Shown one piece after another: positions 1 to 64,000 of a DNA stretch of 64,000 nt. A program made the translations under genes and the position numbers. The notes beneath the pieces were generated by a model. The model did not search any database, had not been told where the DNA came from, and saw nothing but the letters and a program-made list of their open reading frames with translations. Every line of letters starts with the position of its first letter. Position 1 is the stretch's first letter. The stretch is from the NCBI GenBank assembly GCA_965285935.1, contig OZ260661.1, forward strand, positions 94,054,001 through 94,118,000. Direction: 5' to 3'. This DNA is from Ophelia neglecta. Taxonomy: Eukaryota.

Positions 1-1636
1 AAGTGGGGGAGAGGTGCATCGTGGGATGGATTTCCAAAACCACTCATCAAGATTTCAAACCCCCTGCTAAATTATTGAGATTAGGAGAAGATCCAGCTCA
101 AAAGGAAATATATGGAAACTCCATTTGCAAGGCAGATGGTATGGTCTTAATATCATAAGTGATGATATTCTATTCTAGGTTACCAAACAATGGGACATTG
201 ACAGGGGTCAAATCAATGTGTTAATGTGATATTTTGTATACATGTGTTAGTGTTTTGCATCTGTGTAAAAATGTATCATATAAAATCGCAGGATTTAATT
301 CCATTGAGGCCCTGACCTGGTGCATGTTATCAAGAGAGTGCCTTTTTTAAGGTGGACAAAGAACCTTGTAATAATATCTGGTCTTAGTGTAATGGTCTAT
401 AGTGTCGCCATTAAATGTTCCAATTAAATGATAATCTATTGTGCCCAGGATCATAGCATGGTATGTGTGAACAAACAGATATTTCTGTGGTGAAAATGGA
501 CATATGTGATTTGAATAGCGACAGATTTTGAGGGAACTTCGCCCAGACATACGATCTTATGATTTGAACAACTCTGGCACCAGTAATTCCGGATCGGGTT
601 TCGAGTGCTATTTATCCCAACGAAGCTAGCCTTTTTGCGCTTGAGATTTTTGAATGACAATTAGTGTGCTGAGCAGCTTAGGGTCTCCAATTCCCCATCA
701 TGCATATGAGGTTGTTGGTTGATACGGCTCTAACAATAGAGCATTAGGATATTATTATAGCATTATGGTGGTTTCTCTTTCATTATACTCACTTCACCAT
801 TCAATTATAGTAGATTACTTCTTTTTCTTGTTAGGTCGGTTTGTAGTGTGTGGTTCTCTTTCTCTCTTTCTCTTCTAGTAGTACCCTCTCTCTATCTCTT
901 TGCTGTTATTTACGACTCCATCATGAAAATTTTGTCAACTTTTGGCCACTGCGTTTCAATAAAATCAAAATTATCCGTCAAAATTGTTATCACCCAACTT
1001 TACTGACCCTCCCTCACTGTCCTAGTCTGTGGATTGTTTCATATTGTATTAAATTTTAACTAACTGTATCATTTGTGTGACAATAACACCTTGTCTGCAT
1101 TACCATCTAAGAATATGGCATGGTCAATCTTGGCGATCGTATTATCGCCCAGAAACTAGTCTCACGCGCCACTTTCTTGTGTATTCTCCCATAGGGGGAT
1201 TCAGGCCAACTTCTTACTGCACTATGACTAAATGAGTCAGAAGGGCCACGAATGTCTGCAGTCACTCCTACTACTACTAATGTACGTGGTAATCTTTCCT
1301 TTCCTCCAAATCTCACTCACCAAGTCTCTTTCATTGACTCGCAGTTTGTCAACAAAAAAACCTAAGACTAACAGACGTTTTTCGGTTTGCCAAATGAAAC
1401 AAAATTTTATCATTCAAATTTTTCTCGAGTTGAACATTAAGGTTTTCAATCATCTAATTCTCATCTGTACCTCTCTTCTGTAGACATAATTTAGTGAGAA
1501 TAGATACCTTTAGTGCCTGTCTAGCCTAGATTCTCTCTAAAGCCTATAGTAAATGTCTCCCACTCTTGTCACCTTCTGACTATTACAGCCTTCCCATAAC
1601 CTAATAAACTGACCATCTTGTTTTATGTTCTTTCAG

Positions 1637-1778
1637 AGGCCCCCTTCTTCAGGAAACCTATCGACAACATTTAATCAGCCGGATGATGCGCAATCTACTC
1701 GTTCTGGGGACACGCCAGGGCCCAATAGCCAATCAAATCCCAACTCTCACAGTGTTGGTGACAATAACAGTGAAGCAG
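1637..1778 (+). CDS. Meis: Meis/homothorax internal coding exon (linker between HM domain and homeodomain): RPPSSGNLSTTFNQPDDAQSTRSGDTPGPNSQSNPNSHSVGDNNSEA(G)
   Basis: Acceptor ttttatgttctttcag (AG 1635-1636) with CTGAC branch-like motif at 1609-1613, and donor G|gtaggt at 1779. The peptide resembles the Meis1 DDTASTRSGGTPGP...SHSGDNSSEQG segment. Its phase-1 end joins the 40198 exon in frame (G+GC = Gly). Confidence 0.9.
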
Positions 1779-4700
1779 GTAGGTTGTCCATGTCAGTGAC
1801 ATCACTGTGCCATTGCTGACATCAGGCATATTTGATGAGCTCATCACATGTCTTGGAAATCAATAAGACAATGATGAAAACTCAGATTATCATATAATCG
1901 TTTGTGTAAACCTTCCTTGAAGACTTCAGTGCAATTTCTGGATAAAATGCTCACTAAAAATAAGCGACAGCAGTTCAAGGATTTAACAGGAGTTGGCCAG
2001 TGCTTGAGTTGTTATCCAGCCTGCAATGTGGGAGGCATTATCCCTCCGATATGCACATGTCCACTCCTGGCTTCACCCTTGCCCTCCCCTTTTTGTAATA
2101 TTTTAAACTTAAGAGAACACTCATAGAGAAATTTGAAAGAGTTGTTCGATCTGTCTTGCATAAGGCCTAGATTTCTTTTGGCCTAGCTTTGCCACATGTT
2201 ACATTCGTGCTGCTAGTGTAGGAGTCAGCAGGGCAAGGCCAACTTAAAACTGTTTGTTGTTTGCTGTATATTATTTTAGATATATATACATGTACATGTA
2301 TATCTGTCAAGTTCACCCGGGATGTCTGGCTAGCCAATCAGGTAGAACATGAGGCCACATATCACCCAGCGTGAGGGTGAGAACAGGTGTGGGCTTGTGT
2401 ACATTGAGAATGCTCAGGCTCCCCCCCCCCCCCCCCCATCACAGTCTGAGCTGCGTGTGGACAGCCGCCCAACTTCTTTCAAGTCCTGGAACTGACCCCC
2501 ATTTTTGGCATGTTATTAATCAGATTGTCTAAAAAGTCAGTAAAAACATTCCTTGCAATTTTGAATTCATAATACAGTCATTAATTTCTCTGCATCTTTC
2601 TACTTGTGTGTCCGGATGAAAACCCTAGATGTCGCTAATTTTAGCCTACTTTAAAACTATAAGTAGTTAACACTGATATGTCCCCGTTCTGTGTGGGTCA
2701 ATCAGAAGTTAGTTCAGTCACATTGTCATCAATTAATGTATTGTTAGCTTTAAGTGAAGCATAGATGGTTAAAGTATTTTTTATTTTGAAATGTGTTAAA
2801 GTGTTTGCTGATACTAAGTTGATGACAAACAGAAATGATAAATAGTCTTCTTAACCCCTGATAATGCAGTGCAAGTGCTTTCCAAATTTCTCCGGGCACT
2901 ATTTATTTAATCTAAAGATGCTGTCACATGAAGTATGTTTGGGGACTATGTGTTAAGCTCTGATATGATATGGGTGAGAATATGATACTAGCGGATCTAT
3001 GGTTTTTTAAACGGATCTTAGATTTTTAAAACGGGGAAGTCCATAGTGATGATGAGTATGTGGGATGGGAGTCTCCGCCCAGATAGGAGGCTTGGGGTTC
3101 AGCCTGGGGGAGGCCCCCATCTCCCCCACCCCCTGGAGTCCATATGGAGAAACCAGAATGGGGGGGGGGGGGGGAGGGCTTGGGTGACCTAGTCTAGATC
3201 AACAAGTATATGGTAAAGTTACATTGTCAACAACTAGTATGTTTACAATTTTGAGATTGATGGCCAATGTGACTTTTTTACCTGTCAGAGCTGATGTGAA
3301 CACTCTACTTGGGCTGTATACAATTGCTCAGCTGCTAGTATTGGCCTTTCTGCTGAGATACAAGCTCAATCATATCTCAATCTCATTGTAGCCCAGTCTT
3401 CTACAGCTGAGACACCCAGGCACCAGGCTTCATACATCAGTCACCACCACACAATGTTGCGTCACTGTCATATTATAATTTTCAAATACATCAATTTGAA
3501 AATCAATTGCGCCTATTCTGTCAGTTTCCAAGTCTTTCAGGCCTCAGTTGTTGCCCAGTTGAAGTGGCCTAGTTTCACAAAAGGTTGCATGCCCATTGAA
3601 TTTCACCTTTATTTAATGATCGACTTAGAGGCTGGATGGGCTATTGTCGAAGGGTAATTATTGTCTTAGGTGTCTAAGACTGAGATCATGGTAGTTACAG
3701 TGTGCCTTTGTTTTGTGCCTTCTGTTTTTGTTGCAACAATGGACATTACAGTGCAGCCTGTTATGCTAATGACTTTTCATTTACCTTGAAGGGTAGGCCC
3801 TATTACAGGTAGAGCGGCTGAGAGTGCAATATAGTGTTAAACCCATCCAAGGCGAAATTTCTACGCCAATGTATTTAAATGGTGTAATTTCTATGCTGCA
3901 GAGATAATCCACTGTCCTAGATAGTCATACTAATTACCTGTATTACCAGGATTAGCCAGAACATGCTGCTGATTATAGCAAGTCCATAAATTTATTTTGG
4001 CTAATTTAGGGTCGAGGATTAGAAGGCAGATTATTTCTAGTGACTCTCAGAGGAGACACAGATATTACAAATACTTATATATATGAACTGGTTGTAGCAG
4101 GCCTGAGTAGGAAGTTTGCAATGCTTGAGGCAGCCGCACAAAGTCGAGAGGGTCAAATTTCACTGTACACAAGATTATGATCTTAAAAGCATAGTCTAGT
4201 ACAATATGGGAAGGTATGTGGACTCGGTATGTTTGTTGATTATCAGCCTATTTCAGCGGTAGACCCATAGATAAACAGACATGATCCCAAACGGCATGCA
4301 TAATATCAGTCAGATTTGCGGGGCGACATTTTAGGGTCTGATTCAATTGCTTGACAGTGGAAAACAGTTGCCAGAAATAGACTTAATTTGGTCATCGTTT
4401 CACCAATTGCTGTGAAATTGCTGTCACAACAGTACCTTGCGTCGGTGTGTGCCCTCCGTCGGTGTGTGATGTCGGGGAGAGAGGAAATTGATGAGCGTTT
4501 AGCAGAGGATATTCAGAATAGCCCTGTCTGTCACTGTGTCTGCCAAATATAAACCTTATCTTAACATGTACAGAATGTGCCAGGTCATGAATGCGACAGC
4601 CTTTTTTATCCCGTTCACAGCACTTCAGATAAGAATTGAGGTCAGTTGTCTGCTGTTAGGTCAGCGAGACTACTAGTAGTGTACCCATGTCTGACAGAGA

Positions 4701-7700
4701 AACTCCCGTTCAGAGGGACAGAGGGACTTGGCTAACTTTTATTATCTGTTTTATGGTAAAATAGAGACCCATAAGTTTCTCAGTTGTATAAGGTCATAAT
4801 TCTCTCAATAGGGGGACCTTCCAATAAAACTACCGTGCTGGGGACTGGTTGTAGGACAAAAAACGTGGAGAAATCACAACAAGCACCATCTTGGATAATG
4901 AAACAAAAATCTAACGAGCTCAACCAATGACTTTGTGGCTGGACGATTTCCTCTGTGATGAAATCGCGAAAGATTTGACATTGTTGCAAAATGTCACTGC
5001 TTCTTTATGATCCCCAATAGCTGGATTGAAGCTGCAATAAAACTAACCATTATATCCCAGAAACAGAGTTTAATGAATATAAATGTGCCTTCATAAACAT
5101 TAAGGAATCAGAGATTGCCTGGATAAAGGTGGTGCCTGCCTAAGACCCAGTCCTAATACAATCTGATCGGCTGAATTACCAATTGTTCTTCAAGTCAGAC
5201 GAGTTAATGTAAAAATCATACAATATCAGATAGCTCAGGGTTATTGTTTTGGCTGTGATTCGCCAGCGATTATTGCCAAGTGCTTCGTGTTTAATTTGCG
5301 TAGGATTGTCCTGTATTCATGATAATGAGAGTTCTTGGATTAACAACTGGGGGGCCTATAAAGATTGCAATCAGCTGCCAGACATGCCGGTTTTTGCCCA
5401 TAACAATAATATCTGTGCTTTTTAGTTTATTCCCCCCCCCCCCCTCTATTCTGCCTGTGAAGCACCAGTTGGCGAGAATACTAAGCCTGACCGGATGGCA
5501 GTGGAGACTCGCTGGGCCTCACACTGTTTGACTGCGTATAGGATTCCGTTATAATAAATTCAAAGATGTAACCTGAAGCTCAGTAACATTGTCGGTGAAT
5601 AGAATTTTTTCGATTATTCCCTAAGTTGGCGTAATGAATCACTGGATAAGGCCTGTGGAGTCAGGGAGAGAGTGACTCCAGTTTTCACTGCCAGTGTTTT
5701 CACTCACGGCATATGGCCACATCATAATCTGCTGTAAGAGGAAGCGTTGTGCATTTGCCTTTTCCTGCCTCCCTTCAGGTGTTTCCAGAGAGCGCCTACT
5801 GGGGTAATTAGCTCCTTGTACATAATGCAGGGCTCTCCCCTGCCTGGCTGCATCATTATCCACTATCATCATTTAGGCTAACTATGTGGCTTTTGCCTGC
5901 ACATTATGCAATATAGCAATACAAGGGAGTTATGCAGTGTTGATTTCCAGGTTGGCTCTTCAGGTTTAAATGCTGGCTGGGTGTTTACAAGCCAGCGGGA
6001 TATTGTAGTGGTTGACAGGGGGGGGGGGCGATGGCTACCCCTCTCCCCCCCCCCCCCCATGGTTCTGACCCTGACTCTCCTCTCCACCCTTTATTGGAGT
6101 GTAATGTGGCGGGGAGTTGAAGTGAGTAGAGGCCGGGAGTGCCCGTTAATGGCAGGCAGATTGTGGCGGCCTATTGGCGCGGCCATTCACTATGGCCAAC
6201 CAAGTGAGCACCTACTACTCGGCAGGGGAACGGCTCTATTCTTAATTTTCGCTTCATCACGCTGCTCTGATTATAAATTTTTGTTTGATTGGATAATTTT
6301 CAAAGGAAGCAAACATCTCCTGGTGGCCTGTTATTTGCCATGGGGGTCAGGACCCCGTTATGGCTGTACCAATGCCAAGCACGCTCCCGCCTGCACCCCA
6401 TATGCCAGCCAACGAGGTGCCCCAAACATGAAACAAGAGTCATTTTGTGCCTATTTGAGGCTCTGCAGCCTTCACAGAAGTGAAATGAAAAGCTCGAATC
6501 ACCGGCAATCCATTTATTTTAGCCGGTGTTGGTGTGGCCGCCTGATGTTGTGCACGAGGGGCAGGCCTGATGTGAGTATTGATAATCAATGGGAGCCATG
6601 TTCTGGGTCCATGGGTCTCGGGGCAGGTTGGGTACTGGTACAGCCAGCCAGGAAGTACCCACCGCACATCCCCCCCCCCCTCTACCATGTCTGCCTGCCT
6701 CCTCAAACCTACCTTCAAACAGGTTACACAACCAACCATCAGCTTTGGATGGTGTTCAGCTTCTTTAACTATTAGGCCCTTATTAGTCAAATTTGACCAT
6801 GGAGAATCTGAAACTAATATTTCAATATTTGCTGATGTGTAAACTGAAGACTACTCAATTTTTTGTGAGCCTTTATTCAGTTATTATTTACAAATAGTTT
6901 TCAAACAAACTATAGACACTTGTTTATGGGACTTCAACTCGCATCACTCCCATCTATAGGCAAATCAAAATAATTGCTGACTACTAATTCTTAATATGAT
7001 TCCTAGATCCGCCCCCTCAACACAAATGTTTCCACCACAATAATTCCATATTTTCGCATCATTGCTCATACACTTGCACAGGGCATTATTCTGATGCAAT
7101 CTGGAGCCAATCAAATGCTGGATGGACGTGGGTAGCTGCGGCTATGGCCATCTCTCGGGAGACAATAACCTAGGTGCCGAGCATGGGTTTAAAAGGAATG
7201 CTAGACGGCCGTTTTATTGGCGTGTGTGATGATGATGATTGTGATGATCGCGCCGGACACTGATTTGACAGTTGCCAGTTATTGAGGCGTGTTATGTAAC
7301 ATAGACAAACAAGGCTCTCACGCTAGCACTATGCTGTCCAGCCCTAACCTCACGACTGTTCACCGACCATTTCCCCTTTGTATCCCCCCACCATTGTCCC
7401 TCCCAGTTGACTCTCAAACGGAGAATTTCCTCATTGACCGGTCTTTGTTATTGCCTGCAGTGATGACCCTTAGTTACCCAGAGCATCTCTATGCTCTGTC
7501 ACACTGCTGGTGTTTTATTCCTCAGTGATTGGGGTTACATAAGTTGGGATATGCCCAAGGCGAAGCACATAAAAGCGCAGTGTGGGCCTGGTTTGTATGA
7601 TGTTTAAAGCTATTAAGCCCTCTGGTGCAGGGATAATTTAATTCAGGGAAAATTGTAAGGCAGCTTTAAAGGTTTTCATATAATCAGATAATGACGATTT

Positions 7701-10700
7701 TGCTTTCTACAGTAGTGGTCATTTACATGAGCTTGCATAAGGAATGCAAAGTGATGAGAATAATGATCTACACAAGCCTCTAGAGGGAGGCACACAGTAA
7801 CAGCCGATACTCACCACAGATTTGCAATTTATCTGCCGCCGGCTTTCTTCACATTATTTCACAAACAGATTATGGTTTCGTATTATCGGGTTATTAAGAT
7901 GCGATTTCCAGATGCTGGAAAAACATTCGTAAACAATGCGAGGAATCCACAGTCCAATTGCATTGGTGTAAAGCAATTTAGAGACAATTTGATAATTCCT
8001 TTGTCTGAAGATGCCATTTTCTGCTAGTACCCCAGGGTGATTAATGTATTTTTAATATCATTATCCACTTGCGATTGGACCTCAAACAAGAAAAATTGTC
8101 CTGATACCGTCTAGAAGGCGATTGCTCTTTTTTTGTGCAGAAAAATGTGGCTTAGCAATTGGACGAAGAGTTCCATATTGATTTTCTAATAATAGATTAT
8201 ATTGGATTGGGTTATGTTTCGCCCAGATTCAATAAATAGCATTTTTGACCAAACTTCTGTGGAGATGAATCTTGGGATAACCAATTTTAAGTAAATTTCA
8301 TTGGAGTGGATGTATTAGGAAGATACTTGAATATTCATAGTGGCTCTATGGCCAGAAGCAGGGATGGTTTTAATGTGTGGGATGGTGTGCAGTGACCGGT
8401 ATTGCTGTACATTGCTGGTTCGGACGGAGCAGCGTTCCACGAGGCAGGCGTCCATGATGGCTGTTGGGGAGGTGTCTGTCACTAGCTGTGCGATGTGCCG
8501 CTATCCTTGGCCACTATCGGCCCATTTCAATTGTCATGCGCTGATCCCATCAAAAATTGATGGTTTTTGTCTGCTGCGTGGCAAGGACCCCAAAACATCT
8601 CACACTTGGCATTGTCCTACCAATATCCTGATTGGCAGTGATGCATTTAGGTCTGTTTTAGCTCATTAATATTCCACCATTTTAAAAGCAAAAACAGTGT
8701 GGATGGCTGCATATGAATTTTTTATAGTATACACCTCTTAATGGACATCGAGGGCCTATTGATGTCTGCCAAACTTCATCAATTCGCTCAAGTATTCCCC
8801 AATGTATGTGCATCATTTATACATTATGGAAAAACAAAACCTAGCCAGTGTTTATGCCTTGTATCCAACACTTAAAAGGGTCAGTTGGTGGCCATTTTTG
8901 CCAAGGCCCTGAGTTAAATTATCAATTAAATATTTTGTCATTCAAATTTGCCAGCCATTAACAGTCGTGGCAGGTAAGAAAGCCATTTATTGGACTCGCC
9001 TTGGAGCGCCCGACGTGGTATGGGGCTGTGAAATCGACGTGAAATCCACCTTGTGTCGTTAGCCAAGCTTTGATCAGAGCCAATGGCTGATTGATATGGA
9101 GGTGATGATGCTGCTAATAAACATGTCAGCCAAGCATAAATCCAACCAACTGGCAGAACCAGGAAGCCTGCATTCAGTTTTAAGCAAATACATGTAAAAA
9201 TGCCACACGAATCTGCCATTCCTGTCCTACGCACGGTTATACCGTACAATCTTTATCTTCTGATTGACACGTTCACCCCATCCCCCCCCCCCCCCCCCCC
9301 GCCCCCCAGTATTGACCAACATAATATATGACTGGCAATGGGCCCTTGCTAATGGCTGATGATATCAAGCAATAGCCCCTATTGTAGGTCAAAATGGAGT
9401 GCTATGAATTATGGTGATTGCCAGTGTAATCTGTACATATTGTAATCAGATGGGGCGACAGAAGTAAAACGTTGTCAGCTTGAAGGCAATATATGTCAGA
9501 GATTGGTGTAAGGATTGATGTAGAGATGTTTAGACCATCCATTTTGAGATATAATGCTTGGGCAGGTGAGGGCCAGTTACCTGGAGTAAATCTTCATGGA
9601 GCACTTCTCACCACCAACAGATGATGGTTATTTATGATTATTTACATTGTCAATACTCCCTTATCCCCCCTCTAAAACCCAGCAGTACCTGTTCTGTGTA
9701 AAGGTGTGAGTCTGTAGCCTGACAAGGGGCCCCAATTCATTATGTGCTAACTAATGGCTCGGGTAGTAAATCTCTCATTTCCACGAGTGTCAGACGTCTA
9801 GTTTATGGACTTGTTTCCTTGTCGCCTTCTTCACCAACCATCTGGTCGCAACAGGCTAAAAACACAGTAAAATAATTAAATTCGATCAGCACAATAGCAG
9901 CACACCATGATTGCAGCAGATAAAGATATTCAAGATTGTTGCAGGTTTAAACCGTAAATCATGTCAACTAAAAACTGAGCTGTTGCACTGTTTCCATTGT
10001 CAGCCACGTTGACGGCTGCATATGTTTGCGATGCTTCCACCAATGCGTCACTTTATTCTCTTTGGAATAATTTGAGGTAATCAAGCTGGAATAACGCATC
10101 AAAGGCTTTTTCTAGTGATGTGCAAAGAAATAGTGTCTTTGCTAATAGCCCTCCATTGCCTCTGGAGCAGCTGTTGTGCTGCTCATTCGACTGAATATAA
10201 TAACACATTGTATCACAGGACAAGTGCTGCACAGGCCTGGGGTCCAAAGTGACTTGGGCTGGATTCCGAATGGAAATTTGATATTTTCTATCAATGCTGT
10301 CACGTCAGGTTACGTTGATAAACTATAATTATGCAACTCAAAAACTCAGCACTTATCTTCAACGAACAAGGCCTGCTTATGAAATAAGCACGTTCCGGCT
10401 ACATTCAGGCTTTGGTAATGATTGATCAAGATAAAGACGCTGGTTTTTCGGTACTGTTTTTACAAGAATTAATGGTGTCATTGAGTGATCAATTGAATGT
10501 TTCAACCATTTTCAGATGGGAAGACGATTAATCAGTCCTATGTTCTATGTGTAGAAAATGCCCTTCTCAAGGCCCAAGGCCACAACTTGATGATTTTTCC
10601 GTTGTGCCAACCCACTAAACAATGACTTCACAAACGAGAGATAAGCGTAATGACTGACAAAAGCGCCACCTATACAAATATGTTATTGCACATTGATTAA

Positions 10701-13700
10701 TCGCCAGATATGCGGATAAAACTGTACATATTGCCGGCAGCTAACTTATATGCTAAAACTGTTACAGGGCTTATAACACTATAGGGATTCATCAGTTGAT
10801 TCATTTTGTAAAATTCATTTATCGCTGTAAGTCTCCTAATTCTTTTTCCTCTGTTGACAATCTGTCTGTATTTATACCTTGTGCAACCACATATGGCCAT
10901 ATTAGGAGCAGAATCAACTCATTATGAAAATCAAATTTTCCCGTCGATAGTTTGACAATTTAGGGAGCGGTGATGAGGTAACCGCATTGCTCCAATTCTG
11001 GCAAATTCTGCAATTGTGAAATTTGCCAAATTTGATTGTGATTCAGTTATCTAAGATGCAATTTTCCGGAGCAAAAATCCAGCTGGCAATATTCAATTTG
11101 CCACAATTAGGAGTGTGAGGCATTGATCTCTGCCCGGTAGCCAGGGCAAGGGTGTCGGATTCTGGGCTTACAGGACAAGAACCAAAATCTACAGTTTGCT
11201 TCCTAACAATTTAGTCAGGCAGCTATGCTTAGCCATTAGGTACCCAAAAAACTCTCTATTGTCTCCTGAGTAGGGGTGTTTTGTTGGTTGGGGATGGTTC
11301 TCTGTGGTATTTGTAAATTGGTCGTCTAGCAGGCAGCATATAAGGAGAAATCTAAGGTGTGATGCCTTGTGGCCGGCAGTGAGAGAGAGCATACTGGTTG
11401 GGTAGGTGATGGCATTCAAAAGTCTTCAGCTCATGCTTAAAGGGTACATTCTCAGAGAGAGAAGGTAGACCTTACAAATAATGCTTAATACATGCATTAA
11501 TGTGTAAATGAGCTGGGATATAAGGCTTAGGGAAGCACCATGAGATAACTGGGAAGGGGGATGGCTAAAAGATTTTTTAGAGAAAAAAAAAGTCTGTCAT
11601 ATTTGCCACAAAAAAAGTTTTCTTTCACAACTTCTGAAAAAAAATTGGTAAAAAAATGCTTTTTCAAGACACATTTTGAAAATAATTGCATGTTAACGAT
11701 AAAATGGGAAGAAAAAAGTTTGTTCAGTCCCTTAGTAGCCTCAGATTATAGCACCTCGAGCTGTAGATCTGCTGCTAACCTTGAGCACCCAACTCTTACC
11801 CTACAACCCTGTCGAACTTTCAAACAAATTAAAATTTATGATGGTGGTCTGCAGTTTATCGGTGGGTCTGTGGTGTAGGGTGGCCGTCTGAGGCTGGCAA
11901 AGCTCTAGCGGGGCGATCACGAGCCCTGACCTCTGACCTCACTTCTGAACTGTGTACGCTGACACCCTAAATGGTGTGTTAGAAAGGCTACATTGACAGG
12001 ATGCATACGTTTGTGATCTGATGGCTCTTTGTAGGGGTGAAGATTTCTTTATACCTGCTGACATGGATAGCCCAGCTCTGCTTTTCAGCTGTCAGATATA
12101 GCTGGGAGGTTAAAGGTCAAACACCAAATCACACTGATCCTTTCTAAAAACTTCGTTTACCTCTAAACATGATTAAAGCCAGTTGAAGCATCTCAGAGTT
12201 AAGGTATTTCACCTTTTGAATTCCCAGGACATATTTATGTTGAAGTGTAAATTTGATATGAAAGTAACAATTTGACTTTTATTTGCTGATCTCGTATCAT
12301 GTGCATACCCACAGCCTAATGCATTGTAGGCAAATCAATTTAAGTTATTTTCTGATTTGCTTTTTATCCCTGGCGAAGTCTGTCGCCGTTCTAGCATTGA
12401 TTCAGACTGTTTTCTTAGCTGTGCTTATCAGGACAGCACCAGAGAATCAATGACTCGGCAGAATTGAAGAAAATCTTCTTTCCCCAGTTGATGTATAGTA
12501 ATGGGGAGATTGTTAATTCCGCGACTAAGCTTCGAGCTCTGTCTAGGATTTGTGGAGGCAATGGACCGTGAGGCCTCATTCTACATTGTGAGAAGTATAT
12601 ATTATGTTGAATGATGTATTATCTGCAAAAGAACCTTGAGTATAATGAAATATATATAATTAACTATCTCTTGTGGCTTGGAATCCATATTTTAACATCA
12701 TTCTTTATTAATTGTATGTTTTACATGTACAATTGATGCTGTAGGCTAATTTCAGTTTCATTACAGTGTGGTGTGTTTAGGAGTTTCAGTGTGTGAGCTC
12801 TTGTCCTGAACGGTTAAAAGTCTGCATTTCACTTTGTTTACTAGCTATGTTATTGATTAAGAGGAAGGCAGTCTTCCCACAGTTAACATTGTATTTTGAT
12901 ATTAGGGCATACAGACACTAATGAACTTGTAATCAGTTTGTCTGGGCACAGCTGTGTGGGGATAAAACGCTGCTCTCGCTGCTCAGCGATGTGCATTTCT
13001 AGGTCAAGGCAAAGGTCATTATACTCATAAAGCCTGTTCCGTAGGATGCTTCCTAGTTACATGTACTTTATATAAGTCCCAAGGTAAAATGATGTGATCT
13101 GCAATCTCTGAAAATGGCTTGCAGACAATGTAAGAAGCCATTCAGTTAGAATGAGGGTGGTATCTGATCAGAGAGCCCCTGATACACATGTCACTAGCAT
13201 CTGACATGAACCACCAGCCATTCTGGAGAGCCTGGCCACCGACTCCTGCCTCTCACCACCAGCTCTGCTCACTTCCTCAATTGGCTTTAATTCTGTGCCA
13301 GAAGCCTGAAAGGTCACTGGTGATCAATTAAAATCAGCTCTGGAGCCATTCACTGTCACTCCCTGCTATATGTCAATGCCGCCAGTACTCTGCAAGGAGA
13401 GGAGGAAAAGTGGGACAGGGGTAGTTACTGTGGGCGTGATTAAGTATATGAATACTTGGGAGTTTAACAAGGATCAGTTTTGCCCACTTGCTATGTTCAC
13501 ATTGACTTTGCCTCCTCGTGAGCAGGACCGCTGTGCCTGGGATGACAACTGGCGAGGGCACAGCCGCTAAATGTATCATATTTGTGTTGTAATATATATA
13601 AACAAAACACAGGGTGATATTTTAACCCAAAGAGAGGTATTCCCCCTTGAAATTTTGCCTTAATGATTGCATGCGGTGGTGAGATGTTCCGCTGGCACGA

Positions 13701-16700
13701 ATCAGTGCTGCACATTCCCCATGGCTTTGCATGACAGAGAGCAAACAGAAGAGTAATAATCGTGTGGCATGAATACACAGAAATTTACACCATGGGGCCA
13801 CTTCTGACAGCGGAATTATTAAACCTGAGACCGTGGCTGTTGGTCTAGGGAGAGCTCAGAGAATGTGCTAAATTGCAAAGGTATGGATGACCAACCAATG
13901 GTCAGCCGTCTCCAAAGCAGCGGGGCACTCCGCAGTCAGAAAGCCAACCTTCACTCTCTTGATCTCGTATTCTATGCTGAGTTCAAAACGTCAGAATATA
14001 CCTGATGAAATTATTGTAATTAAGGCCACAACAAAAGGTGCGTGGTTGGCTGGGGGAATATTCAGCTGACTGTAAATGAAGTGCAGTTAATATTCAGCAG
14101 TGTACTGCTGGCTGGTGATTGCCTTTCTGAATGAATAGGTAACAGTTATTTGTAGGTACCAACACCCATTATCGCTGCGAATGCATCATGCAATGGCAAA
14201 TGCTTTTGTTCACCAGCACAGAAAATATAAGTGTTCTCTCTGTGTACTGGGCTCTCCAGGTGTGGATAACATTAGCCTGGTGCTATATTGTTCACTCTAA
14301 CGAAATGAGTCAAACAGGAAATGGTAAAAAACAGCATAAAAATTAGAAAAAGGAGGACCAGTTTTAGTTACAATGTCTACTTCTGACCATGGGCTCTAGT
14401 AATGTTACTGGGAGTTAAACACAAATAATTACAGCTCATATTAATTAGTGAGGTGTGTGGGTCGGGTCTGTATGCCAAGGCTGTAAGGTCAGATGCCGCT
14501 GCTAAGACACAGATGACATCCAAGCTGTGATGTTCAGAGAGCTCGCGCTAATGAAGAGCATGTGTTTATTATTGCTTCTATACATTAGATATAAATGTAC
14601 ATGTGCACAGTTTGACTGTACTGACACACACAGGCTGTTGTACAACCCCGCACGTCTTGTGTGCGTCTTGTGTGTACTGTGCTATCCTATCCTATCCTTA
14701 CAACCCAAACACTCACAATAATGTCTGTCTATATGGTTGGCTGACAGCACCCGATCATCAAATATACAAAACCAGCACACTTATCAGTATTAAATATACA
14801 CTTCCATCAGTAGCTATTGGAGAAAGTGCCTACAGCTGATGTAAATGTTCTTGCCCGAGGCGTATTACATGCCTGATCCACAGATTTGCAGATGCTTTCT
14901 CCAGACTGTAATATAGAGATATAAAATAACTTTTCGACTAGCTTTATTTTCTGGCAGTTGGTTGTTATGGGGTGGCAAACTGGTTAGCCCAATTAATTAA
15001 TATGGGAGAGGAGTTTAGCTGCAATGTGGCCATATTCTCTAGCCCCAAATAACAATAAGTGGGGAGCGAAGCATTAGCAATTTTGCTAAAAAAAAGAACA
15101 TTGCAAAATCTATGATTATGTACATAACTTGAAATGGATTGTGAAAATATAATAGACTCACAAACACAGCACCCTTATATAAGGGCTTACACAGGAATAT
15201 TAATGGAGGCATTTCTGCTGGAGTGTATATGAGATATTCTCATGCATTGTATTAATCCCGAACCGGTTCAAGGCCTCGGGTTCTGCGTCTGGCCCCATAA
15301 AAAGGCATGCTAGAAGAAAACATTGAGTTATTGGGCTACAGGGCAGAGCTGGGCATTCAGGCTATTGGGCCGGCCTTGGATGCAATCCCTTGCTTGGGTG
15401 GCAGTCTCTCGGGCAAATGGGGCCCAGGGTCAGTGGCAGCCATTGAAGGAATTCTTCAGCAGGAAACGGGGCTCTTCAGCAAAAAGACAAATGCGAGGGA
15501 TGGGCAGCCAAGTGAAAAGGATTTGGAATTATGATGCAGAAAGTATGTAGTTTATGGTGGTTTACTGGCAATTCCAGTCAGTAGAATTTGGACCCAGCGC
15601 ATACTGTTAGACATTAGGGTCATGATAAATTCATACAATTCAGCATGATTTCCCTGCCTGTTTATACATGGTTGGATTGTACGTAGGATGTATGGAGGTA
15701 GGCCGTGCCCCTTGCTTCACTCCCACATAGATCAGGACAGGGAGCAGGCCTCTGGCCCAAGCGGCTGTCGATAACCCCCCCTCATCCTCACCCAAACCTA
15801 CTCATTTTGCAGGGAGGCAGTGTGAGGTCCTATTGATCCCCACAGTCCTTGTCCCCAGATACACATCAATAAATAGATATATCTGGGCTAAGCTGTGAAC
15901 GTAGTCCCTGCCGTGATGATATAGGGTCAGCCATTGGCACCAGACCTTTCTTTTTATTCTATATTTTTTAGTCCCTCGATGGGCACCTTATTCACCCCTC
16001 TTGCCATGGCTAGACTTACCAGCGCCGTCAGTCCCGAGCAATGAAAGCAAATTGCAAAACACCCAAATCCAGTATTATTCGATGGGTACACAGTGTCAGA
16101 CTTAAGCACACAGATCTTTCACCTGAATCTTTGCTCACCTCTAGTCGAACGTTTAGAAGTCAAACCCAACTCAAACTTGGGGACAAAGAGGCCCAGATTT
16201 CCCCAATAGCAGCTTGTTTGCATAGACTCTACTCAATAGGGTTGACATTACAAAACGCACAAAGCCGCCAGACTTTGTCACTTCTGGCTAATATGTGCCG
16301 ATGTTTACACATGGTTCGGCAATGGCTCGTGGCCCAGTTTAGCCCGGCACCAAAGGCCTCTCTTCCCGCCACATAAGTGCCCACATTTCAAGCATTAGCC
16401 TGGTCAACTGTTAAACAAAGCTGATTTCTAAATACCTTTGCATCAGAGCGCTCCCTGTTGTTAGGCCGGCTGAGCGGAATATAGCTTATTAATTTTGGGA
16501 AGTCTGTCCTTAGCTGGGATTAACAGGGTCCACTTGTAATCAAAACCAAAATCCCCAACCCCTCAGCTTGGGTCTGCAACACCCAAGACCCTGTCACAAA
16601 CCCAACTATCCCATTTCTCACTTTGAAGCCCGTACCCAGGCTGAATATCAGTGTCAAAAATATCAACTTTCTTTAGGAGTAGAGCTAGAAGCAGGTATAT

Positions 16701-17353
16701 AAATTGGCTTTGAGTATGGCAGTGGAATGTCTAGCCCACTGTGTACACCCCGGGACAGGACTAGGTAGACTTTGTGTTGGCCACAGATAGTATTCATGGG
16801 GGCCAGCATCGAGTGTTTTATTTGTGCCCAGAGAGTTTTCTACGAGCCTTCAGAGACCCAAAATCTCCTCTCGTCATCAGCGGCAGGCAGAACTTGCCCG
16901 CAGTCGGGCCGGTCGATGCCCAGGACGTCTCGGGCAGCCCACGGGTGTAGACAGCCGATATATAGTCTGTAAATGACTCTTAGCGGGGAATAGTTCTCTT
17001 AAACACTCCTCAGCTACAACTTGGTAAATATAATGTCTATTAAACTGATAGTATGGCACTCATGCTAGAAACCTAGCACAGATATCATCAGCAAAGAGAA
17101 GTCCTTTCAAGCAGAGCATGATTCTCCAATGAACACCAAAAGGAAGCATTATGTGATAGCATATTAATATTGTTGGTTGGTGGAGCTATCATTTTGATTC
17201 ATCAGAGCATTAGATGATGTCTACAGAAGTCATTATAAAGTATGTATAGACAACTGAGGAGATATGGAGCAGAAAGATGGTGTTTAAAGACAACATTCTC
17301 TGTTTGTATGCTATTGATGTATTTGTAGTAATCTGCCTTTGCTGGTCTGGGAA

Positions 17354-17384
17354 GGGGGGGGGGGGGGTTGAGAGGGGGGGGGGG
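17354..17384. repeat. Double poly-G tract; other long G or C homopolymers lie near 2421, 3159, 5432, 6018, 6045, 6669, 9282 and 49071
   Basis: Homopolymer runs seen directly; their lengths may be affected by sequencing error. Confidence 0.7.
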
Positions 17385-20300
17385 AGGTGACACACAGATA
17401 CATTAAAGACTATGGGACCTGCCTTGAAGGAGCTGATACCTTCATCCAGCTTAAGAGCTGTTTAATCACCTGGCTGTAAGTATAACATGTCACCAGACAA
17501 GATCTGGCTTCAGTTACCAAACTAAGGAATGAAATACCTATTGGCCAAAAAATGTATAGTCCCAACAACAAAAAGAGGAGATAATGACTGCTTGAAAATA
17601 GGAGAGATGACTGCAGAAAATTACAGGGGTCTTTTGATGTGTACATGGTAACAATGGCAGGCTGAAAGGTGAAGTGAAATTTCAAGGTTTAGGTGTGCTG
17701 ATAGTTGGTTGTAGTCGGCCCATCTTGTAGCCGTTTTGGCTGACCCTAGGGTCACGGTGTCTTGCTCCCAGGCACACTGCCAGTCTGGCTCCTGTGAAAT
17801 CAGCCTGGAACCCAGGGCAAGAAATGCCAGAAAAATTTAGGAAGATGTTGCTCCAAGATAAGGCGGGGTTGGATTTCAAGTTAATGACCGGCTTTGTTGG
17901 TTGTGAGTATACTGGTGTACAATCTGTAACAGGGTTGGCATGCTCCTCAGCACGTGAACATCTGTCCCTCCGAGGCTCCTCTCCTCAAGATGTACACTTC
18001 TTGTGTCTCTGTACACTTTCTGTTAGTTTGTTTTTATAGTGATGGTGGATGGTTGAAGTGGGTGTCCGAAGTGGGTGTAGTTTTCTTACTGGGCCTGCTG
18101 TCACACTGATTGGGAGTGTCCCTGTGGATGTCTTGCTGGCCCCCAGACTGATTGGTCCTGTCTCCACCTGAGGGCTGTGTGTCTGACCACCTGTATACCC
18201 TGCACTCTTTACATCTACCCTCTTAATTAATGTACTGTGACAGGTCTGAGTGTACAACTCACCCCTAAATCTACTCTGACAAGACTTGGCTTATAGATAT
18301 ATCCTGACACCAGTGAAACATCAACAGCACCACTATTCATTAAATATCTACAACAGAAATCAGTAAAGTTAGATACCACTTGGAATACAATAGCACAGAA
18401 ATCAGGCATAATAAAATAGCATAAAGAAAGTAAATTTCCATAGCATTCCATCAATATAATTTGAGTTTTGACCTGTATTTGGTTAAAATTCATTATAGTA
18501 AAATCAATAAATGTGAAGAACACTGAGAAGCTCAAAAAATGAAGTCATAATATTTATTTAGATGTACTTAAATAAAATTTGTGTGGCATTGAAGTCAGCC
18601 AAATAATATGTGCAGAAGTAAAATGGTCAAATGTCAGTGGCATGAAAATCAGCCCCATTTTTAATAGCAGTATCACTGAAATCAGAGATTGTGTAAAACC
18701 ACTGAAATGGACAGAAAAAAAAAGCCTGAAATCAGTCCAATAGCTATTAAATAAATCAGTCAGCTGTACATAATTATACATATAGATACTAGTATGTATG
18801 GCAGAAATAGTCAAATGTCAATATTGCTGATAGATTTATTATTATTTACCATTTCACATGCACCTAACACAATTCGTTCAAGTGTTCCCTATGATAAGTT
18901 GCCAGATTTATTTGTCATGTTATGATTAATACTCTGTGTTTTGGGCAGTGAATCAGTGATTCACTGTGCCAGTAATCGGCCAGTCAGCTCATTTATATAG
19001 TCAATAATGCCATTTGCACTGTGACCTTGTGACTCGGTCTAGGTAGCCCATTTGATTGCATTATCCTGCCATCTTTGTGGTATAAAAAGGCCATTTCTCC
19101 CCGGGACACTGATTCCTGTACCAGTGGATGAACTGACCCTGTTAACTATATTGGCCTACTCACCATCCTGTCAAGTATTTTATTATGAACGCTGAAGAAA
19201 TGCATCATGCTAAATGTACTGTTTTCAGTTTTCTGGGTCTTGTGTTTCATGAGACTGTTCTATGGTATTTTATCTGCCATGTTAATCAGTATCTATTCAG
19301 TATTGTTGCCTATAGAAGCCATAGAGTAACCAGTGTTTACATTGGCAGTGACAGCCCAGATTATCACCCCTAGTATACTAGTATTGTATAGCCGTGTCTT
19401 GCGAACAGTCCTTGCTGAGTGCTGCTGCCCTCTTGTGCCTAATGCCTCAACTAAACATACCATACAACTCGGATGAGTAGCGCATGAACGGCAAACGGCT
19501 AGATAAAGCTATGAAGGCTACATGAATATCTGAGGATATTCCTAAAGACTTTTCTGACTGTTAGTTAGTGAGCTATGTTCTTTTGTTCCTCCCACTAACA
19601 GATGAACCAACCTAATTGCCAATAATTAAAATATTTATCCCTGTCACAGGCCAATGATCACAAGCTGATATGCAGCAGGGGAATTCAAAGTTACCTCCGG
19701 CCACCACCAGCATGGAAATACCACAAAACTCAGAAAGATTTGGAATAGTTTTTGCAGTTAACAACAATATTATTGTATTAAAATAGCATACTTTACTGTT
19801 TCAACCATATATTTGATATGTTGTTTGATGTCACATGAAATATTCAACAGTGGTTTCACAGCGGGCAATTAGGTTTAGAGTTTGCTGTTGGGGTTTCCTA
19901 CCCCAGGGTCAATGTTTGGTAGTTAGACCACTGTTTGTTCATTAACTGGTCCCTAAAGGCCCAGACGAGATTTTAAACACCGGCTCGCCAATGTACACAA
20001 ATCCCCATTTGAATTTAGGGAGTTTGAAAACTATATCAAGAATGATGGCTAATGATGATGATGGCATTCTTATCCCTAATGGGGGTGGCAGAATGCATGT
20101 TAATCACCCCAGCCAAATAAAGTTAACCTGTTGAATCTTTGTCAGTGTAGGCAGAGAGTACCCCCATCAAGACATTAATTGCGCATAATGTGGTTGGGAT
20201 CGTGGTGGGGCTGTCTGCCGATGAGTGTGGGTACATTGACATGTAGATCAGAAGGCCGGTGACAAGTTTATGTCACATTCAAACCCCTTTGCCATTCAAT

Positions 20301-23300
20301 TTAAATGTTTTTGTAAATTATTTGCAATGATTGCAAATTCAATGTTTTGCAAGCAAAGTTTCACAGCTATTTGCATATGTGCAACTCAGTTGCCCCGACA
20401 GTTTCCAGCCGATTGCTCGACACACAGATTACTGTGCAAATTTTACCCGACTTCAGTGGAGGTCCTCTTTTATCTTGGGTAGCAAACGATTTTGATAAAC
20501 CAGGCTTTATTTTGTTGGCATTTCTTTAAAATTCCAAGTATCAAAGCCAAGGAGGTGATAAGACACGCAGTTGGTCACTCTGTTTTTGCCTTCGGCTGTG
20601 CTCACTTCCCTTTAAAAATCTTTTAAGAACATAATTAGGATAATTATCAGCCCAGCATTCAGATTAGGATACCTAGCTTAGTCTTTTTACCAGTTTTGGG
20701 TTGGGCATAAATTAGCAGCAGTTTCTCAGTGTGTGTTTTCAATAATGGCCATTTGGCTGGAGGGTTGATGGTAGCTAATTGAATATGTTGGTGTGAGGGG
20801 TGGTGAGATTTGTGTGAGTTTTGGTTGGGGTGTGGGATGGGTAGCTAGTCAGGCCAAGCCCTGGGGCTGAGATATCTGATATAAGCAGTACCCATCTGGC
20901 CACAACTGAGGAATCTACCGGTCAACTTGTTCAACCAGGCGGTTATCATGGGGTATAGAGGCAACCAGGGCCTAACAATCTCCTAACATCCTCACCATGA
21001 TAGCCGACAAACAGTTCTCATTATATATAGACAGTCTGAAGTATTATGATAGTGCTGAGATTTGAAGGTTTTAAATGGTTGAATGATCTTTTTCATTTAT
21101 TTTAAAATTCAGACTGCTGGTTAAAAAGTTAATGCTGTCAACTGTGTGTCAGGAGGAAAAAAATCTGTTTTTCCTCTTTACATGAATCAGCTTCTCTATC
21201 AAATAGCACATCACATCACATGAAATTTTATATATAGATTATTATATATTCACAAAATGATGAATTGTATAAATTTGAACATCATTTCCTTGTACAAAAC
21301 TTCTCTTATGTAGTACAGAAAGTTGTTACTATGCTGTCCAAATCACTGTGGTGTTTGTCAGAAGTCACCGAGGAGACAATGGGGGGAGAGTGTGGTGAAA
21401 ACAGTGTCAGTTTGAATGACACCTCCGTCGGGCGGAGACCCGCATTTGACATGTCGCTCCGGCGATAGGGAATTCCTGTTGTGGGCAACACGACAGCTCA
21501 AAGGCTGCTGCGAGTGGTCGGGAGAATGAGCAAACTCGGTAGGAGCTGGCGCTTTTGACACGTCTCACCCTCGCTTCAGGCATCGGAGAAAAGAAGTGGC
21601 GCTCTTAACCACCATGTTTTTTTACCATGATAAACTGAGAATAGGAATGATAAGATCTGCTCCCCTACTCTGAAGTGGCCCAGGGCCAGACCCACCCTAC
21701 CCACCTGTCAAAATAAAATTGAATCCCTCCCTTGGGTGTGTTGTTCCATGAAATGGTGGACTATCAAACTTCCACTCCCTCAATGCTATCAGGGCTTTGT
21801 AGAGAGTCATTGAGAGGCTCAGAGACATTTGGGAGGTGGTAAGCTATTGCCTGAGTCCTCTCAAATCCCATGTATCTTGGTATTTAATTAAAACAGGGCT
21901 CAATCCAGCCGAAAGGCCAAATTGCATTGAGTCCCTATAGTGTTTAATTTTGCGCAATTCTCTGAATGCCTGGCTTTGCTCACTTTGCAGTTTAAATTGC
22001 AAATGGCTTGGATAGTACTGGCTGTGCTAGGAGGACGGACCTGTATGATCAAGTTTTAATCAGTGAAAACATGAACTGTTCTCCTGCTGTTGAGCACACA
22101 TCCAATCCATTTGCTGTCCTTGTGGAGGTCTCAATGCAGCCATGTGGCTTTGACAGGCCTTCCAGAACCTGTTAAGGACCATTTGATCAGGCTGTAGAGT
22201 GTCTTCTCGGGGATCTATCAGCCATTTTGTCCCCTGCCCTGATATGGCATCGTGGTTCAGGTTGTTTGGGGAATGCACAGAATTATCAGAGAAAAATAGC
22301 TTTGCTTCTGTCCTGATAAAGATTATTTGTGGATTGTGACCTTTTCAATTTCTGTTTCTAGACTTCCATTGATTTACCAATGTCGCGGGATATCGCCCTT
22401 GCTTTCCAAAAATAACAAGGATCTTTAGTATCATGTCTGGTATATTCTGTTTGAAATTTGTCCAAATGACAACTTATATACTGTTGTTTGAACACCAGCA
22501 CTGTATATAAACTACATGTATATCAATAGTGTTTTCAGTGTTTGGAAAGTAGTTCAGCCAGTTGATACATGTAGTCTATTCACCTGGTGACAGGGAGAGA
22601 GAATAGCCAGTGTAAAGCCATCAGAGAGGCCATTGGAAAGAAGGATGGCTACCATCGGCAGACCTGATCACTAGTCTATTGGGGCGAGCCGGGGCTAAGA
22701 AGATAGGCCCCCACTTTAGATTGGGTCTTGATACCCGCTACACCCCAGAGGACCTGCTAATGCATCTTAAGCCGGGGATGGCGAGTGAAAAATGAATATA
22801 GGGAGGCTAAAATAGCTAGTGTCTCTGGAAGAGGAGTCTGTTGGTATAGGGTACTTGGTGTGTAGTGTTAGTATGTCGGACAAACCCAATTGGTGATGTT
22901 CTACCTGACAACTGAATGAGGAAATCCTGATCATTATCATAAACAATGAAATACCCAAACTTGTTGGTGATAATTTATGTCCGCCTGCCATGCGTGGTCA
23001 TTTGTCAGAGGTCTTCTGACAGCTTTTGTATCTGATAATATCCTATCCCAGGATAAGTAGGCCATTATTTGTATTCAAATTGTAATTTACCAGGTGAAAT
23101 ATGTCTAGGGCTTTGTCCCATACAAGCCCCTGCTAATGCTGTGTTATAAATGCCAGGCTGAAGCAGAATCATCATTTCTTCCATTCCTCGCATAATCTTT
23201 TATGCAATATTTGAATAGATTTGCATGCCATTAGCTGGGATCGATATCTTTTTGTGAGGTGATCTGTTTGTCGGTCTGGTGACCCGGGACCGATGTTAAT

Positions 23301-23462
23301 GATTCTTGCGTTGTTTTCGGTGAGGTGCAGTATCGTATGGCGCGCTGGGTGCCCGTGTTCTGCTGTAGCGGCTCACCCTCCAGACTGACTGGGACCATCG
23401 CCGGGAAACAGGCCGCGTTCAGCACACAAACCCTTACACCGTACAAACAAACCTACACACAA

Positions 23463-23478
23463 ACACACACACACACAC
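23463..23478. repeat. (AC)8 microsatellite within an AC-rich patch
   Basis: acacacacacacacac read directly. Confidence 0.8.
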
Positions 23479-26400
23479 AAGCCCTGCGTAATAGTCCGTA
23501 AGGCAAGTCCTACTAGTCTTTTGTCATTTGCTTAACAACTGGTCACGGTAAACAGTGACCAATAGATCATGACAAAAGCATGTAGATATAGGATTGTCTT
23601 ACCATAGCAAATTTACTTTGAGACACAGCTACTACATTATTTGCTTTAAAGTTGTCCAGGTTCTAGATCTGATTGAAGCCAATGTAATTATTTTTATCGG
23701 GGTCTGTATCAGTCAAAGAATATTAGAGTCTGATTGAGACTCCAGTTAGGGAGAGGCTGATTGCTGGGATGATATCGGCTGTATCTAGTCAGTGTAGTAC
23801 CAGTTGGTACCATACCAATCTCATAAGGACCAGCAGGAATTTTAATATTCCTCTGAAATTTCCTTTGGAAATATTATCAGGGGGTATTTTTTGTGTGATA
23901 TAGGCGAGGTTGGTGAGTGATGCAGAGATAATAAGCTCGTCTCAGATTATGAAGGGGCCCGGGATGAGTTAGATTTCCCCGCCAATCTCTGCTGGATTGT
24001 CTGACTGCAGACTGTAGTGGATGTTTCGTAAACATGCTGTGTATTTGAGTGTATCTGAGTGGTGTTTTTGCTGGTTTTGCGCGAGCTGTTAATACGTGTG
24101 AGTTTGTATCCTTTCATAAAGCAAAATTAACATTTGGCCGAGGGTGGTGCAGCCTACTTTGATGTGTTCTTTACATTTTGCCTGTGTATGATTGGGTGAC
24201 ATATAGGGTTCCCTCAGCTCATCAGCATGGAGTATCACAGGGCTACAGTTCACTGGCAACGGGTGCCGGTAACCGGCCCCTACCGGTGTTTGTAGCTGCT
24301 TACAACATCTGTTCAGGAAGCCAAAACTTGCTATTTGGGTTTTTTATATGAACTTAAGTCAGTGGGGGGACTGGATGCTTGCTTGTTTCTACCACCAATG
24401 TATCAGCTGTAGATGGTAAAACATGGCCACTCTGACTGAATACGATCTGCGTTTTGCTTGGTTTGGGGGAGAAATATCTGGTAAAACACTTGGGAACACT
24501 CAGACCAGACTCAGTAGACAGCAGAAATTCAAGTGCAAAGTTGCGCAGAAGGTTATCGCCTCTTGCTGGGCTGTTGGCGCATACATAATCTCGGCACAAG
24601 TGTGCTGGTGTTATCATCAACATGGCTGATTTACAAATTTCTCTTGCTCCGTATCAAATTCTGTGACCCACCAGGGGCTGATAGGGTTTCTAGGCTACCT
24701 GGCCTCCTCCCTGGTATCTCCCCTGGAAGTTACACTGCTCCCCCCATCTCTGTGGGACTCTTTGTCAGGGCTTTAGGGGTGTCTGGGGACTAATAACAAG
24801 TAAGTACTGGCATAGGCTCCATCAAGGTCGCACATTCAAGTAGCCAGAGACCATCAATATCATTTTTATTCTGTTCTCAATCACATGTACTCACATAAAA
24901 TATTTGATTATTGATACAAAAAAGCCAATAATTCGTATATAAAATTAAATAGCTCCCCCTTGGAAGGTTTTGACATTGCTAGATGCTGCACTGATTTTCC
25001 TGTGGCACATCTCACTCCAAAAAATTACTTTAGAAGAAAGTACTCAAAATTACACAATTTGTAGCAGTCTTCATCCTTGGGAATTTCTGTTGCCAGAAAT
25101 TTCATGGAGGAATTGCCTAAATTTGGTTGCCTTTACCCACTTATGTGTATTGGATGGAGCCGGGTGGAGGGGCGCATTGCGCTCGTTCATTTATTTATTG
25201 AGGATAATCCAATCCTGGCACCACCGCGATGGCCCATCAGCCAAATTCTACTTCTCTGAGAGAAATTTACCAGAGACAGGGGCCCATGATTTATCGACAG
25301 AGTAGCCCCTTGCCTATAACTTTCATAACTGGCCAATTCCGCAAGCAATTCGCCAAGAAATCAAATTGTATAACTTGGAATGCAATCCAGGCCCCTTAGA
25401 GACCAATGGCCGGGATCGGCTCGGATTTGGAGAGATTGGCCGAGCAGCTCGGGCAACTGTTCAAATTAATATGCCCATATTTGGTAGTTTGTGAGGGTAA
25501 ATAAGCATCAGAGCCCTCTCTATGGCCATAAGTAAGGATTAGGGTGAATGGGGCTGGGGTAAGCCAGGATTGCTGGCATTGTGAAGGAAATTATTTGAGA
25601 CGCTGGGACTGTAACACCCTGGTTTAAGGCCCATACATCAGAATCGCTGTGTGGCGGTATTAAACATGACGGCCTCCGCATTATATCGGCATTCTCTTCA
25701 TAGATCTCTGGATAATGATTTCTGGATGCAGAATATAGACCCCTCATGTCTGTACAAATAACGATAGATGACGCAGGTCGCTCAATGAATTCTAGACAAA
25801 AACACCAGTCTTTTAGGTCTGATTTAGTTGAGCCTGTTAGAGGAGGAGGAATGATGTAGTCAGGTGCTAGGTGACCTCGCCGGCATTGCTTTCCCTGCTC
25901 TAGCGGCGGTTAGTGTTTTGTGTTTAATGGGGGTAAACACCAGCCAACCACACCTGAAATGTTAATTGACAAACAGCATGGCTCCTGAAAGACACCATGA
26001 CATCATGTGGTGATGGTGTGACATCATTTCATGATGTCACGGCCATCAACATACTGTGACAGTCACACAAGAAGAGGTCACTGTCATTCCTGGCCCAAAA
26101 TATTTGGTGCATAGAGAATTCCTCACCAGTGTGTAAGGGTCTACCTTTCAAATTAATGTTAGATTGCACTCAACATACATTTTGAACGGAGACCTGCTTT
26201 GCAGTAATATGTATGGGGAAAACATCTGGATAAATGTATAAGTGATAAATTTGTTAGTGTGTTTGAGTGTGGACAGACAGTAATCAATGGTGTGATTTTA
26301 TATAATATGAACATACCTTTGGTTTGGCAACACATTCAAATACTTTTTACAAGTAAATTAATAGGCATTGAATCTTCATAAAAAAAATTCCCCTGCATAT

Positions 26401-29400
26401 CAAATGGCAGAAGAGACATATTATGTCACAATCAAAAAGTCATTTGTAAATTAATGATTATTCCTTTTTCTTGGTGGAGTACAATTCAATTACAAACTAA
26501 TATGTCATTAATGTAGAAATAATCAATGCCAAGTAATAAGGTTAACTTGGCTCAAACTCAAAGAGTCGCACGTTTACTAGTGTGCATTATTTTGACAAAT
26601 TGGGTTTTGGTTAAATTGGAAAGCAATGATCATCCAGGTTGGCATAGGTTAAAAATTCTAAACTGAGTTTCACTAACTTTCCAAAGCATTCAGTCCAAAT
26701 TTTCTCTTTGAAGTTTGTTCTGTGGTCGTATTAGGTTTCAAATTACCATAAAAACTGTGGTGTTCCATCTAAAATGACCTTATATAGCATTTCAAGAATT
26801 TTTCAGTAAAAAAAGTTGCCAAGGTGTAATCTTCTGGTGCAGATAAAGGTATCAGGTTTCAGGCTTTCAGGGTATTTGGTTTTGAATTTGAATATGTTGC
26901 TACTCGGTGCAATAGACATATTTGAACCGTAATATGGAAGTTTTGAAAGTTTAATAGCACAAGAATGGGGCTGTATTGAAAGTAGACATTACTATTGCAA
27001 TGGCAGCGCATAAAAATTACCAGAGCCACAGGAATAGAAACTTGTGGGCGAAACCAAACAGACTTTGTGCAAAAAGTGCACGGCACTTTTGGAGAACAAT
27101 GAAATTTCGTTAAGGCATCATGCATTGGTTCGAATTACAGTTGAAATAATGGCAGGCCTGTGGTTGCGTTATAAGAACAGAAGCAAGGCCATCCAGCTCG
27201 CTTATCAGAGTCCAAAGATCGAGTTGTTGAGGATGGAAAGGAGTGCGGCTATAAATTATGCATGCTTTCTGTTTACACTGTGAGCGACACCTTTAGCCTT
27301 CTCCACATAACTCACCCTCTCCTCTTCACAGCCTTCTGACAGTCCCTGCCGATTGGACCAGCAAAATCTCCAAAATCTTGACGTTTTTATCGTATTATGC
27401 CATATCGAGTAACCAGGCTGAGAGCAGTAAAGGCGAATATCGCAGCTCTGCCTTTGTCATATTGAAGGGCTGCCCTCTGGTGCCAATGTCGGGCGTATTA
27501 ATATTCATATCGCTGTCGATGGAGGACGGAGGTTGGCTGCTGTAAAGGAACGTGTCAAAAGCAGGGTGCCCCATCGACCTGAGCCGAGATAAATTTCATA
27601 ATTCATAGTTTAATTGAGTCGTAGAAGGAGTACGAGCCTGTCTGGGTTTGTAGTATTTGACTTGGTAATACCAGGTCAGTGGGGCCAGAATAAATCTTGT
27701 AGCGACAACAACCAAGCAGTACCAAAAAGATTGATACCATACTGCACGACAGCCTGCCAGCTAGCCAGATTTGTGCAAATTAATACATGGTTGATCCATG
27801 AAATAACTCTAATAAAATTCTCCTGCATGTTATTAGCTAGACAAAAAAACTAAATAAATGTATTTCCGGTGATAAACATTTGTTGTAGTAATGCAGTGGA
27901 AGTAAGTTTTAAGCTGTTCTGTGGTGCATTTATTTTCTTTTACGCAGCGAGACAAGTCTTTATCTGGCTGCATGTAATAGACTGGGAACTCTGCCCAACC
28001 CACGCAACAAATTGAAATTATGAAGATTGTATTCAATACAATAGAACGTATCAAATTTTATAGCAAAAGGCTGTACCTGTACATGTATATGACATTTTAA
28101 GAAATTTAAACTTTCAGTTAATATAGCCAAAGTCAGAACCATTAGGTAAAAGATAAAGCTCTGAAATTGACCAAGTCATTGAATTCATGTCGGCACTAAA
28201 GCTGACACTTTGAAGTGCAATTCTTTTAAAGAATAGTTTTCAGTTTGTTCACCGTCCTCAAAAATCAAGTGTTTTGAATAGTATGTTGTGTGTCATGAGA
28301 AGAGATGGCAATACCCAGTGTGTTGTCTCAGTGGCCAATTTCTCAGCCGGCACCCTCCCCGGGATTCATGTTCACCAACCATAACCGAACATTGTAGCAC
28401 AGTCAAAACATTTTGGGGGTCATGTGGAGATATTTTCTGTCATTTTCCAAAGCTGAATAATGGCGGCAATTTAGGCATTTGTTATGAAGTTAAAGTGCTG
28501 CTGGCCCCTTGTGGCTCGTACCATGCGGAGCCTGAACGGAGAAGATTTGAACGCTTTAGAATATAAAATCTGCTGCACAATATCCACATATGTGCCGAAA
28601 AAATCATATTAGAGGCAATCGGCATGCGTTCATTGTTACCATTAATTTTAAGCCTGTAGGGCCATTGACATAATATTTCTCTGAAGGTTCATTATTTCAT
28701 AATTTAAGCAAAAGCCTCCAATGAATGTAATTTTAATTAATGCACACATTTTATGTGAACATTAAATGAGAATGGTTGGGCGCCTGGGGCAGGGGTTCTA
28801 ACCATTGTCAAAGGGATCATGCCACTTGGAATTTGATTATATAGACACGGGAATAGAATTACCCGGGCCCTCTCCTGACTTATAATTATGTTTAATACAA
28901 CTGCTCTGGATTTTTCAATTCACCAGTTATTCTTTGAGGGAGCAAGCCAATTTAAAGAAATCTGACACCAATGAATTATAGGATGAAATAGAAATAGCAT
29001 GGAGTACTGGACATGTTCTCTGGTACCGGCAATGATACAATTTCGTTCCTGAAAATCGGTGTCTTTCTTTTATACCAGTCATCTGCCATATGGAGAATAC
29101 TTTTATAATAATATCCTTGTGAGACTCTTTAATATTTACATTAATAATGTGCACTTACACTAAGGATCATTGGATTTAGTTTACCGGCAACATTACTGAA
29201 TAATTAAAATGGTTCATTGTTGTTAATATGTTTTGGTTTCCCATGCAAAATATAGTCATCAGAGTTAATAGTCTCATGTGTTACAGTACTAGTACAATCT
29301 TGTCGTTGTTCAAGTGTTATTTCTTCAGTTCACTGGCTGATTAATGACAATTCACAAAACTTAACGAAATGTCGTTTAATAGAGTGAACACCTCATTGCT

Positions 29401-32400
29401 GAATGGCCAGCACGAAAACGCAGAGATTAGCAATTCAATTGCTACTTGACCGGAGATGTGTTCCACGATGCTCACGCCATTGGCGAAATGTTATAAAATG
29501 TCTTTATGGAATCGGGTAATTATATTGATTAGTGCCTATTGTAGCATCAGCCAATCATATTACAGCGTTTGGCCATGTGGTTCGTCAATATTGCTGCAAT
29601 ATGTGATAATGGCTGCGGAATTCGAGCTAACATCAGCATCAACGAGCAGATAAAATGGAGATTTTTCGGAGAGTGTTTTACGACCAACATCAATAGCATG
29701 ATGGAGGGGCCCTTTAGTCTCACCATGGGGTCATAATATCACAAACAAGTAAAAGCGCAGCGCTAAATAGACAGTATTGTGTACTATTATACAAGAAAAT
29801 AGCCACTGTATTCCTAGTCCAGTGGGATCTGTCAGTATAACACCTCAAGTTAATACTACAGCCTTAGTTACCCCATCTTACAGCATTAACCATTAAGATA
29901 AAGCACTGTATGTGCTTGAGACTCATCTGCCCGGGGTTTCTAAACCATTGATACACCAAGATATGGCAGTCTGGACTTGTCATGTGCCAACCGTCAAGCC
30001 AAATCCCCAGTAGCCAGGCATATCAGGAGCCACTGCAAAAGCAGACTCGGTGTCTGAAAATCCTTCATAAAATCACTGACTTTTGTTTGTTTTCAGGGAT
30101 CTATTGTCATTTCTATGACTGTCATCGGCAAGTTGATTTACGATTGCTCTACACCGGCATGAAAATGTCAACGATTTATCTCTAGTTTCTGAAATTTTGT
30201 TAAAATGTCAATCTAGCACTTAAGATTGGAAATTTCTTGTTGATATTGCCTATCTCCCTCTCTGTTAGTGCACGTCTGGTTTTGAAATTTCTGCTTATTC
30301 TAACTTCCCTCAAATCGGTGTTGATCAGAGAAAAAAGTGTGTAAGTAAGGATTGGGAAAGTAAACAGCGGGATTTATCAAAGATCTAGCAGCAGACAAAC
30401 ATGTGTATTTAGAAATCTGAGTTGTTGATTTTGTAGTTTGTTGTTAAACAGATTTGTAAGCAGACAGGTTTAGGATTTCTGGCTTCCTGCGGATTGTTGG
30501 GTAAACGCTAAATGTATACACTGTCAACTTTGATATTATACCCATGTCGGGATTGAAGTAATGATATTTTTGCTGGTGACTGATCCAAGAGTTTTTCTAC
30601 CATTAACATGCCTTTTGTGCCTGGTGTAGGTGTAGGTAGTGTGCTGGGCTGGAGATTTCTGGTATTGTTTAGTCCTCGTGGATACAGGAGCATGTGTTAT
30701 TGTTTATTGCAGACATTCTCTGTACATTGGGTCTGTTCCTGATCTGCCGCCCTTCTCTCTGACCCCATAGATCACATGAGCAGGGCTCCCCCTCCTGCTT
30801 GCAATAGCAGTAGCAATGCAACTTTAAAAGTTCCTCCAAAATTTAATCCACATTGCCGTGCATCAAATTTCGCTCATTCATCATTATTATCAGGGTTGAA
30901 TATCGTGATTGTGAAAGGCCAGGGTAGCTCTGTGGAGGGCGGCCCTTGAAAATTAATATTGGTACTTCTGCTGAGCCTAGGTGGGGTTATACAAGGGAGT
31001 TGCATTACATTTGGTGCAGTTATCGTATACTGTGCAAATTAATGTTGAAATGGAGCAAGCTGCTTAAATACACACAGTCTCAAGTCCCAGCCGAAGGCCA
31101 GTAATAGCAATCAGAAGCTTAGTTCACTTTAAGATGAGATGATCAAATAAAAATAGGAGAATGTGGGCCAGCTTTGGGCCCTCACCCCCCACCAACAGAT
31201 AGGGTTCATTCCTCCCCAAATCATTTCACCAGATGATATATTCTGCTTCACTATTGATAAGAATGTTTTGCCTGCCAGTAGTTATGCCCCCTTTATAGGA
31301 TCCTGCGACTGTTGAGCATAAATTATTGCGGTGGATTCCTAGACGGGGTCTGGCAATAAAAGATCTCTGCTGCTACCAAGCTGTGATCAGCTTGAATTCC
31401 GCCAAAGGGAAAATAAAATTGTTTTATTGTGAAATTTATGGGAATGAAATGCAACCAGATACTAAAGTTGCTGGCAAGTTAGATAACCTAAGAAAAGTTA
31501 ATATGTATGACAGTTAAAACCAGTGATAGCAGCTAGGCTGAGTTCTGACATTAACCTGTACATTTCACAACTGATTATCTTCTTACCACTTTATTTACAT
31601 GGCAAAAAGCGAACACAAAGCAAGTATGCCCGGGGCAGTGACACAGAGGCCTTATCCTCCGGCTGAGCTGGCTAGGAGCACAAGTTTCCGAAACGGAGGG
31701 GAAGAATTTTGTTTTGGCCATGTGGTTTGTGTTGTCATCAACGGTGGATGCCATCAGCTGTTCTGTTTTGCTCAATTTGCTTCATTGGTGATCATTAATC
31801 ACTTTTTTCTGCCGGTATTATGGGCCCCAGTGACAGGTTCGACATCTTCTCCATCTTGCCGAGTTGCTGTTGATTGCTTTCGGGAGGTCGGGCCAGCCCG
31901 ATGCTGCTTTCCAAGGCAAACTTTGCCGTTACACCAATCTAGGTGCTCTATGGTGATGTGGGCGACTGCTGAATTACCACCCCCCATCTCCCTCTAAAAA
32001 AACAGAGGAGCCGAGTAGAAAATTGGTAAAATCACCTGCAACTGATTTGTGCAATATCCGAATGTACACAGATGTGACCTGGCCATGGTTTGATATTGGG
32101 AGGTGTGTTTTTATGATTTTAAGGGGACAATTACTGGAGAAGGTAACTTGTTAGTGTAGAGCAGCCCAGCAGCGGAGCTGGCTACAGACCCTACAGATTC
32201 CAGAGCAGGCTAGGAGTTGTCTAGCTTGATCCATTGCAATAACATCGGTGGTCGTTAACTCGCAATTATTCAAAAGCTGGCTCAAAACTAGGAGAACATT
32301 CCCATGAAACCCGGCTGCCTCATAACATCTGTTGTTCTTACACAGCCGCATGGTTTCCAAAGTTTCTCTGGAATTCAACAGGAACAATTAACAAATGAAT

Positions 32401-35400
32401 TCAATCCTCCTCCTAAATAACCTGGGCTACAATAGTGTGGCTTAATAAATAGCTAGCTCTTTTTCTGCCACCCCCTCCATTGCCAACAGGCAACTATCCT
32501 GAAAATACAACATATGGGCCTGTAATGATTTACACTTCATACAAACTTGATACTGTTCCTAAACAGACTTGTGCCATTATGCTATGATAAAGGTGTGTAA
32601 GCCTCTGATGTGTATGCCGGTTATGAAGCCTAGATATGCCAGATCTGTTATTTTACTAAACTGCCTCCTACCTCCGCCTCCTAAGGCTGTGGTGGCCTTT
32701 GTAGGGTGGCATCACTCTCTCCCTTGTCCTTCCTGCCAATGCTGAGAGACCTGATAACTGGTAGGACTTTGTCTTTGTTAAATGACAGGCATGACACCAA
32801 ATACCTGGGTGGCCGGGCATGAAAACTATGAAATACATACAAGTACAGGGCTTGTTCTCAGTAACATGTAAAACTGCTAAGGGGAAGAGTTTAAATATTT
32901 CACATTCTTAATCTCAATAATACCCTGCTTTAATGAATTGAGCATAAGCAATTTTGTTTTTTGTTTGCATGGTTTGTTAGGATATTCATTCCTGTATAAA
33001 TGACTCCCCGTGCGTAAGCTATGCCCTGCTGCCCCCTCCCCCATAGCTGATCAGAACCCCCACCTCGTCCAAATTGAATGTAATGTGCCTATGATAGCCG
33101 TCCTGCAGCATTGTTTTGTGATTTATCTTGGTCAGTAGCTAATGATTGCAGCAATCACGCTGAAGACAATTAGGTTTTGTTCTGCACGCCATAAAAAGGG
33201 CCGTTTCTCTGATGATTTCCGAGCCCATCAGCATTTAATGTTGGCTTCATGAAGAGTCAGGTATGCAAATTGTTATCTCCCCGCCTGTCACCACATGGAA
33301 ATGATGTCTTGGGCAATCAGCAGAAATTACAAAATGGCAAATTGCCAGGCAAAAAATGATGGAATTGCAAGGATGTAATCTAGAGAGGGGAGCTTTAATA
33401 TTGGGCTGAGATGTCCTGGAGAATGGTCGCCAGCAAAAGGTGAAATTGGAGATTCATAACAATTTTTCCCCAGGAAGGGGCCTGCAATTACTTCTTGGGC
33501 AGGGGTCAGGCCAGTTGATTATGACAGGATCAGAAATCCGCTGCAAATCAGAGCAGATCGCATGCAAACGCCAATTGCAGCTGGCTCATTTAGTGGCTAG
33601 CAGCTGCAGAACATAGCTGAAATGAGCGATTTCATCTGATTAGACGAGATTATCAAATATTCAGGAAAAATGCCATCGCACCAAGTTCACCGATGTTAGT
33701 CAGGTAATTGTATTGCTGACAGTCCCCTTCGAAAGCAGGACAAATATGAACAAATACTGGCCGAATCGTCTGCTTGTTGCTCACAGATTAAAATAAAACT
33801 CTTTAGAGCCCCCTCTCTCCCAACCCCGCTCTTTAGGGAATGTTCTGCTGGGAGTGCTCGTAGGATCTAATTTGTAGGCCCAGTCAGGGATGGAAATTCG
33901 GGAGAGAAATTTTGATAACGGGCGAAAAACTGCAGCCGAGCAAGAAGTGAGTGCAGCATGAGATGAATACAATGTAATATTTTTGCCCATTGGAAATGAT
34001 TGGTTGCCATGGAAGGGGGTCATAGGCCACCCGTTTCCAAGTGCTCCAATTTGATGTCCATGTAGATGCTGCGTGCATGAGAGGGCAGCCAGATTAGTTC
34101 ATAACTGTTCCTACGTTCTTCCTCCACTTTGTAGTAATTCTGATTAACCAACAAACATAACCTCACAGAAAACTGGCCCTCGTGCTCGGCATCAAAATGG
34201 ACTGTAGAACGGCCACAATGATTGTCAGCCTCCTTAACGTCGCATTTAAGAATGCATCTAGCACAGCCGCTGGACGCCTCCTGACATGCAAAGTGTGAGA
34301 CAACTTTTGCATGATGTTCAATGCATCCCAGCAGGATATTATTGAAAATTATTGATTTCGATGAATTCCATTAGCAATATGATGATAATGATTTGAAAAT
34401 GGGCACCTTTTTTTTGTTTGACATCCTACGCATGGTGGGTTATTTTTTTGTTACATCCAGCTAATGACTGGGTAGAATAAGGCGATGCAAAATGTCATTC
34501 ATAGGGTGGTTTCTACCTGCAGTCTGCTGATGAATAGGATCCTAACATTACCCAATACAGTTGCATTATTGGAGATAAAGTTTCATTGGTCGACCTGCAG
34601 GTTAAGCTCATAGCCTAGTGGGTAATTTAGGTATCAGCAGCATTTCTCCAGATTCTAATGAGACCCGACTACAGAGAAGCGTTTTGCAAAGGAGGGTCGA
34701 GGATTGTCACCCGTGGGTGTTGGTCGAAAGTTTGGCTAAATTGAGCAGAATAAATTGTGTCTTATCGCGCTGTGTTCATGTCATTTCTGGAGAGTACAGA
34801 CGCTCCCTCTCCGTCCCCGAGCTCCCCTGTTGACCTGCCCCTAGCAAAATCATCCCAAACCGTTGGTTCTGGACTCGTTCTGGACCCGGCTTTGTCTTTG
34901 GGAATCTTTATCGCCCAGTGACATGCGGATGGTAGCAGATGAGAAATCTGACCCAGCGACCTCTGCAGATGTAACCTACCATATTTCCAATCTCCTGGTT
35001 GTTTGAGGGAGTCCGATGTAATTGTGGCTTGTCTGATAGTTTAGCTAGCTGGATGTGAATAGGCCCGAGCCGATTTGATGCCCTGCTCTAATCCCTCCCC
35101 CAGGATTGTTATTGCTAGGCTTCTATTAGCCGCAATCCCATGATAATGGACACTATTGCAAGTTTAATAAATTGAACAAATTTGTACATTTGAATGGAAT
35201 GAAAAGAGGGCTTACTGAGTGGGCAAACACAAAGTTTAAATTGCTTTGATACACTTGGTATTCCTGGTTTGGGTAATGCAGAGGCATATAGATAAACCAG
35301 GGGATACGTCAGATTGGATGAACTCTGGCGCTCCAAATTAAGTTTCACCATTTGGAATAGGCAGTGAAATGGGATCGGATGTAAAAATGCGGCATTTCGG

Positions 35401-38400
35401 GGGGACTTGAAGCTCAACTCCAATTCTGATATAAGCCCTGGGATCAGGGAGAATTGGCCTCATCATCTTGTTGATTTAGCCGAGGCCGCTTCTTAGTTTT
35501 CTCCCAAGACAGATGATGGAGCAGGTAAAGTCTGGGGATTGACATGGCTACAGCAGCAATGATGAATGTCCTGGCTGGCACCGCTCTCCATGTTCAAACC
35601 ATTGGCAGAACATGGCGAACAAGACTGGGATGAACTGCGCACAATGCAGGGGGAGAGAGGGGGTCGGCATTTGCAGAAAATCTCTCCCTATCTCTCACCC
35701 CAAAGTCTCACCCACATTTAACACAAAACAGTGTGAGAATGTGGGGCAGTTAGCACCATAGCCAACCCTCAGGTGTTTTGACTTGGCTGCAGTGGCAAAA
35801 CTGTAAAAATGGCTAGCCGAGGACATATATCTCAACACATTAGTGTGAAAATGGTGTCCAAAGCGATCCTCATAAACTAGTCACTTGAGGGCTACAGGAA
35901 GACTTGTTCCCCAACTGGCCATGGTAAAGTGAGATGCTAATTGTTTTCCTCCGTTTTGTTACCTGTACCATCTGAAAATGGAAAATTACCTGTCAAAATT
36001 ACCTTAACTTGTACTGGCTGTTTCAAACCGGGAAGAAATGGGGAAATAAAAAAAAATTGGTTGTCAAAAGAAAGGAATTTACAGAGCTTAAGTAGCTTGT
36101 TCATGTCACAGGAATTTTTCAAAATTATTACCTTGACCACACAATCTTTTGAACTAACTACTCTGAATATTTCAGATGGCAGGTCTTGGGTCATATAATA
36201 AGAGATAATTTTCCATCCATATAGCCAGGTTTGAAGAAGGTATCCAAACTCATTTGGCAATTTGGTGGCTGTCAAAATTGAGTCCATTTCGGTGTAGGTG
36301 GCAAATATTTGAGTGAATTTGAGAATGGGGCAAATATGAATAATACATAAAATGAAGTCCTTTGTACATAGTTTATTCCTCATCTGTCATTGTCAAAGTC
36401 ATGCCAATATGTTGTTCCTTTTAGTCAACCAAATATCGGGCAAAGGAAGCTACGCAATGAGCAGAGTGTCACCTGATGCGGCTGGTGTCACAGAAATTTT
36501 GACAGCTCAATTTTGCACGCTCTCCAGTTCAACCTATTCTAAAAGTTTGATAGATTTTGTCACCGGCTTCTTGCTATTTGTCACCTTCTGTTGCAATCTC
36601 CCATGAAATTAATTCTGCCCTTAAAGTCATGGCGGGATGAACTGGGTGACTTGGGCCAGAGTAGCTCTGTTGTAGGTATAGAAGACTAATGAAGAAAGTG
36701 GCCAAGAGGCCAAAACAAGTCAATAGAGGGTTTATTGCATGCATGGTACGAGGCAATATTTAACTTGGCCAAAATGGAGAGCTCTCTATGTGACAGGTGG
36801 GAAGAAATCAAGGACCCTTCGCCCCAACGCCACTCTTTCAATCTCCTATAAAAACTCCACATGGCAATCACTGGAAAATCAAATTGGTTAGTTTGAAGAG
36901 TAAAGTGTGCAAAATTATCACAAATAATTGTGCTTTGCTTTTGTTACTGTTCAACTTCTAGTTATTCATTGCGACAGTTGTTGACCATTGATGAGTCTAT
37001 CAAAATTGCCGCATCCAATTGAGATGGCAATGACTTGGAAAATCGACTGAAATGCTCTTAAGTGATAATAATCTGCAATATAATTCAAGTAGACTTGAGA
37101 TTGTGGTGGTTGAACACAGAAGGACTTATTGTTTATCTGTTGGCACCAAAACACAACTAGAGAAAGTTTCTTAAGGTTTTGTGCTGCGTTTTACATCAAG
37201 GGTATTTCCTATTTATACCTGAATTTGTAGTGGTGTAAAGATAATGTGATTAGGTAGCCCCCTTGGGTGACCATGTTACATTACAACGTCAGTTGATGCT
37301 TTCTTCCTGCACTCCCTTGTCCCCGGATATTAACTGAATATTGTCTGAATTTCACTGATTTCCTAGTCGCTGTCGCACAATCTGATTCATACAACCACAG
37401 GATTTGCAAAGGCTGTAAAATTGAAATTGCAACATTTTTGTGAACACCCGGATGTCGTAATTGGGATTGGTTGGAGCTTGGTGTATGCCCTTGTCAGTCT
37501 TGAGCCAGGAAAATTGTTGGAGAATTGTGCTGGGTGCCATTGTTACGCACAGGATGCAGGGCCCCATGCTTTCTTCCCTCGGAAATGGCTCGAGCCCTGA
37601 GATTTGACTGAAAATTATTTCCTTCTCAATGTGGAATGGAGATGGGTTTCTTCCTGGCAGCAGTCGTATTGCTCGCCATGTGACAAAAACTGCTGTTTGA
37701 ATTAATGATGGCCAGGAATATTCTCCCAACTCGGGCAAAATGGCTTTTTGGCTGTCTGAAAAAAATTGGTAGGTCAATTTAATGCCACTTTCAAAGGGGA
37801 AAGGATAATATAATTGGTTAGATTTTAGTAATAATTTTGATGTTCACTGGATATGGATGGTACAAATAAAATTTATGTGCATTATAAATAAAACAAACAC
37901 CTGCCATCATAAAAAAAATGAAAGGGTTTGAATGTGGGAATGTGAACATTGATCATTTGTGTTAGAATAAGTGGAATCCACTGGCCATAAAATGATACCG
38001 GTAATCACCCCACTAATTATATGTCCATGTGGATGGCAAATTATATCATTAAATTGTAGAGTATATCAAAGCAATTATAATGCTTTGATTTGTAGAATCG
38101 ATGGTAAGAGCAGAGAAAAACGATTTAATCACCCAATTAGCAGACCTGCAGGGCTTCAGTGGTGTAATTATACAAACTATAAGCAAGTGGATATGTCCAG
38201 AAGACACATAGTTTTATGGACTGTGCACAAGCCAGTTTTGAAGTTTATCAAATTGTGGAGGAAACAATAATAATTTTATGGTATTATTTTATTAATGGCC
38301 TATAATTGTTGCCGCCTGTTTTAGGGGCAGATTAGAGGGGAATGTTGGTGGGGTATGTTTTTGATGTGTGGCACAGGTTAGTACAGTAAATGTGAGACTG

Positions 38401-39806
38401 TTTTGATGTGCGGTAGTTATCATCCGGAGATGGTATGTATACTGGATACATCCAGTCCTTACCTAGTCATACAGCTACAAAATTACTTGCTATGGAGTTT
38501 TCATGGTCGCTGATTATCAGTCTTTGTAGACATCCTGCCGCTAATGGCAGAGGTCATGATTGTCTGCTACGCTTCACCGCTCCCCAATATACCCTTCTAC
38601 TGACTTTAGTTTTAATACTTCAAATTGACAGCCAGAGAGAGGTGCTTCAGATCGTGCAGACCACATAAATTACCTGCCTCTATTACTGACTTCAAATGGT
38701 GCATCTTTAGACTTTTTGTGTTTGACACAATGTGCAGTTAGAATGTGTGCGGCTAGACGGTGGAATAAAAGGTGGCCCCCTTTGCACTATCATGGGTCAA
38801 ACTGTTCATGAACCCCATTTCAATGTGCTTTATCATAGCCTCAAAAACAAAGCGGAGAGGCAAGGACAAATCTCTCAGTGGTTTTAATTCTCCCCATCAC
38901 CGGCTAATTGAGGGGCTGCAATGGCACAATTAAAAATGCTCATTTTCTTTGCAAGGAAGTAAACACTTGGCTGTTATCTTAGTTCCCTTATCGAAAAACT
39001 AATAATGTGGGGGTCGTTGGATTGGGCAGGGCAAATATGTTCAGGATCCGGGCTAGCCGGGTCCCAGAGCTGAAGGGTCTTACTAATCTGTTCAAGGACC
39101 ATAAGGGTAATAAAGTCATTGTCACTAGTCAGCTGAGTTGTTACTCTCAACACTGTCACTCTATCCACACCCCACTTTCCTAACCATGTTATCACTCCTA
39201 AGTCACAAGTCGTAACAATCATGAATAAATGTTGAAGTTTAACAGAGGTTTCTTAACGAATATTTAGCGACCAAACAAAACACAGTTTGGCTTCACAGTC
39301 GATTGGGACGGCAATAAAAGGCAGCACGTGATTTTAAAATGCCTGATTTGAAATGTAAATACAGTGTCCGATTTAAGTTGTGTCAATATTTTGTTAGCCA
39401 ATAGATGCCATTTGTGGCATGTGTGCCCGTCTGCTGTCAAGAGGGTGCCATAGCTTCCTTGCCGATTATTTTGTACCACACAAAGATACAGGTGCACAAA
39501 GACAGAGTAGACTGAATCAAATGGGAACCGCAAAGCTCTCGTTGACTTTGATGAAATTCATTCAATATTCATGAATCAAGGCTTAGCCATTATAACCTTG
39601 TATACTTCCACTCTCTTCGGTTTAGGGTTTGTTGGGACAACAAATTACTGTAGGATTACATTAGTCATCTACCAGTTAAATGGATAATTTGTTAGGTTAA
39701 TGATTTGCGGCTATTGTATAGAAGAGAAGCTCGTGAAAAATTCAAAAGCAATCACACAAGCGTAGTATCTACAATGAATAGAGAATAAATAGACTCACAC
39801 TGAATA

Positions 39807-39968
39807 CTAAAATGGGGATTATAAATATTTTTAACAAATATTTTTTAACTATTCATGCTCACCTAAGTCTTCAAAGAAGATACATACACCCTAAAATCGG
39901 GATTATAAATATATTAATCAAATATTTTTTAACCATTCAAGCTGAAGTCTTCAAAGAAGGGACATACA
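39807..39968. repeat. Imperfect tandem duplication, two copies of about 80 bp
   Basis: ctaaaatggggattataaatat...aagtcttcaaagaagatacataca (39807-39890) versus ctaaaatcgggattataaatat...aagtcttcaaagaagggacataca (39891-39968). Confidence 0.85.
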
Positions 39969-40197
39969 ATAAGTATTGTCATTTGGGATAAACATATTAC
40001 AAAATTAATGAGACTTGTGTTGATTTAATCAATGTATTCGTCTAAAGGACAGTTATCTTTGGATTAATCCATATTTCATCTTCTATGTCACCTGTAGGAA
40101 AGTATGAATGTTGTACACTGTATTGTATTTGCATATCTACTACATCTAAATTCATTGATTATAAATTATTTATTGACCAATGTATATTGTTTTGCAG

Positions 40198-40349
40198 GCG
40201 ATGGTTTAGACAATAGTATTGGGTCTGGTGACGGAGCAACTGACGAGGACTCAGAAACTCCCGGTGGGAGCAAACGACAGAAAAAACGTGGAATCTTCCC
40301 AAAAGTAGCAACAAATATTATGAGAGCATGGCTCTTTCAGCATCTAACG
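40198..40349 (+). CDS. Meis: Meis exon: (G)[50 protein letters not shown], homeodomain N-terminal arm and helix 1
   Basis: [23 protein letters not shown] is the diagnostic Meis TALE homeodomain start. Acceptor tattgttttgcag (AG 40196-40197), donor ACG|gtaaga at 40350, phase-0 end as in other Meis genes. Confidence 0.97.
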
Positions 40350-43300
40350 GTAAGAATAGATGGAACTTGTTATGTTGTAATGCTGTATTATATGCTAGCC
40401 TACTTAAATCTTGCTTAAATTTGACACGCTTAACTCACTGCATATTATACCGGACAATGTATGTCACTTTAATTTGAAGTTGGTAACTAATAATCTCATT
40501 AATTAATGAATAAATGGCACGGAGTAGCAAATTGATATATAGCAGTTAAACGCTTGTTACAGTTAAATGTTGTTTACTAATATGTATTTGAATTGTATTG
40601 GCTACTTATATATTTATATATATATATAAATGTATGATTTCATTCTACCATAGCTGGCATATTGATTTTACCTGATAAAATTCACATTTAATGCATTTTA
40701 TCTGTGTCCACATTAAACTGTGCTAGTTACCGTAGGTTTAGAACGTAGACTAGTTCTTTTTTCAGATGATTCTGCCTCACAGCTTCATTTCAGATGCCCT
40801 GCCCTGCCTCTTGCCATGTGTATACAGTTGTGCATGCCAGTGTCTGTTTAGTTTTTGTACATAGCTTAGTATTTTTTTTTCAATTTAATCAATAAGTAGA
40901 AAATTAGCCCTTTTTAAAAATTGCATGCATTTCACCCCCTCCATGTTCTTATCCCCTAAAAGCTCGCAAAATGATCAGCATAAAATATTAAATCATATTA
41001 CCCTTGTTAATGACATAACCCATATCTAGATGCGTCAATATGACAATGAAAGATGTTTTATGAGCAAGAAACTTAAGATATAATAGAGATTAGTTGGTCT
41101 GATTGTGTTGGTGTCTGAATTTATAGCAATTGTTCATGGATGTGGGAGCAATGGAAGGGAGAGCAATATCTGAGCAAGGAAACATGACTTTAATCATTTG
41201 GTGTCATGTGCTTGGCCATTCAGGGGAAGGATGGCCATTTGCCAGACATAATATTGTGCAGATCTGATGTAGTTGGGTTGTTAATGTGTGCAAGTCAGCA
41301 ACTATTGTGACAAGAGTGTGGAGACGAAACCATAAGATAGTCACCCAGCCGGAGGATACATGTAGCCTTTCATATCGTCTCTGTGGCGGAGGAGTAAAGA
41401 TACTCGGCTTCTTGGCTTCCAATTTGGCTCCCTCTTCATTCCGGCCTCCTCTTTGTGCCAATTCCCTATTGTAGCCTGGGTATAAGGCTACTTGAGAGTG
41501 AAGCTCCAGAAGTGCCCAGTGGGTATGTCATCTGGCCAGATCCCCTGACTCTATTTAACGTCACTACGGCAGCCAAACAATGGCCGACGAGCCCGACCTC
41601 TCAGTTGCTCTGTGTCACTCTCCATAAGATTATCAATTCAGAAATATGAGATTAGGAATCTGCCGCTGAAAGAAAATACTGAGGCAATTAGCAACGGTGC
41701 CAGAGCATTTACCGAGTGAGGGATTGGGGAAACTACACCCTCTGGTGGCAGAAGGATGAACTATCTTCCTAAGCTAGTCGATAATCGGCGGTGGGAAAAC
41801 TCACATTTTATGCAATGATGTCACATCACAGCAATTGGAATATTTGCATAAATGTGCATGCCAGGGGCAGGAGGGGCTGCTCTTGGCCTGAACCTCTGGC
41901 AAATTGCAATAATGGTTGGGAAAAGCCATGCAGACTTTGCGAAGAAATTCCATAAATAAGTATGAATGGGGTTTGCAGATCAAAGATCTAAATCATCAAG
42001 GCCCTGCAAGTTCCATATGAATTTCTGCAATTTTCTATTTGCCGACACGCACATCCAGATGTAAGCGCTTATTGTTCTGTATTACCTGGGATGTGTTATT
42101 TGCATCTAAAAGTGGAGGTTTAGCTGGGTTGATTTAAGAGAGGAAAAGAAATACATTTAACAATTAGCCATCCTGCATGGAAATTGCCTTGAACACAATC
42201 CATGTTCTCAGGGAAAATATGTGTTGCAATACGGCCACTAAAGCTGTTGCCACATCGATGTAAGCGGAAGAAAAATCCACTATGATTTACCAGATAGTGC
42301 CTCTTGTCAATTTAACTTAGTAAAAATCACCCTCCATTCCCATTGATTTGTGTGGCACACAATCTACATTAAAAAGGACTATCTTCCTTTCTGCCAAATT
42401 GAAAGGAAAGATACTATTGCAATCACCCTGATTGTGGCTTTCTGAAGAATAATATCTTAATTTGGCGCATTGCAACCATCTATAGTAATTTCAGTGGGAG
42501 AAAGCGATGCTGTATGTATTATATCTGAGTTGTCACTGATGGATAGACATAGTATTTTGGCTTGTACAATGCCTTAATTATAGTCACAACCACTGATTGG
42601 ACAGTGTGACTGAACAATCCTGTGAAATGTCTTTCATCATAGACAATGGTCATTAATGCAGAAAAACAAAAAGCGACCAAAGAGAGCATTCAGAACCTGA
42701 TATCCTATCATTATAGGAGAAAATGAAAGGAAAAAAGCAGTTTGGAGCAGAAATGTTGCCCAGCTTGCCATTTACAGGTTGTGGAATTAGCCTAATTCAA
42801 GGGTTTTAATTTGCGAGTCCACCTGAGACCGATGGATGCAGTGGGCTCAGGACAGGTACAATGAATTGTGGGATGGAAGGCGAGCAGAGCCTCCAGGGGG
42901 AATCGGAGATTTTCTAATTCCTCAGGAATTGTTTTCCACACAGGCATGTTATATGGCCAACTTCATCACTGCACGTTGACAGTAATCTGCCTTTAATAAT
43001 AGAAGAGTGGAATTCAAGCACCAGTCGTTGTCATCCCGGCATTTCTACCATCGTGGAGAATCTGCTGGGCTTTGCCTGCGGCCGATTGGAGCTTACTGGG
43101 CTTTCTTCTCTTTGCTGTTCTTTTGTCCCCGACAAGAAGTTGGAGATATATGTACAAGAAAAAGGCAATCAGTCGTATCTTGGGATTTTCACACTGCTTA
43201 GAGTCTGGCTAATGGCTTGAGACTTTTGCAGGCCAAGACCTAACTGGTAAGCTTCAAGCCAGCAATCGCCTTTTGCTTCCAAGGCATCCCCCTAAAGATG

Positions 43301-46300
43301 GCCACAGAAATTTGGCCAGTAAACTTTTGTGGATAGAGGATAAAGAGTTGGTTGTCTGACAAATTCCCCAAATCCCCTTGCTGTAAGATGGTGAATTCTC
43401 CCTTTGGAGGAGTGCTGATTGAACCCTGATGGATGTGCTCCCCTTTGAAATGGCAGGATAAAGAAAAGCAGAGCTCTGAAGGCCACCAGTTTGCCATGGG
43501 CATTGTGCTCCCTCTTGCCCATCTCCTCTGAATACTTTGGCCAGCCTTTGTAGCTTAGCCTTTTCTGGCAATTGGCATTGGGAAAAAAATGGGCAATGGC
43601 CAAGATGAAATGTGTGCCCAGAGTGAAAAGACAGCCAGAGGTAATTCCAAAGTAAGGTCTGGTTGTGGGTGTACATGTAATGGCTGAAACAAGTATGATT
43701 TCATGGTAAATCTTCACACCAAATGTGCATCGAAGGTGGAACAAGCACATATATCACGTTTGCTGGCGGTAAAAGTGAAATATTTTCACAGGTGTATTCA
43801 ATCATCGAGAAAATATGGTCAGCAAAAAAGGGAAAATGTGCAAGAATCATTCGTTAGAGAATAGAGCCAGGGTTGGATGTAGGCCCTAAATTAGACCAAC
43901 TTACGCACATGTCAAATGGGGTTTTGGTGCCTTGGCTGTCTAGTTTATTCCCTGACAGAGCTAATATCTTATCTTTTAGGAAATGTCTCAGGATTCAGCC
44001 TCTCTTCCTGCAAATGGCGGCTGAAAACACACTGTGAATCAAATGCAAATCAGGCGTCCATTCGGCGGGTAATTTTGGTGTTTAAGAGCTGGCGTTTGTT
44101 GAGTGGGGGAATTTGAAGTACATGTTTGTCCTGATTGGTAGGCATAGCTCCTTGTCAGGAGAACTCAATCGAACATAAACTTTAATTTCCATGGCTGTGC
44201 TGCATTTCCCGATGGGGATCAGGGGACTTTGCCCAGACCTCTACACCTCCCAGGGAGCAACCCAGCAAAAATTTAGGATTGGCACCGGTGACTTTATTGG
44301 CAAACATGGGGATCCCCTCATAAATGAGTCATGTTGTAGCACTGCAAAGCGGAATTTTTCATTAGTAAAAGCAAGGACATTTTCCAAGGGATGAGCGAAG
44401 AATTTTCAGTGCTTTTCGGGATGAAGAGATTGGTGTGCAGAAAGCCGATGGGATTGGGAGAATGGGGCCCTTTTTTAGCTGGGTAACTTAACCTGCTCCA
44501 TGTTTATTCTTCAATCTGGGATAATGGTGTTTTCATATACTTGTGCCACCAAAATCATTTGTAGGGACTCTTTATGGTAAATAGAGTCGCCCCAAATGTG
44601 TCATAAATCATGGAGCGGGTGACAACTATGGCTCATTGGACAACTATGCCCTGATCAGTGCCAACACTACAAATATTCTCTAATTCTTTCAGCAAAATAA
44701 ACAGAGTTTTGTGGCTCAGTCCTAGTCTGATGTGGCAGTCTATTCACGAGACAGCCTCCCAAATGTAATTATTCAGCTTCTGTCATAGCCAGCCAATATT
44801 CCTCAGCACAAATGTATTTACCTGGCCCAGAACTGTCGGCGCACTAGCCTTTGGCAAAAGTAAGTGAATCGGGTGTGGAAACATTTACTACCCCCTGAAA
44901 AATAGCCATAGCTACCAAAGCAAAAATCCATAGAGATTTCATTTGAAGTCTCTGCTTCAAGCGTAGCGGGCAAAGGTAGACCATTATAGCGCTAATATCT
45001 GACTAACTTTCAAACGTCGACCGGCCTGTCTCCCAGATTAGTTCATTTTATGAATATTTGTGTCTTTCTGGCACATGCTGTAAATTCTGTTGCTTTCTCT
45101 AGCTCATACATCTTCTAAAATCAGACGTCAGTAAAATAACTTTCCTTCTTTTATCTGCCAAATAGTGGGCTGTTTTTTTGGTGAACAGCTGAGAAGCGGC
45201 TGAGGTCGGCATGCGCTCTGACCCCTAGCTACTCTCTCCTGTCTAGAACTTCCTGCAAGGAATTTGAAAATATAAATTCAGCACGGCAAAAATATGGCCG
45301 GAGTTGATTTACAGAGGCTGATAATGTGATTAATAGTTGTTGACATGTAAAGCAAAGCGGAAAATCCAAGAAGCAATGTTTTGAAATATATCATAATTCC
45401 CTATTTAGATTTTGGCATACCTGAGATTGAATGAGGCAAAGCAATTAGATAAAGATATTTTAACATCGGCAGTGCTTGTTTGGCTGTCAACCAACTGTCT
45501 ACAGATGACAGAAATCAAACTACGATAGTGACCCAGCACACGATAAACATACAAAAATACCCCTGATATCATAAACCTGTGAGAGAAGTAAGTCATGATA
45601 TGCTTGTCAATATTTCCACAAGCCATGTCCTGTGCTCACTTGCCTGTGGTTTACCTGCCTAAACCAGACTTTTTTGATGTTTGATGTTTCGTCATGCGGC
45701 TTGTTCAACTTGTTAAATTTTGACAAATCACTAGGGTCAGGGCCAAGGAAATCCATGTCTATCATTTCAGTGTTGAAGTCCTGTTCTGCTATATAATTGA
45801 ATAAATGACAGGCTAGTGGGACAAGATATTTGTATTTCTTTGTTTCTTAGGATATATTCAGTAGAATTTACTGGTCAGTGACAAAAATGTCAGCATGTTA
45901 CTCGATTGATAACTGTTTACAAAAAAAAATCATTTTAGCATTTGAGTCCTGTACATGGTACTGGATTTTCTTGCTTTACTGAATGGTGACAGTTCTCAAT
46001 TTATGCCCAGTATACTAAATGGTGTTAATAATTCTCAGGGGAGCTTCAGAAAGGAATGTATAAAACTGCACCTGACAATGACAGTATCAGTGTGAGGCTG
46101 TCAGAAATTTGGCAGGCTGATCACAGGGCGAGCATGTTGTAGGTTAGAGAGGTTTAGGTAGAGTGACCCAAGGGGGAGGGGGTTAGGGAGGGGGAGGGGG
46201 GTTGTCAGACCCTGTCACAGCTAGTAGGGCTTGCAGCAGGCATTGTGACTCTCTGGGGACCTGGCCCCTCGTAGGATCAAGGATCATGTCCCAGGATTTA

Positions 46301-46705
46301 TACGGCCTCCGCTAATAAGACTGATCACCGCTGGGTCAGCCGAATGGTCTTGGATGATTTTTCCTTGACTTTTTATTTGCTGCCATGCGGTGTAGTGTCA
46401 GGAGGAGGCAAAACTGAGTCAGTTGTAAACGGTGGGAGCTTGTCACGCCATTGAGGAGTTATTGTCATTAGGTACCATACCCCCAGTGCCATCCTCTCTC
46501 CCACCAAGCAGACAGTGCTCGTAGTGCCTATATCAGCTTCACACTAAGGATTTATCCAAGCTTTTAGTGTTCAATTTATGTATGGCATAAGCACAGAGAT
46601 ACTCCAGGCATGAGCCTACCCTTCCAACACTAGCACCCTACTAACTGTTGTCCGTGTGTCACTCTGTCTGTAGAACTAATACCCGGGATTTTCATCATTT
46701 TCCAG
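40350..46705 (+). other. Meis: GT-AG intron, phase 0, interrupting the homeodomain at HLT|HPYP (6,356 bp to copy A; 6,496 bp if spliced to copy B at 46846)
   Basis: gtaaga...tttccag, at the intron position conserved in Meis genes. Confidence 0.85.
46172..46201 (+). other. G-quadruplex-forming motif GGGGGAGGGGGTTAGGGAGGGGGAGGGGGG
   Basis: Five G-runs of 3-6 nt with 1-3 nt loops on the sense strand. Confidence 0.65.
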
Positions 46706-46782
46706 CACCCCTACCCCTCAGAAGAACAAAAGAAGGAGCTCGCAGAGCAAACAGGACTAACCTTATCGCAGGTCAATAACTG
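46706..46782 (+). CDS. Meis: Meis homeodomain exon, copy A (divergent): [25 protein letters not shown](W)
   Basis: 77 bp open frame with acceptor ttttcatcattttccag, ACTAAT branch-like motif at 46675-46680 and donor TG|gtgagt. Phase 0 in, phase 2 out. Too short to appear in the ORF track. Confidence 0.88.
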
Positions 46783-46845
46783 GTGAGTACCGTGTTTTTG
46801 CTCTAGCAGCTTTATTTTACCGGCTTTTTGTCCCTTGTTTTGCAG
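46783..46845 (+). other. 63-nt intron/spacer between the duplicated homeodomain exons
   Basis: gtgagtacc...cttgttttgcag. It carries the copy-A donor and the copy-B polypyrimidine tract and acceptor. Confidence 0.85.
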
Positions 46846-46922
46846 CACCCCTATCCCTCTGAGGAACAAAAGAAGCAGTTGGCAACTGAGACAGGTCTAA
46901 CAATATTACAGGTCAACAATTG
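46846..46922 (+). CDS. Meis: Meis homeodomain exon, copy B (near-canonical): [25 protein letters not shown](W)
   Basis: 77 bp, acceptor ctttttgtcccttgttttgcag, donor TG|gtgagt. Differs from canonical Meis [26 protein letters not shown] at only two residues. Confidence 0.95.
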
Positions 46923-49900
46923 GTGAGTAGGCTAGCCCCTCTATGTCCTTTGCCCATCTCCGGGTACTCATTTCCGGGGACCTCGTCCCACGCCCAGGAG
47001 GATCCTGCGACCACTATCGGGCAACTAACGGTCTCTTACTCTTAAGTGGTAGTCTTGTGTCTTTTTACTATAAATATGGTTGTTGTCAGGTAATGCTATA
47101 TGAACATTGTTGACATTTGTTTTTGACATTTGTTGTGTTTGATAAATCTGCTGTGGTTAGTGTTTTTTCTACTTCCTTTAGTCAGTATGTTGTGGTGATG
47201 TAAAAAAAATATTTGATAGCTGACCATCCTTTGACTGGACCTTAATAATGATGAAACTTAAGCAAAAACTGTATTCAGGGTTTTTTGCCAAAGTATATAG
47301 CTGCGACTATGAACTACCTAGCGCAGTATTCTGTTGAAAAAAGAACCAATGGCGTTAGCTACTCAGGTGCAGCCAAATCGCCTACAGCTCTGCCTCAGCA
47401 AAAATGGATATAATAAATGAAAAATCACCAAAAGAATTGCAGGCATAGATACATGGAACATTTATGTCCAATTGAATCAAAGTAATATTCAATCTGCATT
47501 TTCAACTGGGTCAAAAGCTAAGGACTGGCTGGATTGGAAATTGACGGTAACCTTTTGCCATTGGCTTGGCATTTCTATGAATATTTTGACCAGTTAGGTC
47601 CCTGCTGCAGTCTCCAAACACCTGCCTGCTGCTAGCGTGTTGGGATTAGACATCCTGTGCTAGCGTGCATACTGCAAAACATTCTTCCTGCTAAACTTCT
47701 CTGGCTTAACACTGCACAGACTGGCATATATTAATTTCTATTGAATTCATTTGTCAGAAACCCGGAGGGAAGTATTTCAATATTTGGGTATTTTATATTC
47801 TGGTATTACGCTGGGTTTGCGGCTATGGTGTCGGTGTATTATCAGTGGAGATAGGAATCTGGGGGACGAAGGAGAGCTTTGTTAATTACAAAATAATGTG
47901 GCTAGCTGCTAATTGTCTTACCACCTGTTGGGGTCAAGGCAGATCTTGACCCTGGTCATAAATCATTCTGAGATTTCTGCATTTGACAGGGATGTTTTGT
48001 CTCCTTTCTTCCCCCATTCCATTGGTCCAGCCAATCTCTAAGTCGTGGTGCGTCATCACCAATCAACTGGCAAAATACCGGCTCCAAGGCTGGTGGTTAA
48101 TTTTACGAAATAATTATAACAGCCATTCCCTCGATTCTTGTGGGCAAATAATTGAAATTGATTGCAGGCAAACGGGGCCAAACGATAGATGAAGGTGTGA
48201 GTTTATTGTTGGCAATCGCGGGGCAATCATATCTCTCTGTGGGGGGTTGGAGAAGGGGAGGGATGAGATGAAACACGCTCCAGATTAACTCAGCTACTGT
48301 CATGTTTATATTTTAAATGCTTCTCAATTTGTGGAATGCCATCATGTAATTGTCATTTTTTTTCGCCACAATCCATGAAAACTTTATGCCAATTTTTATA
48401 CTGACAGATTCCTAGCTTGGTTAATTAATTGTATCTATTTTTCATAAAAATTATTCTTGATAAATAACTAGTGGGTGATGTTTACATTTCTGTGCACTTT
48501 GAAGTTTAGTTAGCAGTTGTTAGTGTGCTTGTCGTTGGGTTGGCCAGTTGTAGTTGAGAGTTGCTGGAGTTTGTGATGTGTTACTGTGTTGGGTGTGTGT
48601 GCCGTTCAGATGACTGGCTGTACTGTAGTGTGGGGTGTTTGTTTCACGGTGTTGGAGTTGTTTAGGGGTCTGGTAGCTGGTAAGAAGGAGAGTGGGTATA
48701 AGGTTATCTCCTCTTGCTATGCTATGCCCTGCCGAGGCACATAATTAATGGTGTCTGGCCGCTGGAGTGTCAGACAGAATGATATATGATGGTCATCTGC
48801 AAAGGTTAACTTGGGCTGGGTCAGAATGGAAGCCAAAACTAGGCCAGCCGCCAGTCAAAAATAACAGGCAAAAACTGGGAGGATCGCCTGATAAGACAGG
48901 GAGCCAACCACAAAAAATGTATTGACCAATCGCATTGCTGTTTATAATAGGTCAGCCGCTGTGGTTGTGTGCAGACAGCTATTGTAGAATTGATATTTAA
49001 TAAAATTGATAAAAATTGAAAAAAGTACTACAGTTGAGGTGTTCTCTCCCAGCCATTATACGTCCTCCCTGGGGGGGGGGGGATAGGTAGTGAATTGTCA
49101 GTTGGCGTGTTTACAGAATCGATACATTACAGGGTACTGTGAGATTGTAAATGACTGGGTCAGAAACATGAGTGCATCTAGTCAATAGTTAGCCCATCAC
49201 AGGTGCGGTGGAGTGGTGTAGTCATTTAGTTTTTGGATATTTTGTATGAAAAAACATCTATGCAATATTTGTATGATACAGCAATGGTGGGAGTAATTTA
49301 TACAATTTTCATCTAGTGATAATTACCATCCTTGTCTTGGTTGAAAAAGTCGCCCAATCGAGACTACAACCAAGGTTTCCTTTTGTTAAGACATTTAATG
49401 CAAAACTGCATCTGCACAATGCAAAAAGGAAAAATCATTAAACCTTTTACATATGCATTTATTTGTGGTGAATGGGCTTGGAATAATCAAAGGAGCTATC
49501 AGATTGATATGGCAAGATAGTTTATGATATCACCCCATAGTAATTATATCTCTCCACATCAATTGTTTACAACTTGAATTAGAAATGTGCAGAGTGCAAA
49601 AAACGTTGGAATATTTAGTAATGCTTGGTGGCTTGTTTTTGTTTCTTGCCTGATTTGGTATGCATAGCATGCTCAGGAATGGTTTCTACATCTCTTATGC
49701 TTTAAATTTCAAGCATATTTCATTGTGGACGGGGAGCCTAAGTGGGTAAGCCGGGTGATTATGTGCCTCCTCTTACCCTCTGGTTAACCGGCCGCCAAAT
49801 TTCACACCAGAGCCAAGCTCTCGACCGATGATGAATTCAGATTCGTAGTCGATGTGACGTTGTGCCTCACCTCGGCCCCGACGAGAACAATGAGCCAATG

Positions 49901-52900
49901 AGCGCCAATAATGCTGATTTTCATTAATTTCCCTACATGCAATGCTGGAATGCTGCCGCCTCTCTGGTGATTGTTCCGCAGTATATCGGGTCCAGAAACA
50001 CTCCGAGTGAGGAGCATACATATTTCATTCGCCTTTGTTTGGTATGTGTTCGATTGTGGATGGCCATTTGCCATAGGCTGTTCAGACATATGTTGCTGTC
50101 CTGTATCCATAAATACTGCCACATTCTAGCTGAACTAGAATTACAATTAAAATTGAAGTAACACCGGCCGCTGAGATGAGTCCAAAATATCCCTATAATC
50201 CTGATGATAAAATTTAGCAGTTGTTCAAATTGACACTTTCAACTCTTTCATCCTTCTGATATACATTAAACATTAACAGCTTTCAAATATATATTGATTT
50301 TATTTCAAATCATCAACCAGCTTATGATAAATGGGAGATTTGTTCTAAGCCTTCCTCAGTTTTTTTTTATAGATGGCTGTCTTAACTTTGAGCAAAGCAT
50401 TGGGAGTTTTGATAAATGATATACATTTTGCCAGCTGTGGATTCAGGTTATTAAGAATTCAAATGGCAGCTCATTGATGTTCTTGAGCCGATGCAATATT
50501 CAGTTTATATTTAGAAGGTTTTGATATTTGCGAGGTGAGAACATTTTGCCGAGGGGAGTGGTCAAGGGTATCGGTGTCCTGGGAGAAGAAAAACCCGGCT
50601 TTCTAAATGTCCATAGCACTACCACTACAAATTAGCGCTGTTGATCAGAGAGACTTCAGCAGAACGCCATGAAATATTTAACACTGTGAGGCCAATCATC
50701 GCCTTTAATGAGGTGAATCTAGGCTGTGAGCTGGTAGCTGAGGGCCTGATTCTCTCTAAGGGTGGGCTGCCATAAGAATACCCAACACTGTTGTATTTGC
50801 TGCAGAAAACTGCTATAAGAAAATGGCGTTCAATTCAATCACATTTGCATGCAAGTTGGCACCCGATTGCCCACTCTGTGCTGGAAATGTTGTCTTTGGC
50901 GGGCCATTGTGTCCATGTCAAAACTCACGGGCATCTATCAAGGGGCCACTCTCGAGTGTGATAAGAATCAACGATCTGCAATCTACTGGTTCTGTAGATC
51001 TCTCTCTCACTCTCACTTTTCCTCCCTCTCTCACAACCATAATACTACATGGTAACTTAAAATAGAGACATGATTTCAACTGGTTCTCTTTCCACTTGGT
51101 GTTGGACAATTAAAGCCCTTCCAACCGGGCCTGGAGAGGCGAATCTCAGCAGCTGATTCCCTTCTCTTTGCACGCAACCCAGAGATTAGCAAACCAAATA
51201 CTGTGCGGGTATAAATTCATAATCACCTGTCGTAATTGGTGGTGAATTTTTCATGAACTGTGCCCGCCCCGAGTTTTGATTTGGGTGCATTGGACATTCA
51301 AATGAACGCCTTCCACACCATTTCCGAGGCATCTCAGCCCATCGTGGCCTGTCAATGCCCAATTGGATGGCTATGAATAACAAACTTGCCATGAATAACT
51401 TGTTCACTTGCCTAACATTGCTTTACATCAGCATGTGCTGCCGAGGGAAAAAATTCAGAAAAATTCTGGCTTTGTTTATTAAGAACTGATGATTCAAATT
51501 CTTTTGAAATCTGTTGCACTGAGAAGTTTCAAATAATCTTTAGGTAATTTTGAGTTGGAGAAAAATGCTTAGAAAGTGATGAGAAATGTAGAAATTAACA
51601 CGAGCAGACGTTTCACAGACTTGTTTTTATGTTTCTAAAACAGATATTGGAATATGTTGATGGTTTTATCTGTAAGACATCAGTTTGATTTATTGCTTGC
51701 TTATACATGAATCAACAAGTCAGAAGAACGCGCTGAAATCACCTCCGATTCTCACAGATCAAATTTACGTGGTGGCTTAGAAGTGAAAAAGGCAGTGCCA
51801 TGAAAAATACAGCTGGGTAGAGAGCCATGTCTGTCAATTGGTAAATTTACTGGTTAACTGATTGTGTATATATTAACCCTAGTAACTCTATATATTAACC
51901 CTACTGACACTTTAGTGAACAGTGGACCATGGTTGGTCAGCCGTCATGTGATTTTATCAGCATCTGATTTATAGGAAGTTTATATCACTGCCCAATCACC
52001 AGACTACTTGCCAAATGAGTTTTAAACACTGGCACATTATATACATATAATTTTAACGGGACAGTGTTGATTACTGGTTAACGATTGCATGCTGTGCCTA
52101 TCGTATCTGCTGATTTTAATTGCTCGGAAAAATGGAGCGGATCATGAAGCAAAAGCCTGTGGACACCGAGAAATGACTAACTTCTGGTTTTCATATCTGG
52201 AAATGGGCTGTCCATAGGTGATTAACCTAATTAGTTATAATTACTATAGCAGTTTAATTATACGCTAATTATGTGGCAGCTATTTGTGTATATTTGTGGC
52301 ATCCATGGGTGTCCAGGCTAGGACCTGGGACAATTACGAAGTCCACCTGTTTGGCTAATTACATATGATCAGAGGTGATTTAATGCTAATTCACCCATGT
52401 ATGATTTGACAGTTGTTTATCAATTTCTGCTGACATATCTAAACAAACACAGGCGGTGTCATGGTAGTATGGCCATTCAATATATGTATTAGCAGGTAGA
52501 GACGGCCCATGTGATGAGGACAGATACATTGAAGACATGTATATGTATGGGTATACATCTACCAAAGGTGAGCTGTCAAGAGGGCTCTCTGTCTAACCAT
52601 CTATCTATCTCTCACAAGCTTGTCATCTTGTCAGGAGCCAGTAGAGATATGAAACTGAATGTTGGGCCCACTTGAAGTTCCAGTGCACTTCATAGCATTT
52701 ACAGCATTTATTGTCTGATAAGCATTAGGTTAATTGGCCTGACAGGGCTTAAACATTACCCAGGATGGCGCAATCTATTGCCGGAATTATTTGAACAATT
52801 TACAATTGAACAATATTACATGGTCTATATCCTTCCTCAGTATTAATAGCTGATAAGGCTAGATGACAATTACATCAAATGACTCTTGCTGCATACTACT

Positions 52901-55900
52901 GGTAATCCTGTCATTTTCGCCCTCTTGACGATCCTGTCGATTCTGTCCGTCCCTGTCTATTCTGTCTGTTGCGGTGCTAATGATTAATTTGTTAAACTTC
53001 TTCTGACATATGCTACAGAACCACAGTGCTCTGAGACATTCAACAGAGTTGAACTTTGCAGGGCAGACAGAGATCTAACTAGGGTGGAAGGGAGTTTTCA
53101 TTAATTAGAGTCAAGATTGATGTGGGCTATAGGTAGGATGAGGTAGTGATGTATGCTTTAAGTAGACACTTGGTACCCTGATCGCTCAGATCACCACATA
53201 CATTGGCCGCCTGTCAGGCCAGTGAAGTATCACCCTTTTGCCTTCATCCCTACCTAGAGTTTGCCGGTTTAAAGCCACTAACCAAAACAAATAAGCCAAC
53301 CTTGACCAAATCTCCGGTGTCAGTTCTACCTGTGATCCTGATGAATTATGGGATTTTAATGTCCCTTGCGAATCTGTGTTTTTTTCAAGGAAGTTTAGGG
53401 TGATAACAGGTGGAAGCCAATGCCAGTAATTACTAAGATTGTAGCTTAGTTTATAAGGGAGTATTGTGCTTAGAATTCAATTTAAACATGCACAGGCAAA
53501 TTGTGGTGTGGAAATGCGGTTATTTCTGCCAGGATATTCAACCTGTCGAAATGGGTTGAAAATTCAAATTAATTAAATGGTGATTACCGGCGACCATTAT
53601 CACATCTAGTGACAAGCCTTGCAGCTATGAACTGGCTACAGGGTGTTCAACCTGGCTGCCAACCAGAGTAGATTAAAGTTTAAATTTTATTTTGTCAATA
53701 AATTCCATATTGGCAGTATGCAGCTGAATTAAACTAATGGGAAATTTTACGTGGCTAGTACAGAATTTTTTGTAATTAGGAGAGGAGAAAGTACATTTAG
53801 TATTCACAACCGGCATTCAATGGTTTATTCAGTTGGCCATCCCCCATATAGTTACACACTGATTGTTACCACTTTAGATGAGTGTGAATGTTCTTCTGTA
53901 GCCATTCAGGTGAGATTTTCCTGTGGTATTGTGTGCGTTGCGTGTGGCATCTCGAGGCTGCAGAGGATCTGACAATATCGGTGAAGTAATTGGCCAAATG
54001 AGCGGGCTGTAACGACATGGAAAGATTTCCAGTTTCCTCCTCGACCATTCTCCGACCTGTTTGCGGGCTACACCCTTCTATTTGCTCTTTTAGCAGCCTT
54101 GTAATCAGCTTATGCTGGCTCTCTCTCACAAGAATTGGTATTGTTTGATAAAACAGCTTAGCCAGGAGGTTGTAATTTGGAAAGGTGCTCACCACTAATA
54201 TCAACCTTGTCATCAATGGCCAGTTTAAAACAGTGTCGGGTCCTACACGCAAGTTTGCAATTACGTATTGTCCCTTCTAGGCCCAGCCATCTCCCTATTC
54301 TGCTCGCTTTGTGTGGTCGCAATGGCGGGGCCATGTGAATTTTAGCTACTGTACCTGATGGCTATACGCAAGAATTATGGGCAACTTGTGTGACTAACTC
54401 AGGAGTGTTTTGGGATCATCGGGGGACATGATGGTCGCTCTTGCTGAGACCATTTTATTTGGGAGCCGTCTTGGGGAGGCTGGTGGCTGCAGCCTGGGTC
54501 GCTTTCTAACTCTCCCTGCAATCTTGAACTAATGATGAACTTCTGTGCAGTGCTATCAGTCTAGATGCATGCATGAATGCACAGATACTCGGAGGAAATC
54601 AAATAAAGTCAGCTTGTACCATCTCCTGCAGCCTGCGATATCATCAACCCGCCTGGCTGGCTGTGCTGGGACACATTCTAGCATTCTGTTCCAACTACAT
54701 TTAGATGATGTCCTTTGATTCTTGCTATTTTCTCAAATAAAAACCTTGATTTAGCTCATGGGCTAGATGTGGCTTGGGTGTTTTTGCTACCTATAAACCT
54801 GGGAGGGGGCATGATAGGAATATGTGCTATCATTTGTGGTGTGTCTTCTTTGTTTAAGATGAGGTTTCAATGCAACCCATATCGATAGCTAAATCTTGAT
54901 GGTACGGTGACATTGGTTACAAGAGAAAGTCTGGGATAGGTTTCCTATAAAGTTGGTTTTTTACAGTGGCTGTTGGGCAGCATGGGAGGGCAGTCAAGTA
55001 GATCATAGCCTGCCCTTTCCAGGGTGGCTAGGTCAGTTCCATTTGCCACACGCTGAAGGATTCCTCCCATCAGTGAAATATTAATGCCGCAATCCCTATG
55101 ATGCTCTGCAACATCAAAAGTTTTCCCAATCACAGCCGCAGCCAAACCCATACTGGTCGCCAATCAAATGGGAGTCCTCTACTGGCGGAGGAGGAAATAT
55201 TGTGTGGACCAATTTGCCCCCACTCCACTGCAGTTCTACTCCCTCCGGCTATTATTAATTTCATTTTAATGCGATGTCTTGTCTGGCTTCAGCCGTGCAG
55301 TAAGAGGGTTTATAAAGATTTTTGCCTGGGGCGCATGACTTTTAGTTGCTTTTAGACCATATTTGATGGTCTTAGAATGAACACATCTCAGCCGATGCAT
55401 TGCCTGGGTAACTAATATCACATTATTTCCTACCCAACAATAAAACTGCTAAAAGAACAGCCTTCTGTTGTCCTTGCCCCAGGCGCTCTTTCGGAAAATA
55501 CCACAAATATTGTGGTATCTCTCTGTATTAATCCTCCTCGGCGATGTGGCGGCAAGTGAGTGTGTTGATGTTTTTGAACAATCCTGGAAGCGGGGTTGTG
55601 ATATTTGGTGCATATATCAGGATAGATGTATCATAATTTGCTGACAAGTAGCCTTGATGTACTCTCTGATAGCACCCACGTTAAGGAAATGTGTTGTGAC
55701 TTTGGCAAGAGCTCACATCTTGGGCTGAGTGGCCCTTGGCAAGATCAACCTTCCACGGAGCACACGCACAACGTCTGTCCGTCTGTCGTCTGACAATGTT
55801 CTCAGCTCTTAACAACAAGAAACTTGGACAAAACACAACTAGTTTCTCACTGCCAACCATGTACTGTGGAGAGAGAGCTGATACAAACACAGGTATTGGT

Positions 55901-58900
55901 GTTAGCTGTAGCTTTAAAAGGGATGTATATCTGTCGGCAGCCAACTGTCACAGACCTGCAGTCATATATCATACTTAATATGACAGCAGTATATAGAGGC
56001 TAGTAGAGAATAATATACAGAGGAAGGTTCCAGACTGAAGCTGACTAATGATTCATTGTTAATTCATAGAAGGTTGTCCTTCGAAATTTTAGCAATCCTT
56101 ACTCAGGATAATAAATTGCTTATTGTAGAAATTTTGACATGAAAAATCTTTGGTATTTGAGTTAAAATCCCTGTTCTGTTGGTGACTAACATGACTAAAG
56201 CTGTGCATATGATTGGGAGCCTATCCAGATCTGGCCCAGATTTACTCTTAATAAGATCTCAGCCCCCCTCGGTCCCTTGGTCTGTGCTCAATTGTGCTCA
56301 AAATGGGGCGAATTAATCATAGGGCTGAACCGGTATTGGCTGGCAAGTTTGTACATACCTCCATCAATCTAGCCAGGGAGGCTGCAGATTGGCAGCAGCG
56401 GTGGGGGAACCTTCGATGGATTGTCACCAAGAGGCAAATTCGCAGAATAAATTGCTGCAATAATTTGGCCAGCTCATGAGATGAGACGTTGAAATTAAAT
56501 TGATATTGCCGGTTATGGCATAAATTGGCAGAAATTCATCATTTTAGAGAAAGCGCACAAAACATTGTGGGTTTGCTGGGTGGGATGCTTGGAGTGGGCC
56601 ATGGGGTACAAGGCCATTGCCAGTATATTAGACGGGGATACCACACTACCATCCTAGAAATAATAATCTCAGTGCTAATCTCATCTACAGGAGCAGATTA
56701 CTTTGATACTTACATGCAATCTAAGTCTAGCCTCAGGCAATTCTCAGTGCATGCAATTTTTGTGCTTGGATACTAGTATTCCATGTCCAAATTGGATTTA
56801 AATTGGTAGTTTAATATGGAGTGATGATGATGATTTGCAGTCTGTTTCTAGCTGACAGAGGGGCTTTGATGTCTCCAGCTTATCTCTGAGGTGTATGGTC
56901 AGTTAGGATTGGGGCATGTAGGCCAGGTCCAGTGTCTGTGTCCCCTCTCTTGTGTGTGGCTAAATGGCCGCCCCTAGGGGCCAATGGAATGGGATTCTCT
57001 GTCGATTCTGGGGATAATATCCTCGTTCTGCTTCCTATGTCCCTGCTCAGCCATTACAATGTGTTGATTTCTGATTGATACTACTGCAAATGCCCCCTTC
57101 AAGACCACCAGATACGGTTTGAATGGGCCCCAACAGATATTGTTGATATTCAATCGCAGGGATTTGAGACAAGCTGCGGTCATGCATGTGATTTCAGTGC
57201 TCGTGGTGGTATTACGAAATCTGGCTGTGTTTTATCTCAACCATCAGCAATATTCCTCCCATCTTTCGGGACATTAATTTGATAAGTCGGAGGCTGCTCC
57301 CCCATTTTCTGGGCAGAAGATGGTAGACTTCTCTAAATAATGGCTCATCATTTCCTATGATGTAGTAGGTCATTTATATCTAATGATATTGGTTCAGCAG
57401 TCCTCAAATACCAAGTCCCTTCCATGTTTCCTGGTGAAATATGTTTCTCTAGCAATGAACCCTTTATGAAACACAGCATCACATGGAGGCAGATACACAT
57501 GGCATCCAATAAGAAAACTGCCTTTGAAAAAGTCTGAAAAAGGTGACTAGGTTTTTGTTGCGGTGTTTCTAACTATTCCTTTTTTCTCAGCTATTTGAGG
57601 ACTCTGTGGGCCAGCTGTTAGTGAGTTGTGGTGTTCCTACTTTGCGTTGGCCCCAATGGGGCTGTGAGTCTCCCGGGCGCAGGCTCCCCTCCTCCACACT
57701 GATATGTGTTTGATTTAATTTGCTTGATAGATCTACTCCTTGATTGTAGTTGATAGATCTGCAGGAGTGAGGCAGTATGAATATGCAAATATCAGCTGCA
57801 GTGTATGAATTGGTCATGGTTATTCCGTCTGAAAGTCCCCTCAATGTCCGCTGTGGGCCAGCTCTAACCCCTTATGCATCGTTACGCTAAATTGGATGAA
57901 GGGGAGTTTTTTCTGTCAAATCTTGACTGACCTGACCCCTGACCTACAGCGGCCATTTGCATGAGTGGAAGCCTCCATTCTTTGTTTTGGAAATTGCAAA
58001 TGTTGGCCAGTAATGACCATGGGGATCGGTAAACTGTAAACTTCTCTGATGGTGGGCCAGACCGCTGACATCCTTTTGCAAATCTTATCTTGGGTGGGCT
58101 CAGGTTACATTTTAATGTGCTTTTCAACCCCTTATCAAAATTTTAATTTGGGTTGCCTTAGCAACAGAATTGGAGAATCGTTACTGCCTGACTTTTGGGA
58201 ATTATTTGCACTGTAAATTAGACAAGAGTATAATTTTCCCTTCTCGCCCTGCTCACTGGAAGTGGTGAACAGAGGCGATAGGAGTTGTGAATCCTATGGG
58301 GGCTTACTGTGTGGTAATGGTTAATTTTCGTGTGAGTGGTTCTCATTTAAGTTTCTGTGATCTACCCTAATCTCTATCAAAGAACAACCACAGATAATTT
58401 GATACAGGTAATGAGGAAAAAACAGTGTGAGGTACAGGCTTGAAACTGGCTAGGAATCCAAGCATGGGACACAGGATGATATCATATCAACTGCCAGGGA
58501 AAGTTTTGGGAAATTAAACAACTAGAACATGGCTGGCACTATTGCCTTATTGCAGGAGCCGGAGATAACTGGAGGCAGAAGGTGTAGAGTAATGGTGGGC
58601 TGGGTGAGGGTTGTGTTTGTGTGTTTCCTCTGTGTTTTCTTGTGTTTTTAGCTGGTGTCTTGTTGTGTTATGGTGACAGACCGGAGTGATCTATCCATGT
58701 TCTCAGAGTGTGTTAGACCCTTTGGCATTTTGCAGTATCACCCGCTTTGTGGTGTAGGGTATCAGGGTAATCGCTATAACTGTCCCAAACTCCCCGACTG
58801 ACATTCACCAAACTTTGTAACGTTTGGCTGGGGTACACCAGATCCCTGTAACAGACACAGCCACTACATTGTTATTTGCACAAACGGCCCTTGTGGGTTT

Positions 58901-61900
58901 CATCCACTCTCGCCCCTCTCCTCCTCGCCAGACAACATTCACCAGCTATCCGCTGTGTCTGTTCTTGACATTATATCACAGACTATTGTGGATAAGGTTT
59001 CTTCGCCTGCTGTGCAGAAAACTAGCAGAAAGATACAGATAGGATAACACATTTTTTGAAAACTTCTCTCCGGAAACAATGGCTAATCTATCTATTCAGA
59101 TACAAGTATATTGAAAGTGGCCCTAGCTCTTTTGATCATCTTCAAAATTCCCTAGCCTTTGTTTTGGTCATAAATTATGTGAGTAAGACCTTTGACAGTT
59201 GAAGTCTATCCAGGCAGAAAATAGCTCTGTAATTAGTGTTTGCTGGGATTGACCACTTTTTGTTCAGACTTCAAACTCTTTCCCATCTGTAAAATAAAGG
59301 TTGAATTACACCTGGTATTGTTCACTAGTATTTTGTAGCCCTCAGAACCCACAATAGGACTGCCCGCTCAATGAAATTAATACGAGTATTACCGGCCAGG
59401 TAGGCAGACAGTAATTTGTGGCCAGGCACAGATAATGATAAAGATGATCACAACTTGATGACCACTTTCAGACAGGTGCTTCTATCACCAGCTACACTGG
59501 GGGTAATTTATCGCCATGGTGACCAGGTAGGATGACCACTCTACCCCTGGCTGGGGGGCTAAGTGCCCCCATCATTGGGACACATTGCCCCAGCATCAGT
59601 TAGTCTACCCCCTGTGTGTATCAAACTTGGTAGTAAGTGGTAGATTGTGAAATTCTATGTAACTTGGTTTTGCCAGTTGTGAACTCCATAATATGTTGTA
59701 TGGCAAGAGTTAAAACACTTTATTATAGCCCCAAGGTGTCTAAACAGCCACCTTACTTGTGCCATCTGCAAATAGCTTTACAACCCCATAAGGCTGGTCC
59801 ATAATATGTATGGCCCCATCAAAGCCAAAATGTGTATTTGATGATTTGATATTCACTCTTGTAGATACATTTAGCAAGTACTTGTGAAATCTGGGAGGAG
59901 ACTGAGGGTTGTAAATCCAACAGTGAACAAATAGATATATGGCTCTTCCCTGCTGAGAAATTACCCTGCTCCTGTGATGGCACACACGACTGTTAGCTAC
60001 TGTTTATTTATTTATCTATTTAATGCTGTGGCACATACAACTTTGACATATTTTACAAAATGGCAAATTGATGGTATGATTTATGACTTGACTTACATAG
60101 TACCTCATGCACGAGCAGAGCAGATTTGCCCAGCTCTCCATGTTGCCACTGCGCTCAGTGGATAAATGTATGCATGCACAAGTACATGGTATAAAAAGTG
60201 GGTGATTTTTCATGATAGGTGTGAGTATTTCACAGAGAAAACCAGTGTTTCGGACATGAATGATCATCACTGATCTGCACAAGGTGACAGGGCACATCAT
60301 GAAAAGTGGCCTCCAGCCTCTGCTCTTGGCACCGCAATGAAAGCGGGGGACTGCCACAAATTCAGTGTAATTTTAGTAATTAAAATGTTTATAGCCTATC
60401 TATTTTGACAGATCGGTGTATATTAATCATATAATACTTGCAACTCGTGCTTAAGCGATAGCCAGAAGAACGATATATGCCAAATGTTGCGATATCGCAG
60501 GATATTGATAATTTCATGTTACACTCTGTTTCCCTGACCCTGCCCTAAAAGTCATGTTGGGTGAGGCACATTCACATGAAATGTTTTGAAAATGGCCGTG
60601 TCAGGTTAACTGTATTGTGATTAGAGTATGGATCCATGACAAAAGTTGAAATTCTAGCCCCACAGTCAACTTTCAGTTTGATTTTTATTCAGGTTCACGA
60701 CACCCCTGCATACTGTCTGCCTTGGCCAATTTAGATAAGGCCACCGACACAGCACAAAGTCTGTCTGTCTTTACTTTAGGATTTGTCAGATATTTAAACA
60801 ACTCATTACTGTATAATTCCCTGCTAAAATTGCATAGAAATCAAACAGCTTTGAACCGGTTACCGGGCAAGTTTTGTTTGAACAAAAAAACAAATTGGGT
60901 ACAGTTTTAACAGTTAAACGGGGAAAGCAAACAGACCGCCGTGCATGCCGGCAGTCGGGGCCACAATTAAACCTCCGTCCACCCCTCAGGTTAGCCAAGA
61001 TAAACATTTTAAAGGATAAATGTTGGGGAAGAATAGAATTTGTGTAATGGAGATGGTTATAGCTGGTGTTGTTGGCTTGGAGTGGAGCTTAGCGGTGTCG
61101 TCCTGAATGAAGAGACGCGGCCGGGCGGCGCTGAGGGCCCCGGATGATGTTCCCCATTGTGTTGTAGCAGATTTGTGGCCAGTCGAGTGGACGTAATCCC
61201 TTTTCTGGACACTCGAGGCACGTTCGAGTGGAGACGTTGATCCTCCCGCCAACCATTGCTCAAAGCCATCACGCTCGACTGGCTTGCCGTTATAATTCGG
61301 ACAAGAAATTTGACGGGACAGGTGGAACGATTATCGCTTCCTCGCCTTATTCTGTCCATTTGAGTGTCATCAGAAGTGTCGTCCAAAAGTTCTTCAGCCC
61401 ATGTGTGTTGTAACTGGTGTATAATACCCATCTCAAGCACTATAGCAAGCTTTGTTCACTAAATTACACACGTCTGGTGGTTAAATATATCGGCCACAAT
61501 AAAGGAGTTGGCCACCAGGCGGCAGAGAGGATCTATACTGACATTAATCCCAAGTCTCTACCCCCTCTGTGATATTGAAGTGTTAGTATGTTCACTGCAC
61601 CGTTGACTTGCCCAGGCCGGGTCTTCTAAGCCTGCCATGTAATGAAGGTCACCGACTTTGTTAAGTGGAATTCTCTGCTGAAAATCATCTGGTCATTTTG
61701 TCCCCGAGATGGTCCCTAGGAATCCGGGAATGACCATTTAACACACCGGCTGATGAGGCGCTCTAATTTTTTCAATCCATTTCATTTCAGCCTCTCACGG
61801 CTTAATGTCTTCCCTGATGATATATGGCCACCTTAATAGTTTTCAAAATGGCCAAAAACCGTCAAGCAGACAAAAAGCGGTTAAGCGGTTCATTTACGCC

Positions 61901-64000
61901 TGGGAGTAAAGTGGGTTATGGTGAAGATTTTCACATGTAGGGGAATGTGATAGCATGAAACTTTGCACTTCACAAAAATACAAACACAAAAATACTCACC
62001 TCTGTCAAAGAGGAAAATATACACAATTTACGATTTGAATGTTTAGCCGGCAACCTTGGCGGAAAGCGCAGTGGGGATAGTCGTAGACACAGCCCAGGAA
62101 TACTAAACTTTCAGGGCCTGTATATCAACCGGCGCAAGAATTTCCCAGTGTTTAATTTGGCACTTTTTGTTTGTTTATATACCATGTGAATTAATTTTAT
62201 TATTCATAAACATTATAAAAATCAAGAGTTTCTCAGCAGCTCATTTACATCATATACTTTTCAAATTGAAATATTCATTAGGACAACTTCAAAAGGATAA
62301 AACTTAACCATAACTTTTATTGTAGTGGGTAATATATCTCTTGCTCATACACAATTCCAAAACTAAATATGCCTGGATGACTTGAAAACCATTGAACTTT
62401 AGATTTATCAGAAATTATTGTTGGAATGTCAGATACTCGTACTTACATGTATATACATGTATATACAAGTATAAATAGTGTGTGGTGGGTGTACCTTGTA
62501 TACATCTCTAGACAGTGTATGTGATGTAGATGTACAGGAGGCTATGTGGTGGGGTCAAGAAGCTCGTTTGTGGTGTCTGGTATGTCTTAATGTGTCTCTC
62601 CCCCCTAGAACAGGCAATTATTAGCCATTATGGGGTTTTGTGTTGTTGCAATGGACCAACATCACGGGGACTTTGCTGAATAACGGCCACTATCGGCAAT
62701 GATTTTATCTCCCACTTTCAATTTAAACCTCCTAACTGTAATAAGAATGCATGGGGCCCTTGCTTTTTCTGCTCTTTTATTAATAAAAATTTCACTCTGC
62801 ATGTGTATTGGATAAAAGTGTAGTTATGGCGACTCTGAAAGGCGCTAGCAGCCTATACTGCCAAGTTATCATTTGGGCCATCTCGTAGATGATATCTTGG
62901 TGAAATTTAATATTTTCTTTGTGCAGTTTCTTAAGATCGGTTGAGAATGGGTATAAAATCAATTCATTTCGAAGCATTGCCCATGACAGACAGACGATAA
63001 AGTTTCCATTGCCAACTTTATTGTTGTCCATTTTGTTTCTGAAATACCATGTGTCGAAAAATTCCAACTTTTTAATAGCGCGTTCAATAGAAATTAGTGC
63101 AAGTCATTCATCTCTGAAAGGCACCAATTTATTTCTAAATTTCCTTCAGGGCGTTTTATGTTCAAGTAGTTTTGAATTGATGTAGAATGCCCGATTTGGC
63201 CAGTGCTTTTGACTGCGATTTCGACTGTTATGATGGCGGGAGTGCACTGACCATTAGGTAGCAATTAGGCTGGACATTGTGGACACTGTGTTGGCTTGTA
63301 TCACTGACAGCACACTGTAAATCACTCCCCAGTATCAACTCCACTCACTGTCCATCACATCACCCACCCCACTCCATTTGTCAGACAGCCGTCAGTCTAG
63401 TGCAGCCAGTCTCCACAGAGGGAGCCACCTCATAGGAAAGTATCAAACTAGTATCAACTGGGATCACTCTATCCACTGGTGTTTTAGCAGTTGTAAGCGG
63501 GGATTGCTGGCTTGCATGTCATATTTGCCAAGACATTTTTCTATTTGCTGCAGCCTGGTCAGTATTAATAGAATGCCCAATTGCATGCTGTGAAAGATGC
63601 AATATTTGATGGCCACGAATCCAGCTCATTTTGGAGAAACTCTCTGTACATTTGTTTCAATTACAGAGCAAATTACACTGGCTTTGTTGCGGCTTGCCGG
63701 TGGGCTCAATATTCCCTCGTAATGCCGACAAATCTGCTGTGATCGCCATTTGATCATTACCATCGGACAAACACACAGTTATGTATGGCTGTCGCTGGAG
63801 TAATCTGCCATAAATAATCACAAGAGATCTGTTTGGATGCTCTCATAATTATAAGTGCATCAGAGTTTATTGAGGCCCCAATCTCCTGATCTGCTGCAGC
63901 CGTCATTTGCCAAACTTGGGTATATTTTCCTAGATCAGCTCTGATCTCCTGCAGGCTGTGTATATAATCTGGGTAGATTAATGGTCAGTCTGTAGAGATA
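46923..64000 (+). other. Meis: Intron (>17 kb, phase 2) running off the window end; the next exon (W-FINARRRIVQPM) was not found
   Basis: Donor gtgagt at 46923. No FINARRR-coding sequence was found by eye or in the ORF track downstream. Confidence 0.7.

What the first reader, a model, noticed from the sequence alone, without database searches (positions are those of the whole stretch)
46706..46922. Tandemly duplicated, apparently mutually exclusive exons give Meis two alternative homeodomain cores
Seen: two 77-bp exons 63 nt apart, each with CAG acceptor, TG|GTGAGT donor and the same 0/2 phases. They encode [26 protein letters not shown] (A) and [26 protein letters not shown] (B). My alignment gives 59/77 identical nt, with 8 synonymously changed codons, 5 replaced codons and no indel or stop; the flanking intron sequences are not alignable. 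Inference: an old duplication with both copies under purifying selection, rather than an assembly artefact or a dead copy. Knowledge: vertebrate Meis has a single copy of this exon. C. elegans unc-62 (Meis) uses mutually exclusive exons 7a/7b, which as I recall cover the more N-terminal part of the homeodomain. This would then be a convergent isoform switch in a different exon. I cannot confirm it is undescribed.
Basis: partly seen in the sequence, partly recalled or inferred. Interest (0 to 1): 0.92.

Follow-up and report, generated by a model that had tools for sequence, protein, structure and literature searches.

The report
Two alternative Meis homeodomain exons
An annelid Meis gene carries two tandem 77-base copies of the exon for the middle of its DNA-binding homeodomain; this is the same either/or exon pair reported in the annelid Capitella in 2011, so it is real and old but not a new kind of thing.

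Summary
Exons A (46706-46782) and B (46846-46922) are 59/77 nt identical, with 8 synonymous and 5 replaced codons. Both have CAG acceptors and TG|GTGAGT donors, and the flanks do not align.

The gene is the single Meis orthologue of an annelid. B encodes the canonical animal sequence; A is a derived version.

[quoted passage not shown] 2011 noted in Capitella teleta. I found the same A-then-B order and the same five diagnostic residues in the Capitella genome.

A-type exons sit in frame in full-length transcript ORFs of at least a dozen annelid lineages. Synonymous sites are saturated and replacements are almost absent, so A is strongly conserved.

Other annelids kept only one copy:
- Helobdella and one metagenome contig have A only.
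- Ridgeia has B only.

Including both exons gives a stop codon in B, so productive mRNAs must carry exactly one.

The lineage-by-lineage loss of one copy is the modestly new part.

The parts
40198..40349 (+). Meis exon 8. It encodes the acidic linker and the homeodomain N-terminal arm plus helix 1, up to ..RAWLFQHLT. It ends in phase 0 and is followed by GTAAGA.
   Evidence: As a query it finds Meis proteins, the best being Ridgeia piscesae at 88%.
46706..46782 (+). Exon 9A, the derived copy (..[18 protein letters not shown]). It is 77 nt, phase 0 in and 2 out, with acceptor CAG and donor TG|GTGAGT.
   Evidence: The same peptide sits in frame before FINARRR in transcript ORFs P0160, P0163 and P0166.
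46783..46845 (+). The 63-nt intron between the two copies. Branch-point-like TTTAT and TTTAC lie 27-32 nt from the 3' splice site, which is only 32-37 nt from the donor of exon A.
   Evidence: The corresponding Capitella intron is 141 nt.
46846..46922 (+). Exon 9B, the canonical-type copy (..[18 protein letters not shown]). It has the same length, phases and splice signals as A. If read after exon A, a TAA at 46898-46900 comes into frame.
   Evidence: It differs by one residue from exon B of Capitella and Ridgeia.

Best explanation
This is the single Meis (homothorax-type TALE homeobox) gene of an annelid. Its 77-nt exon 9 encodes the TALE loop, helix 2 and the start of the recognition helix. 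That exon was duplicated in tandem in an early annelid, after the Owenia-like lineages had split off. Copy B keeps the sequence shared by nearly all animals. Copy A carries five fixed changes, in standard homeodomain numbering: 33 Q to E, 36 to E, 37 to Q, 42 I to L and 43 L to S. Each exon is 3n+2 nt long, so only an mRNA with exactly one copy keeps the frame into the FINARRR exon. With both copies, a stop appears inside B; with neither, the frame shifts. The gene should therefore make two full-length Meis proteins that differ only at those five residues. Residues 33, 36 and 37 lie on the exposed face of helix 2, and 42 and 43 in the first turn of helix 3. The base-contacting residues are untouched. 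The pair is the orthologue of the Capitella teleta exon 9 pair published in 2011. What is shown: the anatomy, the orthology, the constraint on both copies, and the in-frame use of A in other annelids. What is inferred: that both copies are spliced in this species, that their choice is regulated, and that the five changes alter backbone contact or partner binding rather than base specificity.
For: Anatomy and frame.
Gene identity: Meis_PKNOX_N exons lie upstream on the same strand at C1:94028456-94037393. The Homeobox_KN profile matches both copies. The Pknox paralogue is a separate gene on C7 with one copy of this exon.
Prior description in Capitella.
Orthology: Capitella scaffold KB309537 has A at L025:35833-35909 and B at 36051-36127, in the same order and with the same five diagnostic positions.
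Use of A: 24 A-type proteins in about 12 clusters, most of them full-length ORFs of transcript contigs, read A and then FINARRRIVQPMIDQ in frame.
Constraint: A orthologues show pS 0.6-1.0 and pN 0-0.07. The window's A versus P0166 has 14 synonymous and 0 replacement differences. The window's B versus Ridgeia and Capitella B has pS 0.8-1.0 and pN 0.04-0.06.
Single origin: with exon 9 masked, all A-type proteins plus Capitella form one clade (SH-aLRT 83) inside an annelid clade (98). Nemertean, brachiopod and mollusc proteins are all canonical.
Each copy suffices alone: Helobdella and contig L032 have A only, and Ridgeia has B only.
Against: In the protein collection I found no single species with both an A-type and a B-type transcript; every member of the A-type clusters that was read is A. 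Several relatives have lost B, so B may be little used here. The window's B also carries Thr at position 36 where almost all animals have Gln. No conserved intronic motif or RNA pairing that could act as a switch was found. The functional effect of the five residues is untested.
Confidence: 0.72

Rival explanations
1. Exon A is in practice the constitutive exon in this species. Exon B is a little-used copy on its way to loss, as has already happened in leeches and other annelids.
For: B is absent from Helobdella and from contig L032, and was not seen within 3 kb after A in L031. All assembled annelid transcripts of the A-bearing clade carry A. The window's B has an unusual Gln-to-Thr change at position 36.
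Against: B has perfect splice signals and an open frame, and 24 of 25 residues match Capitella and Ridgeia B although synonymous sites are saturated. That argues for selection over most of its history. Capitella gene models and the 2011 paper use B.
Confidence: 0.17
2. Exon B is the working exon, and exon A is an unused or only occasionally spliced copy in this species.
For: B is the ancestral type. Ridgeia, whose exon 8 is the closest named match to the window (88%), has only B.
Against: The window's A peptide is identical to that of three other species, against 14 synonymous differences. Its splice sites are strong. A is the form found in transcripts across the clade.
Confidence: 0.07
3. The pair is an assembly artefact or a recent segmental duplication with no biological meaning.
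For: None beyond the tandem arrangement itself.
Against: The copies differ at 18 of 77 nt in a codon-aware pattern. The flanks are unrelated. Each copy is closer in protein to its orthologue in other species than to its neighbour. An independent Capitella assembly has the same pair.
Confidence: 0.01

Closest known systems
Capitella teleta Meis exon 9 tandem duplication (Irimia et al. 2011, Genome Biol Evol 3:551, PMC3140891)
   Same: The same gene, the same 77-nt exon, the same order (derived copy first, canonical second), the same five differing positions, and both copies with AG/GT signals. It is the orthologous event.
   Different: A different species. The intron between the copies is 63 nt here against 141 nt there. 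One residue differs in each copy: A has E where Capitella has D at position 36, and B has T where Capitella has Q. The paper gives one sentence and does not report the spread in annelids or the loss of one copy in leech and tubeworm.
C. elegans unc-62 (Meis) exons 7a/7b
   Same: Mutually exclusive exons inside the homeodomain of the Meis orthologue. Both are 3n+2, so the reading frame enforces exclusivity. The two forms are expressed in different tissues, 7a in intestine and 7b in neurons and hypodermis, and have different functions (PMC4165533, PMC3585033).
   Different: [quoted passage not shown] It is an independent duplication in nematodes. Here the exons are 77 nt, 80% identical in protein, and encode helix 2 and the start of helix 3.
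Homeodomain-less Meis/hth isoforms of insects and vertebrates (cited in PMC3140891)
   Same: Alternative splicing that changes the DNA-binding part of Meis.
   Different: Those isoforms are C-terminal truncations that lack the homeodomain. Here both products keep a complete homeodomain. Skipping both exons here would shift the frame, but that is not the event proposed.
Tandem homeodomain exons in the Lhx2/9 gene of this same genome (earlier scan note s1-734082)
   Same: A tandem pair of homeodomain-coding exons, in the same genome, read as either/or exons.
   Different: A different gene, a different part of the homeodomain, and an unrelated duplication. I did not test it.

Membership tests
Meis/homothorax TALE homeobox gene | Meis_PKNOX_N (Pfam PF16493) domain encoded upstream on the same strand | tested here: met
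   three exon matches at C1:94028456-94037393 (+), 17-26 kb before the window start. The best has E 1.7e-18.
Meis/homothorax TALE homeobox gene | TALE homeodomain (PF05920) with the PYP loop, split into exons 8, 9 and 10 at the conserved positions | tested here: met
   One search shows both copies matching PF05920 positions 6/7-33. Searches give the exon borders, and one search shows the alignment of an A-type protein to solved MEIS homeodomains 3K2A and 4XRM.
Meis/homothorax TALE homeobox gene | Meis rather than its sister Pknox/Prep | tested here: met
   Pknox is a separate compact gene on C7 with its own single exon 9; the best hits of exon 8 are Meis proteins.
Mutually exclusive exon pair born by tandem exon duplication | Adjacent exons of equal length and phase with clear sequence homology | tested here: met
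Mutually exclusive exon pair born by tandem exon duplication | Both copies have working splice signals and an open frame, and both are under purifying selection | tested here: met
   (signals). (saturated synonymous sites, pN at most 0.07 between orthologues).
Mutually exclusive exon pair born by tandem exon duplication | Including both exons or neither destroys the frame | tested here: met
   TAA at 46898-46900 when B follows A; exon 10 is read out of frame if both are skipped.
Mutually exclusive exon pair born by tandem exon duplication | mRNAs of this organism carry exactly one of the two exons, and both kinds exist | not testable with these tools
Records of this genome are left out of the protein collections. 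Indirect evidence: A is in frame in other species' transcripts, and Capitella is reported to make both forms.
Orthologue of the Capitella exon 9 pair | Same order of copies and the same diagnostic residues in each copy | tested here: met

The most novel reading that the evidence does not exclude
The derived exon A is an annelid innovation that produced a second Meis homeodomain core. Lineages then sorted the two cores. Clitellates and others discarded the ancestral exon and run Meis entirely on the new core, the tubeworm Ridgeia kept only the old one, and a few lineages (this species, Capitella) still use both as a regulated, tissue-specific switch with different partner or DNA-backbone behaviour. 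That would be isoform-level subfunctionalisation followed by reciprocal exon loss in a core Hox cofactor.
Probability: 0.4. Interest if true: 0.55.

Novelty: new member of a known kind. Interest (0 to 1): 0.35.

Why it matters
Meis is a central Hox/Pbx cofactor, and its homeodomain is almost invariant across animals. A second, equally conserved version of helix 2 and the start of helix 3 exists in annelids. It is kept for hundreds of millions of years and is even used as the only version in leeches. This shows that the "invariant" core tolerates one specific alternative.

It also offers a natural experiment. The same protein can be compared with two cores in one animal, and each core can be studied alone in related animals.

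For this scan, the practical message is that the finding is genuine but already in the literature for Capitella. It should not be ranked as a discovery.

Tried and rejected
RNA evidence:
- After that I sent none of that stretch to any collection search. I worked beside it, using exon 8 (window:40200-40349), database proteins and other species' loci as queries.
- Only local tools (translate, strand folding, the repeat finder, scripts) touched the stretch afterwards.

Exons were searched one by one by reference, and the joined step was left out.

Splicing switch:
- RNA folding of 46640-46990 gave no unusual structure (z = +0.98).
- Scans for Rbfox, PTB, Nova and GU motifs found nothing shared in position between the window and Capitella.

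Naming the unnamed contigs:
- Run and sample numbers were in no paper.
- Cluster members carried no names.

Other dead ends:
- Owenia DNA could not be fetched because the gene range is too long.
- The 89-kb ENA contig with an A exon gave no DNA.
- The supplement of the 2011 paper is not held.
- Later literature on annelid Meis exon pairs: none found.
- One paper search failed on term length, and one protein query was too short.

Full report
OBSERVATION

- Exon A is 46706-46782 and exon B is 46846-46922, each 77 nt, 63 nt apart.
- Each is preceded by a pyrimidine tract and CAG, and followed by GTGAGTA.
- 59 of 77 nt are identical: 12 codons unchanged, 8 synonymous, 5 replaced, no indel and no stop.
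- The probability of 59/77 matches at this base composition is 4e-19.
- The repeat finder gives a single 92-nt direct repeat at 79% identity, which is the exons plus the splice-site consensus.
- The remaining intron sequence on either side aligns no better than shuffled sequence.
- The upstream exon is 40198-40349 and ends in phase 0.
- The downstream FINARRR exon is not in the window. It lies about 22.7 kb further on at L013:5637-5695 (G000:C1:94123637-94123695), is 59 nt long, and starts with the G that completes the Trp codon.

WHAT THE GENE IS

- The Meis_PKNOX_N profile matches three exons on the same strand 17-26 kb before the window.
- The TALE homeobox profile matches both copies.
- The sister gene Pknox is a separate compact locus on contig C7 with one copy of this exon.
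- The gene therefore spans at least 95 kb and is the only Meis in the assembly.
- Exon 8, used as a query against 1.8 billion representative proteins, hits Meis proteins. The best is from the tubeworm Ridgeia piscesae at 88%, and Capitella teleta scores 78%.
- The host is therefore an annelid, as another agent of this scan also concluded.

PRIOR DESCRIPTION

Irimia et al. 2011 (PMC3140891) compared Meis genes of 22 species. [quoted passage not shown]

I fetched the Capitella scaffold and found the pair at L025:35833-35909 (A type) and 36051-36127 (B type). The order is the same, all four splice signals are intact, and the intron between the copies is 141 nt. The five positions that separate A from B are the same as in the window. 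The window therefore holds the orthologue of a published event. I found no later paper on it.

HOW OLD AND HOW WIDESPREAD

B is the sequence of nearly all animals. A is derived.

Use of A in transcripts:
- A protein search seeded with an A-type transcript ORF (P0007) returned A-type proteins in about a dozen 90% clusters, 24 sequences in all.
- Most are full-length ORFs on transcript contigs that read A and then FINARRRIVQPMIDQ in frame.
- The only named one is Helobdella robusta.

Constraint (Nei-Gojobori counts on the exon DNA):
- Among A orthologues, synonymous sites are saturated (pS 0.6-1.0) and replacement differences are very few (pN 0-0.07).
- The window's A versus P0166 has 14 synonymous and 0 replacement changes.
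- The window's B versus Capitella and Ridgeia B has pS 0.8-1.0 and pN 0.04-0.06, which corresponds to a single residue.
- Within the window, A versus B gives pS 0.64 and pN 0.13.

Tree with the 26 exon-9 residues masked:
- Owenia and three unnamed canonical-type sequences fall on one side of a well-supported annelid clade (SH-aLRT 98).
- All 16 A-type sequences plus Capitella fall on the other side (SH-aLRT 83).
- Nemerteans, a brachiopod and molluscs lie outside, and all are canonical.
- The simplest reading is one duplication in an annelid ancestor after the Owenia-like lineages split off.
- Whether Owenia has an unused A exon could not be checked.

SORTING OF THE TWO COPIES

- Ridgeia has only B. 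Neither tblastn nor blastn finds any trace of A in 34 kb without gaps.
- Helobdella has only A, with no B between A and exon 10. Its assembly gaps lie outside that interval.
- A metagenome contig (L032) has A and then exon 10 about 1 kb later, with no B.
- Another contig (L031) has exon 8, A, and 3.1 kb without B.
- Either core is thus sufficient on its own, and different lineages resolved the pair differently.
- This species and Capitella keep both.

MECHANISM

Shown:
- 77 = 3n+2.
- Reading B after A brings TAA at 46898-46900 into frame.
- Joining exon 8 directly to exon 10 shifts the frame.
- Only single-copy mRNAs therefore encode a complete homeodomain.

Inferred:
- Aberrant forms are probably removed by nonsense-mediated decay, as shown for most 3n+1/3n+2 exon clusters of C. 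elegans (PMC4165533).
- The 63-nt intron places the likely branch points 32-37 nt from the donor of A. That could add steric exclusion in this species. It cannot be the general rule, because the Capitella intron is 141 nt.
- No unusual RNA structure and no positionally conserved regulator motif was found, so the selector is unknown.

Protein differences:
- By alignment to solved MEIS homeodomains (3K2A and 4XRM) and standard homeodomain numbering, the five differences are at positions 33, 36 and 37 (helix 2) and 42 and 43 (first turn of helix 3).
- Residues 47, 50, 51 and 54, which read bases, are identical.
- Ser43 in A replaces the Leu typical of Meis and Pknox. It resembles the Thr43 seen in the Irx-like and Six-like homeodomains of this same genome.
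- My inference is a change in DNA-backbone contact, domain stability or a partner surface rather than in base specificity. This is untested.

WHAT COULD NOT BE DONE

- Searches used the neighbouring exon 8, database proteins and other species' loci. Only local tools touched the stretch.
Exons were searched singly by reference, and the joined step was left out.
- Either/or splicing in this species therefore rests on the frame logic, the conservation of both copies and the Capitella precedent.
- No species in the protein collection showed both an A and a B transcript.
- The main rival therefore remains open: B may be little used here, as it has been lost in several relatives.

VERDICT

The event is a further instance of a published one. 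The new elements are its depth in annelids, the strong conservation of the derived core, and the reciprocal loss of one copy in leech and tubeworm lineages. Interest is moderate.

Noticed in passing
L023:1975-2045 (JGI sample 3300012469, transcript contig encoding P0007): This Meis transcript from another annelid-like species uses an A-type exon cut 11 nt short, at the internal CAG|GT that precedes the NNW codons. It is joined to the FINARRR exon, which shifts the frame and ends the ORF although the rest of the mRNA is intact. The same CAG|GTC is present in both exons of the window. It could be a rare alternative donor giving a truncated homeodomain, or an assembly error.
   Followed up: partly
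P0159 (metaclust, 217 aa): A predicted protein reads two identical canonical exon-9 peptides in a row, separated by four residues (WDGR). It is either a read-through of another tandem pair in an unidentified non-annelid or a prediction artefact.
   Followed up: no
G000:C7:41370735-41373012 (L022): The Pknox/Prep paralogue is compact. Its Meis-domain and homeodomain exons lie within about 3 kb plus one 2-kb intron, and it has a single exon 9. The Meis gene, by contrast, spans at least 95 kb.
   Followed up: partly
G000, 34 matches to PF05920, for example C5:81.22-81.39 Mb, C1:36.056-36.069 Mb, C1:113.254-113.263 Mb, C12:46.222 Mb: There are many TALE homeoboxes. They include a three-gene Irx-like cluster on C5, a triplet of near-identical intronless-looking copies on C1, and single long open frames holding two TALE homeodomains about 330 nt apart (C12, and C1:113.25 Mb duplicated). 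This looks like a spiralian-type TALE expansion.
   Followed up: no
same genome, another piece (scan note s1-734082): Another agent reports tandem either/or homeodomain exons in the Lhx2/9 gene of this genome. Two homeobox genes with duplicated homeodomain exons in one genome may be worth a joint look.
   Followed up: no
window 46922 to L013:5637: The intron between exon 9B and exon 10 is about 22.7 kb, and the intron before exon 9A is 6.4 kb. In Capitella these introns are 5.8 kb and about 2 kb, and in contig L032 only about 1 kb separates A from exon 10.
   Followed up: no
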